The notes under the pieces: generated by a model
What the model was told of the DNA's origin: nothing
The model's input: the letters and a program-made list of their open reading frames with translations, nothing else
Database searches by the model: none
Translations under genes and position numbers: made by a program
Source of the DNA: Bacilli bacterium
GTDB taxonomy: Bacteria; Bacillota_I; Bacilli_A; RF39; UBA660
DNA length: 64,000 bases
Direction of reading: 5' to 3'
Assembly (NCBI GenBank): GCA_017406955.1
Contig: JAFQXM010000007.1
Location: 13,743 to 77,742, forward strand
Part shown: positions 1 through 64,000 of the stretch, one piece after another
Position numbering within the stretch: position 1 is the first letter of the stretch
How the letters are laid out: every line of letters begins with the position of its first letter

Positions 1-399
1 GTTTAGAATTTCTATTTCTTTAGGACTAAAGCTATTTATACAATAGCCTCTATCATGTATATATTTCATAGCTAAATCCATATTAACAAATAATTCTTCT
101 AACTCATCATCACTATGAACTCTATTAAACCATTGTTCAAAAGTTATATTTTCCTTTATAGAACCATCTTTTGATTTCTTTTTCATATCATTACCCTTTT
201 CTTTTTTTATATCAATAGATAAACATTTATCTTTATGATTCTTAATAGCATCATATAAAGAAGGATCAGATAATCTACCAGATATATACACTCCAATACC
301 TGTAATTATTAGAGCTTTTATCATTCCTTCTTTAGTATCTGATAACTTTAATTTATTTTTAAGTTTATTTTCACGTCTTAAATTAACAGTTACCATAGA
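1..399 (-). CDS. hypothetical protein, 5' part only; start at 399, continues beyond window start
   Basis: Reverse-strand ORF read manually: MVTVNLRRENKLKNKL...MDLAMKYIHDRGYCINSF...; not in ORF track because it has no in-window stop. Lies downstream of sigH. Confidence 0.4.
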
Positions 400-447
400 C
401 ACTCACCCTAATATAATTGTAAATCAAAACATAAAAAAACACAAACC

Positions 448-1041
448 TTAAATAAGATTTTTACCTAATCTGTGTAAAGTTTGTCTTATTTTAGAAAGTC
501 TACCATCTACAGTACTAATTGATATATCTAACAAATTAGATATTTCTTTATAAGTAAAACCATTATATCTAAGTTCAAAAACACTACTCTTATCTATATC
601 AAAATAGTTTTTACATTTAATAAATTCTTGATAGTCCAATTGTTCTAAATTTACTTCCTCTGGATTACTATATTGATATTTAGAGCTTTGCATATTTAAA
701 ACATCTTCACTATACATACAATTATTTAACACTTCATTTTTCTTACTAGATAAATCTCTACAAAAAACATTAATTTGTCTTTCTATACATAAACAAGCAT
801 AAGTATAAAAAATAGCATTTTGATCATCTCTATATCCAGTAATTGCTCTAGAAAGACCAATAATACCTTCCTGTACTAAATCTTCATAATCAGCCCCTCT
901 ATTTACTATAAAAGCAGTATATTTAGAAGCGATCTTCTTTATGATTGGAAGATACTTTTTATATATAATACTCTCTGCATAATCATCATTTTCTTTAATC
1001 ATATATAATATTTCATAATCATTAATATTTTTATAATTCAT
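448..1041 (-). CDS. sigH: sporulation/stationary-phase sigma factor SigH
   Basis: Sigma-70 region 2 motif YEDLVQEGIIGL and C-terminal region 4 HTH. Position downstream of cysS-mrnC-rlmB matches the Bacillus sigH locus. Confidence 0.75.
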   Translation of the reverse strand: MNYKNINDYEILYMIKENDDYAESIIYKKYLPIIKKIASKYTAFIVNRGADYEDLVQEGIIGLSRAITGYRDDQNAIFYTYACLCIERQINVFCRDLSSKKNEVLNNCMYSEDVLNMQSSKYQYSNPEEVNLEQLDYQEFIKCKNYFDIDKSSVFELRYNGFTYKEISNLLDISISTVDGRLSKIRQTLHRLGKNLI

Positions 1042-1046
1042 AATCC

Positions 1047-1745
1047 CTACTTTCTATTACGGACTACTTCATATACCATTATTCCTAAAGCAACTGATGC
1101 ATTCAAACTATTAGTTTTACCATACATCGGTATTTTTGCAATAAAATCACATTTTTCTTTGACAATTCTAGACATACCAGACCCTTCATTACCAACAACC
1201 AATCCTATCTTACCAGAATAATCTATATCACGATAGTCAACACTATTTTCTAAAGCAGTACCAACTATCCAAAAATTATTCTTCTTTAACTTATCAATAG
1301 TATTAGCTAAATTAGAAACCCTTACTATTTTCATATCATTAACAGTACCAACACTAGTCTTCATAACAGTACCAGTAATACCTACTTGCCTATCTTTAGG
1401 AATAATAATACTATCCACTCCAGCAGCTTCACAAGTTCTAATAATAGCTCCTAAATTATGGGGATCTTCAATGTGATCTATAATTACTATAAATGAATCA
1501 TTAGAATTGATAATATCATTCAGATTATAGTACTTGTAATCCATAATATCTAAGATTATACCCTGATGAACTCCATCTATCAAATGATCAATTTCACGTT
1601 TTGACATATATTTATAATTCAAATTATCTTTTTCAATAAGTGAAATTATATTTTTATCATCAAAACTATCTTGCAAAATAATACTTTTAATGTTTTTAGG
1701 ATTTTTTAACATTTCTTTAGCAACATTTCTTCCAAACACTAACAT
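1047..1745 (-). CDS. rlmB: 23S rRNA 2'-O-methyltransferase, SpoU/TrmH family (RlmB/YacO)
   Basis: SpoU motifs DHIEDPHNLGAIIRTCEAAG and GNEGSGMS; conserved position after mrnC. Confidence 0.8.
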   Translation of the reverse strand: MLVFGRNVAKEMLKNPKNIKSIILQDSFDDKNIISLIEKDNLNYKYMSKREIDHLIDGVHQGIILDIMDYKYYNLNDIINSNDSFIVIIDHIEDPHNLGAIIRTCEAAGVDSIIIPKDRQVGITGTVMKTSVGTVNDMKIVRVSNLANTIDKLKKNNFWIVGTALENSVDYRDIDYSGKIGLVVGNEGSGMSRIVKEKCDFIAKIPMYGKTNSLNASVALGIMVYEVVRNRK

Positions 1746-1747
1746 AT

Positions 1748-2122
1748 CTATTTACCCAATATATAATTCATAATAGAATTAATCCTTTCTTTATCATTTT
1801 CTAACTCTAAATAACCAATTAATGCTTCTAATCCAGTTGCATATTTATAAGTAACTATATCACAATTCTTAGGATGAGAAGTTGTTTTATAATTACGAGC
1901 TCTTTTTATAATATCTAATTCATCAGAACTAAAAAAGTCTTTATCCATCATCTCTTTTATAAAACTAGCTTGGTTTTTAGCACTTACATACTTAATAGAT
2001 TCACTTTGTAAATCATTAACATTACCAATTCCTTTATCTATTAAATATCTTCTTACATAGTTTTCATATATAGTATCACCTAAATAAGCAAGTACTAATA
2101 CATTAATTTCACACGTTTTCAT
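1748..2122 (-). CDS. mrnC: Mini-ribonuclease 3
   Basis: 124 aa; N-terminal LAYLGDTIYE RNase III-like signature; conserved position after cysS. Confidence 0.7.
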   Translation of the reverse strand: MKTCEINVLVLAYLGDTIYENYVRRYLIDKGIGNVNDLQSESIKYVSAKNQASFIKEMMDKDFFSSDELDIIKRARNYKTTSHPKNCDIVTYKYATGLEALIGYLELENDKERINSIMNYILGK

Positions 2123-2162
2123 GTAATCACCAAGATTATTATAACATAAAAAGAACTAGTTA

Positions 2163-3557
2163 TTATATTATTTCATAACTAGTTCCTTCCCTTGTATCTA
2201 TAAGTTTAATACCTTTACTTAATAATTCTTCACGAATTGCATCAGCTTCATCATAATCTTTATTTTCCTTAGCTTTTTTTCTTCTTTCAATAGCATCTTC
2301 TATATAGGATTGTAATTCACTATCTACACTTTCTTCATCCTTAATTAATTCCACATCAAATACTTTATCAAAATCATTGATTAATTCTATCTTAGTATAA
2401 CCATTAATATCATCATCTTTTAACAAATCATAAAGTACTGTTAATGCATTAGAAGTATTTAGATCATTACTAAGTTCTTTAATAAACTTATCTTTATAAT
2501 AATTAAACTTATCTTCTTCTAATACACCTTCTCCATCTATACTAGAAATACGCCTGCGTAGTTTATTTAAAGTACTTTGTGATTGTTTTAAAGCATCATA
2601 TGTAAAAAGTAATTGTTTTCTATAATGAGAATTTAAACACATAAATCTAAAAGCTAACGGATCATATCCTTGTTCTACTAGAGTAGTAACTCTTAACGTA
2701 GCTCCCTTAGATTTAGCCATCTTACCAGTCTCATCTATTAAATATTCATTGTGAAACCAATAATTACACCATTTATGTCCTAAGTAAGCTTCACTTTGAG
2801 CAATCTCATTAGTATGGTGTGGAAAGGCATTATCTACTGCCCCACCATGTATATCTAAATATTCTCCTAAATACTTAATAGATATACCTGAACACTCTAT
2901 ATGCCATCCAGGATATCCTCTTCCCCACGGAGAATCCCATTGTAATTCATGATTTTCAAATTTACTAACAGTAAACCATAAAGCAAAGTCTGCTTGATTA
3001 CGTTTATTACTATCTTCTTCTACCCCTTCACGAGCACCTACTACTAATTCATCTTCCTTATTGTTAGTTAAAGCATAATAATTATCTAACTTACTAATAT
3101 CAAAATAAACATTTCCTCCAGATTCATATGCATATCCATCTTTGATTAATTTTTCTATCATTTTTATGTACATATCTATATTTTCTGTAGCTGAAGAAAT
3201 TATCTCAGGTATTTTACAATTAGCTAACTCAAAATCTTTAAAAAACGCATCTGTATAGAATTTAGCTATTTCCATAGAACTTTTCTTTTCTCTTTTTCTA
3301 GCTACTTCCATTTTATCCATACCTGAATCACTATCACTAGTCAAATGACCAACATCAGTAATATTCATAGCTCTTTTTACATCATATCCTAAATATCTTA
3401 AAGTCTTATCTAAAATATCATGTCCTATATAATTACGAATATTACCTATATGAGCATATCCATATACAGTAGGTCCACAAGTATATATCTTAACTTTACC
3501 TTCTTCATTCGGAATAAATTCTTCTACTTTTTTAGTTAAAGTATTATATAAATACAT
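2163..3557 (-). CDS. cysS: cysteinyl-tRNA synthetase
   Basis: Class I HIGH (AHIGN) and KMSKS-like (KMAKSKG) motifs; 464 aa. Confidence 0.9.
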   Translation of the reverse strand: MYLYNTLTKKVEEFIPNEEGKVKIYTCGPTVYGYAHIGNIRNYIGHDILDKTLRYLGYDVKRAMNITDVGHLTSDSDSGMDKMEVARKREKKSSMEIAKFYTDAFFKDFELANCKIPEIISSATENIDMYIKMIEKLIKDGYAYESGGNVYFDISKLDNYYALTNNKEDELVVGAREGVEEDSNKRNQADFALWFTVSKFENHELQWDSPWGRGYPGWHIECSGISIKYLGEYLDIHGGAVDNAFPHHTNEIAQSEAYLGHKWCNYWFHNEYLIDETGKMAKSKGATLRVTTLVEQGYDPLAFRFMCLNSHYRKQLLFTYDALKQSQSTLNKLRRRISSIDGEGVLEEDKFNYYKDKFIKELSNDLNTSNALTVLYDLLKDDDINGYTKIELINDFDKVFDVELIKDEESVDSELQSYIEDAIERRKKAKENKDYDEADAIREELLSKGIKLIDTREGTSYEII

Positions 3558-3610
3558 AATATCACCTACCTAGACTCATTATAGCATATTAAAAATAAAA
3601 GAAAAAGATG

Positions 3611-5848
3611 TCACTTAATAACATCCCTTAATTCCTCATCAATAATAGTATCTATTCCTCTAATACCTCTATCATTATAATTAAATCTATTTTTAATAAT
3701 ATCTAAATATTTATTATAATCAATAGATAAATTATAATTTTTACAAAACTCTTTTAGTTTATTTAATATTATTTTATCAATAGTTTTACTAGATAAATTA
3801 TTGAATAATATTACTTTATCTATTCTATTAACTAATTCTACTCCTAAGAAATCTTTAATTTTTTCTACTACTATATTATATTCGTTATCTATAAAACCAA
3901 TAGATTTTTTATCACTTCCTAAGTTAGAAGTCATAAAAATAGTACAGTTAGTAAAATCAATTTTTTCTCCTAAACTATTATTCATATATCCTTCATCTAA
4001 TACTTGTAGAAATAACTTCATAACAGTAGGACTTGCTTTTTCTATTTCATCTAATAGAATAACTGAGTATGGGTTATTCTTTACTTTTTCTAAAATAGTA
4101 TTTTTATCATCATATCCTACATATCCAGGATTAGATCCAACTATTTTACTAATAGAACCACTATCTTTATATTCGCTCATATCAAGTCTTATAAAAGCTT
4201 GTTTAGGATACAACATATTAGCATACTCTCGTACTAAAAATGTTTTTCCCACTCCACTTTTACCAACAAAAAGAAAGGAATATGGTTTGATTCTTTTACT
4301 ACTTTTAGTATAAACAAAACTATCCACTACTTGATTAATAACATTATCCTGTCCAATCACTATATTCTTAAGAATTTTTTTAATACTCCTTTTATTCATA
4401 TTTAATATATCTTTGATAGGTATTTTAGTTTTATTATATATAACTTCATAAATTGTATTTAAATCTATTTTCTTTTTTAGCTTATTTTTATCATTTTTAA
4501 GAATTAGTTTATTAAGTTTGGATTCTAAAAAATTTTCTTTAATCTTTAAATCAGAAGCTAATTTAAAATTATGATCTATAATGGCCATATTTTTCTTCTC
4601 ACTAATATCACTTAACTCACTATTAATTGATCTTATTTTTTTATCAAAACTACTATCTTTTAATAAAGTTTTAGTACAAGCTGCATCTAATATATCTATA
4701 GCCTTATCTGGTTGTTTTCCTTTGCTTACGTATCTATCAGATAAATCTACAATATTAGTAATTATTTCATTAGGTATTTCTATACTATGATAGTTTTCAT
4801 AAATCTTTTTTAATTTAAGTAAAATATTATTAGTTTCTTCTAAAGAAGATTCTTCAACATAAATTTTTTGAAATCTACGATCTAGTGCCTTATCGTTTTC
4901 TAAATATTTAGCGTATTCTTGTTTTGTAGTCGCGCCAATAAGTTTTATTTTACCTCTAGCTAAATAAGGTTTTAATATATTAGAAGCATCAATTGCTCCT
5001 TCTGCTCCACCTGCTCCCACAATAGTATGTATTTCATCTATAAATAAAATAATATCGTTAGATTCAACAACTTCATCTATTATTTTGTTTACTCTATCTT
5101 CAAATTCACCTCTGTATTTAGTTCCCGCTACCATAGAAGACATAGAAAGGCTAAATATTTTTTTATTTTTTAATTTAGTAGGTACCATCCCTTTAACAAT
5201 CCGATTAGCTAATTCTTCTACTAAAGCTGTTTTACCTACTCCTGCATCTCCAATTAATAAAGGATTATTTTTATTTCTTCTAAGTAGTATTTCAATCATT
5301 CTATTAACTAAATCATCTCTACCGATAACGGGATCAAATTCTCCACTTTCTATTTTTTTATTAAAATTCACAGAAAATTTTTCAATCATTAACTTTTTCT
5401 TATGAGTTCTACTCTTATATAAAAACTTATCAGCAAACTTATCATATAAAGCATCTATATCGATATTCATACCCATAAGTATCCTATTTGCAACACCATC
5501 TCCCTCTTCTAATAAAGAAACAAATAACTTATTAACTGTTATTTCGCTTGCTTCTTCTTTACTATCTAAGATAGCGTTTTCTATTATTCTTTTTAATAAA
5601 GGGGTATATAAAAACCAATTGTTTTTACTATTACCCACACCAATAACTCTGATAATTTCTTTTTTATATTTATCATAATTAAGCCCATATTTATTTAAGA
5701 AGGAAGATATTTCTTTATCATTATGTAATATAGATAGAAGTAAGTGTTCACTACCAACATAAGGGTGTTTTAACTCCAACATTTCTTTTCTAGCCATTAA
5801 TAATACTTTTTGAGAATCTTCATCAAATTTTGAAAACATATTAATCAT
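3611..5848 (-). CDS. clpC: ClpC/ClpE-like AAA+ ATPase (Clp N domain plus two AAA modules)
   Basis: Clp_N repeats; Walker A GDAGVGKTA and GKSGVGKT; sensor region GYVGY...SVILLDEIEKA. No ctsR/mcsAB upstream. Confidence 0.8.
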   Translation of the reverse strand: MINMFSKFDEDSQKVLLMARKEMLELKHPYVGSEHLLLSILHNDKEISSFLNKYGLNYDKYKKEIIRVIGVGNSKNNWFLYTPLLKRIIENAILDSKEEASEITVNKLFVSLLEEGDGVANRILMGMNIDIDALYDKFADKFLYKSRTHKKKLMIEKFSVNFNKKIESGEFDPVIGRDDLVNRMIEILLRRNKNNPLLIGDAGVGKTALVEELANRIVKGMVPTKLKNKKIFSLSMSSMVAGTKYRGEFEDRVNKIIDEVVESNDIILFIDEIHTIVGAGGAEGAIDASNILKPYLARGKIKLIGATTKQEYAKYLENDKALDRRFQKIYVEESSLEETNNILLKLKKIYENYHSIEIPNEIITNIVDLSDRYVSKGKQPDKAIDILDAACTKTLLKDSSFDKKIRSINSELSDISEKKNMAIIDHNFKLASDLKIKENFLESKLNKLILKNDKNKLKKKIDLNTIYEVIYNKTKIPIKDILNMNKRSIKKILKNIVIGQDNVINQVVDSFVYTKSSKRIKPYSFLFVGKSGVGKTFLVREYANMLYPKQAFIRLDMSEYKDSGSISKIVGSNPGYVGYDDKNTILEKVKNNPYSVILLDEIEKASPTVMKLFLQVLDEGYMNNSLGEKIDFTNCTIFMTSNLGSDKKSIGFIDNEYNIVVEKIKDFLGVELVNRIDKVILFNNLSSKTIDKIILNKLKEFCKNYNLSIDYNKYLDIIKNRFNYNDRGIRGIDTIIDEELRDVIK

Positions 5849-5922
5849 CTCCTATATTAATTCTAAGTTTATTCTAGGTTAATAATCAATAAAATATGTT
5901 CCAAAAATAAAGACAAAAATCG

Positions 5923-5950
5923 CAAAAAAAAGAATGACCAATGTCATTCT
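5923..5950 (-). terminator. rho-independent terminator after yfcC-like gene
   Basis: Hairpin AGAATGACCA/ATGTCATTCT followed by a T-run on the minus strand. Confidence 0.6.
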
Positions 5951-5960
5951 CATTATCTTA

Positions 5961-7424
5961 TTATACTAATACTACTATTAAGAAAACAACTAGTAATACT
6001 ACAAATAATTCTACAAATAATTTCCAAATAGTTTTTAACCATTTAGTATATGGAATATCTAAATAAGCAAGAACTCCCATTAAAATAATACTTGTTGGAG
6101 CAACTAACATAGTTAATCCATAAACAGATTGGAATACTAATCCTACGACTGGATATGCAGCCTTGTCTGTTACAACACTAGTTAAATATGGTAATACACT
6201 TTGGAATGTATATGATGGATCAACATTGATAGCACTAGAAATAATAGCAACTATACTACCAGTAACAATATTAAATCCTTTAGTCATACCTAAAAGTGCT
6301 TTATAAATAACTAATTGGAATGGATGATATGTAGCGATTACTAAACAAGTATAAGCTAAAACTACCACTAATGCTGGTAATGCTGCTTTTTTAGCTCCTT
6401 CTACAAATCCATCTATCATATCATCAAAATTAACTTTATAAATGAACGATAATAGTAATGTAGTAAGTACAGTAACTACAATCATTTCAGTAGCAGTCCA
6501 TGCACCAAATGCATTAACTGATCCCAATATTTTACCAAATATAGCAAATCCAAATAATTTGAATTCTAACACTGATTTAGTAGCATTTTCAAAAGCTTTT
6601 ACATTAAATGCTCCTGACCAAGATATAAATGATAATACTAATACTACAAATAGTAAACAAATCATTACTGCTAAAGGCCATACTGTAACTTTCTTTCTAC
6701 CAGAAACCTTAGCAGGTACATACTCATCATCTTTACTAACTACAACATCTTTAGTTTTAGCTGCTGATTTTGTAGTTTTCTTTGCAGCAGTTTTCTTTGT
6801 AGTCTTTTTAGTTTTTCCTGCTTTTTTAATATAGAACATTGTGTTCATAATTAATAATGCCATTCCAGCAATTAAAATAACTATTTTAGAAATCATTTCT
6901 GAAGTTATTTTAGTTCCCAATGTTGAAGCAATAACATTTGTATTTGTATAACCAAATGTAGAACCAGCAACACCAATCATTAATGAACCAACAATTGCTA
7001 AAGCTGCAGTAGTTTTATCAAATCCCATTAATAATATTAAAGATATTAGCATTGGAATAAATACAACTAAACCAATTTGTAATCCACATACAGAAGTTAA
7101 TACTGCAAGTAATACCATTAATACTGATAAAACAATTTTTTCCTTTCCTTTAAAAGTAGCCACTAATTTATCTAAGAATACACGGTATGCACTAATTTTA
7201 TTTAATACACCATATAATCCACCAACTACTAAAACATAAAGTGCAAGATAACCAAAATATGAAATTGTAGTTATTGGATAGTTAAACAAATCAAATAGCC
7301 CCATTTGAATGCGTCCTTGGTCAATATACCCATTTTGATAATAAGCAGCTGGTAATATCCAAGTGAGTAACATTAACACTAATATAGTAATAAGAACGAC
7401 TTTAAATATATTATGTTTCTTCAT
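5961..7424 (-). CDS. YfcC-family (NhaC-superfamily) membrane transporter with internal lysine-rich insert
   Basis: N-terminal TWILPAAYY motif typical of the YfcC family; multiple TM segments; 45-aa K/T/A-rich loop. Confidence 0.55.
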   Translation of the reverse strand: MKKHNIFKVVLITILVLMLLTWILPAAYYQNGYIDQGRIQMGLFDLFNYPITTISYFGYLALYVLVVGGLYGVLNKISAYRVFLDKLVATFKGKEKIVLSVLMVLLAVLTSVCGLQIGLVVFIPMLISLILLMGFDKTTAALAIVGSLMIGVAGSTFGYTNTNVIASTLGTKITSEMISKIVILIAGMALLIMNTMFYIKKAGKTKKTTKKTAAKKTTKSAAKTKDVVVSKDDEYVPAKVSGRKKVTVWPLAVMICLLFVVLVLSFISWSGAFNVKAFENATKSVLEFKLFGFAIFGKILGSVNAFGAWTATEMIVVTVLTTLLLSFIYKVNFDDMIDGFVEGAKKAALPALVVVLAYTCLVIATYHPFQLVIYKALLGMTKGFNIVTGSIVAIISSAINVDPSYTFQSVLPYLTSVVTDKAAYPVVGLVFQSVYGLTMLVAPTSIILMGVLAYLDIPYTKWLKTIWKLFVELFVVLLVVFLIVVLV

Positions 7425-7483
7425 AATTAACCTCCCACTATAATTATACTAGTTTAAATTTCTTTTTACAAGTATTTGTTCAT

Positions 7484-7506
7484 AAAAAAAGATTCTATTT
7501 AGAATC
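7484..7506 (-). terminator. terminator at lysS 3' end
   Basis: GATTCTATTTAGAATC hairpin flanked by an A-run on the plus strand. Confidence 0.5.
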
Positions 7507-8970
7507 TTCTTCATTTAATGGTCTCATTAATGGGAACATTACCACATCTTTTATATTATCTGAGTTAGTTAGTAATTGAATAAGTCTATCTATACCAATA
7601 CCCCATCCACTAATAGGTGGCATTCCGCATTCCATAGCAGATATATAATCAGAATCCATTGGCATAGCTTCCTCATCTCCACCAGCTTTCAACTTAGCTT
7701 GTTCTAAAAGACGATTTTCTTGTTCTTTAGGATCAACTAATTCTGAATATCCATTTATTATTTCAGCTCCATTAATAATTAATTGAAATCTATCAGTTAA
7801 TTCCTTATTATCATCATTTGCTCTAGCTAAAGGACTTAAACTAATTGGATGTTTAGTTAAATATGTAGGTTTAACTACCTTTGGTCTAGCTACTTTTTTA
7901 TATAATTGATCTACTAAATTACCATAACCTAAATTTTCTAATGGTACTTCACTATCAATATCTATTTTTTCTTCTTCTATTTTCTTTAGCAACTCTTCTT
8001 TAGTATTATATTTATCTATATCTATGTCACTATATTTTAATATTAAATCTCTAAAACTAATTTCTTCCCATTCTCCACTTAAATCTACTTCTTTATCTCC
8101 AATAGAAACAGTTAAAGTTCCAAAAGTTTTCTCTACTACTGCTTGTAACATTTCTCTTAAAAATTTCATATTATCTTTATAATCATAAAAAGCTGCATAA
8201 CCTTCCATCATAGTAAAATCTTGTAAGTGAGTAGCATCTATTCCTTCGTTTCTAAAACATCTAGCTATTTCAAATACTTTAGTAAATCCACCTACAACCG
8301 CTCTTTTTAAATATGTTTCTGGTGCAATCCTTAAATATAAATCAATATCTAATGCGTTATGATGAGTAGTAAATGGTTTAGCTGTTGCTCCACTTGCTTT
8401 ATTATTTAATATTGGTGTTTCTATTTCAATATATCCTGCTTCATCTAAGAAGTTTCTAATCTCTCTGATAAATTTACTTCTTAATAGAAACTTATCTTTA
8501 GCATCATTATTCATTATCAAATCTAAATATCTTTCACGATATATTTTTTCTACATCTTCTACACCATGGAATTTTTCTGGTAATGGTTTTAAAGCTTTCC
8601 CTAAGAAAGTAATAGAACTAGCTCTTACAGTCTTTTCTCCAGTATGAGTAGTAAATATTTCTCCCTCTACTCCTATAAAATCTCCTAAGTCGTAATTTGC
8701 CTTAAAATCTTTATAAACTTCTTCTCCTACCATATCAAGTTTTACTGATACTTGAATCTTTCCTTTAATATCTCCAATAGTTAAGAAACTCATCTTACCC
8801 ATTTTTCTCATTAGAATAATTCTACCAGCTACTCTAACACCAGTAACTCCATCTTCTAACTCTCTTGCATCACAAAGTTCATAATTAACCTCATATCTGT
8901 CCGGATAGGGATTTTTTATATTTTCTAATTTTTCTCTTCTTACTCTTTCTTGTTCGCTTAATTCTCTCAT
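7495..8970 (-). CDS. lysS: lysyl-tRNA synthetase, class II
   Basis: N-terminal OB fold and class II motifs; 491 aa; conserved position after dusB. Confidence 0.9.
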   Translation of the reverse strand: MRELSEQERVRREKLENIKNPYPDRYEVNYELCDARELEDGVTGVRVAGRIILMRKMGKMSFLTIGDIKGKIQVSVKLDMVGEEVYKDFKANYDLGDFIGVEGEIFTTHTGEKTVRASSITFLGKALKPLPEKFHGVEDVEKIYRERYLDLIMNNDAKDKFLLRSKFIREIRNFLDEAGYIEIETPILNNKASGATAKPFTTHHNALDIDLYLRIAPETYLKRAVVGGFTKVFEIARCFRNEGIDATHLQDFTMMEGYAAFYDYKDNMKFLREMLQAVVEKTFGTLTVSIGDKEVDLSGEWEEISFRDLILKYSDIDIDKYNTKEELLKKIEEEKIDIDSEVPLENLGYGNLVDQLYKKVARPKVVKPTYLTKHPISLSPLARANDDNKELTDRFQLIINGAEIINGYSELVDPKEQENRLLEQAKLKAGGDEEAMPMDSDYISAMECGMPPISGWGIGIDRLIQLLTNSDNIKDVVMFPLMRPLNEEDSK

Positions 8971-9593
8971 GCTTTCAACTCCTTTGTTTTTTCTCTTATA
9001 ACTCTAGTATTACATATTTTATCATGTAATCCTATACTCTCCTTGGTGAAAATTACCATTATGGCAGATACAAACATTATTATATATTGAACTAAATTTA
9101 AAGTCATCGTTCCATAAAAAGATACATTCTTATCAGCAAATATAACTAGACACATTATAATTAAGTTTATAAATATTGAATTTATTATTAATGATCTATA
9201 TATTAACTGATTCATACCTAAATTATTATCATCTTTATCAATAATTCTAATCTTCATTAGTTTTTTACCTAACGTTTGTCCTTTAGTATATAATTGATAA
9301 CAAACAAAATACAATACTTCTAAAAATATAGTCACAAGTGATACAACACCACTTTTACGAGATACCTCATAGTTTATATCAATGTTTTCTGATATGTAAG
9401 TTTTAGAATTAATTTTTTTATTCATATATTTTTCTGCAAGGTCACTACTACTTTTGTTTAGCTTTTCCATATTAGTAGCATCATAAAATGGAAATGATAT
9501 TAAAGTTGCAACTAACGCTATAATCATGCCATCTATTATGTAAGCAATTACTCTTTGTATAAGTAATGCACTTTCTTTTTTAGATTTTACCAT
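8967..9593 (-). CDS. RDD-family membrane protein
   Basis: N-terminal VIAYIIDGMII pattern and multiple TM segments. Confidence 0.45.
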   Translation of the reverse strand: MVKSKKESALLIQRVIAYIIDGMIIALVATLISFPFYDATNMEKLNKSSSDLAEKYMNKKINSKTYISENIDINYEVSRKSGVVSLVTIFLEVLYFVCYQLYTKGQTLGKKLMKIRIIDKDDNNLGMNQLIYRSLIINSIFINLIIMCLVIFADKNVSFYGTMTLNLVQYIIMFVSAIMVIFTKESIGLHDKICNTRVIREKTKELKA

Positions 9594-9594
9594 A

Positions 9595-10596
9595 TTATAC
9601 CTCCCTTAACTCATTCAATATACAAATTATATCATGAATATTAGTAGTTTCATATATTTTATTTTTAATTATATTACTATTTTTGATACCTTTTAAATAC
9701 CATCCAATATGATTTCTTATCTCTAAACATGCAACTTTTTCACTTTTTAACTTCCTTAAATAATCTAAATGTTTAAATATCATATCAATTCTTTCGTTCA
9801 TAGTAATAGTTTTATTATAATCCTTACTATCTAAATAATTAATAGTATTTTTTATAAGCCACGGATTACCTAAAACACCTCTTGCAATCATAACCGCATC
9901 ACAATTAGTTTCAGATAACATTCTTTTGGCATCCTCAGGTGTTTTTATATCTCCATTACCTATAACAGGTATAGATACATTCTCTTTAACTTTTTTTATT
10001 ATATTCCAATCTGCTTTTCCAGTATAACCTTGAGATCTAGTCCTAGGATGAATACATATTGCACTTGCTCCTGCTTTCTCTATTAACTTAGAAACTTCTA
10101 CTGCATTAATATGATTATTATCCCAACCACTTCTTATTTTAACAGTTACCGGAACAGAAACAGAAGCTACTACAGCCTTTACTATATCATATATTTTATC
10201 AGGTGATTTTAATAAAGCTGCTCCTGCTTGAGCACGTAATGCAACTTTAGGTACAGGACAACCCATATTAATGTCTATAATATCTGGTTGCATATTTTTT
10301 TCTATATATTTAGCAGCTTCTACAAATGATTCCTTATCACTACCAAATATCTGTTGTACTATAGGTCTTTCTTCTTCACTCATATATAACATATCTATAG
10401 TTTTTTTATTATTGAATGTAATAGCTTTATCACTAACCATTTCAGCATAAATAAGACCACAACCCATTTCTTTACATATCCGCCTAAATGCAGAATTACA
10501 TATACCAGCCATTGGTGCTAAAACCACTTGATTATCTATTTCAACATTACCTATTTTCCATTTCATACTATCAACCCATTCGTTAGTATTATACAA
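9595..10596 (-). CDS. dusB: tRNA-dihydrouridine synthase
   Basis: [16 protein letters not shown] motif and TIM-barrel Dus signature. Confidence 0.85.
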
Positions 10597-10619
10597 AAGA
10601 AAAGAACTTATCTCAAGTT

Positions 10620-11054
10620 CTATTTCTTCTTCTTTAATAAATCTCTGATTTCTTCAAGTAATATAGCTTCATCTGTTTTTACTACTTCTTCTTTTTCTTC
10701 TTTCTTATTAGCATTTAATATATTATTAACAATTTTTAATAATATAAATAATACAAAAGCCATTATTAAGAAGTTAATAACTGCAGTTATAAAATCACCA
10801 TATCTGATTACTTGACCACCATATATTTTAAAAGTTCCTCCTACTTTAGCACCACCGATACCATTAATTAAAGGATTAATAAAATCAGTAGTAAGAGCAG
10901 TTACTATTGCTTGGAAAGCACCACCAATGATAACACCAATGGCCATATCCATAACATTTCCTCTTAAAATAAATGCTTTAAATTCCGAAATAAAACCTTT
11001 CCCTTTACCTTTTACCTTCTTTATTTTCTTTTTAAGATCTTTCTTTTTAGCCAT
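10620..11054 (-). CDS. mscL: large-conductance mechanosensitive channel MscL with K-rich N-terminal extension
   Basis: [24 protein letters not shown] matches the MscL N-terminal core. GGAGG RBS upstream of ATG at 11054. Track ORF extends to 11075. Confidence 0.75.
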
Positions 11055-11104
11055 AAACAAACTCCTCCTTTGCATATATTATAATAAATTTTTATATTTT
11101 TTCA

Positions 11105-11135
11105 AGAAAAAAGAACTATTATTTATCTAGTTCTT
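11105..11135 (-). terminator. terminator at ftsH 3' end
   Basis: AGAACTA...TAGTTCT hairpin with adjacent A-run on the plus strand. Confidence 0.5.
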
Positions 11136-13095
11136 TTAATATTTCAGCTTTAGTCATCTTAGAATAATTCTTTATTCTTTTCTCTTTAGCTATTTCTTTT
11201 AACTTAGTAATAGACATAGATTCATAATTATCACCATCTTCTTCTGGCATTTTACCATGTTCTACTAAATAATCAATTTGCTCTTTAGTTAATGTTTCAT
11301 ATTCTAATAATGTTTCAGCTATTAATTTTAATAAATCTTTATTTTTCTTAATTATTTCTGTAGCCTTGTCATGACAACTATTAATTATTTTTCTCATTTC
11401 CATATCTATTTCATTAGCTACTTCATTAGAAAAATGTTGACTCTTATTATAATCTCTTCCTAAGAAAACACTTCCTTCTTGTTGTTCAAATTGAAGAGGT
11501 CCTAAATCACTCATACCATATTCAGTAACCATACTTCTAACTATCTTAGTAGCTTTTTCAAAGTCATTATGAGCACCTGTGGTGATTTCTCCAAAAGTAA
11601 TCTCTTCTGCAGTACGTCCACCAAGAAGTCCTGTTACTTCTTCTAACAAGTCAGATTTAGTTGAACATAATTTTTCTTCGCTAGGTACCATCATATTATA
11701 TCCACCAGCGGCTCCTCTAGGAATAATTGTAACTTTTTGAACGTCGTTTGCACGAGCAAGTTTTAATCCTATTACAGCATGTCCTGCTTCGTGATATGCA
11801 ACTAATTTCCTATCGTTATCACTGTATTTGTGAGATGTTTTAGCGGGTCCCATTAATACACGATCTGTTGCTTCATCTATTTCACTCATAGTAATTACTT
11901 CTTTATTACGTCTAACTGCAAGTAATGCAGCCTCATTAAGTAAGTTCTCCAAATCTGCTCCACTAAATCCTGGAGTTCTCTTAGCTAAATGTTTAAGTGT
12001 TAATCCATCAGCAAACTTTTTATTCTTTGCATGAACTTTTAGTATTTCTTCTCTACCTTTTACATCAGGTAGACTAACAGTTACTTGTCTATCAAATCTT
12101 CCTGGACGTAAAAGTGCAGGATCTAAAACATCAGGTCTATTAGTAGCAGCAATTATAATAATTCCTTCATTTTCTCCAAAACCATCCATTTCAGTAAGTA
12201 ATTGGTTTAATGTTTGTTCTCTTTCATCATGACCTCCACCTAAACCAGTTCCTCTTTGTCTACCAACCGCATCAATTTCATCTATAAATATTAAACATGG
12301 TGCATTTCTTTTAGCTTGTTTAAACATATCTCTAACACGACTTGCTCCAACACCAACAAATAACTCTACAAAATCAGATCCACTAATAAAGTAGAAAGGA
12401 ACATTTGCTTCTCCCGCTACAGCTTTAGCAAGTAATGTTTTACCTGTACCTGGAGGTCCAACTAATAATACTCCTTTAGGTATTCTAGCTCCTAATTTTT
12501 GGAACTTCTTAGGTTTCTTTAAAAAATCAATTAATTCTGCAACTTCTTCTTTTTCTTCTTTTAATCCAGCAACATCTTTAAATGTTTTCTTCTTACCATC
12601 GCTATTTAACTTAGCCTTACTCTTACCAAAGTCTAATGAACTTTTATTTCCAGCCATTTGACGACTAAAGAAGAAAAAAGCTATTCCAATTATAATTAAA
12701 AACGGTAATACATTAACAACAATTGCTAAAAATGAAGAAGACTCTGGATCAGCTTTAGCAGTTAACTTAAATTCTTCGTTGTCACTAGCTTTAACAATCT
12801 TCTTCATTACTTGTTCAGATAAAGGTAATTTTGCAAAGAAAGTTTCATTCTTTTTATAACCTTCTAAACTACCTCTAACTTCATAAGTATAAGCAGATCC
12901 TCTAGCAGTTACTTCTAACTCCTTAATCTTACCTTTTTCTAACTTATCAACAAATTCATTATAAGTTAATACATTAACTTTATTATTCATAACACCAGCA
13001 AAATAGAATATACCAAGCATTATTATAATTATAAATAAATATGGTAATAATCCCTTTTGAACTGTTTTCTTATTCATATTATTTGCAGTATTCAT
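11119..13095 (-). CDS. ftsH: ATP-dependent zinc metalloprotease FtsH
   Basis: AAA Walker A GPPGTGKT; zinc motif HEAGHA; N-terminal TM segments. Confidence 0.95.
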
Positions 13096-13104
13096 ATTTC
13101 CTCC

Positions 13105-14436
13105 TTAACTATACTTTAATATTATATCATAATTTTCATTCTTTTTTTTATCATATTTAGACTTTTTAAGTCCTGGCAACCAAACTATATTATCTTTAGA
13201 ATCCACTACTACAGGCCATATATCTCTATCTTTAACATCAACTTTATTATCGATAAATATATCCTTTATTTTTTTAGATCCATTTAATCCTTTAATATAC
13301 ATCTTATCTCCAAACTTCCTTGTTCTAACTATTAAAGGTAATACTATATCTTTACTATTAAGCCTACATATATTATTACTATTAGAATTTATATTATCTA
13401 CTTTTTTAATAACTTTACCATTTGGTAATTCTACATAATTATCAAATTCAATCTCATAACTAGTAATCTCATCACTAACCCTTTTTAATTCTAAATAATT
13501 ATAATTTTTATTAGCAACTACTTCATTAGGTAAATTAACAAATGAATTAGCTCTATTACTATATATCAAATTTAATAAAAGTTCAATATGTTTATCATTA
13601 ATTAAAATTAAATCATCTTGATAAAACTCGCCCATAATATAATATAATACTTCTTTTTGTAAAAATTTATCTATATTTATAAACTTATCTATATTTATCT
13701 TATTATTTTCTAATACTAAGAAAAGTGCTTCATCTCTTTTCTTTTCTATAAATCTGTCTGCATCACTAATAACATTACTAAATTTTAAAAACTTACTATG
13801 TATATTAGGATCTTCCTTTTTTAAGAAAGGTAACATATATTTACGATATCTATTTCGAGTATAAGTATCTTTACTATTAGAACTATCCACATAATATTTA
13901 ACTCCATTCAATAAATCATATTCTTCTAATTCGTTTTTAGTATAATCTAATAATGGTCTTACTATATCATAACCTTCCATATGAACAATTTTCTTAAAAC
14001 CACTGTAACCACTTAAATTAGATCCTCTACTTATTCTCATTAAAATAGTCTCTATTAAATCATCTCCATGATGTGCAGTCATTAAGTAATTAGCTTCATA
14101 CTTCCTAACTAACTCTTCAAAAAAATTATACCTAATATTTCTAGCTTCATTATGAAAATTGTCATCTCCATAATTTTTAATAGTCATAGATTCAAAAACT
14201 ATATTATTAGTCTTACAATAGTTTTCTAAATACTTTTCTTCCTCTACACTTTCTTTTCTTAAATTATGATTAATATGTGCAATTATTAAAGATAAATTGT
14301 ATTTATCTCTAACTTTTAATAACATATCTACTAACGCCATAGAATCAGGTCCACTAGAACAACCAATAACTATAACATCATTTTTATTTAATTTAATGCT
14401 ATCTTCTATAGATATCTTTTTCATATTATCACCCAC
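13105..14436 (-). CDS. tilS: tRNA(Ile)-lysidine synthetase
   Basis: PP-loop SSGPDSMAL; position directly upstream of ftsH (no hprT between). Confidence 0.85.
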   Translation of the reverse strand: MGDNMKKISIEDSIKLNKNDVIVIGCSSGPDSMALVDMLLKVRDKYNLSLIIAHINHNLRKESVEEEKYLENYCKTNNIVFESMTIKNYGDDNFHNEARNIRYNFFEELVRKYEANYLMTAHHGDDLIETILMRISRGSNLSGYSGFKKIVHMEGYDIVRPLLDYTKNELEEYDLLNGVKYYVDSSNSKDTYTRNRYRKYMLPFLKKEDPNIHSKFLKFSNVISDADRFIEKKRDEALFLVLENNKINIDKFINIDKFLQKEVLYYIMGEFYQDDLILINDKHIELLLNLIYSNRANSFVNLPNEVVANKNYNYLELKRVSDEITSYEIEFDNYVELPNGKVIKKVDNINSNSNNICRLNSKDIVLPLIVRTRKFGDKMYIKGLNGSKKIKDIFIDNKVDVKDRDIWPVVVDSKDNIVWLPGLKKSKYDKKKNENYDIILKYS

Positions 14437-14472
14437 ATCACCAAGTATTATAACACGTATAAAGCAAAAGAA

Positions 14473-14491
14473 AAAGTGATTAAATCACTTT
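14473..14491 (-). terminator. terminator after divIC
   Basis: Perfect palindrome AAAGTGATTAAATCACTTT. Confidence 0.45.
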
Positions 14492-14787
14492 TAGTTTTCT
14501 GGTAATTTTAGAATAATTTCTCCATCTTTAGAATATAAATACTTCTCTCTTGCATATCTCGCAATATAATCAGGATCCTGTAATTTTCCTGCATCTACTC
14601 TTAGTTGTGCTTCTTTTTCTTTTAACTTAACATATTTTTTATCTAATTCTTTTTTTTCTCTATATTTATCATATATTTCTAACCAAGATTTTCCTATAGT
14701 AAAAGTAGTAAACCCAATTATAGCTAAAGAAATTAATACTAAAGAAAACATTCTTTTTGTTTTTTTTGTTCTACGTCTTCTAGCCAT
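14491..14787 (-). CDS. divIC: septum formation initiator (DivIC/FtsB family)
   Basis: Basic N-terminus, single TM, coiled coil; follows yabP-yabQ as in Bacillus. Confidence 0.6.
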   Translation of the reverse strand: MARRRRTKKTKRMFSLVLISLAIIGFTTFTIGKSWLEIYDKYREKKELDKKYVKLKEKEAQLRVDAGKLQDPDYIARYAREKYLYSKDGEIILKLPEN

Positions 14788-14867
14788 AACAAATCACCAC
14801 CTATTATCTTAAATTATAAAGCCAAAATAGGTATATATTCAATAAAATTTTAATTTTTTACTAAACT

Positions 14868-15158
14868 TTACATAAATTTAACTTTAATATCTCTAAATTT
14901 CTTACCAAAAGGAAAACCAATATAAAAACCTATTAGTATTAACAACAAGAAATATATATGAATAATTCCATTATTTATAATATTTAATATAAAGAAATAA
15001 ATTAAAGCCATAACAATAACAAAAGTAAACGTAAATATTATTCTAAATATTTTTCTTCTATTAAATAAAAAATTATAATTAATATTAACTAACAAGGAAA
15101 AGACTACTCCATAAAAAAAAGAAAAAATTAAAGATAATACTTGTAATTTTAAATTCAT
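14868..15158 (-). CDS. yabQ: spore cortex biosynthesis membrane protein YabQ
   Basis: Small polytopic membrane protein in the yabP-yabQ-divIC position. Confidence 0.5.
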   Translation of the reverse strand: MNLKLQVLSLIFSFFYGVVFSLLVNINYNFLFNRRKIFRIIFTFTFVIVMALIYFFILNIINNGIIHIYFLLLILIGFYIGFPFGKKFRDIKVKFM

Positions 15159-15445
15159 TATTTAAATAACCTATTAAATATACTACTTTCTTTATCTTTT
15201 TTACCTTCTTCTGCGTAAGTAAAACCATTGATTGTACCCTTTATAGAAACATTTCCTTGTAAAGTATCTAATTTAACTAACTCTAAACCTTCTCCTTTTA
15301 TTATAATAAACCCCATAACAGTCTCAAGTAAAAATTGTTCACTATCAAAATTTTCTATTTTTTTTACTCCAGTAATAACTAAATTCTTCCTATCAAGTAA
15401 TGTAATTCCATGATTATAACTACTAATAGTATCTTGTTTATTCAT
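15158..15445 (-). CDS. yabP: sporulation protein YabP
   Basis: FLLETVMGFIIIKGEGLEL matches the YabP core FLLETVMGFLSVKGEGL. Confidence 0.75.
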   Translation of the reverse strand: MNKQDTISSYNHGITLLDRKNLVITGVKKIENFDSEQFLLETVMGFIIIKGEGLELVKLDTLQGNVSIKGTINGFTYAEEGKKDKESSIFNRLFK

Positions 15446-15498
15446 ATTATCCTCCCACCAAAGTATATGTAAAGAATTTTATTTTAGAACAAAAAAAA

Positions 15499-15514
15499 GA
15501 TGCTTATGCATCTA
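15499..15514 (-). terminator. terminator at spoVG 3' end
   Basis: AGATGC-TTAT-GCATCT hairpin with an A8 run on the plus strand. Confidence 0.5.
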
Positions 15515-15793
15515 TTCTTCTGTTTTCTCTTCTGGGTCTTCGGCATTCTTATAAGCATCTAGTATTGCTTCTTCAAACATAGCTCTAACTTCTGAATTAA
15601 TTGGATGTGCTATATCTCTATAATCTCCACTAGCAGTTTTTCTACTAGGCATTGCGATAAATAGTCCATCTTCTCCTTCAATTACTCGAATATCATGAAC
15701 TGCAAAGCTATCATCAAGTAAAACTGATGCGATTCCTTTCATACGAGATCCTTCTTTTTCAATCTTACGAACCTTAACAGATGTTATCTTCAT
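15512..15793 (-). CDS. spoVG: septation/sporulation protein SpoVG
   Basis: IASVLLDDSFAVHDIRVIEGEDGLFIAMPSRKT...DIAHPIN motifs diagnostic of SpoVG. Confidence 0.9.
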   Translation of the reverse strand: MKITSVKVRKIEKEGSRMKGIASVLLDDSFAVHDIRVIEGEDGLFIAMPSRKTASGDYRDIAHPINSEVRAMFEEAILDAYKNAEDPEEKTEE

Positions 15794-15886
15794 GTAATAT
15801 TCCTCCCTCTTAAAGTATAAAACTTTATATAGTTATTTTATACTAAAAAGCAAAAAAAAGCAATAAAATTAAATAAATATGCTTTT

Positions 15887-16099
15887 TTAATCAATAATTT
15901 TTAAATTTCCTATCAGAATATCACTATAACTGTATGATTTTATACTATTATCTTCTAATTTAATAGTAAATATAACTGGATACGTTTCATTTATAGTACC
16001 TATAAATTCATCTATTTGATTTCTTGTACCTTTATAGATAAATTTTTTCTTTTTATTTTTATTTTCTAATACTATTTTCTTAACTTTATCTATTGTCAT
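15887..16099 (-). CDS. veg: Veg (DUF1021) biofilm/sporulation-associated protein
   Basis: 70 aa; ETYPVIFTIKL...SYSYSDIL resembles the Veg core; position between yabG and spoVG. Confidence 0.7.
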   Translation of the reverse strand: MTIDKVKKIVLENKNKKKKFIYKGTRNQIDEFIGTINETYPVIFTIKLEDNSIKSYSYSDILIGNLKIID

Positions 16100-16872
16100 C
16101 TAGGATACCCCACATACATAGTACCATTAGTAATTATTCCTCCTATACCATCACTACCATACTTAGTTTTTTCTATTAGTTTTATTAAATCTATACTTTT
16201 ACTTTTATCGGAAAAAGCTAAGGATGTGGCAATAATTGCGGGATCTAAGGCATGTATGTTTATTCTTTTTGGACTTGATGCAAAATTAGCTCCTGCTTTT
16301 ATCAATTCTTCATAATTAGATTGGCAAGCTCCTGCGATTATAATTAATTTATCTTGGCTTTTTTCATATTTGCGAGCCTTTTTTACTGCTTCCACAAAAT
16401 TAAATGAATTTTGATATTCTGTAGTATCTACTTTTCTTTTTTTATAATAAGCATCATGTCCTGTAATCACTAATATATCTGGTTTATATTCATTTAACAA
16501 TTCTGGTATTTTATCACTCATTAAATCTTCTGAAATAGTTATTCCATTAGCTTTTACATTCATTTCCTTATAAAAATTCATACATCTTTCTAAATAATCT
16601 GAATCCCCATCTATATGTAATATACTACCTGGTAAATAAAAATATTTGCTTCTATCCATAACTATATCTCTTATATTTTCTTCTACGATTACTTGATCAT
16701 TATTTTTCTTAGAATTATCCGCTTTTTCTAGATCTTTAACCAAACTATCTGCATAAAGTCTTAAGTCTACACCCTTTAAAATAGCTATACTATCATCTAT
16801 AGATATTATTTTGAATAAAATATCATTATTATGAGACTTCCTAGTAACTAAATCTCCTATATTAAAATCCAT
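16096..16872 (-). CDS. yabG: sporulation-specific protease YabG (peptidase U57)
   Basis: N-terminus FNIGDLVTRKSHNNDILFKII parallels B. subtilis YabG FQIGDMVARKSYQMDVLFRII. Confidence 0.75.
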   Translation of the reverse strand: MDFNIGDLVTRKSHNNDILFKIISIDDSIAILKGVDLRLYADSLVKDLEKADNSKKNNDQVIVEENIRDIVMDRSKYFYLPGSILHIDGDSDYLERCMNFYKEMNVKANGITISEDLMSDKIPELLNEYKPDILVITGHDAYYKKRKVDTTEYQNSFNFVEAVKKARKYEKSQDKLIIIAGACQSNYEELIKAGANFASSPKRINIHALDPAIIATSLAFSDKSKSIDLIKLIEKTKYGSDGIGGIITNGTMYVGYPR

Positions 16873-16917
16873 ATATCATCTCCATTTAATTATATGTAAA
16901 AAAAAATGAGTTATGCT

Positions 16918-17715
16918 TTAACATAACTCATTACTAAGTTCTATAAATATAGAGTAATCTAATTGTTCAGCTCTTACTGATAAATCATAATTATACTTTT
17001 CTAATACCCTTAATACTTCATCTAAATTATATTTTTTTAAATTATTCTTTATATTTTTTCTTTTAAACTGAAAACTATCTCTTACTATCTTTTTAAAATA
17101 TTCTTTATCTTTTAAATATAATTTATCTTTTTTCTCTTTTAAAGATATTACTTCACTATCTACATTAGGTTTTGGTATAAATTCTTCTCTTGATACAAAA
17201 AATTCTTTTTTTATATCATAATAATAATTTAGCAATACTGTTATTGATCCATACTCTCTGTTACCTGGTAATGAAGACAATCTATCTGCAACCTCTTTTT
17301 GAACCATAATAGTTATTTTCTTAAAATTAATATTGCTGTCTGTTAATTTATTAATTATTGGTGTTGTTATATAATATGGAACATTACTAATGAAATATAT
17401 ATTATCATATTGTTCTTTTTCTATATCTTTTTTAATATTAGACTTTAAAAAATCTTGATATAAAACTTCTACATTAGAAAAATCAGATAATTTATTATCT
17501 AATTCATTTTTTAAATCTTCATCTATTTCATAAGATAATACTTTTTTCGCTAACTTAGCTAATTCTTTTGTGGGAATACCTCCACCTGGGCCTACTTCAA
17601 TAACTAAATCTTTTTTAGTTATTTTACAAGTATTTACTATTTTTTCTATAGTAGATTTGTCTTTTAAAAAGTTTTGTCCAAATTTCTTTTTGAATTTTAC
17701 ATTGTATTCTTCCAT
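16918..17715 (-). CDS. rsmA: 16S rRNA (adenine1518/1519-N6)-dimethyltransferase
   Basis: KKFGQNFL and EVGPGGGIPT SAM-binding motifs. Confidence 0.85.
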   Translation of the reverse strand: MEEYNVKFKKKFGQNFLKDKSTIEKIVNTCKITKKDLVIEVGPGGGIPTKELAKLAKKVLSYEIDEDLKNELDNKLSDFSNVEVLYQDFLKSNIKKDIEKEQYDNIYFISNVPYYITTPIINKLTDSNINFKKITIMVQKEVADRLSSLPGNREYGSITVLLNYYYDIKKEFFVSREEFIPKPNVDSEVISLKEKKDKLYLKDKEYFKKIVRDSFQFKRKNIKNNLKKYNLDEVLRVLEKYNYDLSVRAEQLDYSIFIELSNELC

Positions 17716-17725
17716 ATAATCTCCA

Positions 17726-18373
17726 TTATATTATTTCTAATTCTTCTTCTACTTCTTCTTTTTTATCATTATCATTAATATGTACTAATAATTTATAAAC
17801 GTCATAAATAATTATTACTGCCGCTGGAATTATAATAATTAATAACCAATATATGTTATTAGATAATACATTTCTAATATGTCCTACTTTAGGTATCATT
17901 AAAAATACTCTTCCGTATATATCTTCTTCTTTTACTAAATAAGAATCTTCAGAACTATTTGCATCTCCCTTAGTTCTAAAGTAAAATTTATTATAATCAG
18001 TTTTTTCTATACCTATAATTCTATGAGTAATTACTAATCCATTATATCTTTGATCATGAGTTTGAAATGTTATTATATCTCCTTGTTTTAATTTATTAGG
18101 TTTTTCTCGTTTAATAACAACTCCATCTTCTATTTTTATATTAGGAATCATACTACCACTAACTATAACATAAGCATTAAACAACGTTGGTCTATTATCT
18201 TTTTCGTTTATATTATGTAGTAAATTACCAAAATATAAACAAAATAAAGCATACATAATTGCGAATAATACAATTACTACATATAAAAAGATTTTAGTAA
18301 TAAAATGGCCTAAAAACTTTATTTTTTCTATAGTTGTCATACTAACATTAGTATTATTAAGTTCTGTATCCAT
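17726..18373 (-). CDS. sipW: SipW-type (archaeal/ER-type, S26B) signal peptidase I
   Basis: VSGSMIPNI (SGSMEP-like catalytic Ser) and TKGDANSSEDSYLVKEEDIYG (SipW TKGDAN box); N- and C-terminal TM segments. Confidence 0.75.
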   Translation of the reverse strand: MDTELNNTNVSMTTIEKIKFLGHFITKIFLYVVIVLFAIMYALFCLYFGNLLHNINEKDNRPTLFNAYVIVSGSMIPNIKIEDGVVIKREKPNKLKQGDIITFQTHDQRYNGLVITHRIIGIEKTDYNKFYFRTKGDANSSEDSYLVKEEDIYGRVFLMIPKVGHIRNVLSNNIYWLLIIIIPAAVIIIYDVYKLLVHINDNDKKEEVEEELEII

Positions 18374-18443
18374 TTTACCCCTCCTATCTATATTACAATA
18401 ATATCACTTTATTTTTTAAAAAACTACAAATTAATATAAAAAA

Positions 18444-18462
18444 AGAACTACTTTACAGTTCT
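18444..18462 (-). terminator. terminator after 197-aa paralog gene
   Basis: AGAACT...AGTTCT hairpin with an A7 run on the plus strand. Confidence 0.45.
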
Positions 18463-19055
18463 TATTTTACTTTACCATGTATTTTTGTAGAAATATGACA
18501 CTTTGTATTATCATTAACCTCAGTACCTTCTTTTATCCATACTTTTAATCTATATTTTTCTATTGCGTCTTTAGAATAACTACCATTAAATAATATCATT
18601 GATCCTTTAGGTGTCCCTAACTTACTTTTTTTCTTTATAGATTTAAAGCTTTTAGGATCAAATATCTTAATATAAGTTCCTTCGTTTTCTCTTTCTAAAT
18701 AAATTCTTAAATCGTTATCGTTGATATTACACTTAGAATCTTTTTCTACAACCACTTCATAAACAACCGTTTGTTTATCAGTTATTTTAGACTCCACATT
18801 AAAATTAAAATATCTACTTATATCCTTCTCTTTTTTACCATCTTCATCATTTTTAACAAAGTTTTTATCAACATCTATACCATTATTCTTATTGGAATAA
18901 GTTATATACATCATTTCTGTAATTTTTTTACCTTTAATCACTTTTTTACTTGCCTTATATTTTATAAATACAAAAGCTAATGTAAAAAACAATATAGAGG
19001 TAATAACTATTAATATTATTATAAATGTTTTATTTGTAACACCCTTTTTATCCAT
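18462..19055 (-). CDS. hypothetical membrane-anchored protein, paralog B of tandem pair
   Basis: N-terminal signal-anchor; shares YIT..GKKEK..YEVVV..RIYL..KVWI blocks with the adjacent 180-aa protein. Confidence 0.5.
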   Translation of the reverse strand: MDKKGVTNKTFIIILIVITSILFFTLAFVFIKYKASKKVIKGKKITEMMYITYSNKNNGIDVDKNFVKNDEDGKKEKDISRYFNFNVESKITDKQTVVYEVVVEKDSKCNINDNDLRIYLERENEGTYIKIFDPKSFKSIKKKSKLGTPKGSMILFNGSYSKDAIEKYRLKVWIKEGTEVNDNTKCHISTKIHGKVK

Positions 19056-19066
19056 ATTAATCCTCC

Positions 19067-19609
19067 TTAATTTAGTATATTTACACCTATCATTATTTCG
19101 AAATTTTTAGTTTCATTATTAATTGTATATGTATCAGCTAACCACATTTTATATTTAATATTAACTATATTACTTTTTTTAATAGTCCCAATATATATCT
19201 GTTTTGCATCTATATCTTTACTTGAACCTAATAGTTTATTAAAACTAATTGGCTTGCTTATTAATGGTTTTTGAGTATTGTTTTCCACCAAGTATACTCT
19301 TATATATTTATCATTAATAGAATTAGCTGAATTAATTTGCTTTACAAATATTTCATATTTAACTTTATCACTATTTAATTTATCTCCATTAACTTTAAAA
19401 TTAATAGAATAATCTTTAGATTTTTCTTTTTTACCTATTTCATCACTTAATGGAATAGAATTATTTATTTTTAATTTAGTATCACCAGTTATATATAAAT
19501 AATCTTTTTTATTAATTTTTTTCTTAGTAGTTAATAAAAATATTATACTAACAATCATTAATATAACCATAAAAATTATAAAAATTTCTCTATAATTATA
19601 TTTTTTCAT
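19067..19609 (-). CDS. hypothetical membrane-anchored protein, paralog A of tandem pair
   Basis: N-terminal signal-anchor IFIIFMVILMIVSIIFLL; about 25-30% identity blocks with paralog B. Confidence 0.5.
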   Translation of the reverse strand: MKKYNYREIFIIFMVILMIVSIIFLLTTKKKINKKDYLYITGDTKLKINNSIPLSDEIGKKEKSKDYSINFKVNGDKLNSDKVKYEIFVKQINSANSINDKYIRVYLVENNTQKPLISKPISFNKLLGSSKDIDAKQIYIGTIKKSNIVNIKYKMWLADTYTINNETKNFEIMIGVNILN

Positions 19610-19621
19610 ATATTACCCCTT

Positions 19622-20221
19622 TTAAAATCCCCATCTAACTATATCAAATTTAATATTATTTTGAGTTCTAAATCCACCCATATTTTTTTGTGTTTCAAAA
19701 AGTAAATCCAAGTGACTTCCTTTAATTGCACCTCCACGATCTAAGACAATAGCCATAACTGGTTCTGAATAAATACTAACATTATTAACCCTAATTATAC
19801 TACCACAAGGTATTCTCTTATCTGCCGCTAAAATTCGAATTTTTCCATATTTTGAATCATTATAATAAATATTACCATTCTTTACGTTTTGTGAAGGTTT
19901 GCATGCAGTATGTCCACCACAACCTTTACAATCAGGTCCATATCCAGTAAGTTTACCCAAAAAGGCAGATTCACCACCACCAACATTAACGACTGCTTCA
20001 TCAAAAGAATTATATACCTTTTGTTCGCTAGTTTCTGCTTTTCTCATCAAAGTATATGAATTAGATATATTAGCTACTGGAATCGATTTTATATTATTAA
20101 TATTACTTACTGTAGCCTTATCATGTTTAGCGCCAGAGGCTATTATAAATAAGAATATAAAAACTACTCCTAAATAACAACAGTATTTAAAATATTTAGA
20201 TAAATATTTCATCTTAAACAC
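19622..20221 (-). CDS. 3D-domain (MltA-like DPBB) cell-wall protein, YabE/YuiC-like
   Basis: Signal peptide/TM; C-terminal VLDRGGAIKGSHLDLLFET 3D-domain signature. Confidence 0.6.
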   Translation of the reverse strand: MFKMKYLSKYFKYCCYLGVVFIFLFIIASGAKHDKATVSNINNIKSIPVANISNSYTLMRKAETSEQKVYNSFDEAVVNVGGGESAFLGKLTGYGPDCKGCGGHTACKPSQNVKNGNIYYNDSKYGKIRILAADKRIPCGSIIRVNNVSIYSEPVMAIVLDRGGAIKGSHLDLLFETQKNMGGFRTQNNIKFDIVRWGF

Positions 20222-20252
20222 CTCTATTATTAATTAAAGAGTAGCATACTAA

Positions 20253-20996
20253 TTATTTTAAGTCAAATAATTTAGAAGCATTATTAGTAGTAATTTTTTC
20301 TACTATTTCTATATCTATTTTCTTAACTTCACTTATCTTTTTAGCTATCACAGGAATATATTTAGAACTATTCTTTTTGCCCCTATCAGGTTCTGGAGTT
20401 AAATATGGACTATCTGTTTCCAACACAATATTTTCTAAAGAAACTTTCTCTACTACTCTATATAAATTACTATTTTTAAAAGTTACTACTCCTCCTATAC
20501 CTAATAAATATCCCATTTTGATATATTCTTTTGCAGTTTCTAAACTTCCACTAAAACAATGAATTACTCCTTTTAAATTATATTCTTTTAATATATTAAT
20601 AGTATCTAAAGTTGCATCTCTACTATGAATAACTACTGGTATATTTAAAGATTTCGCAATATCTAATTGCTTTCTAAATAAAGTTTTTTGTTTTTCTTTT
20701 TTCTCTTTTCCATAGTGATAATCTAGACCTATTTCTCCTAAACCAACTACTTTAGAATTTTTTAAAGCTTCTTTTAAATAATCTAAATCATAATTATCTA
20801 CTTCTGATGGATGAAATCCTAAAGTCAAATAAACACTAGGATATTTTTTAGACAAAGAAATACTTTCTTCAATAGATTTTCTATCACATCCAGATACTAT
20901 TATTTTGGATACATTATTCTCTATATTATCTTTTATTACTATATCTATATCATCATAATCTTCACTACTTAAATGACAATGAGTATCTATATACAT
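20253..20996 (-). CDS. tatD: TatD-family metal-dependent DNase/hydrolase
   Basis: MYIDTHCHL start and conserved His/Asp/Glu metal ligands. Track ORF has a 9-aa upstream extension. Confidence 0.85.
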   Translation of the reverse strand: MYIDTHCHLSSEDYDDIDIVIKDNIENNVSKIIVSGCDRKSIEESISLSKKYPSVYLTLGFHPSEVDNYDLDYLKEALKNSKVVGLGEIGLDYHYGKEKKEKQKTLFRKQLDIAKSLNIPVVIHSRDATLDTINILKEYNLKGVIHCFSGSLETAKEYIKMGYLLGIGGVVTFKNSNLYRVVEKVSLENIVLETDSPYLTPEPDRGKKNSSKYIPVIAKKISEVKKIDIEIVEKITTNNASKLFDLK

Positions 20997-21043
20997 ATTA
21001 TCCCTCCAAAATAAAAATACCACATAAATGGTATTTTTACTAC

Positions 21044-22579
21044 TTATTTATTATCTTCAAAGAATTTATCTTTATCGATTCTTTTAAATAATATTTCAGG
21101 TTTTGATAGAGAAAACGCATCTGTTTCTACATATTTAATATCTTTAGTATCTATATTTAATTGCTTAATTATATTCTTAGATGTATCTGGCATAAATGGC
21201 TCTAAAAATAGAGCACAAACTCTAATAGATTCTAATAAGTTATAAATAACAGTTTCTAGTCTATCTTTTTTAGATTCATCTTTAGCAAGTACCCATGGCA
21301 TAGTCTCATCAATATATTTATTACTATTTCTTAATACATTAAATATTTCACTAATTGCATCACTTACTTGATATTTATCCATTTTAGCAGTTACTTTTTC
21401 ATCTAAGAAATTAATACTATCTATAAATTCTTTATCTATATCTTCGCTTGCATCTTTATAACTAACTTTTCCACCAAAATACTTATTAGCCATAGATATA
21501 GTCCTTTGTACTAAATTACCTAAGACATTAGCAAGATCACTATTAATTCGCTCTATTACTAATTCATAAGTAATATTTCCATCACTAGAAAATGGTATTT
21601 CGTGAAGTAAATAATATCTAACTGCATCTACTCCAAAAGATTCTACTAAATCATCTGCATAAATAACATTACCTACAGATTTACTCATTTTATCATTATT
21701 CATTAATAACCAAGGGTGTCCAAATATTTCTTTAGGTAATTCTAATCCTAATGACCATAAGAAACAAGGCCAATATATAGTATGAAAACGCAATATATCT
21801 TTCCCTATTAAATGAATATCTGCAGGCCAATATTTTTTAAACTCATCAGTCTGATTATCTACATCATATCCAATATTGGTAATATAATTAGATAAGGCAT
21901 CTAACCAAACATATACTACATGATTATCATCAAAATCAACTGGAATTCCCCATTTAAAAGATGTTCTAGATACACATAGATCTTGTAATCCTGGTTTTAT
22001 AAAATTATTTAACATCTCATTTTTACGAGCCTCTGGTCTGATAAAATCAGGATTATTTTCAATATAATCTTCTAATTTTTTTTGATATTTACTTAGTTTA
22101 AAGAAATATGCTTCTTCACTCTTTTCTTCGACTTCTCTACCACAATCGGGACATTTACCATCTACTAATTGACTATCAGTCCAAAAAGATTCACAAGGAG
22201 TACAATAAAGTCCTTTATATTCTCCTTTATAAATATCTCCATTATCATACATTTTCTTAAATATATGTTGTACTTTTTTCTCATGAAGAGGATCTGTTGT
22301 TCTAACAAATCTATCATAACTAGTGTTCATTAAATCCCAAATTCTTTTTATTTCTCCTGCAATATCATCAACAAACTCTTTAGGGCTAACTCCATTTTCT
22401 TTAGCTTTTAACTCTATTTTTTCTCCATGTTCATCAGTACCAGTTTGAAAATAAACATCATATCCTTTAAATCTTTTAAATCTAGCAATTGCATCACCCA
22501 AAACAATCTCATAAGTATTACCTATATGAGGTTTTCCAGAAGTATAAGCAATTGCTGTTGAAATATAAAATTTTTCCAT
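21044..22579 (-). CDS. metG: methionyl-tRNA synthetase (short form)
   Basis: HIGN motif, zinc knuckle CPDCG, KMSKS. Confidence 0.9.
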   Translation of the reverse strand: MEKFYISTAIAYTSGKPHIGNTYEIVLGDAIARFKRFKGYDVYFQTGTDEHGEKIELKAKENGVSPKEFVDDIAGEIKRIWDLMNTSYDRFVRTTDPLHEKKVQHIFKKMYDNGDIYKGEYKGLYCTPCESFWTDSQLVDGKCPDCGREVEEKSEEAYFFKLSKYQKKLEDYIENNPDFIRPEARKNEMLNNFIKPGLQDLCVSRTSFKWGIPVDFDDNHVVYVWLDALSNYITNIGYDVDNQTDEFKKYWPADIHLIGKDILRFHTIYWPCFLWSLGLELPKEIFGHPWLLMNNDKMSKSVGNVIYADDLVESFGVDAVRYYLLHEIPFSSDGNITYELVIERINSDLANVLGNLVQRTISMANKYFGGKVSYKDASEDIDKEFIDSINFLDEKVTAKMDKYQVSDAISEIFNVLRNSNKYIDETMPWVLAKDESKKDRLETVIYNLLESIRVCALFLEPFMPDTSKNIIKQLNIDTKDIKYVETDAFSLSKPEILFKRIDKDKFFEDNK

Positions 22580-22589
22580 ATTATCTCCC

Positions 22590-22860
22590 TCTTTCTAATG
22601 TATTAATTACATAAAAAAATTATTATAAACATAAGGACGAAATGTTCGCGGTACCACCTTATTTTATAATAATTTATATTATACACTTAAATAGTTAACG
22701 CCTATCTACGATTATACCTACATATCGATATAATAGTTCAGAAGCCATAGTTTATAAATTATTTATGTTCACTTTCACCTAGCAGAACTCTCTAAGATAA
22801 ATAGTTTTTATAAACCTCTTCATCAATACATTTCAAATATGCATTAGTATAACACAATTT
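22590..22860 (-). promoter_or_regulatory. T-box riboswitch leader (Met specifier) upstream of metG
   Basis: Minus-strand AAGGUGGUACCGCG matches the T-box consensus NGGGUGGNACCGCG. AGAGA motif and candidate AUG specifier lie upstream within a 284-nt leader. Confidence 0.6.
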
Positions 22861-22863
22861 ATT

Positions 22864-23394
22864 TTATTCTTCAATATGCTTTCCTAAAAATTGTGCAAAC
22901 ACAGATGCCATCTTTTCTTCTGTTTTTCCTATATCACTCTTTTCAGATAATACTAATACTAAACCTATGGCATCTCCATTCATTATTATTGGAGATATAA
23001 CATATGACGTATTTTCTTCCTCTAAATCTATCAACTCTATATTATGATTACTAGTCTCAATTATATTTTTTCTATCCCTCATAATTGTTTCTAAGTATTT
23101 AGAAATATTCTTATCTAAAAATTTCTTTCTTAAAGGTCCTGCCCCGGCAATAAACTTATCCCTATCTGTAATAAATATATTCTTTTCAATAGCACTATAC
23201 ATAATATCAACTATCTGCTTAGATATTTCTTCTATATCATTCATTTTAGAAAACTTCTTTAAAGCTATCATTTCTCTATCAACAAATATTTCTAATGATT
23301 CTCCATCTCTAATTCTTAGAGTTCTTCTAATTTCTTTTGGAATAACAATTCTTCCTAAATCATCTACTCTTCTAACTACACCAGTTGACTTCAT
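22864..23394 (-). CDS. spoVT: stage V sporulation protein T (AbrB-N plus GAF)
   Basis: MKSTGVVRRVDDLGRIVIPKEIRRTLRIRDGESLEIFVD is near-identical to the SpoVT N-terminus; about 177 aa. Confidence 0.8.
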   Translation of the reverse strand: MKSTGVVRRVDDLGRIVIPKEIRRTLRIRDGESLEIFVDREMIALKKFSKMNDIEEISKQIVDIMYSAIEKNIFITDRDKFIAGAGPLRKKFLDKNISKYLETIMRDRKNIIETSNHNIELIDLEEENTSYVISPIIMNGDAIGLVLVLSEKSDIGKTEEKMASVFAQFLGKHIEE

Positions 23395-23533
23395 ATAATT
23401 ATTCCTCACTTTCCCTATTTTTATTTTCCCATGTTTAATAAAATTTATACTTGTTTTCTTTATTTATATTATAATCAATATTTCCAAGATTTCCCTTGGT
23501 AAATATTTCCATATTACAAAATAAAAAAAACTC

Positions 23534-24214
23534 TTATCGCGCTTTTATACTTTTTTCTTGTTTTTTATCTAATAAATAAGAATTGTTTTTAGTAAAAATA
23601 TATCTTTCACCTTGTTCTTTAACACTATTTATTAACGTTGTATCCTTAACTAATATCTTTATATCTATATCCTCTAATAATTGTTTCTTATATGTTTTAT
23701 TTAAATATTTATCAATATCAATATTAATATTATTTATAATAGATTGATCTGTGTTTTTTGTGAATATGTTGTTTACATTGTTTACAATTTTTTTGTTAAT
23801 ACTATCCTCTATATTCTTCTTTAAAGTCTTTTTTTGTTCTTTGTTAAATTTTAAGAAATCTTTTTTACTGAATTTTATTATAGTTGTATTTGTTTTAGGT
23901 TTAAAACTATCTACCACGGATTTGAACTCCTCTACTCTATCTTTTTTCATAAGATTAATCTTAGACATTAATTCTTCTCTATAATCTTCCAGCAATTTAT
24001 CTAATTTTTCAGCATTTAAAACTATTTTATATCTTTTAGCTATAGATAAAAACTTAGTTTTAATTACATCCATAGAATTAAGTGGAGGCTTTTTTATAAG
24101 TGAACCAATATCTTCATCAACTAAAGTTTTAGAATTATTCTTTAGTACTTCTATAACTGCTTTCTTATAATTATCTAAATTTTGTTGTCTAAAATCTTGT
24201 ACTGCTTCACTCAT
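23534..24214 (-). CDS. hypothetical K/E-rich coiled-coil protein
   Basis: 226 aa, no TM or signal peptide, low complexity; sits between mfd and spoVT. Confidence 0.35.
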   Translation of the reverse strand: MSEAVQDFRQQNLDNYKKAVIEVLKNNSKTLVDEDIGSLIKKPPLNSMDVIKTKFLSIAKRYKIVLNAEKLDKLLEDYREELMSKINLMKKDRVEEFKSVVDSFKPKTNTTIIKFSKKDFLKFNKEQKKTLKKNIEDSINKKIVNNVNNIFTKNTDQSIINNINIDIDKYLNKTYKKQLLEDIDIKILVKDTTLINSVKEQGERYIFTKNNSYLLDKKQEKSIKAR

Positions 24215-24268
24215 TATTTTATCCTCCTAGCATAGTAAGTTTAGCAGTCCTGAAATATTTAGTCAATA

Positions 24269-27200
24269 CTATTTTAGAAAATTATTTAATATTTTATCAA
24301 GTAAGCTAACTAAGTAGTAAACTGGATGTTTTTCTAACTTAATAATATCTAAAACTATTACTAAATTAGACCCCCTACTTATAAATCTAAACATTGGAGA
24401 AATATTGAATGCTTCTACAAATATATCATCTACTTTTAACTTTTCAACTATATCTTTATCAAATATTAACTCAATAGAATTCTTAGTCTGTCTAACGTTC
24501 TTAATTTTTAATTTTTTAGCTAAGTTCTCAAACCATTCTTCATACATATAAATTATTACATCCTCACTTAACTTACCAAATCTGTCTTCTAATTCCTCTT
24601 TTACTAAGTTTAAGCTCTCTAAAGAATTAATTTCATTAATCTTCCTATGGATCTCTATTTTTAAATCATCTTCACTAACATAGTTATCATCTATATGAGT
24701 ATTAACATTTAATAATGGTTTATCTTCAGACTCTTCTTCATCTTCAGATAGATTACCTTTTTTACGTTCAATCTCATCATTTAGAAGTTTTAAATAAAGA
24801 TCTATTCCAACAGAATCTATAAAACCTGCTTGTTCACTACCAAGAATATCTCCTGCACCTCTTATAGATAAATCACGAGTGGCGATAGAAAATCCACTTC
24901 CTAAGGCAGTAAACTCTTTTATAACATTTAATCGTTTAACGGCAGTTTCAGTTAAAACTTTATTTTTATTATACATAAGGTAAGCATAAGCAAATTTATC
25001 ACTACGACCTACTCTTCCTCTAATTTGATATAGTTGACTAAGTCCAAATCTATCTGCATCTTTAATAATTAATGTATTAACATTAGGTATATCTATACCT
25101 GTTTCTATAATTGTACTACATACTAAAACATCATATTTATGATTAATAAAATCCATTATTCTAGTTTCTAAATCATTTTTATTAAGCCTACCATGAGCAC
25201 TAACTATTTTCGCATCTGGTACTAATCTTTTTAATTTAGATACTTCCTCTTCCATAGATTTAACTTTATTATAAAGTAAGAATACTTGTCCTTCTCTAGA
25301 TAATTCTTTATATATAGCGTCTTTAATTAATTGATTATTTTCTTCTATTACATAAGTTTGTACAGGATATCTATTAACAGGAGGCGTTTCTATTAAAGAC
25401 AGACTTCTAATACCTACTAATGACATTTGTAATGTTCTAGGTATTGGAGTAGCACTTAAAGTTAGGACATCTACATTAGTTTTAATCTGTTTAATTATTT
25501 CTTTATGTTTTACTCCAAATCTTTGTTCTTCATCTACTACTAATAATCCTAAATCTTTTGGTTTAACATCTGCACTTAATAATCTATGAGTACCAAAAAC
25601 AAAATCAATTGTCCCATCTTTTAATCCACTAATTACTCTTTTAACTTCTTTAGGAGAAGTAAATCTATTAAGTATTGCGATAGATACTGGAAAATCTTTA
25701 AATCTCTCTAAAGCATTTTTATAGTGTTGATCAGATAGAATTGTAGTTGGACATAAGAATAATACTTGTTTAGAGTCTAGAATTGCCTTAAAAGCTGCGA
25801 TAAAAGCTACTTCTGTTTTACCAAAACCAACATCTCCACATAATAATCTATCCATAGGAACAGATTTTTCCATATCTTCTTTTATTTGTTTAATTGCAAT
25901 TATTTGATCAGATGTTAAATCATATGGAAAACATTTTTCAAAATCTAATAACATATCATCATCTTTAGAAAAAGCAAATCCACTTCTAGATTCTCTTTCT
26001 GCATATAAGGCAATTAACTCATCTGCCATATCATTAACTCTTGCCTTTACCCTAGCTTTAGTTCTTTCCCATTCTTTTCCACCAAGTTTATTTATTCTAG
26101 GAACTACTCCTTCTTTACCAGAATACTTACTTAATAAATCAATCTTTTCTACTGGTATATAAAGTTTATCTTTTCCTGTATAAATAACTTCTATATAATC
26201 TTTTAAAAGGCCAGCTACTTCTAATGTTTTTATACCATTATATATACCAATACCATGTACATTATGAACTACATAGTCTCCTATTTCTAGTTTATTAATA
26301 TCACTTATATTAACTGCATATTTATATTTAGTATTATATTTCTTATGTTTTTCCTTAATATTAAATAATTCTCTACTAGATAAAAACACATAATCTAAAT
26401 ACATAAATCCTTGATTTATATCTTTTTCTATTATATTAACGCTATTTTTATATATTTTATCTGGAGTAGTTTCATATATTTTCATATTTAAAAACTTAAT
26501 CAAATTTCTAATTTGATGTTTCTTTAAACATATAATTACAGTTTTTTCATTACTTATAGCATCTCTAATATAATAATTAATATTATCAATATTCTCATTA
26601 AAACTATTAATAGTTTTAACATCATAATTAACTACATTCTTACTACCTATATTATTAATAGTCATATAGTTTATAAAGTGATCAACTTTAATCTCATTAA
26701 AATCAAACATATACTTACCAGTATAATCTAAATCTTTAGTATCTTGATATGTCATTATTTCATTTAATATATTAGTATAACTAACTTTTAATTGATCATA
26801 ATCTTTAAAGATAGTATAGTTATCACCTAAATAATCTAATATATTTACTACTTTTTCATATTTAGGTAAATATTTCTGTTTGCCAAAATAATTTTCTTCC
26901 ACAGTTTTTGTGGATAAAAATTCTGTAGCTGGTCTTATTTTAATATTTTTTATCTTTTTAGATGATTTTTGTTCTTTAGGATCAAAATATCTAATAGAAT
27001 CTATTTCATCTCCAAAGAATTCAATTCTTACAGGATTATCTTCTTCTAAAGGATATAAATCTATAACAAAACCTCTAACTGCAAACTCTCCTGTTTTTGT
27101 AACTAGTGTATCTTTTTTATAACCACTACTATAAAGTAGGTTAACTAACTTTTTAGGATCTATTTCATCTCCTACACTTAAATTAATTAAAAATTTATCA

Positions 27201-27568
27201 TAATTCTCTTTTTTAGGTAAATATCTTAAATATCCCATTAAGTTAGTAATTACAATATATTTATCATTATTATTTAATTTATTTAAAGTCTCTAACCTTG
27301 TCATTTCTAAATCAGGGGAAATAGCAAGTGCTTCACTAGTTAGAAAATCATCCATAGGAAAAAGTAATACTTTATTAGTATAGTTTTCAACTGAAGAATA
27401 TAATTTATTAGCTTCATATAAAGAATTAACTACTACTAAAATATTCTTTTTCTTCTTTAATAAATTATTTAAGTAGACAGCAAAAAACTCATCGGTAAGA
27501 CCAGCTATACCCATGTTCTTTTCTATTTTAATATCAATTAAATTGTCAAATATATTCATAAACATCAC
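24269..27568 (-). CDS. mfd: transcription-repair coupling factor Mfd
   Basis: 1099 aa; UvrB-homology N-terminus, RecG-like helicase motifs GDVGFGKTEVA and DEEQRFG, TRG/D7. Confidence 0.9.
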   Translation of the reverse strand: MMFMNIFDNLIDIKIEKNMGIAGLTDEFFAVYLNNLLKKKKNILVVVNSLYEANKLYSSVENYTNKVLLFPMDDFLTSEALAISPDLEMTRLETLNKLNNNDKYIVITNLMGYLRYLPKKENYDKFLINLSVGDEIDPKKLVNLLYSSGYKKDTLVTKTGEFAVRGFVIDLYPLEEDNPVRIEFFGDEIDSIRYFDPKEQKSSKKIKNIKIRPATEFLSTKTVEENYFGKQKYLPKYEKVVNILDYLGDNYTIFKDYDQLKVSYTNILNEIMTYQDTKDLDYTGKYMFDFNEIKVDHFINYMTINNIGSKNVVNYDVKTINSFNENIDNINYYIRDAISNEKTVIICLKKHQIRNLIKFLNMKIYETTPDKIYKNSVNIIEKDINQGFMYLDYVFLSSRELFNIKEKHKKYNTKYKYAVNISDINKLEIGDYVVHNVHGIGIYNGIKTLEVAGLLKDYIEVIYTGKDKLYIPVEKIDLLSKYSGKEGVVPRINKLGGKEWERTKARVKARVNDMADELIALYAERESRSGFAFSKDDDMLLDFEKCFPYDLTSDQIIAIKQIKEDMEKSVPMDRLLCGDVGFGKTEVAFIAAFKAILDSKQVLFLCPTTILSDQHYKNALERFKDFPVSIAILNRFTSPKEVKRVISGLKDGTIDFVFGTHRLLSADVKPKDLGLLVVDEEQRFGVKHKEIIKQIKTNVDVLTLSATPIPRTLQMSLVGIRSLSLIETPPVNRYPVQTYVIEENNQLIKDAIYKELSREGQVFLLYNKVKSMEEEVSKLKRLVPDAKIVSAHGRLNKNDLETRIMDFINHKYDVLVCSTIIETGIDIPNVNTLIIKDADRFGLSQLYQIRGRVGRSDKFAYAYLMYNKNKVLTETAVKRLNVIKEFTALGSGFSIATRDLSIRGAGDILGSEQAGFIDSVGIDLYLKLLNDEIERKKGNLSEDEEESEDKPLLNVNTHIDDNYVSEDDLKIEIHRKINEINSLESLNLVKEELEDRFGKLSEDVIIYMYEEWFENLAKKLKIKNVRQTKNSIELIFDKDIVEKLKVDDIFVEAFNISPMFRFISRGSNLVIVLDIIKLEKHPVYYLVSLLDKILNNFLK

Positions 27569-28134
27569 CTATTCTTACGATTATATTTATTCATAAGAGA
27601 AGGAAAATCTATATCAAAATAATCATCTATTACTATTTTTATTTCATCAAATAAATCATCTATTACTTTTCTATCTTCTTTAGATAATTTACCTAATACA
27701 TAATCTTTAGTATCAACATCTTTATTATTAGAAATACCTATTTTTAATCTTTTATAATCTTTAGTACCAATATTACTTTCAATATCTTTTAAACCATTAT
27801 GCCCACCACTAGTACCAGTATCTTTTAATTTATAATTACCAACATTTAAATCTAAGTCATCAGATATTACTAAAATATCATCAGTATCTATTTTAAAGAA
27901 ATCTATAAACTTTCTAACAACTCCACCACTTAAATTCATATAAGATTGAGGTTTTAGAAAAATTACTTTTTCTCCATTAATATTAGATTCTATATATAAA
28001 CCATTAAACTTTTCTTTCCATTTAGTATCTAAATTTTTATAATTTATATACTTATCTAATATATTAAAACCAACATTATGTCTTGTTTTTTCATATTCTT
28101 TTCCTGGATTACCAAGACCTACTATTAATTTCAT
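27565..28134 (-). CDS. pth: peptidyl-tRNA hydrolase
   Basis: MKLIVGLGNPG...TRHNVGF signature. Confidence 0.9.
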   Translation of the reverse strand: MKLIVGLGNPGKEYEKTRHNVGFNILDKYINYKNLDTKWKEKFNGLYIESNINGEKVIFLKPQSYMNLSGGVVRKFIDFFKIDTDDILVISDDLDLNVGNYKLKDTGTSGGHNGLKDIESNIGTKDYKRLKIGISNNKDVDTKDYVLGKLSKEDRKVIDDLFDEIKIVIDDYFDIDFPSLMNKYNRKNR

Positions 28135-28143
28135 AAGTACCTC

Positions 28144-28410
28144 CTATTTTTTAGAAAACTTATTAGTTATTATTTTTACCAACTTTTTAGGTTTACTTAA
28201 CATTCTGTCTTCCATATTTTGTATTTTTTCATCCAATGTAATATTAGAAATAGGAACTCCATCCATACGAGCTCTTTCATCTATTTTAAATTTTTTACCT
28301 CTTGTCTTTTCTATTAGATGATGTTGTTCTTTTGTATCCAACTTTATAAATTCATCATATGGCATACCAAAAGTTTCTTCTATATCCTTTTTAAAATAAT
28401 CTTCTGACAT
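28144..28410 (-). CDS. hypothetical 88-aa protein
   Basis: ORF only; occupies the position where abrB sits in Bacillus but lacks an AbrB swapped-hairpin motif. Confidence 0.3.
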   Translation of the reverse strand: MSEDYFKKDIEETFGMPYDEFIKLDTKEQHHLIEKTRGKKFKIDERARMDGVPISNITLDEKIQNMEDRMLSKPKKLVKIITNKFSKK

Positions 28411-28420
28411 ATGAACCCTC

Positions 28421-29248
28421 CTATTTATCTACATGATATTCTTTATAAACAATAGATTTAGCAACTTTCCTTTCTTTAGAAACTAGTTTAATAGCTTCTT
28501 TACTACTCATACCGTCTTCTACATAAAGATTAACATGTTCAACTATAGATAAATTACTATAATCCACTATTTCTTTATTACCTTCTACTACTAAAACTAT
28601 TTCCCCTTTAATATTATCACACTTTTTAATTAATTCACTAACTTTTCCCCTTATAATTTCTTCATACATCTTAGATATTTCTCTATGAACACTAATATTT
28701 CTATCTCCAAATATATCTAACATATTTTCTAAAGTCTTAACTATTCTATGAGGAGCTTCATAAAAAATTAGTGTATCTGGATAACTTTTTAATTTTTCTA
28801 ACTCTTTTTTTTGTTTAGAACCTTTAGAATTTAAAAATCCATAGAATAAAAATGGAGATGGTGAAATTCCAGAAGATATTAAAGCAGGAACAAAAGCTGT
28901 TGCGCCTGGTAAAGGTATAACATTTAAATTATTATCTATTACTTCTTTTACTATTACAAACCCTGGATCACTAATAATTGGAGTCCCCTGATCTGTAACT
29001 AAACCTAAGTTTTTACCTTCTTTTAACATATTAACAACTTTATCTTTAATTTGTTTTTCATTATATTCATGATAACTAATTAATTTTTTAGATATATCAT
29101 ACTTTTTTAACAACTTAGATGTTTCTCTAGTATCTTCACATAATATAGCATCTATCATCTTTAAAGTATTTAAAGATCTAATTGTTATATCATCTAAATT
29201 ACCTATTGGTGTAGGTATTAAATATAAATTATTAACTTCTTTCTTCAT
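28421..29248 (-). CDS. rsmI: 16S rRNA (cytidine1402-2'-O)-methyltransferase
   Basis: Tetrapyrrole-methylase fold motifs LYLIPTPIGN and CEDTR. Confidence 0.8.
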   Translation of the reverse strand: MKKEVNNLYLIPTPIGNLDDITIRSLNTLKMIDAILCEDTRETSKLLKKYDISKKLISYHEYNEKQIKDKVVNMLKEGKNLGLVTDQGTPIISDPGFVIVKEVIDNNLNVIPLPGATAFVPALISSGISPSPFLFYGFLNSKGSKQKKELEKLKSYPDTLIFYEAPHRIVKTLENMLDIFGDRNISVHREISKMYEEIIRGKVSELIKKCDNIKGEIVLVVEGNKEIVDYSNLSIVEHVNLYVEDGMSSKEAIKLVSKERKVAKSIVYKEYHVDK

Positions 29249-29250
29249 AT

Positions 29251-29970
29251 TTATTCCCCCTCTATTATTTTTAAATACTCTTCTGTCTCTACTCCTTCAT
29301 TAAACATAATTAAAGGTTTATCTATTTTTAATCCAACATTTCCGTTTTTAGTACCTTCTATTAAGAATAGCTTTGCAGAAGAATTTTTATCATTATGTAT
29401 AAATCTAACTCTTTTAGGTTCAATATTATACTTTTTATATAAATCAACTACTTCAACAAATCTTTCTACTCGATGTATTAAATATAATCTACCATTATTT
29501 TTAAGCATCTTTTTAGATAATTTTAATATTTCTTCTAAGTTTATTTTTATTTCATGTCTGGCAATAACCTCTTCCACAGATTCTTTAGTTTTAGAATTAT
29601 CTTTTTCCACAAAATATGGTGGATTGCAAGCTATTATATCATAATAATTATTTTTATCTACAGAAAATTTTTTAATATCTTGATTAATTATATCTATTTG
29701 GTTTTCTAATCTATTATATTTTACTGATTCAATAGCTAAATTTGATAGTTTCTTTTGTATTTCTACTCCTACTATTTTATTAGATGTTTTTAAAGATAAT
29801 ATTAAAGGTATTACTCCATTACCGGTACCAATATCTAAAATATTAGTATCCTTTTTCTTTATATCTATGAAATTAGCAAGTAATACACTATCAAGACAAA
29901 AAGAAAAACATTTATCGTCTTGATAAATTTTTCTGTGTTTATAACCTAATAAATCATTTAGTTTTTTCAT
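29251..29970 (-). CDS. SAM-dependent N6-adenine methyltransferase (YabB/TrmN6-like)
   Basis: DIGTGNGVIPL SAM motif and NPPY catalytic motif. Confidence 0.6.
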   Translation of the reverse strand: MKKLNDLLGYKHRKIYQDDKCFSFCLDSVLLANFIDIKKKDTNILDIGTGNGVIPLILSLKTSNKIVGVEIQKKLSNLAIESVKYNRLENQIDIINQDIKKFSVDKNNYYDIIACNPPYFVEKDNSKTKESVEEVIARHEIKINLEEILKLSKKMLKNNGRLYLIHRVERFVEVVDLYKKYNIEPKRVRFIHNDKNSSAKLFLIEGTKNGNVGLKIDKPLIMFNEGVETEEYLKIIEGE

Positions 29971-30757
29971 TTTTCTTTTTAGCAGAAAATTCTACTATTC
30001 CTTTTTCTTTCAAATCTACTTTATATGTTCCTTTAAAAACATTAATATCTACAACTTTACCCATACCCATTTCAGTATCAGCCATCATACCCATCTTAGG
30101 CATATCTTTCTTTAATTCAGTATAAGTATCATCTTCATAACCTAAACAACATAATAATCTTCCACATATTCCATTTATTTTAGTAGGATTTAGTGCAAGC
30201 ATTTGATTTTTAGCCATATTTATAGAAACACTATTAAAATCTGTTAAGAATGAATTACAACATAAGAACATTCCACAAGGTCCAAGTCCACCTACTCTTT
30301 TAGATTTATCACGAACACCTATTTGTCTAAGTTCTATTCTTGTTTTATATTTCCCTGCAAGTTTTTTAGCTAACTCTCTAAAATCTACTCTTGAGTCAGC
30401 TAAGAAAGAAAGTACTAATTGACTTTTATCAAATGTATAATAAGCATCAACAAAATTCATATTTAAATCTAACTTTTTACTAGTTTTCTTAGCATATTTT
30501 AAAGCAGGTTCTGCTTCTTTTTTGTTTTCTTCTACTTGTTTTAAATCTTCTTCTGTTGCGATTCTAACAACATTTTTTAATGGTAACACTAAGTTTTTCT
30601 TATTTTCTTTTTTGATATCTTGTTTAACTATACCAAATTGTAACCCATTTTCTGTATCAACAATTACGTTATCTCCTTTTTTAATATCTAAATTATTTGG
30701 AGAAAAATAATAAATGTTTTTTGTTTCTATAAAACTTACTGCGACTACATCATACAT
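29954..30757 (-). CDS. ricT: PSP1-domain protein RicT/YaaT
   Basis: MYDVVAVSF start like YaaT MYDVIGVRF; PSP1 C-terminal domain with Cys cluster. Track ORF extended 14 aa upstream. Confidence 0.75.
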   Translation of the reverse strand: MYDVVAVSFIETKNIYYFSPNNLDIKKGDNVIVDTENGLQFGIVKQDIKKENKKNLVLPLKNVVRIATEEDLKQVEENKKEAEPALKYAKKTSKKLDLNMNFVDAYYTFDKSQLVLSFLADSRVDFRELAKKLAGKYKTRIELRQIGVRDKSKRVGGLGPCGMFLCCNSFLTDFNSVSINMAKNQMLALNPTKINGICGRLLCCLGYEDDTYTELKKDMPKMGMMADTEMGMGKVVDINVFKGTYKVDLKEKGIVEFSAKKKNEKTK

Positions 30758-30759
30758 AC

Positions 30760-31608
30760 TTATACCTCCACTAATTCTGAAAATATTGCATCTAACCACA
30801 ATTTATAATTAACATTATAAACTAATTTAGGTAAATATTCTTCTATTATTGAAATTATCTTAATAATTTCTTTATCAGTTGTTTTTCCTAACATCTTTAT
30901 TATATCACTATTAAATACTTCTTTATTTAAAACTTTATAGTCTAAATAATTAACTAATAATTCTTCTATAGTATTAAACTTTTCACGAGCTTTTTCTTTA
31001 TCAATAATTTTTTCATATATAGATTTATAATTTATAAATAATTCTTCTTTTTTTAATATATTATCTAATAAATATAAAGTATCTTCATCTACTTCTATAT
31101 TAACATCATTACTCTTTAAAGATAATACCTGACATCTAGATATAATAGTATCTAATATTTTATATCTATTACTAGTAAGTAATATTGCGATTATTCCTTC
31201 TTCAGGTTCTTCTAAGAATTTTAATATCGTGTTAGCAGAAGCTGGATTTAGTTTTTCTGCTTCTTTTATTACATATATTTTTTTATTATCAAGTAATGAT
31301 TTATTTTGATAATCTTCTTTTAATTCTAATAATTGATTTTTCTTTATCCAAGCACCATCTGATTCTAATATAGTTAAATCAATATATTGATCATTATTTA
31401 TTTGATTACTAATAACTTCTTCTGATTTAGATAATTTATCTAAATTACTTTTATTAAGTAATATTTTTTTTATAAATTCTTTTATTATTTCTATATCTTC
31501 TTCATAATTATTAACTTCTATTAAATACGCATGAGAAATTTTATTTAATTCAATTATATTATTTGTTATATCATTAAATTTGTTATATTTACTATTTGAA
31601 TACTTCAT
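30760..31608 (-). CDS. holB: DNA polymerase III delta' subunit
   Basis: AAA-like clamp-loader fold in the conserved position downstream of dnaX-ybaB-recR-bofA. Confidence 0.6.
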   Translation of the reverse strand: MKYSNSKYNKFNDITNNIIELNKISHAYLIEVNNYEEDIEIIKEFIKKILLNKSNLDKLSKSEEVISNQINNDQYIDLTILESDGAWIKKNQLLELKEDYQNKSLLDNKKIYVIKEAEKLNPASANTILKFLEEPEEGIIAILLTSNRYKILDTIISRCQVLSLKSNDVNIEVDEDTLYLLDNILKKEELFINYKSIYEKIIDKEKAREKFNTIEELLVNYLDYKVLNKEVFNSDIIKMLGKTTDKEIIKIISIIEEYLPKLVYNVNYKLWLDAIFSELVEV

Positions 31609-31618
31609 ATAAAACCTC

Positions 31619-31807
31619 TCATAATATTATTATTTTAAATAGTACTAACGCAACTAATGCTGGCGCCCCTAAGAAAGTAACACTTCCTAAAGTTATAAAA
31701 TTAACTGGTACCATCATATTAAAATTAACGGCTATTAAATTATATCCATATAATATAAATGCCGCTAAAACTACGTTTCTTACTATTATTTTTATATTTT
31801 TCATCAT
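31619..31807 (-). CDS. bofA: pro-sigma-K processing inhibitor BofA
   Basis: MVPVNFITLGSVTFLGAPALVALVLFKII resembles the BofA C-terminus HVPINLVTTAISGILGIPGIAALVVIKQFI; position after recR. Confidence 0.6.
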   Translation of the reverse strand: MMKNIKIIVRNVVLAAFILYGYNLIAVNFNMMVPVNFITLGSVTFLGAPALVALVLFKIIIL

Positions 31808-31846
31808 TTATCTCCTTATAGAAAATAATATGATGTTTTTATTTTT

Positions 31847-32443
31847 TTATTCTAATTCTTTTCTGTCATTTAAAGCTCTTTCTAAAGTTAGGCTATCAAC
31901 ATATTCCATATCAGCACCTATTGGTACTCCACTAGCAAGTCTAGTAACTTTTATACCCATACCATCTAGAATTTTCTTTATATATAACGCTGTTGTTTCT
32001 CCTTCTATACTGGGTTTAAAAGCAAAAATTATTTCTTTAAACTTTTCTTCTTTTATTCTATCAATTAATTTATTAAGTCCAATATCTTCAGGATTAATTC
32101 CATCTAATGGAGATATCAATCCATCTAATACATGGTATTTTCCACTAAATACTCCCATTTTTTCAAATAAGAATACATTTTTAGTATCTTCTACTACACA
32201 TAATAATTCGTTGTTTCTACTATTATCGGAACATATAAAACACAATTCATCTTCTGTTAAAGTATTACATTTCTTACAAGTATGTATTTTTTCTTTAACA
32301 CTAAATAAACTTTCAGAAAATAGTTTTATTTGTTCTTCTTCTAGTTCCAATATAGAAAAAGCTAATCTTTCTGCTGTTTTTTCTCCTATACCAGGTAAAG
32401 TTTTAAAAGATTCTATTAGATTCTTAATACTTTCAGGATACAT
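31847..32443 (-). CDS. recR: recombination protein RecR
   Basis: HhH motif, C4 zinc finger CKKCNTLTEDELCFIC, Toprim domain. Confidence 0.9.
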   Translation of the reverse strand: MYPESIKNLIESFKTLPGIGEKTAERLAFSILELEEEQIKLFSESLFSVKEKIHTCKKCNTLTEDELCFICSDNSRNNELLCVVEDTKNVFLFEKMGVFSGKYHVLDGLISPLDGINPEDIGLNKLIDRIKEEKFKEIIFAFKPSIEGETTALYIKKILDGMGIKVTRLASGVPIGADMEYVDSLTLERALNDRKELE

Positions 32444-32451
32444 ACTTCTAC

Positions 32452-32751
32452 CTAAAACATTCCAGGCATCATATTACTATACTTACCTAATTTTTGTTCT
32501 GTCATTTCATCTACTTTTTTATTAGCTTCATTAACAGCAACCATGATCATATCTTCTAACATCTCAATATCATCTTTATCTAAATCATTATCTTTATTGA
32601 TTTCTACCTTAGTAACTTCTTTTGTTCCTTTAATAGTCACCTTAACTAAAGAACTTTCCCCAACAAACTCAGTTTTACTAATTTCATCTTGTGCCTTAGT
32701 CATATCTTTTTGTATAGCTTGTGCTTGTTTCATCATTGCTTGAATATTCAT
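32452..32751 (-). CDS. ybaB: nucleoid-associated protein YbaB/EbfC
   Basis: 99-aa YbaB-family sequence, conserved between dnaX and recR. Confidence 0.85.
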   Translation of the reverse strand: MNIQAMMKQAQAIQKDMTKAQDEISKTEFVGESSLVKVTIKGTKEVTKVEINKDNDLDKDDIEMLEDMIMVAVNEANKKVDEMTEQKLGKYSNMMPGMF

Positions 32752-32762
32752 ATATTTCCCTC

Positions 32763-34439
32763 CTATTCAACTTCCACAATATCACCAAACAGATCAATCG
32801 TATCACTTGATATTATATCATTACTTTCTTCTTTATCAAAGACCTTCTCAGGTTCTTCTTTAACTTCAATTTTTTTACCATTTTTTAACATTTCTATATA
32901 ATTATTTTTATAATCATTCCACTCTTTATCACTGATAATAGCAAAATTCTTATTAGAATTAGTTATTTTATTGTAAATTTTTTCCATATTATCAAGATTT
33001 TCTAAATTTTGATCCACAATAGAATCATATTCATAACTCATAACAATACTATCATCATTAACTACTCTAAACTTAGAATTAAGTATTTCACATACTAAAT
33101 AACCTATTTTTTGATCAAAAGTATAATCATTTAACTTATTTAATTTTTCTTTTTCCTCATTTAATACCTTTTTATTAGCAGTAGCTAAAGTATTATTAAC
33201 TCTAACATCCATAATATCTTTAATATTTAATATTTTAGTTCCTTTTACTATTTTTTTGTTTTTTACTGGTTTTTTATCTTTTTCAACAGTTTTTTCTACT
33301 TTTTCTTCTTTTTTAGGTATTTTTTCTTTTATTTCCTGGGAAATATTCTCTTTTTCTTCTGTTTTTATTTCCCGGGAAATAATTTCACCACCATTTTCCT
33401 CTATAAATTTAAGTAATACCACTTCAATATATATTTTAGGATTACTACTATTTTTTATATCGAACATATTTTCGTTAATAATATTAACTAATTTTTCAAA
33501 ACATACACGCTTTTTATCATCTAACTCACTATTTTTCTTATCTAAATAGTAATTAACTATATTATCCCTTAAGTAATACATTATTTGAGATAATACTTGG
33601 ATTAAATTTTTTCCACTATTATTAATATCATTAATAATTTCTAATACTTTTTTTATATCTGATCCATATATAGAATCGCAAAATTCTTTTAATTCACTTT
33701 TTCTTAATAATTCGTTTATTTCTATATAATCATCATATGTAATCTTATCTGAATTATATGAAGATAATTTATCTAAACTACCAATAGAATCTCTCATTCC
33801 ACCATCAGAAGATAAGGCAATTTCTTCTAACACGTCATCTTCTACTTTAATTTTTTCAGACTTACATATTTTCTTAAGATTATTAACTATTTCATCGTTA
33901 GATATTCTTTTAAAATTAAAACATTGACATCTAGATATGATTGTTTCTGGTATTTTTTGCCTATTTGTTGTAGCAAGTATAAATATTGCATGTTCTGGAG
34001 GTTCTTCTAAAGTTTTCAATAACGCATTAAAAGCTCCAGTTGATAACATATGTACTTCATCGATTATATATACTTTATAAGTTAATTCTGCTGGTACTAA
34101 AGATATTTTATTACGTAATTCTCTTATTTCTTCTACTCCATTATTAGAAGCAGCATCCATTTCTATAATATCAACACATTCTTTTTCTATAGATTTCTTA
34201 CAATTATTACACTTTCCACAAGGATTACCATCTTTAGAATCAGTACAATTAACCGCTCTAGCAAATATCTTAGAAATTGTTGTTTTACCTGTACCTCTAG
34301 GACCAAAAAATAAATAAGCATGTCCATTTTTATGATTTTTAATAGTGTTTTTTAAAGTTTTTACTACTACATCCTGTCCTACTACATCATCAAAAGTTTG
34401 AGGTCTATATTTTCTATATAAAGCTTGATACATCATCAT
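32763..34439 (-). CDS. dnaX: DNA polymerase III subunit tau/gamma
   Basis: Walker A GPRGTGKTT, zinc module CGKCNNC, SRC motif; K/E-repeat linker. Confidence 0.9.
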   Translation of the reverse strand: MMMYQALYRKYRPQTFDDVVGQDVVVKTLKNTIKNHKNGHAYLFFGPRGTGKTTISKIFARAVNCTDSKDGNPCGKCNNCKKSIEKECVDIIEMDAASNNGVEEIRELRNKISLVPAELTYKVYIIDEVHMLSTGAFNALLKTLEEPPEHAIFILATTNRQKIPETIISRCQCFNFKRISNDEIVNNLKKICKSEKIKVEDDVLEEIALSSDGGMRDSIGSLDKLSSYNSDKITYDDYIEINELLRKSELKEFCDSIYGSDIKKVLEIINDINNSGKNLIQVLSQIMYYLRDNIVNYYLDKKNSELDDKKRVCFEKLVNIINENMFDIKNSSNPKIYIEVVLLKFIEENGGEIISREIKTEEKENISQEIKEKIPKKEEKVEKTVEKDKKPVKNKKIVKGTKILNIKDIMDVRVNNTLATANKKVLNEEKEKLNKLNDYTFDQKIGYLVCEILNSKFRVVNDDSIVMSYEYDSIVDQNLENLDNMEKIYNKITNSNKNFAIISDKEWNDYKNNYIEMLKNGKKIEVKEEPEKVFDKEESNDIISSDTIDLFGDIVEVE

Positions 34440-34482
34440 AACCTCCTCTTCATATATTATACCATATTACTATTAATTATTT

Positions 34483-34932
34483 TTACTTTTTTCTTTGTTT
34501 TTCAAAGAAAATATTCATCATAGATTTTATTTTATCAACAGCTAAATTATTATAAATTTTAACTGATTTATTATTTTTATCTTTTTCTAATATTTTATTA
34601 ACAATTTTAATATTTTCTTGATCTAAATTAGATAATCCACAATAAATATTATTTATTCTTGATTGTTTTATAGCACTAGCACACATAGGACATGGTTCTA
34701 ATGTAATATATATATCACAATCATTTAATCTCCAATTATTAAGTTTTTTTGAAGCTTTTTCTATCGCAATTAATTCAGCATGTTTAGTAACTAAATTGTG
34801 TTTTTCCTTTTTATTATAAGCTTTTGCTATTATTTGATCATCTTTTACTACTACACAACCTACAGGAACTTCATTTATTTTCAAAGCTTTCTCTGCTTCT
34901 TTAATAGCAATATCCATATATTTTAAGTTCAT
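34483..34932 (-). CDS. tadA: tRNA-specific adenosine deaminase
   Basis: HAELIAI and PCPMCASAI zinc-binding motifs. GGAG RBS before ATG at 34932; the track's N-terminal extension overlaps ffs and is rejected. Confidence 0.85.
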   Translation of the reverse strand: MNLKYMDIAIKEAEKALKINEVPVGCVVVKDDQIIAKAYNKKEKHNLVTKHAELIAIEKASKKLNNWRLNDCDIYITLEPCPMCASAIKQSRINNIYCGLSNLDQENIKIVNKILEKDKNNKSVKIYNNLAVDKIKSMMNIFFEKQRKK

Positions 34933-34944
34933 ATTATCAACTCC

Positions 34945-35030
34945 AAAATAAAACGTGCACATAAAAGTTAAATGTTAAGGCTGCTATCTTCCGATTCTGA
35001 CCTGGTTCCATCACTTTTATTGCACGTATA
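34945..35030 (-). ncRNA. ffs: small (4.5S-type) signal recognition particle RNA
   Basis: Minus-strand CCAGGUCAGAAUCGGAAGAUAGCAGCC matches SRP RNA domain IV (CCAGGUCAGGUCCGGAAGGAAGCAGCC). Closed by a 13-bp helix GUGCAAUAAAAGU/ACUUUUAUGUGCAC; U-rich tail. Confidence 0.7.
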
Positions 35031-35031
35031 T

Positions 35032-35060
35032 ATTTTATTATATTTATTATTATTTGTAAA
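35032..35060 (-). promoter_or_regulatory. sigma-A-type promoter for ffs
   Basis: Minus-strand TTTACA, 17-nt spacer, TAAAAT; ends about 7 nt before the SRP RNA 5' helix. Confidence 0.5.
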
Positions 35061-35070
35061 TATTTTTATT

Positions 35071-35088
35071 ATGTTTCATGTGGAACAT
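35071..35088. repeat. 18-bp imperfect palindrome copy 1 (ATGTTTCATGTGGAACAT)
   Basis: Dyad of half-site ATGTT(T/C)CAC; copy 1 of 3 in the gyrA-ffs intergenic region. Confidence 0.8.
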
Positions 35089-35111
35089 TAAAATATTATA
35101 TAAAACCATCT

Positions 35112-35129
35112 ATGTTTCACGTGGAACAT
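35112..35129. repeat. 18-bp imperfect palindrome copy 2 (ATGTTTCACGTGGAACAT)
   Basis: Identical to copy 3; CACGTG centre. Confidence 0.8.
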
Positions 35130-35180
35130 CACTTATTTTATTATTTATTTCCAAAAAAACATCAATTTTTTATTTAAATT

Positions 35181-35194
35181 ATTTCCCGGGAAAT
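35181..35194. repeat. perfect 14-bp palindrome ATTTCCCGGGAAAT
   Basis: Perfect dyad containing a CCCGGG core, unusual in this AT-rich DNA. Confidence 0.7.
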
Positions 35195-35214
35195 ATTTTT
35201 TATACTTTCTACTT

Positions 35215-35232
35215 ATGTTTCACGTGGAACAT
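35215..35232. repeat. 18-bp imperfect palindrome copy 3 (ATGTTTCACGTGGAACAT)
   Basis: Identical to copy 2; 13 nt from the gyrA stop. Confidence 0.8.
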
Positions 35233-35244
35233 AAAAAAAGAAGA

Positions 35245-37731
35245 TTATTCTTCTTCAGAATTATCTTCTTCAGTTTCTTTTAATACTAATGCTATAGTAG
35301 AAACTTTTTGATTATCTTTAAGATTTATTAATCTTACACCTTGAGTAGCACGTTTTAAAATAGAAATTTGTTCTAAAGGCATTTTTATAATTATTCCACT
35401 ATCAGTAATAATCATTACATCATACATTTCTTTTTCATCAACACACTTAAGTCCAGCCATAATTCCATTTTTATCTGTAATATTAAGTGCTTTAACACCT
35501 TTACTTCCTCTATGCGTTAATCTATATTCATCAACTAGAGTTTGTTTTCCATAACCTTTTTCAGTTACTATTAATATTAAATTTCCATTTTTTACCACTT
35601 CAGATCCAATAACTTTATCCCCAGAATTTAGATAAATTCCTTTAACACCAGAAGCACTTCTACCCATAACTCTTACTTCTGATTCATTAAATCTAACCAT
35701 TCTACCATTATTAGCACCAATTGCAATCTCTTCTTCGCCAGTAGTTATTCTAACAGCAATCAATTCATCTTCTTCTTTTAGACCAATTGCAATCTTACCA
35801 CTCTTACGTATATTATCAAATTGAGTTAAATCAGTACGTTTAATTAATCCATTCTTAGTTACAAATACTAAATATTTATAATTTTCATCTTCTGGATCTA
35901 TTTTAATTATCGAACTAATGTTCTCATCTTTCTCTAATGGTAATAAGTTAATTATTGGTAAACCTTTAGATTGTCTACTAAACTCAGGTATTTCATAACC
36001 TTTAATTCTATATACTCTACCTCTATTAGAGAAGAATAATATATAATCATGAGTTTTCATAGAAATTAAATGTTCTACAAAGTCTTCTTCGTTAGTAGTC
36101 ATTCCTTTAACTCCTACTCCTCCTCTATTTTGAGTTCTATAAGTATCAGATTTTAATCTCTTAACATATCCTTTATTAGTTAAAGTAACAATAATATCTT
36201 CAACAGGTATTAAAGATTCATCTTCGATATAGTCGATTGCAGTCATATCAATAGTTGTTCTTCTATCATCACCATATTTACTTTTAATTTCAGTTAATTC
36301 CTTCTTAATTATATCCAAGACTTTTTGTTCATCAGCTAAAATAGATTTTAGTTCTTCTATTAATTTTAATAATTCTTCAAGTTCATTTTCAATCTTAGAT
36401 CTTTCAAGTCCTGTTAATCTACGAAGTTTTAATTCTAATATACTATCAGCTTGTACTTCAGTAAATGCAAAAGTTTTAATTAATTGTTCTTTAGCTTCTA
36501 CATCACTCATAGCTCCTCTAATAATTTTAATTACTTCATCTAAATTATTTAAAGCTATTTTATAACCTTCTAATATATGAACACGTTTTTCTGTTTTATT
36601 TAAATCAAATCTAGTTCTTCTAATAATTACTTCTTTTTGATAATTAATGTATTTAGAAATAATATCTTTTAAACCTAATGTTTTAGGAGTTTTATCATCA
36701 ATCATCATTAAGTTTATACCATAACTAACTTGGAAATTAGTATGTTTATATAAATTATTTAGAACTACTTGCGGATTTGCAGATTGTTTTAAAGTAATAG
36801 TTATTTTAACACCATCTTTTAAATCTGTATGATAATCAGATATTCCATCAATTACTTTATTATGAACAAGTTCTGCAACTTTATTTTTTAAATCTAGTGT
36901 ATTAACACCATATGGAACTTCTGTAATAACTATATTACTATGATTACCAACTTCTTCTATTTGAGCCTTACTACGTATAGTAATACTTCCTTTACCAGTT
37001 TCATAAGCTCTAGCTATTCCGCTATTTCCAAGAATTATTCCACCTGTAGGAAAATCTGGTCCTTTAACATATTCCATTAATCCTAAAGTATCTATTTCAG
37101 GGTTACCTATATATGCAATACAACCATCAATTACTTCTCCTAAATTATGTGGTGGGATGTTTGTTGCCATACCAACAGCAATTCCCATAGTACCATTTAC
37201 TAATATATTAGGAAATCTACTAGGTAAAACTACTGGTTCATCTAAAGATTCATCAAAGTTTTTACCCATTTCCACAGTATCTTTACCAATATCTCTTAAT
37301 AATTCTAAAGACATTTTAGAAAGACGTGATTCTGTATAACGCATTGCTGCTGCGCCATCACCTTCGATATTACCAAAGTTACCATGTCCATCTATTAGCA
37401 AATATCTTTGATTGAAATCTTGTGCCATTCTAACCATTGCTTCATAAATTGAAGAATCACCATGTGGGTGATAATTACCCATAACTTCTCCGACTGTTTT
37501 AGCACTCTTACGATGTGGTTTATCTGGAGTATAACCTGATTTATACATACTCCATAAAATTCTTCTATGAACAGGTTTTAATCCATCTCTTAAATCAGGT
37601 AAAGCACGTGATGTAATAACACTAACAGCATATTCTAAGAATGAATCTTTTACTTCTTTAACAATATTGTTTTCAGCTAAACTATCTCTTTCATGAAAAG
37701 CCAAACCATATTCTTCATTATTATTTTTCAT
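35245..37731 (-). CDS. gyrA: DNA gyrase subunit A
   Basis: 828 aa; N-terminal breakage-reunion domain with active-site Tyr context (AAMRYTE) and C-terminal beta-pinwheel repeats. Confidence 0.95.
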   Translation of the reverse strand: MKNNNEEYGLAFHERDSLAENNIVKEVKDSFLEYAVSVITSRALPDLRDGLKPVHRRILWSMYKSGYTPDKPHRKSAKTVGEVMGNYHPHGDSSIYEAMVRMAQDFNQRYLLIDGHGNFGNIEGDGAAAMRYTESRLSKMSLELLRDIGKDTVEMGKNFDESLDEPVVLPSRFPNILVNGTMGIAVGMATNIPPHNLGEVIDGCIAYIGNPEIDTLGLMEYVKGPDFPTGGIILGNSGIARAYETGKGSITIRSKAQIEEVGNHSNIVITEVPYGVNTLDLKNKVAELVHNKVIDGISDYHTDLKDGVKITITLKQSANPQVVLNNLYKHTNFQVSYGINLMMIDDKTPKTLGLKDIISKYINYQKEVIIRRTRFDLNKTEKRVHILEGYKIALNNLDEVIKIIRGAMSDVEAKEQLIKTFAFTEVQADSILELKLRRLTGLERSKIENELEELLKLIEELKSILADEQKVLDIIKKELTEIKSKYGDDRRTTIDMTAIDYIEDESLIPVEDIIVTLTNKGYVKRLKSDTYRTQNRGGVGVKGMTTNEEDFVEHLISMKTHDYILFFSNRGRVYRIKGYEIPEFSRQSKGLPIINLLPLEKDENISSIIKIDPEDENYKYLVFVTKNGLIKRTDLTQFDNIRKSGKIAIGLKEEDELIAVRITTGEEEIAIGANNGRMVRFNESEVRVMGRSASGVKGIYLNSGDKVIGSEVVKNGNLILIVTEKGYGKQTLVDEYRLTHRGSKGVKALNITDKNGIMAGLKCVDEKEMYDVMIITDSGIIIKMPLEQISILKRATQGVRLINLKDNQKVSTIALVLKETEEDNSEEE

Positions 37732-37741
37732 ACCTTACCTC

Positions 37742-39676
37742 CTATATATCAAGATTCTCAACATATTGAGCATTTTCTTCTATAAATTTTCTTCTAGGTT
37801 CTACTTCTTCACCCATTAGTTTTTGGAATATTGAATCTGCTTCTACTAAATCATCTACAGTAATTTTTCTTAAAGTTCTTTGTTCTATATCCATAGTTGT
37901 TTCATTTAATTCTTCAGCATCCATTTCTCCTAAACCTTTCATACGAGCTATTTCAGCACGATCTCTAATATTTTCAGGTAAAGAATTTAAATATTCATTT
38001 AATTCATCATCATTAAGCACATATTTTCTAGTTTTACCATGCATTATTCTATATAGTGGTGGCTGTGCAGCATAAACATGTCCTTCTTCTACTATAGGTC
38101 TAAAGAATCTATAGAATAAAGTAAGTAATAATACTCTAATATGAGAACCATCTACATCTGCATCGGTCATGATTACAATTTTATCGTATCTTAATTTACT
38201 AAGATCAAATTCATCACCAATACCTGTACCAAATGCAGTTATGATAGTTCTTATTTCTTCATTACCTAAAGCTCTATCAAGTCTATTTTTTTCAACATTT
38301 AATATTTTTCCACGTAAAGGTAAAATTGCTTGAGTCATTGAATCTCTACCCTTTTTAGCAGAACCTCCAGCTGAATCTCCCTCGACTATAAATATTTCAG
38401 ATTCTTTAGGATCTTTACTCTTACAATCAGATAATTTACCAAAGAAATTACTAACAGCTAAATCACTTTTTCTAGTAATTTCTCTTGCTTTTTTAGCTGC
38501 ATGTCTAGCACGAGAAGCTAAAATAGCCTTTTCTATAATCACTTTTGCTTCACTAGGATTTTCTAATAAGAATTTTTCAAATCCTTTAGCAAATATACTA
38601 TCTGCAAGTTTTCTAACTTCAGAATTTCCAAGTCTTCCTTTAGTTTGTCCTTCAAATTGAGGATTTGGATGTTTACAAGATATAATCATTGTTAATCCTT
38701 CTTTAACATCATCACCTGTTAAAGACTCATCTTTTTCTTTTAATATATTATTCTTTTTAGCATAACTATTTATAACTCTAGTTAAAGCTCTTTTAACACC
38801 TTCTTCATGAGTACCACCATCATGAGTATTAATATTATTAACAAAAGAATAAATATTTTCATTATATCCAGTATTATATTGCATTGCTACTTCAAACATT
38901 ACATTATTTTCTTCACCTTCTAAGTGAATAATATCTTCATGAATTGGTGTTTTTTCTTGATTGATAAATTTAACATATTCAGAAATTCCACCTTCATATA
39001 AGAATGTTTCTCCTGTAGATTCATCTAGGTCTCTATCATCTCTTAAAGTTAATCTTAAACCTTTATTTAAGAAAGCTAATTCCCTAACTCTTACCATTAA
39101 AGTATTATAATCATAAATATCAGTATCGAATATATCTGGATCTGGTTTAAAAGTAACAAAAGTTCCTGTTCTATTAGGTTCACACTCCCCTATTACTTTT
39201 AAAGGTTCAACAGTATGACCACCATTTTCAAACTTTATATAATAAATTTTAGAATCTTTATATACTTTAACTTCTACCCATTTACTTAATGCATTAACAA
39301 CACTAGCACCAACTCCGTGAAGTCCACCAGATACTTTATATCCTCCTCCACCAAATTTACCACCAGCATGTAATACTGTATAAACAGTTTCAACTGTACT
39401 TATACCAGTCTTTTTATGCTTTTCAACAGGTATACCGCGTCCATCATCTTTAACTGTAATACTATTATCTTTATTAATAATAATTTCTATATTATTACAA
39501 AAACCAGCTAAAGATTCATCAATAGCATTATCAACAATTTCCCATACTAAATGATGAAGACCTTTGACATCAGTAGTACCAATATACATACCTGGTCTTT
39601 TTCTAACAGCTTCTAATCCTTCTAAGACTTGAATTGCGGATGAATCATATTTTTCTTCGACTTTTTCTTCACTCAT
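37742..39676 (-). CDS. gyrB: DNA gyrase subunit B
   Basis: GHKL ATPase, Toprim [17 protein letters not shown] motifs. Confidence 0.95.
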
Positions 39677-39683
39677 CTTATCC

Positions 39684-40793
39684 CTACTTTCTCTCTACTT
39701 GTCCATTATCTATTTTATATATAGTTGCATTTTCTAAATATTTCTTATTGATTCTTCTTAAATCAGTAGTAGTAATTATACTTTGAATATTATTTCCTAC
39801 TAATTTTAATAACTTATTACTCTTTTTAACATCTAATTCACTAAATATATCATCTAAAAGTAATATTGGTAATTCTTCACAATATTCTTCAAATATAGGT
39901 ATTTCACTTAATTTAAACGCAATAACTGCAGCTTTTTGTTGTCCTTGAGATCCAAAATACTTTAAATTTTCACCATTCAATAAAAATTCAAAATCATCTC
40001 TATGAGGACCATACATAGTCATACCATAATTTAATTCCTTTTGATAATTACTATCATAAGTAGATTTCATTACCTTTATTATTTCATCATCTTCATACTT
40101 ATCAATCTCAATATTAGGAACATAATTAACTTTTAAAACTTCAGAATTAGTAATACTTTTATAATTATCACTTATATTTTTATTAATATTATCTATAAAT
40201 TCTTTTCTTAATTTATAAATTATTACTGCTTTTTCTATTAACTTATCAGTAATTACATCTAAATAATTCTTATCAGCAATAGAATTACTAAATAATAATT
40301 TTAAATATTCATTCCTAGTTTTTAAAATTTTATTATATTCATTATAAGTATTTAAATAAATTTTAGATATTTGTGAAAGTTCTATATTTAATAAATTTCT
40401 GCGTATATTAGGTGATCCTTTTATAATATCTAAATCATCTGGAGTAAATACTATAACATTTAAATTAGATATATAATCTGATACTTTCTTAACTTCATCT
40501 AAATTTAAAGTTAATTTTTTACTATCATTTGTTATTTTTACTCCTAATTTAGATACAATCTTATTTTTCTTAACTATTCCTTTTATAGAACTTTTATTTT
40601 TACCATGTTTTATAATATTAGGACTAATACCTATTCTATGAGACTTTGTTAAAGCTAAAATTACTATAGATTCTAATATATTAGTTTTACCTTGAGCATT
40701 ATCTCCAATAAAAATATTCATATTATTACCTAATTTTATATCAACACGGTCATAATTTCTAAAATTTACTAAGTTTAATTTAGTTATTTTCAT
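39684..40793 (-). CDS. recF: DNA replication and repair protein RecF
   Basis: Walker [10 protein letters not shown] and ABC/SMC signature; conserved after dnaN. Confidence 0.9.
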
Positions 40794-40897
40794 CCAGAAC
40801 GCAAAATAAGAGCCATATAATCACCTTTCCCCTATCTCGGTATTCCTATACACACATTAATATTATATCATAAAAAGCAGGATTAATCACTAAAAAA

Positions 40898-40915
40898 ATA
40901 GTTAACACTAACTAT
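40898..40915 (-). terminator. terminator at comK-like gene 3' end
   Basis: ATAGTTA-ACAC-TAACTAT hairpin with an A-run on the plus strand. Confidence 0.45.
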
Positions 40916-41363
40916 TTTCTTTTATTTTTCTATTTCTCATAATTAAATCTAATCTAGATGCTCTAGAAATTTGATTTTCTACAGATCTAAATGATACAGG
41001 TACTATAATTTCTTTATCATTATTAAATATTATTTTAGTACTTGTAGAATCTATCCTTTTTATTCTTTTTACATGACCTAAAGAAATCCATGCACAATCT
41101 TCAGCTCTTGGTGAAGTCGTAGGAAAAAGTATAATATTATTAGATTCTTCTAATATTATAGGTACTTTATATTCAGCACCTAATATACTTTTAGCACTTT
41201 CTTTTCTACCATTATAAGAACTACCAAAGTACTTACAACTTTCTTCCATTATTTTAAATGGTTTTTCTTTAATAATATACCTTTCGTGATCTTCATAAAC
41301 TAAACTACTTTCTTCTGTGTTTGGTACGATTGCTAAAGTACCCTTTGTTACTTCATAATTCAT
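40908..41363 (-). CDS. comK: ComK-family competence transcription factor
   Basis: Four aligned blocks against B. subtilis ComK: YEVTKGTLAIVP; SCKYFGSSYNGRK; LFPTTSPRAEDCAWISLGHVK; SFRSVENQISRASRL. Confidence 0.65.
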   Translation of the reverse strand: MNYEVTKGTLAIVPNTEESSLVYEDHERYIIKEKPFKIMEESCKYFGSSYNGRKESAKSILGAEYKVPIILEESNNIILFPTTSPRAEDCAWISLGHVKRIKRIDSTSTKIIFNNDKEIIVPVSFRSVENQISRASRLDLIMRNRKIKENS

Positions 41364-41482
41364 ATATATTCCCCCTTAGAAAACTTCCGTTTTCGCAAAT
41401 TAAAATAGCATATTTATATGTCTAAATTTGTTGAAATATGTCTATTCATATATATTATTATCAAAAAATAATATTTTTCCAT

Positions 41483-41506
41483 AAAAAAAATAGAATTTCT
41501 TCTATT
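41483..41506 (-). terminator. terminator after dnaN
   Basis: AATAGAA/TTCTATT hairpin with an A8 run on the plus strand. Confidence 0.5.
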
Positions 41507-41507
41507 T

Positions 41508-42641
41508 TTAATATGTTCTAATAGGTAAAACTAATTGAGTTAATGTTTCGTCATCTTTAGATTTTATAAGTATTGGTTTAATTTCTCCTACAAAATGAAT
41601 ATCCACAGTTTCTGCCTTAAAACTTTTTAAAGCTTCCATCATATATTTAGCACTAAAACTAATTTTTATATCTTCTTTATTATTTTTCTTTATATTCATC
41701 TTTTCTTCTACTCTACCTACTTCTGCAGATGAACTCTTTAAAGTTAATATATCTCCATTTGTTTCTAAAGTAACAATATTTTTTTCTTTATCACTAGTTA
41801 AAATACTAACTCTATCCACAACATTATAGAAATCTTCTAAATTAACACTAAGAGTCATTAATGAATCATCTGGTAATAAATTAGAAGTATTTGGATATGT
41901 TCCATTAATTAAACGAGATTCAAATTTAATGTTACCTGTTTTAAATAATATTTTATTATTAAATATATGTAATTCAACTTTTTCATTATCCCCAATTATT
42001 CTGGAAAACTCTACAATATTATGACTAGGTATAACTACATTATAATTTTCTTCACTTTCTGATTTTAATTTAATTATTTTCCTAGCTAATCTATAAGAAT
42101 CTGTAGAATTACATTCTAATACATCCCCTACTACATTAAAATTAATACCAGTAAGTACAGGTTTAGTTTCCTCATGTGAAGCTGCAAAAGATGTTTGATT
42201 AACAATATCTTTAAATATATCTGCATCTAATACAATTTTTTTCTTACTTTCTTCTAAAGCTATATTAGGATATTCATTTTTATTTATACCATTTAAATTA
42301 AATTCACTATTATCAGTATAAATAAGTATCTTTAATTCATCTATAACTTCTATATTAATATATTCATCTTGTAATTTTCTAACTATATCTAATATATATT
42401 TTCCTTGTATAACAATACTACCTTCTTTTTCTATATTAAAATCTTCATCTTTATCAGATTCTATAATAGTTTGAATAGTAATATCATTATCACTAGCTGT
42501 TAATATTAATTTTTTCTTTTTTAATTCAAATTTTACTCCAGATAAAACAGGTATTAAATTCTTAGTTGATATTGCTTTTGAAACTTTATTTAAAGCTTCT
42601 AATAATAATTCTCTTTTAATTTTAAATTTCATATTTTTCAA
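41508..42641 (-). CDS. dnaN: DNA polymerase III beta sliding clamp
   Basis: 377 aa with three-domain clamp architecture, directly downstream of dnaA. Confidence 0.9.
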   Translation of the reverse strand: MKNMKFKIKRELLLEALNKVSKAISTKNLIPVLSGVKFELKKKKLILTASDNDITIQTIIESDKDEDFNIEKEGSIVIQGKYILDIVRKLQDEYINIEVIDELKILIYTDNSEFNLNGINKNEYPNIALEESKKKIVLDADIFKDIVNQTSFAASHEETKPVLTGINFNVVGDVLECNSTDSYRLARKIIKLKSESEENYNVVIPSHNIVEFSRIIGDNEKVELHIFNNKILFKTGNIKFESRLINGTYPNTSNLLPDDSLMTLSVNLEDFYNVVDRVSILTSDKEKNIVTLETNGDILTLKSSSAEVGRVEEKMNIKKNNKEDIKISFSAKYMMEALKSFKAETVDIHFVGEIKPILIKSKDDETLTQLVLPIRTY

Positions 42642-42774
42642 TCCTTCTTTCTTATTTATTATTGTTTTATTTTTATTATTACTGTGGAAAAAGTTTAAAA
42701 TTATAATTTATCCTTATTTTATAAAGAAAATAATAAAATTTTATTGTGGATAAATATATGAATAATTTTATTTT
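42642..42774. promoter_or_regulatory. oriC downstream module: DnaA-box cluster plus AT-rich unwinding region (dnaA-dnaN intergenic)
   Basis: TGTGGAAAA (42683..42691), TTATCCTTA (42708..42716), perfect TGTGGATAA (42745..42753) within a >80% AT spacer. Confidence 0.7.
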
Positions 42775-44151
42775 TTACACAACACCTATATCTTTCTTTA
42801 ATTTTTCTATAATATTTTCTAAATCTTTATTTACCTTTATTTCTTTTTCTATTTTTTCACAAGAATGCATTACTGTAGTATGATCTTTCCCACCAAATTC
42901 TGTACCTATCTTAGGAAATGATTCACTAGTCATATTTCTACATAAATACATTGCAATCTGTCTTGGAAAAGAAATATTAGAACTTCTCTTTTTACTTTTA
43001 ATATCTTCAACAGATATTTGAAAGTAATCAGATACAATCTTTTGTATTCTATGGATATTATTTTTTTCTCCCATTCCTTTACTTATAAAGTCTTTCAAAG
43101 CTTCTATCGCAAGATCTAGAGTAATATCTGCACCACCCATTATAGTAGAATAAGCAATTAATCTAGTAATTGATCCTTCTAATTGTCTTACATCTGTACC
43201 TATATTAGAAGCAATATATTCAATAACATCATCAGGTATATCTTTTTCAAAATCTCCTGCAGCAATTTTTTTCTTAAGTATTTCAGTTCTTAAAGTAAAG
43301 TCAGGTGGAAATATATTAACTGTTAATCCCCAACAAAATCTTGTTCTTAAACGATCTTCTAATAATTTTAAATCATCTGGTGATCTATCTGATGAAATAA
43401 TAATTTGTTTACTATCATTATATAAAGAATTAAAAGTATGAAAAAATTCTTGTTGTGTTTGTGTTGCTCCTCCTAAAAATTGTATATCATCTATTATTAA
43501 AACATCTATATTTCTATACTTTTTCTTAAAAAAATCAACATAATTAAAGTTAGTTCCCTTATCATCCTTTTTATTTATACCTATAAAATCTTGTATAAAT
43601 TGATCACTGGTAACATATAAAACTTTCCTATTACTATTATTAGTAATATAATTACCTATAGCATGCATTAAATGTGTTTTACCAAGACCACTATTTCCAT
43701 ATATAAATAGAGGATTATACATATGACCAGGATTTTCTGCTACAGATAAAGCAGCAGCTTGTGCAAATTTATTAGTATCCCCTACTATAAAATTTTCAAA
43801 TGTATATTTACTTTTCAAATTAGTTTTTTCAAATTCTTGAGGTACTCCATCATTAATAACTTGATTTTTATTAATATTATCAGGAGGACTCTCATCTTTT
43901 TCAATCTCTTCATTTAATAAAAATATAAGTTCAAAATTAGTATTTGTAACATCATTTAATTTTTCTGTAATTAAATTATAATAATTATCAGATAAATGCT
44001 TTTTATGTATTGGCATTGGAACAATTATATAAGCTTTACCGTTTTCTAATTTATAAAGTTTCGTATCTTTAAACCATGTATCAAAAGACAGTGAAGTTAA
44101 TTCGTCTTTGATTTGTGATAAAAAATTAGACCATAAAATATCGACATTCAT
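42775..44151 (-). CDS. dnaA: chromosomal replication initiator DnaA
   Basis: Walker A GNSGLGKTHL, DnaA signature box, C-terminal HTH. ATG at 44151 preceded by GGGGAG; the track's TTG start at 44169 is an alternative. Confidence 0.95.
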   Translation of the reverse strand: MNVDILWSNFLSQIKDELTSLSFDTWFKDTKLYKLENGKAYIIVPMPIHKKHLSDNYYNLITEKLNDVTNTNFELIFLLNEEIEKDESPPDNINKNQVINDGVPQEFEKTNLKSKYTFENFIVGDTNKFAQAAALSVAENPGHMYNPLFIYGNSGLGKTHLMHAIGNYITNNSNRKVLYVTSDQFIQDFIGINKKDDKGTNFNYVDFFKKKYRNIDVLIIDDIQFLGGATQTQQEFFHTFNSLYNDSKQIIISSDRSPDDLKLLEDRLRTRFCWGLTVNIFPPDFTLRTEILKKKIAAGDFEKDIPDDVIEYIASNIGTDVRQLEGSITRLIAYSTIMGGADITLDLAIEALKDFISKGMGEKNNIHRIQKIVSDYFQISVEDIKSKKRSSNISFPRQIAMYLCRNMTSESFPKIGTEFGGKDHTTVMHSCEKIEKEIKVNKDLENIIEKLKKDIGVV

Positions 44152-44169
44152 TCCACCATCTCCCCACAA

Positions 44170-44470
44170 GATAAAAATTTCTTACCTAATATTTTATCTT
44201 AATTTGTGAAAAAAATAAACAAAAAATGGATAAAAAAATAAATCCACAAGTTATACACATACTTTTCCACTATAAAAATGATATAAAATAAGAAAAATAT
44301 AGAGTTTTCCACATTTTCCACAAATTTTAATTAACATTTGTTATTTTAATAATTAACATGCCTGTTAATTATGTGGATAAATAAAAATTATAAAAAAACC
44401 CCTATTTTAATTGACAAAACCCCTATATTATTATTATAATAATGTAGATTTATGTTTGGAGGTGGAGCAA
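44170..44470. promoter_or_regulatory. oriC upstream module: DnaA-box cluster with divergent dnaA and rpmH promoters
   Basis: AAATCCACA (44240..44248), TTTTCCACT (44263..44271), tandem TTTTCCACA x2 (44305..44322), perfect TGTGGATAA (44373..44381). rpmH promoter TTGACA (44411..44416), 18-nt spacer, TATAAT (44435..44440). Confidence 0.75.
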
Positions 44471-44593
44471 GTGAAAAGAACATATCAACCAAATAATCGT
44501 AAAAAATCTAAAACTTTTGGTTTTTTTGCACGTAAAAAAACAAATATATTAAATCGTCGTCGTCGTAAAGGTCGTAAGAGACTTTGTAAATAG
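44471..44593 (+). CDS. rpmH: 50S ribosomal protein L34
   Basis: GTG start after GGAGGTGGAG RBS; [18 protein letters not shown]...RKGRKRL, 40 aa. Track ORF starts too far upstream. Confidence 0.85.
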
Positions 44594-44644
44594 TATACCG
44601 CTGTTTCACAGTGGTTTTTTTACTAAATAGTATTAGGTGATAAT

Positions 44645-44962
44645 ATGAAAAAGAAATTTATAGTAAAAAAATCTTATGAATTCGATAATATTATTAAAAA
44701 TAATGATATTGTAAAAAATAAAGGATTCATAATATATAAAAAAGAAAATAAGTTAGATTATAATAGATTTGGAATAAGTGTAGGTAAAAAATTAGGTAAT
44801 GCAGTATATAGAAATAAGATGAAAAGAAGAATAAAAAATATAATAGATTCTATAAATACTAAAAACAATATAAATTATGATTATATAGTAATATTAAGAA
44901 GTATGGGAAAAAATTATAAATATAGAGAATTACAAGAAAAACTAACAGATCTATTAAAATAG
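44645..44962 (+). CDS. rnpA: RNase P protein component
   Basis: Basic RNR-like motif GISVGKKLGNAVYRNKMKRRIKN. Confidence 0.8.
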   Translation: MKKKFIVKKSYEFDNIIKNNDIVKNKGFIIYKKENKLDYNRFGISVGKKLGNAVYRNKMKRRIKNIIDSINTKNNINYDYIVILRSMGKNYKYRELQEKLTDLLK

Positions 44963-44974
44963 AAAGGATCAACT

Positions 44975-45904
44975 ATGAAAAAAAATAAATTAAAAATAAT
45001 ATTAATTATATTTGTTTTATTATTATCTACTGGATGTGCAAAAACATTAACAGATTCTCATAAAAAACCAGTAAAAAATGAAATAACAGGACAAAATTTA
45101 ACAAAAAATATAATTTGTCAGCCAACTAATAAAAAAACAATAGAATTATATGAGAAAAACAAAGTAAATATCAAAAAATTACCAAAATGTGAAGATTTTA
45201 AAGTAACAAATGGAAAATATGAAGGATTATGGACAAGTATATTTGTAAAACCGTTAGCATTTATTCTACTACTATTAGGAAAAAATATTGGAAATTATGC
45301 AATATCTTTAATAATAGTAAGTATATTAATAAGATTAATAGCATTTCCAATTACTAAAAAAACTGCAATGCAATCTGAATTATTAAAGAAAGCTCAACCA
45401 GAAATGGATAAAATACAAAAGAAATATAAAAATAATCAAGATAAAGATGCAATGATGAAACAAAGTCAAGAAATGATGATGGTTTATAAAAAATATAATA
45501 TAAGTCCAATGTCAGGATGTTTATTTGCAATGTTACAATTACCATTATTTATAGCATTCTTTGAAGCAGTACAAAGAACACCAGCTATATTTGAAGATAA
45601 ATTCTTATTATTACAACTAGGAACAACACCATCAGTTGGTATTAAATCCGCAGCATTTGTAGCTTACGCACTATTAATGATTCTAATTGCAGGAACAACA
45701 TTCTATTCATTAAAGATGAATATGACAGGAAACAATCAAGATCCAAATATGAAAAATATGCCATATATGATGAGTATAATTATTATAATAACTGCATTAT
45801 TTATGCCATCAGCATTAGGAATTTATTGGGTAACATCTAATGTATTTACAATATTCCAAAATATATTAGTGAAAAGGAGTAAAGAAGTAAATGGAAAAGC
45901 ATAG
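44975..45904 (+). CDS. yidC: membrane protein insertase YidC/SpoIIIJ (lipoprotein type)
   Basis: Lipobox LLSTGC; conserved YidC TM core PITKKTAMQS...NISPMSGCLFAMLQLPLFIAFF. Confidence 0.85.
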   Translation: MKKNKLKIILIIFVLLLSTGCAKTLTDSHKKPVKNEITGQNLTKNIICQPTNKKTIELYEKNKVNIKKLPKCEDFKVTNGKYEGLWTSIFVKPLAFILLLLGKNIGNYAISLIIVSILIRLIAFPITKKTAMQSELLKKAQPEMDKIQKKYKNNQDKDAMMKQSQEMMMVYKKYNISPMSGCLFAMLQLPLFIAFFEAVQRTPAIFEDKFLLLQLGTTPSVGIKSAAFVAYALLMILIAGTTFYSLKMNMTGNNQDPNMKNMPYMMSIIIIITALFMPSALGIYWVTSNVFTIFQNILVKRSKEVNGKA

Positions 45905-46508
45905 TTATACAGGTAAAACTAAAGAAGAAGCAATTGAAAATGCTAAAATAGATTTACAGGAATTAGAAGAAAATTTAATAATTAAAACTAAAGAAGAAGT
46001 AAAAGGTGGACTTTTTAAGAGTAAAAAAGTAGAAGTAGAAGTAATAGAAAAAAGAGAAATAGTTAAAGATTTAAAAGAATTTTTGATAAATTTATTAAAA
46101 AATCTAGGATTTCAATCAAATATAGAAGTAAAAGTAACAGATAATATTCCTAAATATACTATTTTTTCAGATAATGATTCTTTATTAATAGGAAAGAATG
46201 GTAAAAATTTACAAGCTTTATCTATAGTTACTAGTCAATATATTAAAAAAGAAGTTGGAAGTAACTATAAATTTATTATTGATGTTAATCAATATAAAGA
46301 AAAACATGAACGTCAAATAGAAAGACTTGCTAAAAGAACAGCTAGGGAAGTAGCTAAGACAAAAATAGAAGCTAAAATGGATTCAATGAATTCATATGAA
46401 AGAAGATTAGTACATAACATATTAAATAATAATAAAAGAGTTTATACAGAAAGTGAAGGGGAAGAACCTAATCGTTATGTAGTTATAAAACCAAAAGAAG
46501 ATGAATAA
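45891..46508 (+). CDS. jag: Jag/SpoIIIJ-associated protein (KH plus R3H)
   Basis: 205 aa; C-terminal R3H-like RRLVHNILNNNKRVYTESEGEEPNRYVVI. Confidence 0.75.
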   Translation: MEKHSYTGKTKEEAIENAKIDLQELEENLIIKTKEEVKGGLFKSKKVEVEVIEKREIVKDLKEFLINLLKNLGFQSNIEVKVTDNIPKYTIFSDNDSLLIGKNGKNLQALSIVTSQYIKKEVGSNYKFIIDVNQYKEKHERQIERLAKRTAREVAKTKIEAKMDSMNSYERRLVHNILNNNKRVYTESEGEEPNRYVVIKPKEDE

Positions 46509-46566
46509 ATCTTCTTTTTTTATGATTTTTCTGTTATAATATATCCAGTAAAAAAGGAGAAATACT

Positions 46567-47919
46567 ATGGAAGACACAATAGTTGCTATCTCTACATCTT
46601 TAGGAGTAGGGGCAATATCTATTATTAGACTTAGTGGAAAAGATGCTATTAAGATTGCTGATAGTGTTTTTAGTGGTGATTTAAAAGATAAAGAATCTCA
46701 TACAATTCACTATGGTTATATAAAAAACAAAGATGAAGTAATAGATGAAGTTTTAGTATCCATCTTAAAAGCTCCTAAAACATATACAACAGAAGATACT
46801 GTAGAAATAAATTGTCATGGTGGTATTTCAACTACTAATAAAGTATTAGAATTATTAATAAATAAAGGTGTCAGACTTGCAGAAGCCGGAGAATTTACAA
46901 AAAGAGCCTTCTTAAATGGAAGAATAGATTTAACAGAATCAGAAGCAGTAATGGATTTAATAGAAAGTAAAAGTGAAACATCTAGAAAAATGGCTATTTC
47001 TGCACTTCAAGGAAATACATCTAAAATGATAGAAAAATTTAGAGATGATATAAAAGATTTAATATCTAAAGTAGAAGTAAATATAGATTATCCAGAATAT
47101 TATGATATAGAAGTAATGACTATAGAGAGTATTAAAGACAAAGTATTAGAATTAAAAAATAATCTAAAAGAAATAATAAAAGAGTCTAAGAATACTAAAA
47201 TATTAAAAAATGGTATAAATACATTAATAATAGGAAGACCTAATGTAGGTAAAAGTAGTATTTTAAATAGATTCTTAGACGAAGAAAAAGCTATTGTTAC
47301 TGATATTGCTGGAACTACAAGAGATATTGTAGAAGGGGAAGTATTACTTAATAATATTCCTTTAAATATAATAGATACCGCAGGTATTAGAAATACAACT
47401 GATATAGTAGAAAAAAAAGGAGTAGAGAAGAGTTTATCTCTTATAGAAGCTGCCGACTTAGTAATAGTAGTATTAGATAGTAGTAATAAATTAACTAAAG
47501 AAGATAAAGAAATATTAGAAAAATCTAAAAATAAAACTACAATAGTAGTATTAAATAAAAATGATTTAGAAAATAAAATAGAAGAAAAAGAATTAAAAGA
47601 CTATGTAGTAGTAAGTACTAATACTAATAGTAATGAAGGAATCAAAGACTTAAAAAATAAAATAATAGAATTATTTAATTTAGAAAAAATAGAAACTAAA
47701 GATTATAAGTACTTAACTAATATAAGACAAATAACTAAAGCAGAAGAAGCATATAGAAAACTAGTTGAAGTAGAGAAGGGTATAAAAAATAATTTACCTA
47801 TTGATATGGTAGAAATAGATCTAAGAGATTGTTTTGATATATTAGGAGAAATAATAGGTAAAACTTATAGTGATGAAATAATAGATCACTTATTTGAAAA
47901 CTTTTGTGTAGGAAAGTAG
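46567..47919 (+). CDS. mnmE: tRNA modification GTPase MnmE
   Basis: G-domain GRPNVGKSS and DTAGIR; C-terminal CVGK motif. Confidence 0.9.
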
Positions 47920-47926
47920 TGATAAT

Positions 47927-49807
47927 ATGAAATATGAAGGGATTGTAGTAGGTGGAGGACATGCCGGTTGTGAAGCAGCTTTAGCTTTATCTAGAAAAAA
48001 TCATAAAACCTTACTTATTACTGGAAATATAGAAAATATTGCTGATATGCCATGTAATCCATCTGTTGGAGGTCCAGCTAAAGGAATAGTTGTAAGAGAA
48101 ATAGATGCTTTAGGTGGAGAAATGGGTAAATGCGCAGATAAAGCAGCCATTCAAGTAAAAATGTTAAATACTAAAAAAGGACCCGCAGTACAAGCATTAC
48201 GTGCTCAAGCAGATAAAAATATTTATCCTAAAGAAATGTTAAAAACATTAAAAAAAGAAAAAAATTTAGATATAAAAGAATCCTTAGTAGAACATTTAAT
48301 AGTAGAAGATAATAAAATAAAAGGAATAATATTAGAAGATAATACTAAAATAGAAGCAGATGTAGTAATTTTAACTACTGGAACATATCTAAAAGGAACA
48401 ATCCTAGTAGGAGATTCTAAAACACCAGGGGGACCTCATGGAGAAAGAGATTCTAAATATTTATCATATGATTTAAGAAATTTAGGTTTTAAAATATTAA
48501 GATTAAAAACAGGAACACCTCCTAGAGTAGATATATATACAATTGATTATAATAAAACAAAATTAGAACCAGGAGATAATAAAGAATTAACATTCTCTTT
48601 TGATAATAAAGCTTATTATGATTATAAAAAACAAATACCTTGCCACTTAGTATATACAAATCAAGAAACTCATGAAATTATTAATAAACACCTAGAAGAA
48701 TCAAGTATGTATGGGGGATATGCCGAAGGAGTAGGGCCTAGATATTGTCCATCTATAGAAGATAAAGTAGTAAGATTTGCAGATAAAGAAAGACACCAAT
48801 TATTCCTAGAACCAGAGTCTAATATAAAAGATGATCCTGAATATGGAAACACTATATATATTCAAGGTTTTTCAACATCTATGCCAGAATATGTACAAGA
48901 AGATATGGTACATTCTCTAAAAGGATTAGAAAATGCTAAAATATTAAAATATGCTTATGCTATAGAATATGATGCAATAGATTCTAGAAGTTTAAAACAA
49001 TCATTAGAAACTAAACTAGTAGAAGGATTATATACAGCCGGACAAATCAATGGAACTAGTGGTTATGAAGAAGCTGCTGGTCAAGGTTTAATTGCTGGTA
49101 TTAATGCAGCTTTAAAATTAGAAAAAAAAGAACCTTTAATCTTAAAAAGGAACGAAGCATACATAGGTGTATTAATAGATGATTTAGTAACTAAAGGAGT
49201 AAAAGATCCATATAGATTACTAACATCTCGTGCAGAATATAGATTATTATTAAGACATGATAATGCTGATATAAGACTAAGAGATTATGGATACCAAGTA
49301 GGTTTAATAAAAAAAGAAAAATATAATAAATTCTTAAATAAAAAGAAACAAATAGAAGAAGTATTTAATATATTAAAAGAAGAAAAAATCACACCTAAAA
49401 AAGATATAAACAAAAAATTAGAATTTATTGGTACTACACCATTAAAAGATGGTATAAGTTTATATAATTTATTAAAAAGACCAGAAATATCTATAGAAAA
49501 TATAAAAGAATTTATAGATTTAGATTATTCTAATGAAGTATTAGAACAAGTAGAAATAAATACTAGATACGAAGGATATATCAAAAAAGCTCTAAAAGAA
49601 GCAGATAAGATGCTAAATTTAGAAAATAAATCAATACCAGATGACATTAATTATGAAGATATTCCAAATATTGCTAGTGAAGCTAAACAAAAACTAAGTG
49701 AAATAAAACCTACATCTATTGGACAAGCCTCTCGTATAAGTGGAGTAAATCCCGCAGATATATCAATTTTAATGGTTTATTTAAGAAAGAATGGTAAATA
49801 TGAATAA
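47927..49807 (+). CDS. mnmG: tRNA uridine 5-carboxymethylaminomethyl modification enzyme MnmG
   Basis: FAD-binding [10 protein letters not shown]; 626 aa. Confidence 0.9.
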
Positions 49808-50438
49808 AAAAGAATTTTTAAAAGAAATAGAAAAATTAAACATTAAATTAACTACTGTACAATTAGAAAAATTAGATAAATTCTATAATTTATTAGTAAA
49901 ATGGAATAAAAAGATAAATTTAACTAGAATTATAGAAGAAGAAGATGTCTATTTAAAACATTTCTATGACAGTTTAACTATAACTAAGATAGTAGATTTA
50001 AATGAAATAGATACATTATGTGATGTAGGTACAGGAGCAGGATTTCCAGGAATAGTACTAAAAATAGTTTATCCTAATTTAAAAATAACTTTAATAGATT
50101 CACTTTTAAAAAGAGTAAAATATTTAAATGAAGTAATAAAAGAATTAGAATTAGATGGTATTGAAGCAATTCATACTAGAGCAGAAGATTATAAAGAAAA
50201 GTATGATGTAGTAACTGCCAGAGCAGTAGCCAATATAGAAAAATTATTAAAATATACTATGCATTTAGTAGATAAAAAAGGAATGTTTATTGCTATGAAA
50301 GGAAATATAGAAGAAGAATTATCTGAAGAAGTAATTAATAAAATTAATAAAGAATATAAAATAGAAAAAATAGAAAAATTTAAATTACCTAAAGAAAACA
50401 GTACTAGAAGTTTAGTAGTAATTAAGAATTATATTTAA
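49791..50438 (+). CDS. rsmG: 16S rRNA (guanine527-N7)-methyltransferase
   Basis: SAM motif [10 protein letters not shown]. Confidence 0.85.
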
Positions 50439-50474
50439 ATAGTTCTTTTTTATTGAAAAAGAACTATTTTTAAG
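50439..50474 (+). terminator. strong rho-independent terminator after rsmG
   Basis: 12-bp stem ATAGTTCTTTTT/AAAAAGAACTAT followed by TTTT. Confidence 0.7.
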
Positions 50475-50514
50475 TTATAATATAGTGTATAAGAATAGAA
50501 AAGAGGGTGATATT

Positions 50515-51906
50515 GTGAACGAAGAACAAAAAGAAGATGTAACATATATACATTTAGACGATATTATCCCAAATAGATTTCAACCAAGGGAAGTATTTGA
50601 TGAAAGAACTCTTAAAGAATTGGCTGTATCAATAAAAGAACATGGAGTTATACAACCAATAATAGTTAGAAATGTCAACGGAAAATATGAAATAATTGCA
50701 GGTGAAAGAAGATATAAAGCTTCAGCTTTAGCTGGTCTTACTAAAATTCCTGCAATAGTTAGAAATTTAGATGATAAAGAAACAGCAAAAATAGCTTTAC
50801 TAGAAAATTTACAAAGAAAAAATTTAAATGCTGTAGAAGAAGCTAGAACTTATCAAAAAATTTTAGAATTAGATGAAATGACACAAGAAGAATTAGCTAA
50901 AACAATGGGCAAAAGTCAATCAGCAGTAGCAAATAAAATAAGATTATTATCTTTACCAGATGAAATACAAGAAGCAGTATTAAAAGAAAAAATATCAGAA
51001 AGACATGCTAGAGCTTTATTAAATATTCCGGATCAAAATAAACAAAAAGAATTATTAAATACAGTTATAGAAAAAAGAATGCCTGTTCGTAAATTAGAAC
51101 AAAAAATAAAAGAATTATATCCTAAAGAGGAAGATAATAATAAGAATGAACCAATAGGGGAGATAGTTAGTATGGATAATAGCAATTTAGATATACCACA
51201 AACTGATGTATCTGCTACTACCACAGATTTTGTAGATAACAGTCCTTTAAAACCGTCAACAGATATAGAAGAAGAGGAAAATTCAGATTACGGAAAAATA
51301 GTTGTTGCTCCTCCAGAAGGAGAAGAAACAGAAACTCCTAAATTTATAAATTTTGGAGAAATAGATGATGATGAGGAAGGAGCAGACGAAACAGAAATAG
51401 CAAAAGATAAAAGTGAAGAGACAACAACAATAGCTGATGTTGAAGAAATAAAATCAAACTCTATAGATATAAATTCTACTCCAAAGCAAAAAACAGGATC
51501 AGATTTAGATAGTTTATTAAATATATCAGCAACACCTAATCAAAATATAGAACCTAGCAAATTTTTAACTCCTGCAGAAAGCATTGTTAAAACAGATGAT
51601 TTAAAAGAAGAAGAAAAACCAGAAGATTATTTTAAAACACCAGATTTAATAAATATAGATTTACCTGATGAAATACAAACTAAAGATACAAAAAATGTAT
51701 CAATAAAAGATTTAGAGAAAGAGGAAAATCAAACAACTATAAAAGATATATCAATTGATGGAAAATATACAATTCAAGAGGCAGTAGAGAAAGCTAGAGA
51801 ATTAGTAGGGGAAATAAATAGTAATGGGTTGAATGCTGATATGGAAGAAATGAACTTTAATAAGTCGTATCAGATAATAATAAAAATAGAAAAAGAAGTA
51901 GAATAA
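50515..51906 (+). CDS. noc: ParB/Noc-family DNA-binding protein with about 270-aa acidic low-complexity C-terminal extension
   Basis: ParB N-terminal box IAGERRYKAS plus HTH. GTG at 50515 after AGAGGGTGA RBS (track start 50485). C-terminal half is D/E/T-rich. Confidence 0.65.
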   Translation: MNEEQKEDVTYIHLDDIIPNRFQPREVFDERTLKELAVSIKEHGVIQPIIVRNVNGKYEIIAGERRYKASALAGLTKIPAIVRNLDDKETAKIALLENLQRKNLNAVEEARTYQKILELDEMTQEELAKTMGKSQSAVANKIRLLSLPDEIQEAVLKEKISERHARALLNIPDQNKQKELLNTVIEKRMPVRKLEQKIKELYPKEEDNNKNEPIGEIVSMDNSNLDIPQTDVSATTTDFVDNSPLKPSTDIEEEENSDYGKIVVAPPEGEETETPKFINFGEIDDDEEGADETEIAKDKSEETTTIADVEEIKSNSIDINSTPKQKTGSDLDSLLNISATPNQNIEPSKFLTPAESIVKTDDLKEEEKPEDYFKTPDLINIDLPDEIQTKDTKNVSIKDLEKEENQTTIKDISIDGKYTIQEAVEKARELVGEINSNGLNADMEEMNFNKSYQIIIKIEKEVE

Positions 51907-51908
51907 AA

Positions 51909-51932
51909 GTAGATAAAAATCTACTTTTTTTA
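51909..51932 (+). terminator. terminator after noc-like gene
   Basis: GTAGAT-AAAA-ATCTAC hairpin followed by T7. Confidence 0.6.
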
Positions 51933-52000
51933 ATAAAAGCATTTAAAAAACTAATAATATTTGATACAATATATTAAGTAAAATTGAAATGGGTGATAAG

Positions 52001-52786
52001 ATGGGAAAGGTTATATCATTAGTAAATCAGAAAGGTGGAGTTGGAAAAACCACTACAAGCATAAATCTTTCTGCATCATTAGCAGTATTAGGAAAAAAAG
52101 TGTTATTAATAGATTTAGATCCACAAGGTAATACAACTACTGGTGTAGGTATAAATAAAGGTGATATAGAAAAAAGTGTATATGATGTATTAATAGGACA
52201 AAGTAGTATAGAAGAAGCAATGATTAAAACTAAATATAAAAATTTATATGTAATACCTGCAACTATTAATTTGGCAGGATTAGATATAGAATTAGTTGAA
52301 AAAAGCAAACAAGAATCAGGTTTTTTAAAAGGAGAACAATTAAAAACACATTTAAAAGATATAAAAGAACAATTTGATTTTATAATCATGGATTGTCCTC
52401 CATCATTAGGATTAATAACTACTAATGCTTTAGCGGCATCTAATTCAGTAATAATTCCAGTACAATGTGAATTTTTTGCATTAGAGGGTATAACACAATT
52501 ACTAAAGACAATAATGCTTGCACAAAAGGGATTAAATCCAACTTTAGATATAGAAGGAGTACTATTAACAATGCTTGATTCTAGAACTAATTTAGGTTTT
52601 GAAGTAGTAGAAGATATAAGAAAATTCTTTAAAGAAAAAGTTTATAATACAATAATTCCAAGACTAATTAGATTAACAGAAGCTCCATCGCATGGAGAAC
52701 CAATAATAGCATATGATCCAAAAAGCAGAGGATCAGAGGCATATATGAATTTAGCAAAGGAAGTGATTGAGAGAAATGGAAAATAA
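52001..52786 (+). CDS. soj: chromosome partitioning ATPase ParA/Soj
   Basis: Deviant Walker A KGGVGKTT; MGKVISLVNQ start aligns with Soj MGKIIAITNQ. Confidence 0.9.
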   Translation: MGKVISLVNQKGGVGKTTTSINLSASLAVLGKKVLLIDLDPQGNTTTGVGINKGDIEKSVYDVLIGQSSIEEAMIKTKYKNLYVIPATINLAGLDIELVEKSKQESGFLKGEQLKTHLKDIKEQFDFIIMDCPPSLGLITTNALAASNSVIIPVQCEFFALEGITQLLKTIMLAQKGLNPTLDIEGVLLTMLDSRTNLGFEVVEDIRKFFKEKVYNTIIPRLIRLTEAPSHGEPIIAYDPKSRGSEAYMNLAKEVIERNGK

Positions 52787-53657
52787 AAGAAGAGCTCTAG
52801 GTAGAGGATTAGAAGAATTATTTAACAATGAACCACTTGCTTATGATAAAATGGAAGAGAAAATATTAACAGAGACACCAAAAGAAGAAATAACTAAAGT
52901 AAAGTTATCAGATTTAAGAAGCAATCCATATCAACCAAGACAAGTATTTGATCAAACAGCGTTAGAAGAATTATCAAATTCTATTAAAGAACACGGAGTA
53001 TTCCAACCAATTATTATAAAAAAGAGTATTAAAGGATATGAAATAATAGCAGGTGAAAGAAGAGTAAAAGCTTCTAAAATGGCAGGATTAGAAGAAATAC
53101 CGGCAATTATTAGAGATTTCACAGATGAAGAAATGATGGAAATAGCTCTACTTGAAAATTTACAAAGAGAGAATTTAAGTGCTATAGAAGAAGCTAACGC
53201 TTACAAAAAATTATTAGAACAATTAGAATTAACTCAAGAAAACTTAGCTAAAAGATTAGGAAAAAGTAGAAGTCATATAACTAATATGATAGGATTACTT
53301 ACTTTGCCAGAAGATATTCAAAAAGAAATATCTTTAAAAAAAATATCTATGGGACATGCTAGAGTATTAAGTAAATTAGATGATGAAGAACAACAAAGAA
53401 TTTTAACAAAAAAAGTAATTAAAGAAGATTTAAGTGTTAGACAACTAGAAGACTTAACAAAATCTAAAGAGAAATATATAAGAACACACAAAATAAAAAC
53501 AAAAAAGAATAACGAATATAAATATTTAGAGGACGACTTAACAGAAAAATTAGGAACAAAAGTAAAAATAAAATCAAACAAATTAGAAATAAAATTTGTA
53601 AATAACAATGATTTAAATAGGTTATTAGAGATAATGAATTTAAATATTAAAAATTAA
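52776..53657 (+). CDS. spo0J: chromosome partitioning protein ParB/Spo0J
   Basis: ParB box IAGERRVKAS and HTH. ATG 52776 overlaps the soj stop; TTG 52767 is an alternative. Confidence 0.85.
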   Translation: MENKRRALGRGLEELFNNEPLAYDKMEEKILTETPKEEITKVKLSDLRSNPYQPRQVFDQTALEELSNSIKEHGVFQPIIIKKSIKGYEIIAGERRVKASKMAGLEEIPAIIRDFTDEEMMEIALLENLQRENLSAIEEANAYKKLLEQLELTQENLAKRLGKSRSHITNMIGLLTLPEDIQKEISLKKISMGHARVLSKLDDEEQQRILTKKVIKEDLSVRQLEDLTKSKEKYIRTHKIKTKKNNEYKYLEDDLTEKLGTKVKIKSNKLEIKFVNNNDLNRLLEIMNLNIKN

Positions 53658-53667
53658 AGAGGCTGAT

Positions 53668-53868
53668 ATGGAAAATAAAGACTTAAATTATAAACTAGGA
53701 ACAAAAGTAATGATGAAGAAACAACATCCTTGTGGAAGTAATGAATGGGAAATAACAAGGATGGGTGCTGATATAAAGATTAAATGTTTAAATTGTGGTA
53801 GAACAATATTAATACCAAGAATAGAATTTAATAAAAAATTAAAAAAGATTATTTCCCAGGAGGATTAA
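53668..53868 (+). CDS. DUF951 small zinc-ribbon-like protein (YyzM-like)
   Basis: 66 aa with CxxC...CxxC pairs; conserved position after spo0J. Confidence 0.55.
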   Translation: MENKDLNYKLGTKVMMKKQHPCGSNEWEITRMGADIKIKCLNCGRTILIPRIEFNKKLKKIISQED

Positions 53869-53869
53869 C

Positions 53870-55465
53870 ATGAATGAAAAAAGAAAATTAAAATTAAAGA
53901 AATTTTATTTTCATCCCATTACAGTATTTCTGTTTTTAACAGTATTAATAATTATACTAAGTGCTATATTATCTGGATTTCAGATGCAGGCAACTTATAA
54001 TACAGTAAATAATAATACTGGAGAACTAGAACCAACATTAGTAGCGGTAGAAAATATGCTTAGTTTTGATGGTATGAAATTTATAATAAGTAATGCAACC
54101 AAAAACTTTATAAGTTTTGCACCACTTGGTACATTATTAATATCATTAATAGGATTAACAATAGCAGAAGCAAGTGGGTTGATTGAAACTTTTAGTAAAA
54201 GATATTTAAAAAAAAGATCAAAATATATATTAACTTTTTTAGTTTTATTTATAGCAACCATATCATCATTAATAAATGAGGTAGGGTATGCAATATTAAT
54301 TCCATTAATAGCACTAATATATTTTATTAATGGAAGAAATCCAATATTAGGTATTGTAACAGCTTTTTGTGGTGTTGCCTTTGGATATGGAGTTACATTG
54401 TTTGTAGGATCAATGGAAATTTCATTAATGGATTATACGCAAAATGCAGCTGTATTAATAGATGAAAATATACATATAGCTTTAACATCAAATCTAATTT
54501 TTATAATAGTAACATCAATAGTAACATCAATAGTTGGAACCTTTATAATAGAAAAAATAATAGCTCCAAAAATTGGTAAATATAAAAGAGAAGATGAATT
54601 TGCTAAAACAGAACAATATAGAGTCATTAATTTAGAAGAAGAAGAGCAAAGACAAATTGAACAAGAAAAATACGAAAAGAGGGGTTTAAGATCTGCTTTA
54701 ATAATAGCAATCGTTATTATACTAATATTTGCGTATATGCTAATACCAAACCTTCCTTATTCCGGAATGTTGTTAGATATGAATCAAAAAACATACTTAT
54801 CTCAACTGTTTGGAGAAAAATCATATTTTCAAGATGGATTTACATTTATGATAGCTCTATTATTCTTGTTTACAGGAATTGCCTATGCAATAAGCTCTAA
54901 ATCAATAAAAAATGATAAGGATTTAATAGAAAAAGCAGGAGCCTATTTTAATAAAGTCAGTTATATATTTATATTAATGTTTGTAGTATCACAATTTATA
55001 GCAATCTATAAACATACAAATATAGGTATAATAATAGCTTCATGGTTAGCTAATTTATTATCAATACTTAAATTTAATGGTATACCACTAATAGTAGTTA
55101 CATTATTACTAATTGCAATTGCAAACTTATTCTTAACCAGTCCAACAACTAAGTGGATGATATTTTCACCAATAGTAGTTCCAATGTTTATGCAATCAAA
55201 TATATCACCACAATTTGCACAAATAGTAATGAGAGTAGGAAACTCCATAACTAATGGATATACTCCAATACTTGCGTCATTTGTAATATATATTGGTTAT
55301 TTAAATTTATATAACTTAAACAAACAAAAACCAATAACTATTAGAAAATCCTTAAAAATGTTAACTCCATACTTCCTAATAATGGGGGCAACGTGGATAT
55401 TATTAATAATTGGTTGGTACATAATAGGTCTACCAGTTGGACTAGGAGTATTCCCGACATTATAA
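53870..55465 (+). CDS. AbgT-family (p-aminobenzoyl-glutamate/antimetabolite) transporter, putative
   Basis: 531 aa polytopic; N-terminal FHPITVFLFLTVLIIILSAILS resembles the AbgT N-terminal pattern. Confidence 0.5.
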   Translation: MNEKRKLKLKKFYFHPITVFLFLTVLIIILSAILSGFQMQATYNTVNNNTGELEPTLVAVENMLSFDGMKFIISNATKNFISFAPLGTLLISLIGLTIAEASGLIETFSKRYLKKRSKYILTFLVLFIATISSLINEVGYAILIPLIALIYFINGRNPILGIVTAFCGVAFGYGVTLFVGSMEISLMDYTQNAAVLIDENIHIALTSNLIFIIVTSIVTSIVGTFIIEKIIAPKIGKYKREDEFAKTEQYRVINLEEEEQRQIEQEKYEKRGLRSALIIAIVIILIFAYMLIPNLPYSGMLLDMNQKTYLSQLFGEKSYFQDGFTFMIALLFLFTGIAYAISSKSIKNDKDLIEKAGAYFNKVSYIFILMFVVSQFIAIYKHTNIGIIIASWLANLLSILKFNGIPLIVVTLLLIAIANLFLTSPTTKWMIFSPIVVPMFMQSNISPQFAQIVMRVGNSITNGYTPILASFVIYIGYLNLYNLNKQKPITIRKSLKMLTPYFLIMGATWILLIIGWYIIGLPVGLGVFPTL

Positions 55466-55490
55466 AATACCTAAATGGTATTTTTTATTT
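55466..55490 (+). terminator. terminator after abgT-like gene
   Basis: AATACC-TAAA-TGGTATT hairpin followed by a T6 run. Confidence 0.6.
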
Positions 55491-55952
55491 GAATATAGAT
55501 AATACTTTTACAGTGTTCTTTGGAGGAATATTTTTCTTATATTTATCAACATTATTAAATAAATAACTCAATTTTATAATGTTTTTTCTAATAATGTTTT
55601 TATCTGAAATTGACAGATCATTACCTACTTTAATAGATTTTCTATATTTTGAAGGACTAACACCGATAATCTTATGAAACATTTCACAAAAATACTCTTG
55701 CGACGAAAAACCTGCATCAAGAGATGTTTTAAGTATACTATCATTAGTGTTTCTAATTTTTTTTAATGACAGGAAAATTCGTTTAGTATTAATATAATCT
55801 ATGATAGTGATATTTATTTCTTTTTTAAACAATCTCATAATATAGTCTTTATTATATTTAAAAAAATTAGATATTTCATTAATAGAGATTTGCGTATATA
55901 GGTTATTATCTAAATAATTTAATATATTTATCACTAGATCATTAGAAAACAT
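55485..55952 (-). CDS. AraC/XylS-family transcriptional regulator, DNA-binding domain only (MarA/SoxS-like)
   Basis: Double HTH: ISINEISNFFKYNKDYIMRLFKK and ...SLDAGFSSQEYFCEMFHKIIGVSPSKYR. ATG 55952 preferred, GTG 55979 alternative. No ligand-binding domain. Confidence 0.65.
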   Translation of the reverse strand: MFSNDLVINILNYLDNNLYTQISINEISNFFKYNKDYIMRLFKKEINITIIDYINTKRIFLSLKKIRNTNDSILKTSLDAGFSSQEYFCEMFHKIIGVSPSKYRKSIKVGNDLSISDKNIIRKNIIKLSYLFNNVDKYKKNIPPKNTVKVLSIFK

Positions 55953-55968
55953 ATAATCACCACACTTA

Positions 55969-56025
55969 TATAATAACACAAAAAGTCGTTATTGTTTAAA
56001 AAATATAAAAACAAGTGTTATTATA
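55969..56025. promoter_or_regulatory. divergent promoter region bracketed by perfect 11-bp inverted repeat TATAATAACAC / GTGTTATTATA
   Basis: Left arm at 55969..55979 and right arm at 56015..56025, 35 bp apart, between the AraC-like and T4CP-like genes. Confidence 0.5.
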
Positions 56026-56046
56026 TTTGTGAAAGGAGGAAAAAGT

Positions 56047-57324
56047 ATGAGTTATGCAAGATGGGCAACTAAAGAAGAGTTGTTAAGCAAGTTAGAGAAA
56101 GTAGAGGTAAATAAGAAAATAGATAAATCAGGAATACCGCTAGCATATGAAGAAAACAACTTATATATTGATAATAATGTATCACATAATTTAGTAATTG
56201 GTTCAACAGGTAGTGGAAAAACACAAACAACTATCCTTCCAATGATAAATTTAGCTATTTCTGCTAAAGAATCTATTGTTGTAAATGATCCGTTAGGAGA
56301 ATTATATGAAATAAACAAAGAAAAGTTACAAAAAGAGGGATATGAAGTAGCAGTTTTAAACTTTAATAAACCTGATTCTGGAATATCATGGAATCCATTA
56401 GATATACCACAAAAACTGTATGATAATGGTGATAAAGATAAAGCAAGCAAGATGATAGAGGATATAGCATATTATATATTCACAGACACATCAAGAAAAG
56501 AAGTAGATCCATTCTGGGTTAATTCCACTATTAATTATTTTACAGGACTAACACTATATTTGTTTGAAAATTCTAAAGAAAACATAAATCTATTAAGCCT
56601 AATAGATTTAAAAGAACAAATTGAAAAAGAAGGATCTAAAAAATTTATAGAAAAAATAGATAAAAATTCAGTAGTATATAAAAATTTATCAAGTATTTTA
56701 CTTGCACCACCTGAGACAAGAGGAAGTATATTATCTGTATTTACTGTAAAAATAAAAAATTATATATCAAGAGAAAAAATAAACAACATGTTATCTAATA
56801 GTAGTTTTGATATAAAATCAATTAATAAAAAACCAACTGCTTTTTATATAATTAGTGATAAATATTCTTTTGGTAATTCTTTAATACCTTTATTAATTAA
56901 TCAAATAATTGATTCTATTTCACTAGAAAAAGAAAACAACATAAGAGTAAATATATTCTTAGATGAATTTGACTTTCTAGTACCAATTAAAGATTTTTCA
57001 AGATTAATAGAGTATACAAGAAGATTTAATGTAAGAATAACTGCAGTAATTAAGAGTTATACTCATTTATATAACATGTATACAAAAGAAGAAGTAGAAT
57101 TATTAAAAATGTGTTTTGGTAATATAGTATATTTGTTGTCTAATGATATTTATACTCTAGAAGAAATATCTAGGCAATGTGGTAATAAATCAAGTAAAAA
57201 AGAACCGTTAATTACACCAGAAGAACTAAAAACATTAGATATATATGAAGCAATAATTTTAATGCCTAGAATGATGCCAATAAGAACAAAATTATTACCA
57301 AATTATGAAATAAATTGGGATTAA
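56047..57324 (+). CDS. VirD4/TraG-type type IV coupling protein (T4CP)-like ATPase, soluble, lacking N-terminal TM anchor
   Basis: SYARWATKEEL (T4CP ARWA motif); Walker A GSTGSGKTQTTILPMINL...SIVVNDPLGELYE; Walker B IFLDEFDFL; C-terminal RFNVRITAVIKSY block. ATG 56047 after AAAGGAGGA RBS. Confidence 0.7.
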   Translation: MSYARWATKEELLSKLEKVEVNKKIDKSGIPLAYEENNLYIDNNVSHNLVIGSTGSGKTQTTILPMINLAISAKESIVVNDPLGELYEINKEKLQKEGYEVAVLNFNKPDSGISWNPLDIPQKLYDNGDKDKASKMIEDIAYYIFTDTSRKEVDPFWVNSTINYFTGLTLYLFENSKENINLLSLIDLKEQIEKEGSKKFIEKIDKNSVVYKNLSSILLAPPETRGSILSVFTVKIKNYISREKINNMLSNSSFDIKSINKKPTAFYIISDKYSFGNSLIPLLINQIIDSISLEKENNIRVNIFLDEFDFLVPIKDFSRLIEYTRRFNVRITAVIKSYTHLYNMYTKEEVELLKMCFGNIVYLLSNDIYTLEEISRQCGNKSSKKEPLITPEELKTLDIYEAIILMPRMMPIRTKLLPNYEINWD

Positions 57325-57326
57325 TA

Positions 57327-57355
57327 AAAACATCAATAAGATGTTTTTATTTTAT
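57327..57355 (+). terminator. terminator after T4CP-like gene
   Basis: AAAACATC-AATAA-GATGTTTT hairpin followed by a T-run. Confidence 0.65.
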
Positions 57356-57405
57356 TTATATAATGAATAAAGTATGTTATAATACTTAAAGAAATGAGGG
57401 ATATT

Positions 57406-58506
57406 ATGAGTTTAACAGCTGGAATAGTAGGACTTCCTAATGTAGGGAAATCAACATTATTTAACGCAATTACTAATCAAAAAATTTTAGCTGAAAACTA
57501 TCCGTTCGCAACAATAGAACCAAATGTAGGAGTAGTAACAGTACCGGATAAAAGAATGGATAAATTAAAAAGTATGTATGAACCAGATAGGTTTATACCA
57601 ACAGCCTATGAATTTACTGATATTGCAGGATTAGTAAAAGGCGCATCTAAAGGAGAAGGATTAGGTAATAAATTTTTATCACATATAAGAGAAACAGATG
57701 CAATAGTAGAAGTGGTTAGATGTTTTGATGATGGTAAAATAATTCATGTAGATGGTAATATTGATCCAATTAGAGATATAGAAACAATTAACCTAGAATT
57801 AATAATTGCCGATTTAGACATTATAAATAATAGATTGGATAGAGTTTCTAAAAAAGCTAGAACTACTAAAAATAAAGAGGATTTAATAGAAGTAGAAGTG
57901 TTAGAAAAGTGCAAAAAAGCTTTAGAAGAAAATATTCCTCTAAGACAAATAGATTTAAATAAGGAAGAAAAAGAAGTAATAAAATCATATAGTTTTCTAA
58001 CATTAAAACCAATTATTTATTTAGCTAATATTACAGAAAATGATATTGGTAACGAAGACAACACTTATGTAAAACAAGTTAAAGAATATGCATCTAAAGA
58101 AAATTCTAGAGTAGTAAGTCTTTGTGCCTCAATTGAAGAAGAATTAAGTGAATTAGGAGATGTTGACAAAAAAGAGATGTTAGAAGGATTAGGTCTAGGA
58201 GAAAGCGGATTAGATAAGCTAATAACTGCTACATATGATATTTTAGGATTAGCAACCTACTTCACAGTAGGAAAAGATGAAGTACGCGCTTGGGCTTTTA
58301 AAAAAGGAATGAACGCTAAAGAATGTGCTGGTATTATACATACAGACTTTGAAAAGGGATTTATTAGGGCAGAAGTAATATCATATGAAGATTTAATAGA
58401 GTGTGGATCTGAATTAAAAGTAAAAGAATCAGGAAAAGCCAGACTTGAAGGAAAAGATTATTTAATGCAAGATGGAGATATTTGTCATTTTAGATTTAAT
58501 GTATAA
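57406..58506 (+). CDS. ychF: ribosome-binding ATPase YchF
   Basis: GIVGLPNVGKSTLFNA G1 motif; TGS C-terminal domain. ATG 57406 after GAGGGA RBS. Confidence 0.9.
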   Translation: MSLTAGIVGLPNVGKSTLFNAITNQKILAENYPFATIEPNVGVVTVPDKRMDKLKSMYEPDRFIPTAYEFTDIAGLVKGASKGEGLGNKFLSHIRETDAIVEVVRCFDDGKIIHVDGNIDPIRDIETINLELIIADLDIINNRLDRVSKKARTTKNKEDLIEVEVLEKCKKALEENIPLRQIDLNKEEKEVIKSYSFLTLKPIIYLANITENDIGNEDNTYVKQVKEYASKENSRVVSLCASIEEELSELGDVDKKEMLEGLGLGESGLDKLITATYDILGLATYFTVGKDEVRAWAFKKGMNAKECAGIIHTDFEKGFIRAEVISYEDLIECGSELKVKESGKARLEGKDYLMQDGDICHFRFNV

Positions 58507-58511
58507 AATAA

Positions 58512-58540
58512 TTTACAAACAACAAAAACTTTGTTATAAT
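58512..58540 (+). promoter_or_regulatory. sigma-A promoter of rpsF-ssb-rpsR operon
   Basis: TTTACA (58512..58517), 17-nt spacer, TATAAT (58535..58540). Confidence 0.65.
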
Positions 58541-58547
58541 ACATACG

Positions 58548-58611
58548 AGTATTTTAAATACTCCTTACTCATAAGTTAATTATGAGTCATTAGTCCAAGA
58601 GGAGGTGCGAT
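58548..58611 (+). promoter_or_regulatory. structured rpsF 5' leader (two tandem hairpins), candidate S6:S18 autoregulatory element
   Basis: GAGTATTT-A-AATACTC and ACTCATAA-GTTA-ATTATGAGT perfect 8-bp stems immediately upstream of the AGGAGG RBS. Confidence 0.45.
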
Positions 58612-58899
58612 ATGAGACAATATGAAATAATGTTTATCGTAAAACCAGATATGGAAGAAGCTGATATAAAGAAAACAGCAGATTCTATGAAAAAGGTTTT
58701 AACTGATAAAAAAGCAAAAGTAGTAGAAGAAAAAGCAATGGGACAAAGAGAATTAGCATATGAAATAAAAAAAGCTAAGACAGGATATTACTATTTATAT
58801 ATAGTTGAAGCTAAATCAGATGCTATTGATGAATTTGATCGTGTTGCAAGAATAAATGAAAATTTACTACGCCATATAGTAGTAAAGAAAGAAGATTAA
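58612..58899 (+). CDS. rpsF: 30S ribosomal protein S6
   Basis: MRQYEIMFIV...95 aa, typical S6. Confidence 0.9.
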   Translation: MRQYEIMFIVKPDMEEADIKKTADSMKKVLTDKKAKVVEEKAMGQRELAYEIKKAKTGYYYLYIVEAKSDAIDEFDRVARINENLLRHIVVKKED

Positions 58900-58914
58900 T
58901 AAAAGAGGTATATT

Positions 58915-59388
58915 ATGAATAAAGTATTTTTAATAGGAAGATTAACAAGAGATCCAGAGTTAAGATATACAGGAAGCAATACTCCAGTAGCAACTTTTTC
59001 TATTGCTATTAATAGAAATTTCACTAATAGTGCTGGAGAAAGAGAAGCAGATTTTATTAATATAGTAGTATGGAGAAAACAAGCAGAAAATGTAAAAAAC
59101 TATCTACAACAAGGTAGTCAAGTAGCTATAGATGGGCGTATTCAAACAAGAAATTATGAAGACAAAGAAGGACAAAAGAGATATGTTACAGAAGTAGTTG
59201 CTGATAACGTTGAATTTTTAGGTTCTAAAAATTCTGCTAATAACTCTAATACAAAAGCTAATAATGATGAACCTACACCTTATGATTTTGGTGAAAAAGA
59301 TGAACCAAAAGGTACAGATGTAGAAAGTAATCCATTTGCTGATTTCGGATCAAGTATAGAAATTAGTGATGATGAATTACCATTCTAA
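58915..59388 (+). CDS. ssb: single-stranded DNA-binding protein
   Basis: OB fold MNKVFLIGRLTRDPELRYT; C-terminal acidic tail DDELPF. Confidence 0.9.
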   Translation: MNKVFLIGRLTRDPELRYTGSNTPVATFSIAINRNFTNSAGEREADFINIVVWRKQAENVKNYLQQGSQVAIDGRIQTRNYEDKEGQKRYVTEVVADNVEFLGSKNSANNSNTKANNDEPTPYDFGEKDEPKGTDVESNPFADFGSSIEISDDELPF

Positions 59389-59403
59389 AAAGGAGGAATA
59401 TAA

Positions 59404-59622
59404 ATGGCAGAAGGTTTTCGTAGAAGAAGAAAAATATGTTTAATGTGCGCAGGCAAAGTTGAACTTGATTATAAAAACCCAGAAGTTTTAAGAAAATTTG
59501 TAAACGAAAAAGGGAAAATCTTATCAAGAAGGGCTACAGGAACATGTGCACATCATCAAAGAGAAGTATCAAAAACAATTAAAAGAGCAAGAGCAATAGC
59601 TCTTATGCCTTATACAAGATAA
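59404..59622 (+). CDS. rpsR: 30S ribosomal protein S18
   Basis: [40 protein letters not shown] is classic S18. Confidence 0.9.
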
Positions 59623-59626
59623 TTAA

Positions 59627-59650
59627 GAGACAAAGGTCTCTTTTTATTTT
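59627..59650 (+). terminator. terminator after rpsR
   Basis: AGAGAC-AAAG-GTCTCT hairpin followed by T5. Confidence 0.65.
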
Positions 59651-59703
59651 ACAAAACAAGATAATTATTATATAATAATGAAGAGGAATATTAGGAGGCA
59701 AAT

Positions 59704-60690
59704 ATGGCTATTTTAAAAGAAAAAAGAAAAATAAAACGAGCAGTTAGAAAAGCAAAAACTATTTTTTTAATGGGTCATAAAGACTTAGATTTAGATGCCC
59801 TAGGTAGTTGTGTAGGATTAAGTCTATTACTAAAGAAAAAGAAAAAAGAATGTTACATAATAATTGATGATAAAGAACACGAATTAGGTGTTGAGAAAAT
59901 TCTAAAAGAATTAGAAGGTTGTATTAATGTAATAAGAAGTGAAAATATTGATAAAACAATCAATAAAAGAGATAATAAGAATTTATTAATAATACTAGAT
60001 ACAAATAAAATAGATTTAGTACAAAATAAAGACGTGTTAAAGAAAATAAATAATAAATTGGTTATTGATCATCATGATATAGGTAAAAACTCTATAAAAG
60101 ATGCTATTATGATAAATGATACATCTTCGTCAAGTACATGTGAGATGATAACAAAATTAATAGAGTATTATGATTTTGATATAGAGTCATATTATGCAAC
60201 AATATTATTATCAGGAATAGTATTAGATACAAATAACTTTACTTTAAAAACAAGCAAAGATACATATTATGCAGCGTTTTATTTAGCTAGTCTAGGAGCT
60301 AGCGCAAAAAAAGTTCAATACCTATTAAAACAAGATATTGAAGATTATAAAGAACGTCAGAAATTAATGACAAGTATAGACAAGATAGATAAGAAAGTAG
60401 CTTTTACTAAAGCAAGTGCTCATACTATCTACAGAAGAGAAGATCTAGCTAAAGTAGCTGATACATTACTATTCTTTAATGATATAGAGGCATCATTTGT
60501 AATAGGTAAAATTGGAAAGAAAACTATTGGATTGAGTGCTAGAAGCTTAGGTAATTATAATATAAGAAAAATATTAACTAAACTAGGTGGTGGTGGCGAC
60601 GAATATGATGGCGCAGCTAGATTTGAAAACACTACACTAAGTAAAGTAGAAAAACAAATTAAACAATATATTGCTGAAGAAGGTGAATAA
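59704..60690 (+). CDS. DHH/DHHA1 phosphoesterase (NrnA/GdpP catalytic-domain-like; no TM/PAS/GGDEF)
   Basis: DHH motif LVIDHHD; DHHA1 region LGGGGDEYDGAA where the canonical GGGH appears as GGGGD. Sits between rpsR and rplI where GdpP (YybT) sits in Bacillus. Confidence 0.6.
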   Translation: MAILKEKRKIKRAVRKAKTIFLMGHKDLDLDALGSCVGLSLLLKKKKKECYIIIDDKEHELGVEKILKELEGCINVIRSENIDKTINKRDNKNLLIILDTNKIDLVQNKDVLKKINNKLVIDHHDIGKNSIKDAIMINDTSSSSTCEMITKLIEYYDFDIESYYATILLSGIVLDTNNFTLKTSKDTYYAAFYLASLGASAKKVQYLLKQDIEDYKERQKLMTSIDKIDKKVAFTKASAHTIYRREDLAKVADTLLFFNDIEASFVIGKIGKKTIGLSARSLGNYNIRKILTKLGGGGDEYDGAARFENTTLSKVEKQIKQYIAEEGE

Positions 60691-60691
60691 T

Positions 60692-61132
60692 TTGGAAGTA
60701 ATTTTTGTAAAAGATTTAAGAAATCAAGGTAAAAAAGGACAAATAAAAAGAGTAAAAGATGGTTACGCAGAAAACTTTTTAATAAAAAATGGTTATGCAG
60801 TAATTAAAAACAAAGAAAATTTAAGAAAATTAGAAAAAGAACAAGCTTCAAAAGCAAAAACAGATGAAGATAACAAAAACAAAGCTTTAGAGCTAAAGAA
60901 AAAACTAGATGATTTAGTTTTAGAATTCAAAGTAAAAACGGGTGAGGGAGATAAAGTTTTTGGTAGTATAAGTCCCAAGCAAATAAAAGAAGAATTAAAG
61001 AAGAAAAACTTTAATATAGAAAAAAATCAAATAAAATTAAAAACAAGTATTTCGTCATTAGGATTTCACAAAGTAGAAATAAGTTTATATTCCAAAATAA
61101 AGGCTACCATAAAAGTACATGTAATAAAATAG
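60692..61132 (+). CDS. rplI: 50S ribosomal protein L9
   Basis: TTG start after GAAGGTGA RBS gives MEVIFVKDLRNQGKKGQIKRVKDGYAENFL, the canonical L9 N-terminus. Track ORF starts 21 nt upstream in the overlap. Confidence 0.85.
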   Translation: MEVIFVKDLRNQGKKGQIKRVKDGYAENFLIKNGYAVIKNKENLRKLEKEQASKAKTDEDNKNKALELKKKLDDLVLEFKVKTGEGDKVFGSISPKQIKEELKKKNFNIEKNQIKLKTSISSLGFHKVEISLYSKIKATIKVHVIK

Positions 61133-61142
61133 AGGTGATAAT

Positions 61143-62495
61143 ATGCCAATAAAAACATTACCAAACAATATAGAAGCAGAACAATCAGTATTAGGATCAT
61201 GTTTTCTATCAAAATATGCATTACAAAAAGCATGTGAAACATTAACGCCTGATTCTTTTTATAGTGATAAAAACGGTAAAATTTTTGCGGCTATGAATGC
61301 TTTAGTAGATGAAAAGACACCAATAGATATAACTACTATTACTAGTTATTTAAAAAACAACAAACAATTAACAGAAGTAGGAGGCGTAGAATATTTAACA
61401 GAAATATTAAACTTTGTACCTACCGCTAGTAACATAGATTATTATATAAAAGATGTAGAAGATACATACATACTTAGAAATTTAATAGAAACCGCAACAG
61501 ATATCGCATCAGATGGATATAAAACAGACGAATCAGTAAATGAGATATTAGATAATTCTGAAAAGAAAATTTTAAATATAGTAAAAAATAGAAGAACAAG
61601 TGAATTTAGAAGTATTAAAGATATTCTAAAGAAAACACAAGAAGATTTAGAAAAATTATCAGAAAGTACAGGGGAAGTAACAGGACTTTCAACAGGTTTC
61701 TATGATCTAGATAAAATAACTACAGGGTTACATGAAAATGAACTTATAATTATTGCGGCTAGACCTGCTATGGGTAAAACTGCATTTGCCTTAAATCTTG
61801 CGACACATATTGCTATGTCACAAGATAAATCAGTTGCTTTATTTAACTTAGAAATGAGTGCTGAACAATTAGCACAAAGAATAATATCTTCTCTAGGACA
61901 ACTAGAAGGATATAAATTAAGAACTGGTAATTTAATGAATAATGATTGGAAAAGAGTTAATGAAGCAGTTTCACAACTTGCTACTACCAATATGGTTATA
62001 GATGATACACCAGGTATTACAATAGGGGAAATAAGAGCTAAATGTAGAAGACTTGCAAGTTCAGAAAATGGATTAAGCGTTGTAATAATTGATTATTTAC
62101 AATTGATTTCAGGCGGAAAGAACTATGGTGCTAATAGACAACAAGAAGTATCAGACATATCAAGAAGTTTAAAAACATTAGCTATGGAGTTAGGTGTACC
62201 AGTAATTGCTTTATCACAATTATCAAGAAGTGTTGAGTCTCGCGAAGATAAAAGACCACTGATGAGCGATTTACGTGAATCAGGATCTATTGAACAAGAT
62301 GCAGATATAGTAGCTTTCTTGTATAGGGATGATTACTACAATAAAGAAGCAAGAACTGATGATAATAATAGTATTAGTGAGCTTATAATAGGAAAGCATC
62401 GTAATGGACCAACCGCAACAATAGAATTACTATTTAAGAAAAACACATCTAAATTTTTAAATCTAAAAAAAGAAAATAGAAAGACGGAGGAATAA
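61143..62495 (+). CDS. dnaB: replicative DNA helicase (DnaB family; DnaC in B. subtilis nomenclature)
   Basis: Walker A AARPAMGKTAFALNLA, H4 motif, arginine finger; 450 aa. Confidence 0.9.
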   Translation: MPIKTLPNNIEAEQSVLGSCFLSKYALQKACETLTPDSFYSDKNGKIFAAMNALVDEKTPIDITTITSYLKNNKQLTEVGGVEYLTEILNFVPTASNIDYYIKDVEDTYILRNLIETATDIASDGYKTDESVNEILDNSEKKILNIVKNRRTSEFRSIKDILKKTQEDLEKLSESTGEVTGLSTGFYDLDKITTGLHENELIIIAARPAMGKTAFALNLATHIAMSQDKSVALFNLEMSAEQLAQRIISSLGQLEGYKLRTGNLMNNDWKRVNEAVSQLATTNMVIDDTPGITIGEIRAKCRRLASSENGLSVVIIDYLQLISGGKNYGANRQQEVSDISRSLKTLAMELGVPVIALSQLSRSVESREDKRPLMSDLRESGSIEQDADIVAFLYRDDYYNKEARTDDNNSISELIIGKHRNGPTATIELLFKKNTSKFLNLKKENRKTEE

Positions 62496-62496
62496 A

Positions 62497-64000
62497 ATGG
62501 GTAACAAAACAATAAAACTAACAACAATTTTATTAATATTATGTATCTTACCTCTAACTTTAGGTCTTTCTAGACCTACTAAAACTCCTAGAACACTATA
62601 TCATATATATTTAAAAGGTAAATCAATAGGTTTAATTAATTCAAAAAAAGAATTAGAGGAATATATTGATAAAAAACAAAAAGAAACTAAAGAAAAATAC
62701 GGAGTAGATAAAGTATATGCTCCAGATGATTTAGATATAGTAAAAGAAACTACTTATAATCATAAAATATCATCAGTAAAAACAATATATAATAAAATAA
62801 AAAATATATCACCTTTTACTATTAATGGATATATTATTACCATAAAAGATACAAATCAAAAAAAATCAAAAAAGAAAAAAGTTAAAAAACAAGTAATATA
62901 TGTATTAGACAAAAAAGTATTTGAGGAGTCAGTAGATAACACAGTTAAATCTTTTGTTTCTAAAGAAGATTATGACGCATATAAAAACAATAAACAAAAA
63001 GAAATAAAAGATATAGGTAAAAAGATAGAAAAAATATATATTAAAAATAAAATTACTATTAAAAAAGGAAATATTCCAGTAAATAAAACAATATATAAAG
63101 ATAAAGAAGCATTAAGCAAATATTTATTATTTGGAACCACAAAAGAACAATCTAAATATAAAGTTAAAGCTGGAGATACTATTAGTGATATAGCCTTTAA
63201 TAACAAAATATCTACAGAAGAATTTTTGATTGCTAATCCTAATTTTACAGATGAAAACAGTCTGTTATATGACGGACAAGAAGTAACGTTAGGTATAATC
63301 AAACCACAATTTAGTGTTGTAGAGGAAGATCACAAGGTTTTTAGAGAAGAAAAAAATTACCAAACAGAAACAAGGTATGATGAATCTAAAGATGTAGGAT
63401 ATAGTGAAATTACTCAAAAAGGTGTTAAAGGAGAAAACAAAGTAACTCAAAAAGTTCAAAAAGTAAATGGAGAAACAGTAAATGTTGTTCCTGTAAACAC
63501 TGAAGTAATAAAGGAACCAGTTACTGAGATCATCGTTAGAGGAGGAAAACAATCTAATAATGGTGGAGACTCTGGAACTTATAATGGTGCCGGATATGGT
63601 GATGTAATTGCTACTAAAGGACAATGGGGATGGCCAGCATCTTGTTCAACAGTATCTAGTGGTTTTGGTTATAGATGGGGAGTATTACATGATGGTACTG
63701 ATATCGCAGGATGCGGATTTGGATCAAACATTTTCGCAGCTCAATCTGGAACAGTAATACAATCAGAATTAAAAGCAGTTAATGGACAATATATTACAAT
63801 TGATCATCATAATGGTTTCTATACAATGTATGCACATCTTTGTACACGCTATGTCTCAGTAGGACAAAATGTAGATAAAGGACAAGTAATTGGAGGAATG
63901 GGGCAAACAGGAGCGGCAACAGGAGTACACTTACACTTTGCTATCTGGCAAGGATACCCATATAGAGGAGGTCACGCTTTAAATGCAATGCAATTCTATT
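62497..64000 (+). CDS. LysM-domain M23 (LytM-type) metallopeptidase, 3'-truncated by window end
   Basis: ATG 62497 after GGAGG; signal-anchor; LysM YKVKAGDTISDIAFNNKIS...; M23 catalytic motifs HDGTDIA, YAHL, HLHFAI. Absent from ORF track (no in-window stop). Confidence 0.75.
   Translation, partial: MGNKTIKLTTILLILCILPLTLGLSRPTKTPRTLYHIYLKGKSIGLINSKKELEEYIDKKQKETKEKYGVDKVYAPDDLDIVKETTYNHKISSVKTIYNKIKNISPFTINGYIITIKDTNQKKSKKKKVKKQVIYVLDKKVFEESVDNTVKSFVSKEDYDAYKNNKQKEIKDIGKKIEKIYIKNKITIKKGNIPVNKTIYKDKEALSKYLLFGTTKEQSKYKVKAGDTISDIAFNNKISTEEFLIANPNFTDENSLLYDGQEVTLGIIKPQFSVVEEDHKVFREEKNYQTETRYDESKDVGYSEITQKGVKGENKVTQKVQKVNGETVNVVPVNTEVIKEPVTEIIVRGGKQSNNGGDSGTYNGAGYGDVIATKGQWGWPASCSTVSSGFGYRWGVLHDGTDIAGCGFGSNIFAAQSGTVIQSELKAVNGQYITIDHHNGFYTMYAHLCTRYVSVGQNVDKGQVIGGMGQTGAATGVHLHFAIWQGYPYRGGHALNAMQFY

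What the first reader, a model, noticed from the sequence alone, without database searches (positions are those of the whole stretch)
17726..19609. SipW-type signal peptidase with two tandem paralogous membrane-anchored proteins inserted between yabE-like and ksgA
In Bacillus the gene between yabE and ksgA is rnmV. Here that slot holds a three-gene island. Two paralogous proteins (180 and 197 aa) each have a single N-terminal signal-anchor and share sequence blocks (YIT..GKKEK, YEIFV/YEVVV, IRVYL/LRIYL, KMWL/KVWI). They are followed by an S26B/SipW-type signal peptidase (SGSM..P and TKGDAN boxes). In B. subtilis SipW is dedicated to processing the biofilm-matrix proteins TapA/TasA. By analogy the two paralogs are candidate cognate secreted or fibre-forming substrates. 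I could not convincingly align them to TasA/camelysin, so they may represent a new substrate family.
Basis: partly seen in the sequence, partly recalled or inferred. Interest (0 to 1): 0.65.

Follow-up and report, generated by a model that had tools for sequence, protein, structure and literature searches.

The report
Signal peptidase operon with new surface-protein family
Three adjacent genes encode a SipW-like signal peptidase and two related membrane-anchored proteins from a large, so far unnamed family; the same operon occupies the same chromosomal slot in a whole group of uncultured gut Bacilli and probably builds a cell-surface structure.

Summary
Window 17726-19609 (- strand) holds two paralogs (180 and 197 aa; BLASTP E 2e-10) followed by an ER/archaeal-type (SipW-type) signal peptidase whose catalytic Ser, His and Asp boxes are intact.

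It is not a recent island. In 55 of 55 informative related genomes, 2-5 paralogs directly precede the peptidase, always between tatD and ksgA.

The paralogs belong to a large family with no Pfam or NCBIfam model (1146 representative clusters). Each member has an N-terminal hydrophobic helix and a nine-strand jelly-roll domain (AlphaFold pLDDT 92). Many members, and nearly all long ones fused to adhesin-type repeats, carry a TasA/CalY-like signal peptide (..G-V-S-Y-A-A-F..).

The two window proteins have lost that cleavage motif. They most likely stay in the membrane as anchor-type members. The window operon is also the minimal form of a larger system found in relatives.

Verdict: a real SipW-plus-cognate-family operon, a new variant of a known kind. 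Whether these two proteins are themselves substrates remains doubtful.

The parts
19067..19609 (-). P180, the first-gene paralog. It has a short basic N-terminus, a 20-residue uncharged helix (IFIIFMVILMIVSIIFLLTT), a Lys-rich linker, then the family beta-domain. The signal region is degenerate ('d' type): no Ala and no [ST][YF]A site.
   Evidence: ORF. Paralogous to P197. Matches the family HMM at 3e-34, but P180 is a row of A2, the alignment that HMM was built from. On its own it finds the distant relative P0013. It clusters with the first-gene group, of which 41/46 are degenerate.
18462..19055 (-). P197, the second paralog. Predicted TM helix at residues 8-36, linker 37-46, and a nine-strand jelly-roll beta-sandwich at 47-196. 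The signal region is degenerate. A Cys109/Cys186 pair is conserved in close orthologs.
   Evidence: ORF. AlphaFold2 with a 49-sequence alignment gives pLDDT 92.3 and pTM 0.74. Family profile search. Alignment of the signal region.
17726..18373 (-). SipW-type (S26B, ER/archaeal-type) signal peptidase I. It has an N-terminal TM segment; the catalytic boxes SGSM (Ser74), ITHRI (His117) and TKGDAN (Asp137); a C-terminal TM segment; and an acidic cytoplasmic tail ending EEELEII.
   Evidence: TIGR02228 at 90.8 bits against a cutoff of 51.85. Alignment to SEC11A/C. Ser, His and the TKGD.N box are invariant in 57/57 peptidases of the set (55 genome loci, L005 and the window).
18374..18461 (-). An 88-nt spacer between P197 and the peptidase gene. 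It contains a weak 5-bp hairpin followed by a T-run (GAACTgtaaagtAGTTC-TTTTTTT) and the peptidase ribosome-binding site (GGAGGGG).
   Evidence: Read directly from the sequence. The terminator scan does not call it, so it may attenuate transcription but is not shown to terminate it.
16905..16932 (-). A strong intrinsic-terminator-like hairpin (12-bp stem plus T-run) just after ksgA. It is the likely 3' end of the transcription unit that includes the three genes.
19622..20221 (-). The 3D-domain (yabE-like) gene directly upstream, 12 nt from P180. It is context, probably co-transcribed. A 3D-domain gene also heads the operon in the distant relatives L065 and L066, and BLASTP found it in L006 and L007 (none at E<=1e-5 in the other loci of the survey).
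   Evidence: Pfam 3D at 31.5 bits. Synteny.

Best explanation
The three genes are the minimal form of an operon inherited vertically across a clade of uncultured gut Bacilli. The operon pairs a dedicated ER/archaeal-type (SipW-like, Ser-His) signal peptidase with members of a previously unannotated family of cell-surface proteins. Each family member has an N-terminal hydrophobic helix followed by a ~150-residue jelly-roll domain.

The family comes in two forms. 'Canonical' members carry a TasA/CalY-class signal peptide (h-region ending G-[IV]-[ST]-[YF]-A|A-F) followed by a conserved first beta-strand. They include nearly all long members, which carry Big_2, Listeria-Bacteroides-repeat or F5/8-C domains. 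I infer that these are the peptidase's substrates and are released from the membrane. 'Degenerate' members have lost the cleavage motif. I infer that they remain type II membrane anchors (N-in, domain outside).

Both window proteins, P180 and P197, are degenerate. They most likely form a membrane-anchored pair, either a base or receptor on which processed family members dock, or a stand-alone surface module. The peptidase is still catalytically intact, so it presumably processes canonical family members encoded elsewhere in the genome.

Shown: the genes, the paralogy, the peptidase type, the conserved linkage and position, the fold class, and the two signal types. Inferred: cleavage or non-cleavage, topology, docking or strand complementation, and surface function.
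For: Linkage: in 55 of 55 informative loci from different species-level genomes, 2-5 paralogs directly precede the peptidase on the same strand. The same holds in the distant relatives L005 and L063-L067.

Position: wherever the contigs reach that far, the operon lies between tatD (sometimes with a 3D-domain gene) and ksgA; ksgA is 53-72% identical to the window's.

Peptidase: Ser, His and TKGD.N are invariant in 57/57, including the 25 operons of the window type.

Family size: 1146 representatives at E<=1e-3 and 390 at E<=1e-10. No Pfam or NCBIfam model matches.

Signal types: canonical ..G[IV][ST][YF]A[AV]F.. versus degenerate. Operon architectures: dd-SPase in 25 loci, ddC-SPase in 14, and the rest contain more canonical members.

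Length and signal type: members over 320 aa are canonical in 39/42 cases; members of 235 aa or less are degenerate in 68 cases and canonical in 24. The long ones carry Big_2, Flg_new or F5/8-C domains.

Off-operon substrate: P0226 (364 aa, signal VIGITYA|GF) comes from the same MAG as P0005, a 57%-identical relative of P197, and lies elsewhere in that genome.

Resemblance to TasA: the signal c-region, the first strand and the NLKPGD-like loop align by hhalign at E 1e-3. The first strand (residues 47-53) is as conserved as the core strands.

Fold: nine-strand jelly-roll, pLDDT 92.

Precedent from the literature: SipW processes TasA and TapA, and SipW processes BsaA (PMC9245690, PMC11580942).
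Against: No cleavage predictor or experiment was available. 'Uncleaved' rests on the loss of the -3/-1 motif and on alignment, and ER-type peptidases may tolerate other sites; P197 has possible TLA|F and YKA|S sites.

In the window lineage the stretch after the helix is very Lys-rich (7 of 13 residues in P197). By the positive-inside rule this argues against export of the domain. It may instead reflect the 22% GC genome, since relatives have acidic or neutral flanks.

No canonical family member was found in the 64-kb window, and the rest of the genome could not be searched.

Docking between anchor-type and processed members is pure inference.
Confidence: 0.5

Rival explanations
1. P180 and P197 are themselves cleaved by the adjacent peptidase at non-canonical sites. 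They are secreted and polymerise into TasA-like fibres by donating their N-terminal strand.
Against: No candidate cleavage site is conserved among orthologs (P0005-P0007, L006, L007). The residue aligned to the canonical -1 Ala is Ile in P197, and P180 has no Ala in the region. The uncharged stretches of 20-22 residues followed by Lys-rich flanks look like signal anchors. With a deep alignment the first strand packs into the monomer with high confidence. The fold match to TasA is not specific.
Confidence: 0.2
2. The degenerate paralogs are not substrates. They are accessory or regulatory subunits of the peptidase, analogous to SPC22/23 (SPCS3) of the eukaryotic signal peptidase complex. SPCS3 is a single-pass type II protein whose luminal beta-domain packs against SEC11.
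For: The peptidase is of the SEC11 type. The predicted topology and size of the paralogs (one TM helix plus a ~150-aa beta-domain) resemble SPCS3 as I recall it. At least one degenerate paralog is present in most operons, and the first-gene group is degenerate in 41/46 cases.
Confidence: 0.12
3. The paralogs are type IV-pilin-like subunits of the archaeal type. They would keep the hydrophobic helix as the filament core.
For: The family profile's best PDB sequence hits are archaeal pilins: 6nav at E 0.002, 8tib at 0.01, then 8fjs and 6w8x. The alignment spans the helix and the first strands.
Against: The E-values are marginal and come largely from the hydrophobic helix. Conservation lies at the C-terminal end of the h-region (the SPase I c-region), not before it as in class III signals. 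No prepilin peptidase, ATPase or platform gene lies in or next to any of the operons. The linked protease is an S26 signal peptidase.
Confidence: 0.04

Closest known systems
tapA-sipW-tasA operon of Bacillus subtilis (also calY/tasA-sipW of the B. cereus group and sipW-bsaA-bsaB-bsaC of Clostridium perfringens)
   Same: Both have a dedicated SipW-type (S26B) signal peptidase in one operon with two or more paralogous secreted or anchored beta-rich proteins. Canonical members of the new family carry the same class of signal peptide (..G-x-[ST]-[WYF]-A-[AY]-F..), followed about 10 residues later by a conserved strand (xTGTIxM vs ASGTLDL). Both have a jelly-roll-type domain. One component plays an anchor-like role (TapA there; the degenerate paralogs here, by inference).
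Archaeal bundling pili (AbpA/AbpB) and cannulae (CanA/CanX): donor-strand-exchange fibres of TasA-like jelly-roll subunits
   Different: There is no sequence relationship, and the structural similarity is weak. The archaeal systems have no dedicated peptidase gene (PMC9245690). No evidence for polymerisation was obtained here.
Eukaryotic/archaeal signal peptidase SEC11 (S26B) and its complex
   Same: The window peptidase aligns to SEC11A/C across the catalytic Ser, His and Asp boxes (E 5.6e-7). It exceeds the curated cutoff of TIGR02228 (sigpep_I_arch).
   Different: It is a bacterial protein with an extra C-terminal TM segment and an acidic tail. No homologs of SPCS1, SPCS2 or SPCS3 were detected.

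Membership tests
S26B / SipW-type (ER-archaeal type) signal peptidase I (TIGR02228) | Score above the curated family cutoff | tested here: met
   TIGR02228 at 90.8 bits against a cutoff of 51.85. Pfam Peptidase_S26 scores only 20.2 against 22.9.
S26B / SipW-type (ER-archaeal type) signal peptidase I (TIGR02228) | Catalytic Ser (SxSM box), His in place of the Lys of P-type peptidases (box D), and the conserved GDxN Asp (box E) | tested here: met
   SGSM, ITHRI and TKGDAN align to SGSM, IVHRV and TKGDNN of SEC11A/C. Ser, His and TKGD.N are invariant in all 57 peptidases aligned.
S26B / SipW-type (ER-archaeal type) signal peptidase I (TIGR02228) | Orthology to Bacillus SipW (NF046067 equivalog) | tested here: not met
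   77.5 bits against a cutoff of 190. It is SipW-type but not the Bacillus SipW equivalog.
S26B / SipW-type (ER-archaeal type) signal peptidase I (TIGR02228) | Demonstrated cleavage of neighbouring gene products | not testable with these tools
   This needs expression with a wild-type versus Ser-to-Ala peptidase, plus N-terminal mass spectrometry.
TasA / camelysin family (Pfam PF12389 Peptidase_M73; NCBIfam NF046066) | Sequence match to the family model | tested here: not met
   There is no Peptidase_M73 hit for P180 or P197 at E<=1. NF046066 matches 1 of 49 family members, at E 0.012. The family profile finds no TasA chain among PDB sequences at E<=10.
TasA / camelysin family (Pfam PF12389 Peptidase_M73; NCBIfam NF046066) | Profile-profile homology | tested here: inconclusive
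   hhalign of A2 against a six-sequence TasA-family alignment gives probability 21.6%, E 1e-3 and 80 columns, covering the signal end, the first strand, the NLKPGD-like loop and the next strands. Against TasA alone the probability is 10%.
TasA / camelysin family (Pfam PF12389 Peptidase_M73; NCBIfam NF046066) | SipW-class signal peptide (..G-G-T-[WYF]-A-[AY]-F..) | tested here: not met
   This result applies to the two window proteins: P197 has ..TLAFVFIKYKA.. with Ile aligned to the -1 Ala, and P180 has no Ala. The feature is met by many other family members.
TasA / camelysin family (Pfam PF12389 Peptidase_M73; NCBIfam NF046066) | TasA-like jelly-roll fold | tested here: inconclusive
TasA / camelysin family (Pfam PF12389 Peptidase_M73; NCBIfam NF046066) | Operon linkage to a SipW-type peptidase | tested here: met
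   55 of 55 informative genome loci, plus distant relatives.
TasA / camelysin family (Pfam PF12389 Peptidase_M73; NCBIfam NF046066) | Fibre formation by donor-strand exchange | not testable with these tools
   Only single-chain prediction was available. This needs AlphaFold-Multimer, EM or cryo-EM.
Archaeal-type type IV pilins | Class III signal with a prepilin-peptidase site before the hydrophobic helix; T4P machinery genes nearby | tested here: not met
   Conservation lies at the C-terminal end of the h-region. No A24 peptidase, PilB or PilC genes occur in any locus. Sequence hits to pilins are marginal (E 0.002-0.01).
SPC22/23 (SPCS3)-like signal peptidase complex subunit | Sequence or fold similarity to SPCS3 | tested here: not met

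The most novel reading that the evidence does not exclude
The family and its dedicated SipW-type peptidase, together with the X230 and Y160 membrane proteins in full versions, form a new cell-surface display or fibre system that is universal in an order-level clade of uncultured gut Bacilli. In this system, uncleaved stand-alone paralogs such as P180 and P197 are membrane anchors. Signal-peptidase-processed members, including large adhesins with Big_2 or Listeria-Bacteroides repeats, attach to them through their shared N-terminal jelly-roll domain by strand complementation. This would be a sortase-independent way of holding surface proteins on a Gram-positive cell.
Probability: 0.25. Interest if true: 0.75.

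Novelty: new variant of a known kind. Interest (0 to 1): 0.5.

Why it matters
Dedicated SipW-type peptidases are known to mark operons for biofilm-matrix fibres: TasA/TapA, CalY and BsaA.

This work defines a new, large and completely unannotated protein family: more than 1100 clusters at 50% identity, with no Pfam or NCBIfam model. The family is tied to such a peptidase in every genome examined from a clade of uncultured, spore-forming, low-GC gut Bacilli from ruminants, rabbits, chickens, mice and humans. The operon always lies in the same origin-proximal housekeeping slot.

The family splits into cleavable members, often long and adhesin-like, and non-cleavable short members. This gives a concrete, testable hypothesis for how these organisms display surface proteins or build a matrix. 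It also provides a set of sequences for defining a new family model.

For the window itself the result is more modest. It carries the reduced, anchor-only version of the system.

Tried and rejected
1. Direct annotation of P180 and P197 with Pfam and NCBIfam gave only sub-threshold noise driven by the TM segment.
2. Word-seeded homolog searches with each single protein found only 6-7 close relatives. The family became visible only with the exhaustive profile search.
The narrower alignment A3 worked, but it biases the 57 loci towards the P197-like subfamily.
6. The type IV pilin idea, raised by the PDB sequence hits, was rejected. There is no class III signal and no pilus machinery.
7. The SPCS3-like accessory-subunit idea is kept as a minor rival. 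It has no sequence or fold support.
8. The 'horizontally acquired island' idea was rejected, on normal base composition and clade-wide synteny.
9. Literature searches for TIGR04088, and for SipW together with Erysipelotrichaceae, found nothing.
10. A motif search for an rnmV-like Toprim ORF in the window found none, but this is a weak test.
Full report
**What is there.** On the - strand of the window, three ORFs lie between a 3D-domain (yabE-like) gene at 19622-20221 and ksgA at 16918-17715:
- P180 at 19067-19609
- P197 at 18462-19055
- a 215-aa protein at 17726-18373

Each has a Shine-Dalgarno-like sequence. The genes are 10-12 nt from their neighbours, except for an 88-nt spacer before the third gene. 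The only terminator called by the scan lies after ksgA, at 16932-16905. The three genes are therefore probably transcribed together with the surrounding housekeeping genes. GC content (0.20-0.24) matches the flanks.

The window also holds dnaA (42775-44169), dnaN, mnmE/mnmG and mfd. The locus therefore lies about 25 kb from the replication origin, in the region equivalent to metS-yabD-yabE-rnmV-ksgA-yabG-veg...spoVG...spoVT...yabP-yabQ-divIC...tilS-ftsH of B. subtilis. That gene order is from my own knowledge. The window genes were identified.

**Checking the observation.**
- P180 and P197 are paralogs: BLASTP E 2e-10, 28% identity.
- The 215-aa protein is an ER/archaeal-type signal peptidase I. 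It scores 90.8 bits against TIGR02228 (cutoff 51.85), but only 77.5 bits against the Bacillus SipW equivalog (cutoff 190).
- It aligns to human SEC11A/C through the SGSM (Ser), ITHRI (His) and TKGDAN (Asp) boxes.

**The paralogs belong to a large, unannotated family.** Pfam and NCBIfam give nothing for either protein. Word-seeded searches found only 6-7 close homologs each. An exhaustive profile search of 1.84 billion representatives found 1146 proteins at E<=1e-3 and 390 at E<=1e-10. The hits are either ~200-aa stand-alone proteins or the N-terminal module of proteins of 300-1743 aa. The long proteins continue into Big_2, Listeria-Bacteroides repeat (Flg_new) or F5/8-type-C domains. Scanning 49 diverse members individually against Pfam and NCBIfam gave no consistent hit.

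**Fold.** With a 49-sequence alignment, AlphaFold2 gives a confident model of P197 (pLDDT 92.3, pTM 0.74). It shows a helix at residues 8-36, a linker at 37-46 and a nine-strand beta-sandwich at 47-196.
- Foldseek finds nothing at E<1e-3.
- The family profile's best PDB sequence hits are archaeal type IV pilins (E 0.002-0.01). These alignments are dominated by the hydrophobic helix.

**Signal peptides come in two kinds.** Many members have a basic n-region and an h-region ending in G-[IV]-[ST]-[YF]-A-[AVT]-F. About ten residues later comes a conserved strand..N-x-I-x-T-G-x-I-x-M-x-Y-T-E.., and then N-G-I-x-I-x-N-A-x-P-x-x-D-x-x-G-K. TasA and CalY show the same pattern: GGGT[WY]A[AY]F.., then ..A[SA]GTLDLS.., then ..NLKPGD...

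It proved usable, because it retrieves annotated 'TasA family protein' genes on 129 Bacillus plasmids. hhalign results were:
- family alignment against TasA alone: 45 N-terminal columns, probability 10%
- family alignment against a six-sequence TasA-family alignment: 80 columns, probability 21.6%, E 1e-3

This is a suggestive resemblance in design. It does not demonstrate homology.

Other members, including both window proteins, lack the motif. In P197 the residue aligned to the -1 Ala is Ile30 (FFTLAFVFIKYKASKK). P180 has no Ala at all (IVSIIFLLTTKKKINKK). Each has 20-22 uncharged residues followed by a Lys-rich stretch. Possible alternative sites in P197 (TLA|F, YKA|S) are not conserved in its orthologs.

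Among the 149 best representative hits:
- members over 320 aa have the canonical signal in 39 of 42 cases
- members of 235 aa or less are degenerate in 68 cases and canonical in 24

**Linkage and synteny.** A scan of one genome per species returned 57 loci. All come from MAGs labelled uncultured Bacilli, Tenericutes, Mycoplasmatota, Erysipelotrichaceae or Candidatus Faecimonas, from animal and human guts. I called ORFs and searched them with a family HMM and a peptidase HMM.
- In 55 loci, 2-5 tandem family genes are directly followed by the peptidase on the same strand.
- The other two loci end at a contig edge right after the paralogs.
- Wherever the sequence reaches that far, tatD lies upstream and ksgA-yabG-veg-spoVG-yabP lies downstream.
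- Ser, His and TKGD.N are invariant in all 57 peptidases.

Operon architectures, by signal type of the paralogs before the peptidase:

| Architecture | Loci |
|---|---|
| two degenerate paralogs + peptidase (the window type) | 25 |
| two degenerate + one canonical + peptidase | 14 |
| mostly canonical paralogs | the rest |

About 20 loci have a fuller system, as do the more distant relatives L005 and L065-L067, which occupy the same tatD-ksgA slot. After the peptidase they carry:
- a further short degenerate paralog
- a ~230-aa single-pass protein ending W[YF]V[DE]EFGG
- a ~160-aa four-helix membrane protein

Neither of the last two has a Pfam match. The window operon is therefore the minimal form of a larger system that was probably ancestral. 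It is not an inserted island.

**How it probably works.** What is shown is a dedicated, catalytically intact SipW-type peptidase strictly linked to a family of helix-plus-jelly-roll proteins, part of which carries a TasA-class signal peptide.

From this I infer that canonical members are processed by this peptidase and released to the cell surface. Degenerate members such as P180 and P197 would remain type II membrane proteins with the domain outside. A Cys pair conserved in P197 orthologs fits an extracytoplasmic location, but only weakly.

The short-degenerate versus long-canonical dichotomy suggests an anchor/passenger arrangement, in which processed members dock on anchored ones through the shared domain. 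The known precedents are TapA/TasA strand complementation (PMC10151520, PMC9674648) and the proposal that BsaA oligomers assemble at the membrane around SipW cleavage (PMC11580942).

In operons of the window type, the peptidase's substrates would be encoded elsewhere. In the MAG that carries the 57%-identical relative P0005, a 364-aa family member with a canonical signal (VIGITYA|GF) lies at another locus. I could not search the rest of the window's genome.

**Rivals.**
This is possible because linkage is strict even in degenerate-only operons. It is disfavoured because no site is conserved.
- The paralogs are SPCS3-like accessory subunits of the peptidase. The topology fits, but there is no sequence or fold support, and the family's cleavable and adhesin-fused members argue against it.
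- The paralogs are type IV pilin-like subunits. This is largely refuted.

One caution for my preferred reading: in the window lineage the Lys-rich stretch after the helix runs against the positive-inside rule for an exported domain. Relatives have neutral or acidic flanks, and the genome has 22% GC, so this may simply reflect composition.

**Comparison with known systems and novelty.** The system works like the SipW-plus-cognate-substrate operons tapA-sipW-tasA, calY and bsaABC. The substrate family fails the TasA/Peptidase_M73 sequence tests and is only weakly similar in fold. The gene order, the chromosomal context and the extra components also differ.

I found no paper on this family. I rate it a new variant of a known kind, of moderate interest (0.5). 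The family and its clade-wide operon are new and testable. The window carries only the reduced version, and the function remains inferred.

Noticed in passing
window 17726-17760 (C-terminus of the peptidase); also L006-L063: Many of the linked peptidases carry, after their C-terminal TM segment, a cytoplasmic tail of variable length. The tail ends in a conserved acidic motif (D/E)(D/E)(I/L)E(I/V)(I/L): EEELEII in the window, DDDIEVI, DDIDYL or EEVEII elsewhere. From my own knowledge, the C-terminal tail of B. subtilis SipW has a peptidase-independent role in biofilm signalling, so this tail may have a partner.
   Followed up: partly
L065 10873-12038; L066 9053-10236; L067 10966-12218; L005 2310-3017: Fuller versions of the operon carry two further conserved genes with no Pfam match. 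One is a ~230-aa single-pass protein ending W[YF]V[DE]EFGG. The other is a ~160-aa four-helix membrane protein. They are present in about 20 of the 57 genome loci, almost all of which have canonical-signal paralogs. They are absent from the window.
   Followed up: partly
L005 212-898; L065 9001-9672; L067 9001-9681 (proteins P0013, P0163, P0177): One subfamily has a ~40-residue cytoplasmic extension before the hydrophobic helix, with a conserved motif (D/E)(L/V)AD(K/Q/I)VA(D/N)EIL. This is unusual for a plain signal peptide and suggests a cytoplasmic interaction before export or cleavage.
   Followed up: no
representative-search hits P0014-P0162: Long family members (over 320 aa, with Big_2, Flg_new or F5/8-C domains) almost always have the canonical cleavable signal (39/42). 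Stand-alone ~200-aa members are mostly degenerate (68 vs 24).
   Followed up: yes
window 22630-22835 (-): A T-box leader (109 bits) lies upstream of metG, as expected for a Firmicute aminoacyl-tRNA synthetase gene. The SRP RNA is at 34946-35031 (-).
   Followed up: no
window 41508-49807: This is the chromosomal origin region: dnaA (42775-44169, -), dnaN (41508-42641, -), then a strand switch to mnmE and mnmG on the + strand. The gap at about 44.2-44.6 kb is the likely oriC. The operon lies about 25 kb away, with its genes oriented away from the origin (co-directional with replication).
   Followed up: partly
window 23534-24214 (-): A 226-aa Lys-rich protein with no Pfam match lies between mfd and spoVT. 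A gene of similar size (226 or 217 aa) occupies the same position in L001, L002, L063 and L064. Its function is unknown.
   Followed up: no
L006, L020, L057, L058: Four MAGs labelled 'uncultured Muribaculaceae' (Bacteroidota) carry this Bacilli-type sporulation-gene neighbourhood (spoVT where the contig reaches upstream, then yabG, veg, spoVG and yabP where it reaches downstream). L006 is 72-92% identical to the window's proteins apart from veg (60%). The bins are probably mislabelled or contaminated.
   Followed up: no
window 17715-20221: The slot that holds rnmV in B. subtilis (gene order from my own knowledge) has no rnmV here. A simple Toprim-motif search found no rnmV-like ORF anywhere in the 64-kb window, so the gene may be elsewhere or lost.
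   Followed up: partly
window 18462-19055 (P197 residues 109 and 186): A pair of cysteines (..SKCN.. and ..TKCHI..) is conserved in P197 orthologs down to about 37% identity (P0001-P0007, P0014). It is absent from P180 and from most of the family. It may be a lineage-specific disulfide.
   Followed up: no

Follow-up and report, generated by a model that had tools for sequence, protein, structure and literature searches.

Three parS-type palindromes and an NBS-type palindrome in the gyrA-ffs spacer of an uncultured member of the Bacilli: a probable origin-proximal centromere

Introduction

ParB and Noc are a textbook example of binding specificity that diverges after gene duplication, and the sites that they read, parS and NBS, differ by two bases in each half-site. 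SMC, too, is loaded at parS. A plasmid counterpart is sopC of the F plasmid, in which a 43-bp repeat occurs twelve times and every copy contains a 16-bp inverted repeat, the binding site of SopB. The consensus sequences of the two chromosomal sites are TGTTTCAC-GTGAAACA for parS and TATTTCCC-GGGAAATA for NBS, and ParB and Noc tell the two apart sharply (PMC7383237). Namely, R173 and G201 are invariant in ParB, and specificity for NBS needs only Q173, R201 and one lysine, at position 179 or 184 (PMC7383237). In the model for clamps of the Noc/ParB type, dimers nucleate on their palindromes, bind CTP, close and slide (PMC8429893), and for nucleoid occlusion a 10-aa amphipathic membrane-targeting helix is required in addition (PMC8429893, PMC7333895). 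Clustered parS sites are common, the number per genome ranging from 1 to 23 (review PMC7333895), and the NBS of B. subtilis and S. aureus have been described as scattered (PMC7383237).

The locus described here lies in a 64-kb stretch of DNA, all of which was analysed and which we call the window, and it has much in common with these systems. Like the parS-ParB (Spo0J) system of B. subtilis and other chromosomes, it has the same TGTTNCACGTGAAACA palindrome in several clustered, origin-proximal copies; as in B. subtilis, there is a parA-parB operon by rsmG, and the ParB has the GERR motif together with R173/G201. Like the Noc/NBS system of B. subtilis and S. aureus, it has an identical NBS, a paralog of ParB whose gene stands between rsmG and parA, the residues Q173, K179 and R201 as well as the motifs GERR and ENLQR in that paralog, and single NBS at other origin-proximal places such as dnaX. 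In our reading, the spacer between gyrA and ffs is very probably an origin-proximal centromere, at which ParB clamps load and in which a loading site for a Noc-like protein is embedded.

Results

Four palindromes lie in the gyrA-ffs spacer, which is 213 bp long (Table 1). Three of them are copies of a 19-bp palindrome, TATGTTTCA(C/T)GTGGAACAT (pattern TATGTTTCAYGTGGAACAT), at 35070-35088, 35111-35129 and 35214-35232, which together cover 163 bp and have CATGTG at the centre of the first copy and CACGTG at the centres of the other two. The fourth, between copies 2 and 3, is the 14-mer ATTTCCCGGGAAAT at 35181-35194, which widens to the perfect 16-bp palindrome TATTTCCCGGGAAATA. The gyrA stop codon (35245-35247, minus strand) is 12 nt from the end of copy 3; counted from the SRP RNA 5' end, the centres of the four sites are approximately 48, 89, 156 and 192 nt upstream. 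In this respect the first-pass annotation of the DNA, which had described three near-identical palindromes at about -45, -85 and -190 of ffs and a perfect GC-rich palindrome between copies 2 and 3, is borne out for all four elements. It erred in finding no match for the motif among known boxes, the regulators that it went through not including ParB or Noc: judged by match to the consensus sequences as defined in PMC7383237, the 19-mers are parS and the GC-rich palindrome is an NBS.

The number of these sites is far above expectation. With up to two mismatches allowed, the parS pattern is found at only these three places in the 64 kb (6 strand matches, with 0.07 expected), a count that was not attained in any of 100 shuffles. 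The 14-mer pattern has three matches in the 64 kb, with 0.14 expected, the other two being inside dnaX. The centre-to-centre distance of the NBS is 36 bp to parS-3 and 67 bp to parS-2, so that two clamps loaded at these sites would have to share the same DNA.

Table 1. Features of the gyrA-ffs spacer and of the origin region in the window; parS and NBS are assigned by consensus match
Feature	Position	Strand	Basis or remark
NBS-like site in dnaX	33331..33344	.	one mismatch; translated I-S-Q-E-I; 36 nt from the perfect dnaX NBS
Perfect NBS core in dnaX	33367..33380	.	translated I-S-R-E-I, with a CGG codon
Small SRP RNA gene (ffs)	34946..35031	-	Rfam RF00169, 57 bits (gathering score 40)
Promoter-like site of the SRP RNA gene	35032..35060	-	TTTACA, 17 nt, TAAAAT; 10 of 12 consensus positions; consensus match only
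parS-1 (copy nearest ffs)	35072..35087	.	TGTTTCATGTGGAACA; one mismatch, in the central CG
parS-2	35113..35128	.	TGTTTCACGTGGAACA; minus strand TGTTCCACGTGAAACA, no mismatch to TGTTNCACGTGAAACA
NBS	35180..35195	.	TATTTCCCGGGAAATA; 16 of 16 positions of the published NBS consensus
parS-3 (copy nearest gyrA)	35216..35231 (extended palindrome 35214-35232)	.	TGTTTCACGTGGAACA; minus strand TGTTCCACGTGAAACA, no mismatch to TGTTNCACGTGAAACA
Terminator-like AT-rich stem-loop over the gyrA stop codon	35233..35256	-	8-bp stem, AUAA loop, seven U's; function putative
oriC, DnaA-box clusters flanking dnaA	42683..44380 (42683-42753 + 44251-44380)	.	DnaA boxes, GC skew
Noc-like ParB paralog, 463 aa	50515..51906	+	best solved-structure matches are Noc
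ParA (Soj) ATPase, partner of ParB	51989..52786	+	ParA/MinD superfamily match
ParB (Spo0J)	52767..53657	+	TIGR00180, 208 bits

The sites are close to the origin of replication. Namely, GC skew changes sign at approximately 44 kb, dnaA is at 42775-44169, and the site cluster is 7.4-9.3 kb from the DnaA-box clusters that flank it. Beyond oriC, the genes follow in the order mnmG, rsmG, noc-like, parA and parB, and the order from rsmG to parB is identical in four relatives (L205, L206, L207 and L209).

The protein predicted to read the parS sites is the ParB encoded at the end of this series (52767-53657). Its top match among solved structures is Spo0J of B. subtilis (6sdk, 222 bits, compared with 164 bits for Noc), and its specificity residues, R-M-T-G, are of the RxxG parS type. 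It has the CTP-binding motif GERR (as GERRVKAS) and an N-terminal motif, KRRALGRGLEELF; GERR and ENLQR, the motifs that mark the CTP-binding domain, are kept both in ParB and in the Noc-like protein.

For the latter, the order of structural matches is reversed: Noc leads, with 224 bits for 7nfu and 221 bits for 7ng0, and Spo0J follows with 171 bits. The specificity residues are Q-K-S-R, with S instead of K at position 184, and binding of the NBS by this protein is predicted from these four residues. Among 120 Noc-like homologs, 119 have Q-K-x-R, with G or S as x in 112. The CTP motifs read GERRYKAS and ENLQRKNL. The start codon, as given by an identical database protein (P0001, 463 aa, which NCBI names 'ParB/RepB/Spo0J family partition protein'), is the GTG at 50515, with the ribosome-binding site GAGGGTGAT ahead of it. 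The N-terminus that follows, MNEEQKEDVTY, begins 19 residues ahead of NRFQPR and aligns at approximately residue 20 of the Geobacillus Noc (7nfu), and because of this the alignment to 7nfu leaves the N-terminal amphipathic membrane-targeting helix of 10 aa with no counterpart in the Noc-like protein. The same short acidic N-terminus of 19 residues is found in 110 of the 120 homologs, which are 433-510 aa long. What is more, the DNA-binding domain is followed by a linker of approximately 200 aa, with 55 D/E, 19 K/R and several conserved short motifs, among them PKFINFGEID, SDLDSLLNI, KFLTPAESIV and DYFKTPDLI, and then by a conserved C-terminal domain. At 297.3 bits, the protein also scores under the cutoff of 315 for TIGR04285, the NCBIfam model of Noc. 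Given the missing helix counterpart, the acidic linker and this score, we call the protein Noc-derived rather than a canonical Noc and do not take it for a demonstrated nucleoid-occlusion factor; the site we class as NBS-type.

How general is this arrangement? Using GyrA, we retrieved 80 species-level loci from MAGs of uncultured gut Bacilli (GyrA identity 69-89%), which include Clostridium sp. CAG:417 and Candidatus Onthousia, placed by NCBI in Bacilli incertae sedis. Sites were counted with at most one mismatch, separately for the first 3 kb beyond gyrA, which sum to 172 kb, and for the other 1.215 Mb. The zone after gyrA contains 285 parS, the remaining sequence none, and shuffles of the zone likewise none; for NBS the figures are 125 in the zone and 37 in the remaining sequence, an enrichment of approximately 24-fold per base. 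Of the loci, 56 extend 1.5 kb or more beyond gyrA, and among these parS is found in 47, at least two parS in 45 and both types of site in 33. A logo drawn from 284 related parS sites shows 95-100% invariance except at the known degenerate position, and the downstream neighbour is ffs in all six relatives tested. Over the 64-kb window and the relatives' stretches of up to approximately 22 kb, NBS are concentrated in the array, apart from a few conserved single sites, such as those of the dnaX region, of which 13 of 15 in relatives are in the same frame as the perfect dnaX site of the window, read there as I-S-R-E-I with CGG. The first-pass annotation had held that a motif confined to this locus and lacking conservation in relatives would speak against it; confined to the locus the parS sites are, in the DNA searched, but they are conserved in relatives, and the confinement is no refutation, since it is exactly what a centromere predicts.

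The nearest relatives are L207 and L208, whose DnaA is 97-98% identical (DnaA homologs could be matched to GyrA loci in four cases). Both have the same parS-NBS-parS-parS layout, and the spacer is 90% identical overall, the parS cores being near-invariant, with one change in the window and one in L207. In particular, parS-3 is identical and parS-2 is kept in both; L208 has the NBS at the corresponding position, and L207 has it with one mismatch; and the centre of parS-1 is CACGTG in both, so that the T in parS-1 of the window is a derived change. A second NBS of these relatives has decayed in the window. In two other relatives, L205 and L206, the array, a Noc-like protein with QK[GS]R and a ParB with RMTG are present on one contig. 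The number of parS changes readily, being 3 in the window and 5 in a relative with 89% identical GyrA. Neither is the arrangement universal in relatives: in one related subclade there is no parS or NBS in the spacer or anywhere in 21 kb of the origin region. The loci without parS group as a subclade of their own, for which the 10-kb flanks in the origin region reach at most the first ParB-family gene; at least one member still has a Noc-like gene.

Could the palindromes be operators instead, at which an unidentified dimeric transcription factor controls the ffs promoter? Their position is suggestive, as parS-1 is centred approximately 48 nt upstream of the SRP RNA 5' end, directly upstream of the -35-like hexamer of a promoter-like site that is kept in L207 and L208, and ParB that is bound or spreading there could incidentally influence ffs transcription. 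That said, the motifs are exact matches of parS and NBS, and the cognate proteins are encoded nearby. What is more, the relatives vary in the number of copies (from 1 to 11), in the length of the spacer (from approximately 250 to approximately 1900 bp) and in the distance of the last site from ffs (40-104 bp); the site nearest ffs is in some of them an NBS, and arrays are also found between tadA and dnaX. Fixed site number and fixed promoter distance, as one would look for in an operator array of ffs, are thus not seen across relatives, and we have rejected such an array as very improbable. Of the multi-operator array proposed in the first-pass annotation, there remains the part that concerns non-random, dyad-symmetric sites, probably for dimeric DNA-binding proteins; the part that concerns operators tuned to ffs is contradicted by the variable number, spacer and distance.

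A second possibility, also raised in the first-pass annotation, is that the palindromes act in RNA, as REP-like hairpins or stabilisers at the 3' end of the gyrBA transcript. Palindromes can of course form hairpins, and the spacer RNA folds somewhat better than shuffled sequences (z-score -2.86). However, the terminator-like stem-loop over the gyrA stop codon, which is present in both the minimum-free-energy and the centroid folds, comes with its seven U's before parS-3, so that much of the gyrA transcript may end before the sites are reached. A consensus terminator scan of the spacer, in which at least three G-C pairs were required, made no call. The predicted fold, moreover, pairs the parS copies with one another and not as local hairpins. 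The 284 sites, with a core that is 95-100% invariant, show no compensatory change, and the sole variable pair (positions 5/12) is non-complementary in 57 of the 244 exact sites, 23 of these being C/A. Finally, dispersed REP elements would be expected in many places, unlike parS, of which none of 285 copies is outside the locus and which does not recur elsewhere in the 1.2 Mb. With neither dispersed copies nor covariation that preserves a hairpin, the REP-like or structured-RNA element is rejected, and we regard it as scarcely credible.

The spacer of many relatives is made up of genuine tandem repeats, with one parS and one NBS in each unit. For example, L034 has 5.6 copies of a 126-bp unit at 87% identity, and L001 has 5.3 copies of a 70-bp unit at 90% identity. 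The order of sites is often strictly alternating, as in L034 (PNPNPNPNPNPN), L041 (NPNPNPNPNPNPNPNN) and L033 (PNPNPNPNP), the longest alternation being that of L041, with as many as 16 sites; runs of parS without NBS are found in many other relatives. A CRISPR-like array is rejected, since the sequence between the sites repeats as well, whole units being 87-90% identical. Nor is an origin of the NBS from a parS inside the array supported: the flanks of parS and NBS are identical at a fraction of 0.39, against a background of 0.35, and flanks of like sites are 57-60% identical (background 35%). As a side observation, the arrays seem to break MAG assemblies just past gyrA.

We also scanned metagenomes for stretches selected solely on a parS and an NBS lying 8-38 bp apart, which gave at least 120 stretches. 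Among the stretches listed, 116 of 120 have gyrA, tadA or dnaX as context, and almost all have a GC content of 19-31%; the one clear exception among them is L166, with 49% GC and sites upstream of parA-parB. Because the listed stretches share their context in this way and are nearly all low in GC, the juxtaposition of parS and NBS is characteristic of a single clade at a single locus. The window has a minimal version of it.

Would the picture be different if parS were functional and the adjacent NBS simply a passenger in the repeat unit, or a site bound weakly by ParB, with the alternation arising as a by-product of slippage? This is harder to exclude than the operator or the RNA-hairpin reading, although we consider it improbable. 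The arrays are true tandem repeats with 87-90% identity between units, and once a unit holds both sites, their alternation follows automatically on amplification; pure parS runs do without NBS in many relatives, and in the window the second NBS seen in L207 and L208 is decayed. On the other hand, the NBS core is 84-100% invariant over 125 copies, although CCCGGG would be lost quickly from DNA so rich in AT. Single NBS recur at conserved places outside the arrays, as in dnaX with its CGG codon, and the Q, K and R specificity positions are kept in all but one of the 120 Noc-like homologs. What is more, the sharpness with which ParB and Noc discriminate between the sites (PMC7383237) speaks against this reading too.

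Discussion

Our results favour the centromere described at the outset. What was observed directly for this assignment is the sequences of the sites, the matching specificity residues of the two proteins, the nearness to the origin and the strict conservation of position across the clade. Binding by ParB and the Noc-like protein, their CTP-dependent spreading and whatever functional link there may be between them we infer by analogy with characterised systems. In this sense, the three parS would serve as loading sites for dimers of the ParB that is encoded 17 kb away, across oriC. By analogy, a dimer would nucleate at parS, bind CTP, close into a clamp and slide onto the flanking DNA, and several adjacent sites would be expected to give a higher rate of loading. 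The resulting partition complex would work with ParA and, as in characterised systems, would load SMC. The NBS, in turn, would be the loading site of a second ParB-family clamp, encoded beside parAB, and the two paralogous clamps would thus be loaded approximately 36 bp apart, within the same few hundred base pairs.

The clade, which consists of uncultured gut Bacilli with small genomes, departs from the described systems in several respects. In contrast to parS of B. subtilis, the sites detected in the clade all lie in the gyrA-ffs spacer, sometimes extending to tadA-dnaX, rather than being dispersed across tens or hundreds of kilobases, as far as the searched regions are concerned; and in many relatives they are tandemly amplified in units of 35-250 bp. 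In contrast to Noc of B. subtilis and S. aureus, the Noc-like protein is without the 10-aa helix, has approximately 460 aa with an acidic linker of 200 aa, and falls below the NCBIfam cutoff, and the NBS of the clade, rather than being scattered, are concentrated inside the parS cluster. In their form, the arrays of relatives are like sopC of the F plasmid, being head-to-tail repeats with a palindromic site for a ParB-family protein in every unit, but they are chromosomal, have the chromosomal parS sequence, and often contain two sites per unit, for two paralogs.

A literature search, incomplete in its coverage, found no account of alternating, tandem or interleaved parS-NBS arrays and none of Noc homologs without the membrane helix. 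The alternating parS/NBS array together with a helix-less Noc paralog of approximately 460 aa with an acidic linker looks like something new, the kinds of site being themselves known. One may go a step further and tentatively propose, as a possibility that we would rate as rather doubtful, that the paralog, having lost the membrane helix and gained the acidic linker, is not a nucleoid-occlusion factor and is instead a second centromere-binding protein, for example an organiser or anchor of the origin or a modulator of ParB loading, in which case the alternating array would belong to a two-protein centromere.

For the window itself, the meaning of these results is mainly one of correct annotation, in that an uncultured bacterium is seen to have a probable centromere with a site of the Noc type. 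The apparent breaks in assembly after gyrA matter in practice for closing genomes of the clade. Beyond this, the clade is a natural system for asking if two paralogous CTP clamps that share a stretch of DNA help one another, compete or get in each other's way, what the role of a Noc-type protein is in the absence of membrane binding, and how the copy number of a centromere can change so fast, given 3 and 5 parS at 89% GyrA identity.

Distribution of the sites among relatives and a decayed site in the window

The tandem arrays that carry parS (predicted ParB-binding palindromes), in many cases together with NBS (predicted Noc-binding sites), after gyrA in relatives have to be read with the nature of metagenome-assembled genomes (MAGs) in mind. 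Namely, many MAG contigs stop 60-250 bp past gyrA, at the start of the array (L002, L003, L018, L047, L062, L064 and other short loci among those retrieved via GyrA). Such repeats probably break short-read assemblies, and the array sizes seen in MAGs may consequently be underestimates.

One related subclade (GyrA-retrieved loci L010, L011, L012, L015, L021 and L022; DnaA-anchored origin regions L201-L203), with DnaA 55-59% identical to that of the window, has neither site type after gyrA or anywhere in the 21 kb around oriC. Nevertheless, a gene adjoining rsmG in L201 encodes a ParB-family protein of 717 aa whose N-terminus is Noc-like. The GyrA-retrieved locus L056 has NBS sites and no parS. 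Its hybrid sites, e.g. TATTTCACGTGAAATA, lie at +19 and +2022 relative to the end of gyrA and combine the NBS-type base at one of the two variable positions with a parS-type base at the other. In L166, which comes from a metagenome scan for parS-NBS adjacency and belongs to a different organism (49% GC), the DNA upstream of parA-parB holds four parS sites and a single NBS.

Comparison with the nearest relatives, L207 and L208, identifies a decayed NBS in the window (see table), of which no more than the TATTTCC half remains, with A7 after it; both relatives have a second, degenerate NBS at the matching position, TATTACCTGGGAAATA. Moreover, many of the loci L001-L080 contain perfect single NBS sites at similar offsets from the gyrA end (approximately -9.2 kb, -11.3 kb and +6.5 to +7.5 kb), and at these offsets the window has none. 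One class of these recurrent single sites lies near the oriC region upstream of dnaA; S. aureus Noc has a reported effect on replication initiation, with small ChIP peaks around dnaA (PMC5540599).

Features of the window
Feature	Position	Strand	Remark
T-box leader	22630-22835	minus	Rfam RF00230, 109 bits
dnaX	32763-34439	minus
Two NBS-type sites	33331-33344, 33367-33380		inside dnaX, spaced 36 nt
Decayed NBS	35146-35161
151-aa ORF	40908-41363	minus	between dnaN and recF
Noc-like protein gene	50515-51906	plus

The Noc-like protein and other features

In the Noc-like protein, a linker of approximately 200 aa with 55 D/E versus 19 K/R contains several short motifs conserved among its database homologs (P0001-P0120), namely PKFINFGEID, SDLDSLLNI, KFLTPAESIV and DYFKTPDLI, and the C-terminal domain of about 50 aa is likewise conserved (YTIQ..AVE..R.LV..LN.H....EEMNF.KSYQIIIKL.K).

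The relatives' gene syntenic with the 151-aa ORF has the ComK-family Pfam domain PF06338, and all nine DnaA-anchored origin regions retrieved (L201-L209) keep a gene in this place, an unusual location for a ComK-like gene. The T-box leader bears no relation to the parS/NBS finding.

NBS-type sites within dnaX

Both NBS-type sites inside dnaX fall in the part encoding the variable linker of DnaX and are read in one common frame, as I-S-Q-E-I and I-S-R-E-I, the arginine codon of the perfect site being CGG. Since the ISREI frame is shared by 13 of the 15 dnaX-region NBS sites of relatives, the sequence comparison suggests that these sites are under DNA-level selection within a coding region.

What the first reader, a model, noticed from the sequence alone, without database searches (positions are those of the whole stretch)
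40794..41507. ComK-family competence regulator between dnaN and recF, with an A4-N6-T4 dyad in its 5' region
The 151-aa ORF aligns block-wise with B. subtilis ComK (YEVxxGTxAIxP; SCxxFGSSYxGRK; LFPTxSxxxxxCxWISxxHVK; SxxSxENQxxRxxxL) but is about 40 aa shorter. The dnaN-recF interval normally holds the small S4-like yaaA gene. A competence master regulator at the origin in a spoVT/yabG/yabP-bearing sporulator is an unusual arrangement. The 5' region also contains the dyad GAAAACTTCCGTTTTC (41376..41391), resembling a ComK box (A4N5T4) with 6-nt spacing. This suggests autoregulation.
Basis: partly seen in the sequence, partly recalled or inferred. Interest (0 to 1): 0.55.

Follow-up and report, generated by a model that had tools for sequence, protein, structure and literature searches.

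The report
Origin-linked short ComK gene
An intact ComK-type regulator gene sits between dnaN and recF next to the replication origin in this genome and in every sampled relative from the uncultured gut order RF39.

Summary
The ORF is real (window 40908..41363, minus strand, 151 aa) and is a clear ComK-family protein (Pfam PF06338, E=2e-46, full profile). It is intact in all 81 relatives checked and under purifying selection.

The gene order dnaA-dnaN-comK-recF-gyrB-gyrA holds in every locus with enough flanking DNA. This covers 80 species-level genomes plus 7 more divergent lineages, spanning at least two RF39 families.

The protein covers B. subtilis ComK residues 11-157. It lacks the C-terminal 35 aa that carry the MecA/ClpCP degron and the activation region.

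The dyad exists, 3 nt from the stated position (41379..41394). As an A4-N6-T4 match it is at chance level. In relatives it is a 6-bp stem with a loop of variable length and compensatory changes, starting at about the predicted transcription start. So it is an RNA stem-loop, not a K-box.

The conserved promoter holds three direct repeats, TTYGACAAA, at an exact 10-bp period, 11 nt upstream of an extended -10. The consensus is the reverse complement of the Spo0A "0A box" (TGTCGAA).

Best reading: a stand-alone comK unit driven by a Spo0A-type response regulator. Competence function, Spo0A binding and late com genes were not tested.

The parts
40908..41363 (-). comK: 151-aa short-form ComK-family protein (stop codon TAG at 40908-40910)
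   Evidence: ORF list. Pfam PF06338 E=2e-46. 36% identity to B. subtilis ComK, E=3e-34. The exact protein is named 'competence protein ComK [Bacilli bacterium]' in public records. AF2 model pLDDT 94.4. Intact in 81/81 relatives, dN/dS median 0.26.
41379..41394 (-). 5'-UTR stem-loop GAAAAC-GGAA-GUUUUC. It starts at about the predicted transcription start.
   Evidence: Exact position. MFE -5.4 kcal/mol, weak on its own. Conserved 6-bp stem in 63 relatives: 94.4% of cells paired, 5 of 6 pairs with compensatory changes, 26 double-change cells against 5.3 shuffled (0/500), slid controls 33-65% paired. Loop length is variable.
41370..41377 (-). Shine-Dalgarno sequence AAGGGGGA, 7 nt upstream of the ATG
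   Evidence: Sequence. AGGGGG is present in 70 of 81 relatives' upstream regions.
41402..41410 (-). Extended -10 promoter element TGcTATTTT (TG 41409-41410, hexamer 41402-41407). There is no -35 element at 17-bp spacing.
   Evidence: Position-anchored profile of 77 relatives: T/G at +12/+13 (0.88/0.84), TAT at +15..+17 (0.97/0.97/0.79). The transcription start is inferred, not mapped.
41419..41445 (-). Three direct-repeat boxes at a 10-bp period: ATAGACA (41439-41445), TTCAACA (41429-41435), TTAGACA (41419-41425). These are degenerate copies of the clade consensus TTYGACAAA, which is the reverse complement of the Spo0A 0A box TGTCGAA.
   Evidence: Profile of 77/81 relatives with fixed GACA-N8-TG geometry. 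The array is unique in the 64-kb window: triple score 24.8 against a next best of 12.5. Exact TTCGACA occurs at 3.0 per kb in the dnaN-comK spacer of relatives against 0.05 per kb in coding DNA. Within 1.1 Mb of relatives' origin regions the arrays are almost confined to this spot.
41483..41509 (-). AT-rich hairpin plus T-run after dnaN (intrinsic-terminator-like, weak)
   Evidence: Fold -7.0 kcal/mol, z=-2.2. Not called by the G+C-demanding scan.
40892..40918 (-). AT-rich hairpin plus T7 overlapping the comK stop codon (terminator-like, weak)
   Evidence: Fold -6.1 kcal/mol, z=-2.6. AACTATTTTTT is conserved after comK in relatives.
41508..42641 (-). dnaN (upstream neighbour)
   Evidence: Pfam DNA_pol3_beta domains 1-3. 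Same neighbour in every locus that reaches it.
39684..40793 (-). recF (downstream neighbour)
   Evidence: Pfam SMC_N and canonical RecF N-terminus. Same neighbour in every locus that reaches it.

Best explanation
This is a functional short-form ComK-family transcription-factor gene. It is a fixed member of the replication-origin gene cluster (dnaA-dnaN-comK-recF-gyrB-gyrA) throughout the sampled part of the uncultured gut/rumen order RF39.

Shown here:
- Family membership, intactness and purifying selection.
- Invariant synteny in about 87 lineages.
- Loss, relative to B. subtilis ComK, of the C-terminal 35 aa that hold the MecA/ClpCP degron and the activation-linked tail.
- A monocistronic layout bracketed by weak terminator-like hairpins.
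- A conserved promoter made of three helically phased direct repeats TTYGACAAA, placed 11 nt upstream of an extended -10 where a -35 would be.
- A conserved stem-loop at about +1 of the transcript, followed by a strong ribosome-binding site.

Inferred:
(a) The repeats are binding sites for a response regulator that binds tandem direct repeats. This is most likely phosphorylated Spo0A, because the consensus equals the 0A box and the 3-bp spacing equals known tandem 0A boxes. About 0.55 for Spo0A specifically.
(b) Binding takes the place of the missing -35 and switches comK on at entry into starvation or sporulation. Activation versus repression is roughly 55:45.
(c) The 5' stem-loop and strong SD stabilise the mRNA against 5'-end-dependent decay.
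(d) With no MecA degron, control has moved from proteolysis to transcription and mRNA level.
(e) The protein regulates DNA-uptake and recombination genes as ComK does in Bacillus.
(f) The origin-adjacent position ties comK dosage to replication status. Weak terminators may also allow read-through from dnaA-dnaN.

The confidence of 0.6 is for the package as a whole. The shown parts are near certain; the inferred parts carry the individual odds given above.
For: Family: Pfam 2e-46; 36% identity and E=3e-34 to the verified COMK_BACSU sequence.

Selection: 81/81 ORFs intact. dN/dS is 0.04-0.19 in close pairs, median 0.26.

Synteny:
- All 80 species-level loci at 47-93% identity that have enough flank show the order.
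- 7 of 7 divergent lineages at 40-49% identity show it too.
- Ca. Faecimonas/CAG-877 is RF39 family CAG-611 and Ca. Aphodocola/CAG-594 is RF39 family CAG-433.

Missing C-terminus: the alignment ends at B. subtilis residue 157. The degron FMLYPKEERT..GERY is C-terminal (PMC8138137). Deleting 25 C-terminal aa abolishes comGA activation but not DNA binding (PMC3128618).

Promoter:
- The profile is shared by 77/81 loci.
- The array is unique in the window.
- TTCGACA is enriched about 60-fold and strand-specifically in this spacer.
- Arrays are confined to this spot across 1.1 Mb.

0A-box identity:
- The core is TGTCGAA, with contacts at G2, C4 and G5 and A/T flanks (PMC3485338). The two best-conserved box positions here correspond to G2 and C4.
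- Tandem 0A boxes separated by 3 bp are footprinted by Spo0A at a core promoter (PMC2731898).
- Spo0A~P binds PcomK directly in B. subtilis (PMC3297582).
- The same 7-mer sits next to DnaA-type boxes upstream of dnaA in relatives, as 0A boxes do at B. subtilis oriC (PMC2731898).
- RF39 is predicted to sporulate (PMC10868615). The window carries spoVT, yabG, yabP, yabQ and spoVG.

Hairpin: covariation. 5' stem-loops and strong SDs are documented stabilisers of B. subtilis mRNA (reference list of PMC3997798).
Against: - No spo0A, mecA or late competence gene could be looked for in this genome.
- In this genome the three boxes each carry 1-2 mismatches to the 7-mer, and no exact TTCGACA occurs in the window.
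- Boxes that overlap the core promoter act as repressing sites in B. subtilis PcomK (R1) and at phage promoter A2c, so the sign of regulation is open.
- The transcription start is inferred from the -10, not mapped.
- The window's hairpin is weak by itself (-5.4 kcal/mol, z=-1.6). About 8-10 of 77 relatives lack the canonical stem.
- The absent C-terminal tail is needed for activation in B. subtilis. B. cereus ComK2, which also lacks it, lowers comG expression. So an activator role is not assured.
- The paper searches turned up nothing on competence in RF39.
Confidence: 0.6

Rival explanations
1. One reading: the A4-N6-T4 dyad, or a nearby K-box, is a ComK binding site, and comK autoactivates as in B. 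subtilis.
For: B. subtilis ComK activates its own promoter (PMC3297582). In this genome a type-I K-box pattern with one mismatch lies at 41465..41498, about -70 to -103 from the inferred start. Such patterns are over-represented in the window: 13 against 3.9 expected.
Against: - The dyad has the wrong spacing and is a single unit. A4N6T4 and A4N5T4 both occur at chance frequency.
- The arms covary and the loop length varies, which indicates RNA structure.
- The dyad lies downstream of the -10.
- The 41465..41498 match is built from the A- and T-tracts of the dnaN terminator.
- Only 4 of 77 relatives have such a box with at most 1 mismatch, at inconsistent positions.
Confidence: 0.08
2. The three TTYGACAAA direct repeats are the recognition sites of the short ComK itself, giving autoregulation through a different site, and not of Spo0A.
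Against: - The consensus is identical to the 0A box known from Bacillus and Clostridioides, which would be a coincidence under this model.
- The same 7-mer recurs beside DnaA boxes at oriC, a known Spo0A behaviour.
- The box consensus is similar in lineages whose ComK is only 40-47% identical to this one.
- B. subtilis ComK recognises A/T tracts, not this motif.
Confidence: 0.2
3. The short ComK is not a competence activator. Lacking the C-terminal tail, it acts as a DNA-binding repressor or regulates another programme, for example origin-region or recombination genes.
For: The C-terminal 35 aa are absent. Loss of 25 C-terminal aa abolishes activation but keeps DNA binding in B. subtilis. B. 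cereus ComK2, truncated by 22 aa, lowers comG expression (PMC3128618). The gene is permanently linked to dnaN and recF. No com machinery gene was seen.
Against: About 150-aa ComKs are a large, strongly conserved subfamily. All family-wide invariant residues are kept. The absence of com genes from a 64-kb window says nothing about the rest of the genome.
Confidence: 0.3
4. The repeats bind another factor: a different OmpR/PhoB-type response regulator, or DnaA acting on variant boxes.
For: The 10-bp direct-repeat geometry ending about 10 bp before the -10 is generic for class-II response-regulator promoters (my own knowledge). TTCGACA differs from the DnaA-box core TTCCACA by one base. The locus adjoins oriC. 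In RF39 family CAG-433 a perfect DnaA box overlaps the comK -10.
Against: The position that separates the two motifs is G in 0.88 of proximal boxes and C in 0.01. Ordinary TTATCCACA boxes are used at this genome's oriC. No other known regulator motif I could recall matches 7 of 7.
Confidence: 0.15
5. The ORF is a decayed remnant or a chance ORF.
For: It is 41 aa shorter than B. subtilis ComK.
Against: The Pfam profile is fully covered. All 81 relatives are intact, with dN/dS well below 1. The AF2 model is confident. The gene has its own conserved promoter and ribosome-binding site.
Confidence: 0.01

Closest known systems
B. subtilis ComK (COMK_BACSU, 192 aa), master regulator of competence
   Same: Same Pfam family. 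36% identity over the whole conserved core. The promoter appears to be tied to Spo0A, as PcomK is in B. subtilis.
   Different: - Lacks residues 158-192, which hold the MecA degron and the activation-linked tail.
- The gene sits in the origin cluster instead of at a distant locus (B. subtilis location from my own knowledge).
- No conserved K-box.
- The promoter has three phased boxes in place of a -35, plus a 5' stem-loop.
B. cereus ComK2 (C-terminally truncated ComK paralogue)
   Same: A short ComK that lacks the C-terminal region (PMC3128618).
   Different: ComK2 coexists with a full-length ComK1. Here the short form is the only ComK seen at this locus and is the lineage's fixed form. Sequence relatedness to ComK2 was not tested.
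Tandem Spo0A 0A boxes (abrB promoter; phage phi29/Nf A2c promoter; B. subtilis PcomK sites A1-A3 and R1-R2)
   Same: 7-bp core TGTCGAA with A/T flanks. Boxes are separated by 3 bp and overlap the core promoter. There is precedent for direct Spo0A control of comK.
   Different: Three boxes in strict phase, fixed 8 nt before the TG of an extended -10. Binding and sign of regulation are untested. This genome's copies are degenerate.
Origin-proximal comCDE of Streptococcus pneumoniae
   Same: A competence master-regulator locus kept next to oriC. There it is proposed to couple competence to replication stress through gene dosage (PMC8394987).
   Different: Unrelated regulators: a two-component system and peptide there, ComK here. 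Any dosage effect here is pure inference.
5'-terminal stem-loop and strong-SD mRNA stabilisers of B. subtilis (aprE leader, hbs, ermC-type)
   Same: A short hairpin at the extreme 5' end followed by a strong ribosome-binding site.
   Different: The transcript 5' end and its half-life are not measured here. The stem is only 6 bp and AU-rich.
LytTR DNA-binding domains (AgrA, ComE)
   Different: No detectable sequence similarity (8-10% identity). ComK adds a long C-terminal helix and has no receiver domain. I did not check whether this resemblance is already published.

Membership tests
ComK family (Pfam PF06338) | Profile match above the curated threshold over the full domain | tested here: met
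   E=2e-46, 157.9 bits against a cut-off of 22.3, profile positions 3-150 of 152.
ComK family (Pfam PF06338) | Family-wide conserved residues and blocks (SCxYFGSS..GR, K.P, FPT.S, C.W, NQ) | tested here: met
   Invariant columns T9, C43, G47, R53, K66, P68, P81, Q131 and L138 are all present in a 26-sequence alignment. Block alignment to COMK_BACSU.
B. subtilis-type ComK regulator (functional sense) | C-terminal tail carrying the MecA/ClpCP degron (FMLYPK...) and needed for activation | tested here: not met
   The alignment ends at B. subtilis residue 157, and the protein ends 6 aa later. Degron and tail function are from PMC8138137 and PMC3128618.
B. subtilis-type ComK regulator (functional sense) | Controls late competence genes (comE, comF, comG, dprA, ssbB) | not testable with these tools
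   None of these genes lies in the 64-kb window. The rest of the genome could not be reached.
ComK box (K-box) | Two AAAA-N5-TTTT units separated by 8, 18 or 31 bp (my own knowledge of Hamoen et al. 1998) | tested here: not met
   The dyad is a single A4-N6-T4 unit at chance frequency. A 1-mismatch type-I pattern exists at 41465..41498 but is seen in only 4/77 relatives.
Spo0A-controlled promoter (0A boxes) | One or more matches to the 7-bp core TGTCGAA, often tandem with 3-bp spacers | tested here: met
   The clade consensus is TTYGACAAA three times at a 10-bp period. The window copies have 2, 1 and 1 mismatches. Comparable mismatch levels count as sites in B. subtilis PcomK.
Spo0A-controlled promoter (0A boxes) | Spo0A encoded in the genome and binding the site | not testable with these tools
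   Indirect only. RF39 is predicted to sporulate and sporulation genes lie in the window.
5'-terminal mRNA-stabilising stem-loop | Base-paired stem maintained by compensatory change | tested here: met
   94.4% of cells paired. 5 of 6 pairs show double changes. Shuffle and slide controls are far lower.
5'-terminal mRNA-stabilising stem-loop | Stem lies within a few nt of the transcript 5' end and prolongs half-life | not testable with these tools
   The position is inferred from the conserved -10: the stem starts 7-8 nt after the hexamer.
Known RNA families (Rfam) | Covariance-model match | tested here: not met
   No match at E<=1 in 40700..41600.

The most novel reading that the evidence does not exclude
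In the order RF39 the competence regulator has been built into the replication-origin operon region and rewired. A ComK without the proteolysis degron would be driven directly by Spo0A~P through a three-box promoter that lacks a -35, and in a sister family also by DnaA through a box over the -10. The decision to take up DNA would then be read from sporulation-phosphorelay state and replication or origin dosage, not from quorum-sensing-controlled proteolysis. This would be a convergent counterpart of the origin-proximal comCDE of pneumococci.
Probability: 0.25. Interest if true: 0.65.

Novelty: new variant of a known kind. Interest (0 to 1): 0.5.

Why it matters
RF39 is a widespread, uncultured gut and rumen lineage with reduced genomes and many auxotrophies.

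A conserved ComK gene with a readable control region gives a concrete, testable handle on two questions: whether these organisms become competent, and when. That bears on horizontal gene flow in the gut, on DNA as a nutrient source, and on making such organisms genetically tractable.

The result also shows that the Bacillus competence circuit (MecA/ClpCP/ComS proteolysis plus K-box autoactivation) is not the only way a ComK gene is wired. It offers a second possible case, after pneumococcal comCDE, of a competence regulator anchored at the replication origin.

The real candidate operator lay 25 nt further upstream.

Tried and rejected
- NCBIfam scan of the protein: no family.
- PDB sequence search: no relative.
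- Rfam on the whole window found only a T-box and SRP RNA elsewhere. Nothing in the interval at E<=1.
- The consensus promoter/terminator scan did not call the AT-rich terminators or the extended -10. These rest on folding and conservation instead.
- The first attempt to scan genomes with a 26-sequence alignment failed because no stretch was conserved enough. A narrower alignment worked.
- DnaA-box reading of the repeats: rejected. The discriminating base is G, not C, and normal DnaA boxes are used at oriC.
- CodY, PhoP and AbrB/DegU motifs, compared from memory only: none fits the asymmetric 7-mer and 10-bp period.
- CsrA-type GGA-in-loop reading of the hairpin: rejected. GGA is present in this genome's loop but not conserved in relatives' loops.
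- An alternative pairing of the 3' arm with the SD appears in some outputs, but it is G-U rich and not consistently conserved.
- A metagenome-wide scan for other promoters with the box and -10 geometry was planned, to separate Spo0A from ComK. It was dropped because exact IUPAC patterns with at least 14 specified bases recover only 0-5 of the 80 known comK promoters.
- Literature searches for competence or ComK in RF39, or for comK between dnaN and recF, found nothing on point.
- The supplement of PMC10868615 held no per-family spo0A or comK entries.
Full report
**What is there**

The interval between recF (39684..40793) and dnaN (41508..42641), both on the minus strand, holds one ORF of 40 aa or more: 40908..41363, minus strand, 151 aa.
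- It matches Pfam ComK (PF06338) at E=2e-46 and 157.9 bits, over positions 3-150 of the 152-position profile.
- NCBIfam has no model for it, and no solved structure is related by sequence.
- The identical protein is in public records as 'MAG: competence protein ComK [Bacilli bacterium]'.
- I recalled the B. subtilis ComK sequence and confirmed it as exactly COMK_BACSU by look-up. Against it the ORF shows 36% identity, E=3e-34, residues 2-145 to B. subtilis 11-157.
- About 150-aa ComKs are not oddities. They dominate the nearest 150 cluster representatives.

**Is it a live gene**

In 81 relatives the ORF is intact. Four apparent internal stops were tblastn alignments running past the true stop codon. 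dN/dS is 0.04-0.19 for close pairs, with a median of 0.26. An AlphaFold2 model built on 26 homologues is confident: pLDDT 94.4, pTM 0.89. The remnant hypothesis is rejected.

**Whose genome, and how general is the arrangement**

- A scan of one genome per species found 229 relatives. The best 80 (47-93% identity) were fetched.
- Every locus with enough flanking DNA reads dnaA-dnaN-comK-recF-gyrB-gyrA.
- Seven further lineages with ComK only 40-49% identical to this one show the same order, preceded by rpmH-rnpA-yidC-jag.
- One locus is Mycoplasma sp. CAG:877. GTDB genus CAG-877 (Ca. Faecimonas) belongs to order RF39, family CAG-611.
- A divergent cluster is Ca. Aphodocola / Clostridium sp. CAG:594, in RF39 family CAG-433.
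- The arrangement is therefore a fixed trait in every RF39 lineage sampled, covering at least two families, and not a quirk of this genome.
- RF39 is predicted from gene content to form spores (PMC10868615). The window carries SpoVT, YabG, YabP, YabQ, SpoVG, DivIC and a sigma factor in the position where sigH normally sits.
- From my own knowledge, B. subtilis has yaaA/rlbA between dnaN and recF, and remB between recF and gyrB. Neither is present here: only 7 nt separate recF and gyrB.

**The dyad**

On the coding strand it reads GAAAAC-GGAA-GTTTTC. It ends 2 nt before the ribosome-binding site AAGGGGGA, which lies 7 nt from the ATG.

As a sequence pattern it is unremarkable:
- A4-N6-T4 occurs 32 times against 25.9 expected.
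- A4-N5-T4 occurs 27 times against 26.6 expected.

What is remarkable is its behaviour in relatives:
- The two arms stay complementary while the spacer varies in length.
- The arms change together: GAAAGC/GCUUUC, GGAAAC/GUUUCC, GUAAAC/GUUUAC, AAGUCAUU/AAUGACUU, CUACAU/AUGUAG.
- On an unguided MAFFT alignment of 63 sequences, RNAalifold finds the 6-bp stem with compensatory changes at 5 of 6 pairs.
- 94.4% of cells pair, against 88.3% in shuffles. There are 26 double-change cells against 5.3 in shuffles (0/500). Sliding the partner by 1-3 columns drops pairing to 33-65%.

Variable spacing plus covariation excludes a fixed-geometry protein site such as a K-box and indicates RNA structure. The stem is weak on its own in this genome (-5.4 kcal/mol, z=-1.6). 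About 8-10 relatives have a different arrangement in which the SD lies in a loop.

**The promoter**

I anchored the relatives' upstream regions on a shared GACA-N8-TG spacing. This gave a position profile shared by 77 of 81 loci. The consensus is TTCGACAAA-TTYGACAAA-TTCGACAAA at an exact 10-bp period, then 8 nt, then TGnTATAAT.
- A -35 hexamer at 17-bp spacing is absent. The middle box would be a TYGACA at 21-bp spacing.
- The hairpin begins 7-8 nt after the -10 hexamer, at about the transcription start.
- In the window the elements are ATAGACA (41439-41445), TTCAACA (41429-41435), TTAGACA (41419-41425), TG (41409-41410) and TATTTT (41402-41407).
- This triple array is the best in the 64-kb window by a wide margin: 24.8 against 12.5.
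- In relatives, exact TTCGACA occurs at 3.0 per kb in this spacer (37 forward, 4 reverse). The rate is 0.05 per kb in coding DNA and zero in the two neighbouring spacers.
- Arrays above threshold across 1.1 Mb fall almost only here.

**What the boxes resemble**

TTCGACA is the reverse complement of TGTCGAA, the Spo0A 0A box.
- That core has protein contacts at G2, C4 and G5, and has A/T flanks (PMC3485338).
- The two best-conserved box positions here correspond to G2 and C4.
- Two 0A boxes separated by 3 bp, the same 10-bp period, are footprinted by Spo0A across part of a core promoter in phage Nf/phi29 (PMC2731898).
- In B. subtilis, Spo0A~P binds PcomK directly at five sites with up to 2 of 7 mismatches. 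It first activates and then represses (PMC3297582).
- In relatives the same 7-mer recurs upstream of dnaA, in phase with TGTGGA(A/T)AA DnaA-type boxes. This recalls 0A boxes at B. subtilis oriC.
- The boxes are not DnaA boxes. The discriminating base is G in 0.88 and C in 0.01 of proximal boxes. This genome's oriC uses ordinary TTATCCACA boxes, in the dnaA-dnaN spacer and upstream of dnaA.

From my own knowledge, direct repeats ending about 10 bp before the -10 and replacing the -35 are the layout of class-II response-regulator promoters (pho box). Also from my own knowledge, Spo0A-activated spoIIG and spoIIE have -35-like hexamers at 21-22 bp. Neither point was checked here.

**K-boxes proper**

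A type-I pattern (A4N5T4-N8-A4N5T4) with one mismatch lies at 41465..41498. Such patterns are over-represented in the window, 13 against 3.9. This one is formed by the A- and T-tracts of the dnaN terminator. Only 4 of 77 relatives have a match with at most 1 mismatch, 8 of 77 with at most 2, and the positions vary. ComK autoregulation through a B. subtilis-type site is therefore not a conserved property. It cannot be excluded for this one genome.

**The protein's missing tail**

The absent B. subtilis residues 158-192 contain the MecA-recognised degron FMLYPKEERT...GERY (PMC8138137). A 25-aa C-terminal deletion of B. subtilis ComK keeps DNA binding but loses comGA activation. B. cereus ComK2, which lacks 22 aa, lowers comG expression (PMC3128618). 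So this ComK cannot be controlled by MecA/ClpCP in the Bacillus manner. Whether it activates at all is open.

**Most likely mechanism**

Shown: an intact, selected short ComK gene, bracketed by weak terminator-like hairpins. It has its own conserved promoter of three phased direct repeats plus an extended -10, a conserved 5' stem-loop, and a strong SD. It is permanently embedded in the origin cluster.

Inferred:
- A tandem-binding response regulator, most likely Spo0A~P (about 0.55), occupies the boxes. It either substitutes for the -35 to switch comK on at entry into starvation or sporulation, or blocks the promoter. I favour activation at roughly 55:45.
- The 5' hairpin and strong SD protect the mRNA, as in the aprE and hbs leaders (references in PMC3997798).
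- With no degron, control sits at transcription and mRNA level.
- The origin location ties copy number, and possibly read-through from dnaA-dnaN, to replication state. This is as proposed for origin-proximal comCDE in pneumococci (PMC8394987).
- The regulated genes are presumed to be the DNA-uptake and recombination set. I could not look for them: none is in the window, and the genome-wide tools were exhausted.

**Rivals**

- Another regulator may bind the boxes.
- The protein may be a repressor or serve a non-competence role.

**Verdict**

The family assignment and the genomic position are correct. The K-box and autoregulation reading of the dyad is not supported.

The gene is already annotated as ComK in public MAGs, so the family is known. 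What appears new, within the limits of my literature searches, is:
- the conserved origin-linked placement across the sampled RF39 lineages;
- the degron-less short form as the lineage's standard;
- the promoter with three 0A-type boxes and no -35, followed by a 5' hairpin.

I rate this a new variant of a known kind, with moderate interest.

Noticed in passing
window 40790-40870 (minus strand), recF leader: The comK-recF spacer is more conserved than comK itself. It holds an extended -10 TGATATAAT (40862-40870), an invariant GTATAGGAATAC (40840-40851), a strong SD, and an 8-codon upstream ORF (40790-40816, MALILRSG*). GTATAGGAATAC is exact in 65/79 relatives and unique in the window. The uORF's stop codon overlaps the recF ATG (ATGA). 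A uORF of exactly 8 codons is present in 71/79 relatives, with consensus M-x-L-F/L-x-G-F-K. This suggests translational coupling or a leader-peptide control of recF. There is no Rfam match.
   Followed up: partly
[not shown]
   Followed up: partly
L089:4893-5000 and L091:4865-5000 (RF39 family CAG-433): In this sister family a perfect DnaA box (TGTGGATAA) overlaps the -10 region of the comK promoter, downstream of two of the direct-repeat boxes. This hints at DnaA input into comK expression.
   Followed up: no
relatives L029, L034, L036, L046, L059, L060, L067, L074, L077, L078, L083: 90-250 nt upstream of dnaA: Exact 0A-type boxes (TGTCGAA/TTCGACA) sit in phase directly next to runs of TGTGGA(A/T)AA DnaA-type boxes in the presumed oriC. 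The exact 7-mer occurs 18 times within 600 nt upstream of dnaA across the loci searched.
   Followed up: partly
window 42642-42774 and 44170-44410: Classical DnaA boxes (TTATCCACA exact or with 1 mismatch) cluster in the dnaA-dnaN spacer (42683, 42745) and upstream of dnaA (44251, 44305, 44314, 44372). This marks a bipartite oriC of the Bacillus type.
   Followed up: no
window 56029-57324 (+): A VirD4/TraG-type type IV secretion coupling protein (Pfam T4SS-DNA_transf 5.7e-44) lies among housekeeping genes (parB, ychF, rpsF-ssb). Next to it is a divergently oriented 164-aa ORF (55485-55979) that I did not scan. This may be a remnant of an integrated conjugative element.
   Followed up: no
window 39676-39684: recF and gyrB are separated by only 7 nt, so the remB/yaaB gene found between them in B. 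subtilis is absent, as is yaaA/rlbA from the dnaN-recF interval. Whether either gene exists elsewhere in the genome was not tested.
   Followed up: no
window 22630-22835 (-) and 34946-35031 (-): A T-box leader lies upstream of metG (Rfam 109 bits). The small SRP RNA lies between tadA and gyrA (57 bits).
   Followed up: no

What the first reader, a model, noticed from the sequence alone, without database searches (positions are those of the whole stretch)
55485..57355. Orphan soluble VirD4/TraG-type coupling-protein ATPase paired with a MarA-like AraC regulator in the core oriC neighbourhood
The 425-aa product of 56047..57324 carries the diagnostic motifs of type IV coupling proteins: the ARWA-type N-terminal box (SYARWATKEEL), Walker A GSTGSGKTQTTILPMINL followed by SIVVNDPLGELYE, Walker B IFLDEFDFL, and a C-terminal RFNVRITAVIKSY block. 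It lacks the N-terminal transmembrane anchor of conjugative T4CPs and is about 200 aa shorter. No relaxase, VirB4, channel genes, integrase or att repeats are nearby. It is transcribed divergently from a 155-aa AraC-family gene that has only the double-HTH domain (MarA/SoxS-like). The shared 94-bp control region is bracketed by a perfect 11-bp inverted repeat (TATAATAACAC ... GTGTTATTATA). Both ends of the pair are insulated by strong terminators, between abgT-like and ychF, where B. subtilis carries unrelated yya genes. A T4CP-like NTPase without a secretion channel suggests a non-conjugative role, for example a DNA/NTP-dependent defence or DNA-processing function, and I do not recognise this two-gene module as a described system.
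Basis: partly seen in the sequence, partly recalled or inferred. Interest (0 to 1): 0.75.

Follow-up and report, generated by a model that had tools for sequence, protein, structure and literature searches.

The report
Soluble coupling-protein ATPase with dedicated MarA-like regulator
A membrane-anchor-less copy of the ATPase that normally feeds DNA or proteins into a type IV secretion machine sits on the chromosome of uncultured gut Bacilli, always next to a small MarA-like regulator and a conserved operator; the pair is conserved and undescribed, and its cellular job is unknown.

Summary
Window 56047-57324(+) encodes a 425-aa type IV coupling protein (T4CP) homologue: Pfam T4SS-DNA_transf E 6.7e-44, and an AF2 model that matches Cagbeta and TrwBdeltaN70. 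It has no transmembrane segment. A 155-aa MarA-like double-HTH protein with an extra C-terminal helix is encoded divergently at 55485-55952(-).

The pair is not a decayed ICE and not a one-off.
- All 43 soluble homologues in the genome and metagenome loci first fetched keep the divergent regulator. So do three of four members fetched later; in the fourth the upstream gene is cut and unchecked.
- A sister group keeps the regulator in a T4CP->AraC operon.
- Flanks are housekeeping genes that differ between lineages.
- The core TTGTTTAA of an asymmetric 18-bp box (AAAG[TC]C[GA][TC]T[AT]TTGTTTAA) is present in all 48 loci checked, centred near -42 of an extended -10 promoter of the ATPase gene. 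This is a class II activator layout.

In a distance tree the soluble proteins form their own clade. Their closest relatives (39-42% identity) are membrane-anchored T4CPs of a conserved, relaxase-less, Mycoplasma-ICE-like chromosomal T4SS in the same bacteria. No defence-system signature was found.

Best reading: an activator-switched, exapted cytoplasmic T4CP paralogue, probably an accessory to that T4SS. Its function remains inferred.

The parts
55485..55952 (-). MarA/SoxS-like AraC-family regulator, 155 aa. It comprises a double-HTH domain (about residues 1-108), a long conserved C-terminal helix (115-140) and a basic tail.
   Evidence: Pfam HTH_18 3.4e-15. NCBIfam aligns it full-length to SoxS and RamA, below cutoffs. 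AF2 pLDDT 87.9. Foldseek matches MarA 1BL0, SoxS and Rob. It is adjacent to the soluble T4CP in all 43 loci first fetched.
55982..55999 (+). Conserved asymmetric operator box AAAGTCGTTATTGTTTAA, the putative binding site of the MarA-like protein. The core TTGTTTAA is at 55992-55999.
   Evidence: The core is present in 46/46 aligned loci, 53-61 nt before the T4CP ATG, and also in L089 and L091. The degenerate pattern hits once per soluble-type locus; across the anchored-type loci it hits once, inside a gene of L048. It occurs once in the window.
56016..56024 (+). Extended -10 (TGTTATTAT) of the T4CP promoter. The box centre lies about -40.5 from the inferred start.
   Evidence: Promoter scan. 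Spacing between TTGTTT and the extended -10 is 22-23 nt in most loci; the 18-nt calls of a further 12 loci read as 23 nt by eye.
55970..55978 (-). Extended -10 of the regulator's own promoter. Its -35 (TAAACA, 55993-55998) lies inside the box core.
Evidence: Promoter scan.
56033..56039 (+). Ribosome-binding site AAGGAGG of the T4CP gene.
   Evidence: Sequence. AAAGGAG is conserved in the aligned loci.
56047..57324 (+). Soluble (TMD-less) type IV coupling protein paralogue, 425 aa. It has a nucleotide-binding domain plus an all-alpha domain, with Walker A and B intact.
   Evidence: Pfam T4SS-DNA_transf 6.7e-44, TrwB_AAD_bind, TraG-D_C. AF2 pLDDT 86, pTM 0.88. Foldseek matches Cagbeta 8DOL at 1.5e-18 and TrwBdeltaN70. 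No TM segment. It falls in a monophyletic soluble clade.
57323..57351 (+). Terminator-like AU-rich hairpin plus U-run after the T4CP gene.
   Evidence: -10.5 kcal/mol, z -4.3.
55464..55484 (.). Bidirectional hairpin between the convergent abgT and regulator genes.
   Evidence: -7.1 and -6.9 kcal/mol on the two strands.

Best explanation
This is a vertically inherited, chromosomal two-gene module found in uncultured, AT-rich gut Bacilli.

**Regulation (inferred from conserved anatomy).** The MarA-like protein binds as a monomer to the conserved asymmetric 18-bp box. The box sits at about -42 of an extended -10 promoter that lacks a properly spaced -35. From there the protein switches on the ATPase gene as a class II activator. 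In the divergent arrangement the same box covers the -35 of the regulator's own promoter, which would give autorepression. In the operon arrangement of the sister group it would give positive feedback.

**The product (identity shown, activity inferred).** The product is a catalytically intact, cytoplasmic T4CP-family protein: nucleotide-binding domain plus all-alpha domain, without the two TM helices and without the acidic C-terminal tail. In the available searches its closest relatives are the membrane-anchored coupling proteins of a conserved, relaxase-less, Mycoplasma-ICE-like chromosomal T4SS of the same bacterial group. Whether it arose by duplication of that gene is not resolved.

**Most likely job (inference).** It serves as a conditionally expressed accessory to that T4SS. 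It could be an alternative substrate receptor, docking the way TMD-less TraJ of pIP501 does. Alternatively it could be a soluble competitor or modulator of the anchored T4CP. No sensor domain or second regulator accompanies the pair, so the regulator's conserved C-terminal helix may receive feedback from the ATPase itself.
For: **T4CP identity.** Shown by profile and fold.

**Truncation point.** The soluble protein starts exactly at the GYSRWA motif that follows TM2 of the anchored paralogues.

**Conserved pairing.** The regulator is paired in all 43 soluble-type loci first fetched and in L086, L087 and L091, down to 34% identity. In L085 the upstream gene is cut and unchecked. The sister group has a co-directional arrangement.

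**Operator and promoter.** The box is conserved at a fixed distance from the ATG and the extended -10. The promoter geometry in the window fits. The regulator has the MarA fold plus an extra helix.

**Phylogeny.** The soluble clade is monophyletic in a distance tree. Anchored T4CPs are the nearest relatives at 39-42% identity.

**Anchored paralogue.** It lies in a VirB6 / split-VirB4 / hydrolase cluster.

**Co-occurrence.** Three MAGs carry both types: L020/L056, L016/L048 and L011/L081. Two of them share the window's abgT-pair-ychF synteny. In L014 the pair lies about 8.5 kb from genes that flank the T4SS elsewhere.

**Precedent.** TMD-less T4CPs that work with a T4SS are a known class (PMC7431656, PMC12857230).
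Against: - No physical linkage to the T4SS was seen in any of the soluble-type loci.
- No adjacent small membrane protein is present that could act as an anchor.
- The box was not found in the T4SS loci, so co-regulation is not shown.
- Genome-wide co-occurrence could not be measured. The window itself has no T4SS, and the rest of its genome is not available to me.
- The anchored type is far more abundant (at least 7480 clusters versus 1767), so most T4SS carriers manage without the soluble copy.
- DNA binding, activation, ATPase activity and oligomerisation are all untested.
- The NJ tree is midpoint-rooted, so 'derived from the anchored paralogue' is not proven.
Confidence: 0.45

Rival explanations
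1. The module acts independently of any T4SS. The soluble hexameric ATPase acts on cytoplasmic DNA or nucleoprotein, for example against incoming conjugative or phage DNA or in DNA processing, and the AraC protein is only its switch.
For: The pair is never linked to T4SS genes. There is a weak similarity to PADLOC mad8 and to HerA-type defence ATPases. Patescibacteria also carry many T4CP homologues far from virB4 whose role is unknown (PMC12102498).
Against: No defence-family hit rises above P-loop level. There is no nuclease or other effector partner. Flanks are housekeeping genes, not defence islands. Synteny blocks are stable within lineages and the protein is strongly conserved, unlike typically patchy defence genes. 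No close relatives occur on plasmids (best 28%) or in phage records (best 28%).
Confidence: 0.22
2. The HTH protein is more than a regulator. It is a sequence-specific DNA adaptor for the ATPase, analogous to the relaxosome accessory proteins TrwA and TraM. Those proteins bind next to their own genes, autoregulate, and recruit or stimulate the T4CP. On this reading the box would be a loading site.
For: Adjacency survives a change of gene order (divergent versus operon), which is typical of physically interacting partners. The regulator has a conserved extra helix and basic tail beyond the MarA domain. The T4CP keeps the TraG-D_C region. TrwA-TrwB and TraM-TraD behaviour is established knowledge, not tested here.
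Against: Only one box was found per locus, and always at promoter geometry, which plain transcriptional control fully explains. No relaxase or nick site is evident. No interaction prediction could be run.
Confidence: 0.15
3. The ATPase is the sensor and the regulator is the output, in a partner-switching circuit. Free T4CP sequesters the regulator's C-terminal helix. Engagement of the T4CP with substrate or the T4SS releases it. This would resemble the type III secretion circuits built on AraC-type activators (InvF/SicA, MxiE/IpgC, ExsA).
For: The pair has no ligand-binding domain and no second regulator. The C-terminal helix is conserved. The top structural match is a T4CP solved with a small protein regulator, CagZ (8DOL, entry title only).
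Against: This is purely inferential. The only target seen for the box is the pair itself, so no downstream regulon is known.
Confidence: 0.12
4. The pair is a decaying remnant of an integrative conjugative or mobilisable element.
For: The family is conjugative in origin. The best NCBIfam match is the CD1115 conjugative T4CP family. One locus (L001) has an integrase about 2 kb away.
Against: There are 1767 or more intact homologues, with invariant Walker motifs and 66% mean column identity. The partner and operator are conserved. No relaxase, VirB4 or att repeats are present. The neighbourhoods are housekeeping genes.
Confidence: 0.03

Closest known systems
TraJ of pIP501, the class of T4CPs without a transmembrane domain (Llosa & Alkorta classification, cited in PMC7431656; PMC12857230)
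   Same: VirD4-type nucleotide-binding plus all-alpha domains with no N-terminal TM helices. This is a plausible model for how a soluble T4CP can still serve a Gram-positive T4SS.
   Different: TraJ is encoded inside the tra operon next to its membrane anchor TraI, the relaxase and the channel genes. The window protein is chromosomal, unlinked to any T4SS, and paired with an AraC-family regulator and a conserved operator.
Membrane-anchored T4CP of the conserved chromosomal T4SS in the same bacterial group (loci L043-L084)
   Same: Closest relatives found, at 39-42% identity over the whole soluble protein. The GYSRWA start motif, Walker motifs and all-alpha domain are shared.
   Different: It has two N-terminal TM helices and a 120-390-aa charged tail ending in an acidic FFDDFFDN. 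It lies inside a VirB6 / split-VirB4 / hydrolase cluster, has no AraC partner and no box, and is more conserved (60-77% between species).
TrwB (R388), VirD4 and Cagbeta, the structural paradigms
   Same: Same fold: Foldseek E 1e-18 to 1e-14, TM 0.6-0.72.
   Different: Only 15-18% identity. Those proteins are membrane-anchored and encoded with their T4SS. The profile match to TrwB by sequence alone is weak (4e-6).
NCBIfam NF045973, VirD4-like conjugal transfer protein of the CD1115 family
   Same: Best curated profile, at 183.9 bits. The closest plasmid-borne relatives belong to this family.
   Different: The score is below the 250-bit cutoff. Plasmid members are about 28% identical, about 650 aa with an N-terminal extension, and sit between a MobP3 relaxase and VirB6/VirB3/VirB4 genes.
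T4CP homologues encoded far from virB4 in Patescibacteria (PMC12102498)
   Same: Chromosomal T4CP homologues are unlinked to the T4SS, in reduced-genome bacteria whose relaxase-less T4SS appears co-opted for a non-conjugative role.
   Different: The phylum is different. No conserved AraC partner or operator is reported there, and sequence relatedness to this clade was not examined.
MarA / SoxS / Rob-N, the AraC-family activators made of the DNA-binding domain alone
   Same: Double-HTH fold (MarA 1BL0, 29% identity, rmsd 2.4 A over 99 residues). There is no ligand domain. The asymmetric box of about 18-20 bp at a class II position fits monomer binding.
   Different: It is below every equivalog cutoff. 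It carries an extra 26-residue helix and a basic tail. The box sequence is not a marbox. The only target seen is the neighbouring ATPase gene, not a stress regulon.

Membership tests
Type IV coupling proteins (VirD4/TraG/TrwB; Pfam PF02534) | P-loop nucleotide-binding domain with Walker A and Walker B of the FtsK/HerA-related T4CP type | tested here: met
   Pfam T4SS-DNA_transf 150.9 bits against a cutoff of 20.1. G52, T54, G55, G57, K58, T59 and D306, E307, F308 are invariant in 24 homologues.
Type IV coupling proteins (VirD4/TraG/TrwB; Pfam PF02534) | All-alpha domain inserted in the nucleotide-binding domain | tested here: met
   TrwB_AAD_bind 59.6 bits. The model has helices 119-260. Alignments to TrwBdeltaN70 and Cagbeta span about 400-500 columns, TM 0.6-0.72.
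Type IV coupling proteins (VirD4/TraG/TrwB; Pfam PF02534) | N-terminal transmembrane anchor (canonical VirD4-type members) | tested here: not met
   No hydrophobic segment was found; the anchored paralogues have two. The absence holds throughout the clade, with N-extensions of 5 residues or fewer. TMD-less T4CPs are nevertheless an accepted subclass (PMC7431656).
Type IV coupling proteins (VirD4/TraG/TrwB; Pfam PF02534) | Encoded with a T4SS channel and/or a relaxase | tested here: not met
   Window neighbours are parAB, DUF951, abgT, ychF, rpsF, ssb and rpsR. No T4SS homologue is in the 64-kb window. No soluble-type locus has VirB4 or VirB6 within 10 kb.
Type IV coupling proteins (VirD4/TraG/TrwB; Pfam PF02534) | Hexameric ATPase that recruits substrates to a T4SS | not testable with these tools
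   Only a monomer model could be made. No interaction or activity data exist.
NCBIfam NF045973 conju_CD1115 (equivalog) | Score at or above the curated cutoff of 250 bits | tested here: not met
   183.9 bits.
MarA/SoxS/Rob-type AraC-family activators | Two helix-turn-helix motifs in one domain of about 100 aa, with no N-terminal sensor or dimerisation domain | tested here: met
   HTH_18 and HTH_AraC hits. Alignment to SoxS covers 2-106 of 107 positions. The fold matches MarA, SoxS and Rob. There is an extra C-terminal helix at 115-140.
MarA/SoxS/Rob-type AraC-family activators | Monomer binding to an asymmetric box of about 20 bp placed at or near -35 (class II) or upstream (class I) | tested here: inconclusive
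   A conserved asymmetric 18-bp box is centred about -40 to -42 of an extended -10 promoter. Binding itself was not tested, and the sequence is not a marbox.
MarA/SoxS/Rob-type AraC-family activators | Equivalog-level identity to MarA, SoxS, RamA or Rob | tested here: not met
   51-59 bits against cutoffs of 174-250 (380-426 for Rob).
Known anti-phage defence systems (PADLOC-DB 2.0) | Significant match of either protein to a defence-system model, with the system's other genes nearby | tested here: not met
   Only mad8 at 26 bits and HerA at 17-19 bits for the ATPase, and nothing for the regulator. No other MADS or HerA-partner genes are nearby.
Integrative conjugative or mobilisable element | Integrase or DDE recombinase, relaxase, and flanking att repeats | tested here: not met
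   None of these genes was found in the window neighbourhood or in the other loci, except an integrase about 2 kb away in L001. Flanking att repeats were not searched for. Flanks differ between lineages while the pair stays intact.

The most novel reading that the evidence does not exclude
The pair may be a self-contained cytoplasmic device that no longer needs a secretion channel. In this reading, a T4CP-derived hexameric motor is recruited to, or controlled through, a sequence-specific MarA-like partner via the partner's conserved C-terminal helix. Either the ATPase state gates transcription (partner switching) or the HTH protein loads the motor on DNA at the box. This would be the first exaptation of a coupling protein into a regulator or DNA-motor module outside conjugation and secretion.
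Probability: 0.3. Interest if true: 0.75.

Novelty: new variant of a known kind. Interest (0 to 1): 0.55.

Why it matters
Coupling proteins are studied almost only as gatekeepers of conjugation and effector secretion.

- **What is new here.** A large clade (1767 or more protein clusters, about 40 species-level genomes) has lost the membrane anchor, left the T4SS locus, and acquired a dedicated activator and operator. This arrangement has been kept across gene-order changes and down to 34% identity.
- **Where it occurs.** It lives in abundant but uncultured gut and rumen Bacilli with small genomes. These bacteria also keep a relaxase-less, apparently vertically inherited T4SS.
- **What it could show.** Working out the pair would show either how such a T4SS is fed and controlled, or how a conjugation ATPase can be re-used for a cytoplasmic task.
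- **Testability.** The operator-regulator-ATPase triad is small and well defined, so it can be tested directly in a heterologous host.

Tried and rejected
1. **Defence system.** PADLOC gave only P-loop-level hits, and the contexts are not defence islands.
2. **ICE or IME remnant.** Rejected on conservation and on the lack of relaxase, integrase or VirB4.
3. **Inverted repeat as operator.** The perfect repeat is unique to the window, and its arms are the two extended -10 boxes.
4. **Box as shared signal with the T4SS cluster.** No box was found at any gene start in the 40 anchored-type loci; the one hit lies inside a gene of L048. Hits of a shorter pattern lie inside the T4CP coding sequence. 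The far upstream end of the cluster is cut in most loci.
5. **Further regulon members in the window.** There is only the one site; a 3-mismatch hit at 61235 is at chance level.
6. **Phage or plasmid carriage.** The best plasmid relatives are 28% identical conjugative T4CPs, and phage records are at most 28% identical. One IMG/VR contig carries the pair at its very end.
7. **Same-contig co-occurrence of the soluble and anchored types.** I tried matching the 'longest contig' lengths of the two protein lists; there was no match among the 120 anchored proteins listed.
9. **Literature.** Three full-text searches and three papers consulted for orphan or soluble T4CPs, or for RF39 with T4SS, found no description of this pair.
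10. **Terminator scan.** The GC-based rule found nothing. Folding shows AU-rich hairpins instead.
11. **Rfam.** There is no structured RNA in or near the pair.
Full report
**1. The observation**

- Window 56047-57324(+) gives a 425-aa protein with all the quoted motifs.
- ATG 56047 is the true start. An AAGGAGG lies 7 nt upstream, and every homologue begins MSYARW.
- The divergent gene 55485-55952(-) gives a 155-aa protein.
- The spacer is 94 bp.
- The inverted repeat exists at 55969-55979 / 56015-56025 and can be extended to 17 nt at 88%.
- The hairpins at both ends are real but AU-rich: -10.5 and about -7 kcal/mol. A GC-based terminator rule does not call them.

**2. What the proteins are**

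*The ATPase.*
- It hits Pfam T4SS-DNA_transf (E 6.7e-44), TrwB_AAD_bind and TraG-D_C.
- The best curated NCBIfam model is the conjugative CD1115 VirD4-like family, but below its cutoff (183.9 against 250 bits).
- An AlphaFold2 model built on 24 homologues is confident (pLDDT 86, pTM 0.88).
- Its best PDB matches are the cytoplasmic parts of T4CPs: Cagbeta 8DOL (E 1.5e-18, TM up to 0.72) and TrwBdeltaN70. HerA, VirB4 and DndH come well behind.
- It has no hydrophobic segment.

*The regulator.*
- It is an AraC-family double-HTH protein.
- It aligns end to end with SoxS and RamA, below their cutoffs.
- Its model (pLDDT 88) superposes on MarA, SoxS and Rob-N.
- It carries an additional 26-residue helix (115-140) and a basic tail, both conserved in the family.

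**3. It is a conserved module, not an accident**

- The ATPase has 1767 or more homologous clusters. The best 120 are all 425-460 aa and start at the same motif.
- A scan of one genome per GTDB species returned 80 loci, which fall into two sharply separated types.
- *Type A* (44-55% identity, 420-470 aa, soluble). In all 43 such loci first fetched, the MarA-like gene lies divergently about 90-120 bp upstream. The flanks differ:
  - the oriC-proximal abgT...ychF site of the window in L004, L006, L008, L013 and L016, with L009 and L011 showing its ychF side;
  - gltX in L007, L010, L019 and L020 (and nearby in L018);
  - a radical-SAM neighbourhood in L001, L003 and L005;
  - tig in L014.
- L042 has parA-parB-abgT-ychF contiguous, with the pair 3.6 kb away.
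- Members at 34% identity still have the divergent partner, one of them in a spore-former context. A member at 36% (L085) keeps the box, but its upstream gene is cut and was not checked.
- A sister group keeps the same two genes in a co-directional T4CP->AraC order. The gap is 3 nt in L089, so this is an operon.
- None of these loci has VirB4, VirB6, a relaxase or, with one nearby exception (L001), an integrase.
- The pair is absent from plasmids and phages except as remote (28% or less) conjugative relatives. One IMG/VR contig carries it at its end.

**4. The control region**

Aligning the spacers shows one conserved element: an asymmetric box AAAG[TC]C[GA][TC]T[AT]TTGTTTAA.
- Its core TTGTTTAA is present in 46/46 aligned loci and lies 53-61 nt before the ATPase ATG.
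- It is also present in the operon-type locus L089 and in L091.
- The degenerate pattern hits once per type A locus. Across the other 40 loci it hits once, inside a gene of L048. It occurs once in the 64-kb window.
- An extended -10 (TGnTAnnAT) follows about 20 nt after the core. This puts TTGTTT 22-23 nt from the -10 hexamer, which is too far for it to act as the -35. The automated scan gives 22-23 nt in 28 loci and picks an alternative hexamer at 18 nt in 12 more, which by eye share the 23-nt geometry.
- The box centre therefore falls at about -40 to -42.
- That is the geometry of a class II, MarA/SoxS-type activator site. This comparison rests on established knowledge, not on a test here.
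- In the window the + promoter is TTTAAA-18-TGtTATTAT (55995-56024). The regulator's own promoter is TAAACA-17-TGtTATTAT (55998-55970), and its -35 lies inside the box core.
A perfect repeat of 10 nt or more is found only in the window.
- Inference: the regulator activates the ATPase gene and represses itself. In the operon variant the same site would give positive feedback.

**5. Where the ATPase comes from**

*Type B* loci (38-42% identity to the window protein) encode 690-940-aa proteins.
- They carry two N-terminal TM helices directly followed by ...DKGYSRWAKDKEI..., the motif with which the soluble proteins begin.
- They have a charged C-terminal extension ending in an acidic FFDDFFDN.
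- They sit in a strongly conserved cluster: VirB6/TrbL-like, a VirB4 split into about 185-aa and 596-aa ORFs, a SpoIID-domain hydrolase, the T4CP, and DUF6273. The best VirB4 model is the Mycoplasma ICE Mbov_0397 family.
- The cluster is followed in most loci by rhodanese, DedA, RmuC, trpS and rhomboid, with no relaxase or integrase in view.
- These T4CPs are 60-77% identical between species and extremely abundant, with at least 7480 clusters.
- In a neighbour-joining tree of 218 cores, the soluble, AraC-linked proteins form one clade of 75 leaves, all with N-extensions of 5 residues or fewer. The anchored chromosomal ones form another clade. The root is a midpoint root only, so the direction of descent is not settled.
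- Three MAGs contain both types: L020/L056, L016/L048 and L011/L081. The last two share the window's synteny.
- In L014 the pair lies about 8.5 kb from the genes that flank the T4SS elsewhere.
- The window itself has no T4SS gene.

**6. Mechanism**

*Shown:* T4CP fold with intact catalytic motifs; no anchor; obligatory adjacency to a MarA-fold protein; a conserved box at fixed promoter geometry; no mobile-element or defence context; closest relatives are the anchored T4CPs of a chromosomal T4SS in the same bacteria.

*Inferred:*
- The regulator binds the box and switches on the ATPase gene.
- The ATPase is a conditionally expressed cytoplasmic paralogue that works with, or on, that T4SS. It may act as an alternative receptor, as TMD-less TraJ of pIP501 does (PMC7431656, PMC12857230), or as a soluble competitor.
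- The pair has no sensor domain and no second regulator. The regulator's extra helix is therefore the likeliest input, possibly from the ATPase itself.

*Rivals:* a T4SS-independent DNA motor or defence role; an adaptor role of the HTH protein like TrwA or TraM; a partner-switching circuit; an ICE remnant. The last is contradicted by the conservation data. The others cannot be separated without genome-wide co-occurrence data, interaction predictions or experiments.

**7. Comparison with what is known, and novelty**

- The protein is a member of the T4CP superfamily by domains and fold. It fails two features of canonical members, the anchor and T4SS/relaxase linkage, and it fails the CD1115 equivalog cutoff.
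- TMD-less T4CPs are a recognised class, and T4CP homologues far from virB4 are reported in Patescibacteria (PMC12102498).
- 'Soluble orphan T4CP' is therefore not new in kind.
- I could not find three things described in the three full-text searches or the three papers I consulted: the monophyletic chromosomal clade, its strict coupling to a MarA-like protein in two gene orders, and the conserved operator.
- I rate it a new variant of a known kind with moderate-to-good interest (0.55). It would rate higher if the T4SS-independent reading proves right.

Noticed in passing
Loci L043-L084 (e.g. L053 15-15272): A conserved chromosomal T4SS cluster occurs in the same group of uncultured Bacilli. 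Its order is VirB6/TrbL-like, small ORF, VirB4 split into about 185-aa and 596-aa ORFs (nearest model: Mycoplasma ICE Mbov_0397 family, below cutoff), SpoIID-domain hydrolase, 256-aa ORF, two-TM T4CP with an acidic FFDDFFDN tail, and DUF6273. In most loci it is followed by rhodanese, DedA, RmuC, trpS and rhomboid. No relaxase or integrase lies within 10 kb. The T4CP is 60-77% identical between species and has at least 7480 protein clusters. It looks vertically inherited and co-opted, like the Patescibacteria T4SS.
   Followed up: partly
L088 8001-10221 and L089 5710-7572: A sister group of the soluble T4CP has the AraC gene downstream on the same strand (3-nt gap in L089). The same box lies upstream of the T4CP in L089, and a variant of it in L088. 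The flanks are housekeeping genes, between a MiaB-like radical-SAM gene and others.
   Followed up: partly
L014 6994-20203: Here the soluble pair sits between trigger factor and a 771-aa gene. It is about 8.5 kb from the trpS/c15/c18 block that borders the T4SS cluster in other genomes. This suggests the two T4CP paralogues can lie within about 10-20 kb of each other.
   Followed up: no
window 50485-51906 (+): A 473-aa ParB_N + HTH_ParB protein is encoded just upstream of parA/parB. If it is a Noc-like second ParB, it is unusually long.
   Followed up: no
window 22630-22835 (-) and 34946-35031 (-): A T-box leader (109 bits) and the small SRP RNA (57 bits). These are the only Rfam hits in the window.
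   Followed up: no
L001 370-5804: In one locus the pair lies about 2 kb from a Fic / UvrD_C_2 / DUF2290 / integrase block, possibly an island. This is not seen in the other loci.
   Followed up: no
L091 5418-6951: The only IMG/VR 'viral' contig with the pair carries it, with the box, at the very end of a 29.7-kb contig. It is probably host flank or a misbinned contig rather than a phage gene.
   Followed up: partly
L085 1768-2121; L086 7268-7558; L087 1979-2269: In the most divergent members, a small ORF of 96-117 aa with no Pfam hit directly follows the soluble T4CP. It may be a lineage-specific third component.
   Followed up: no
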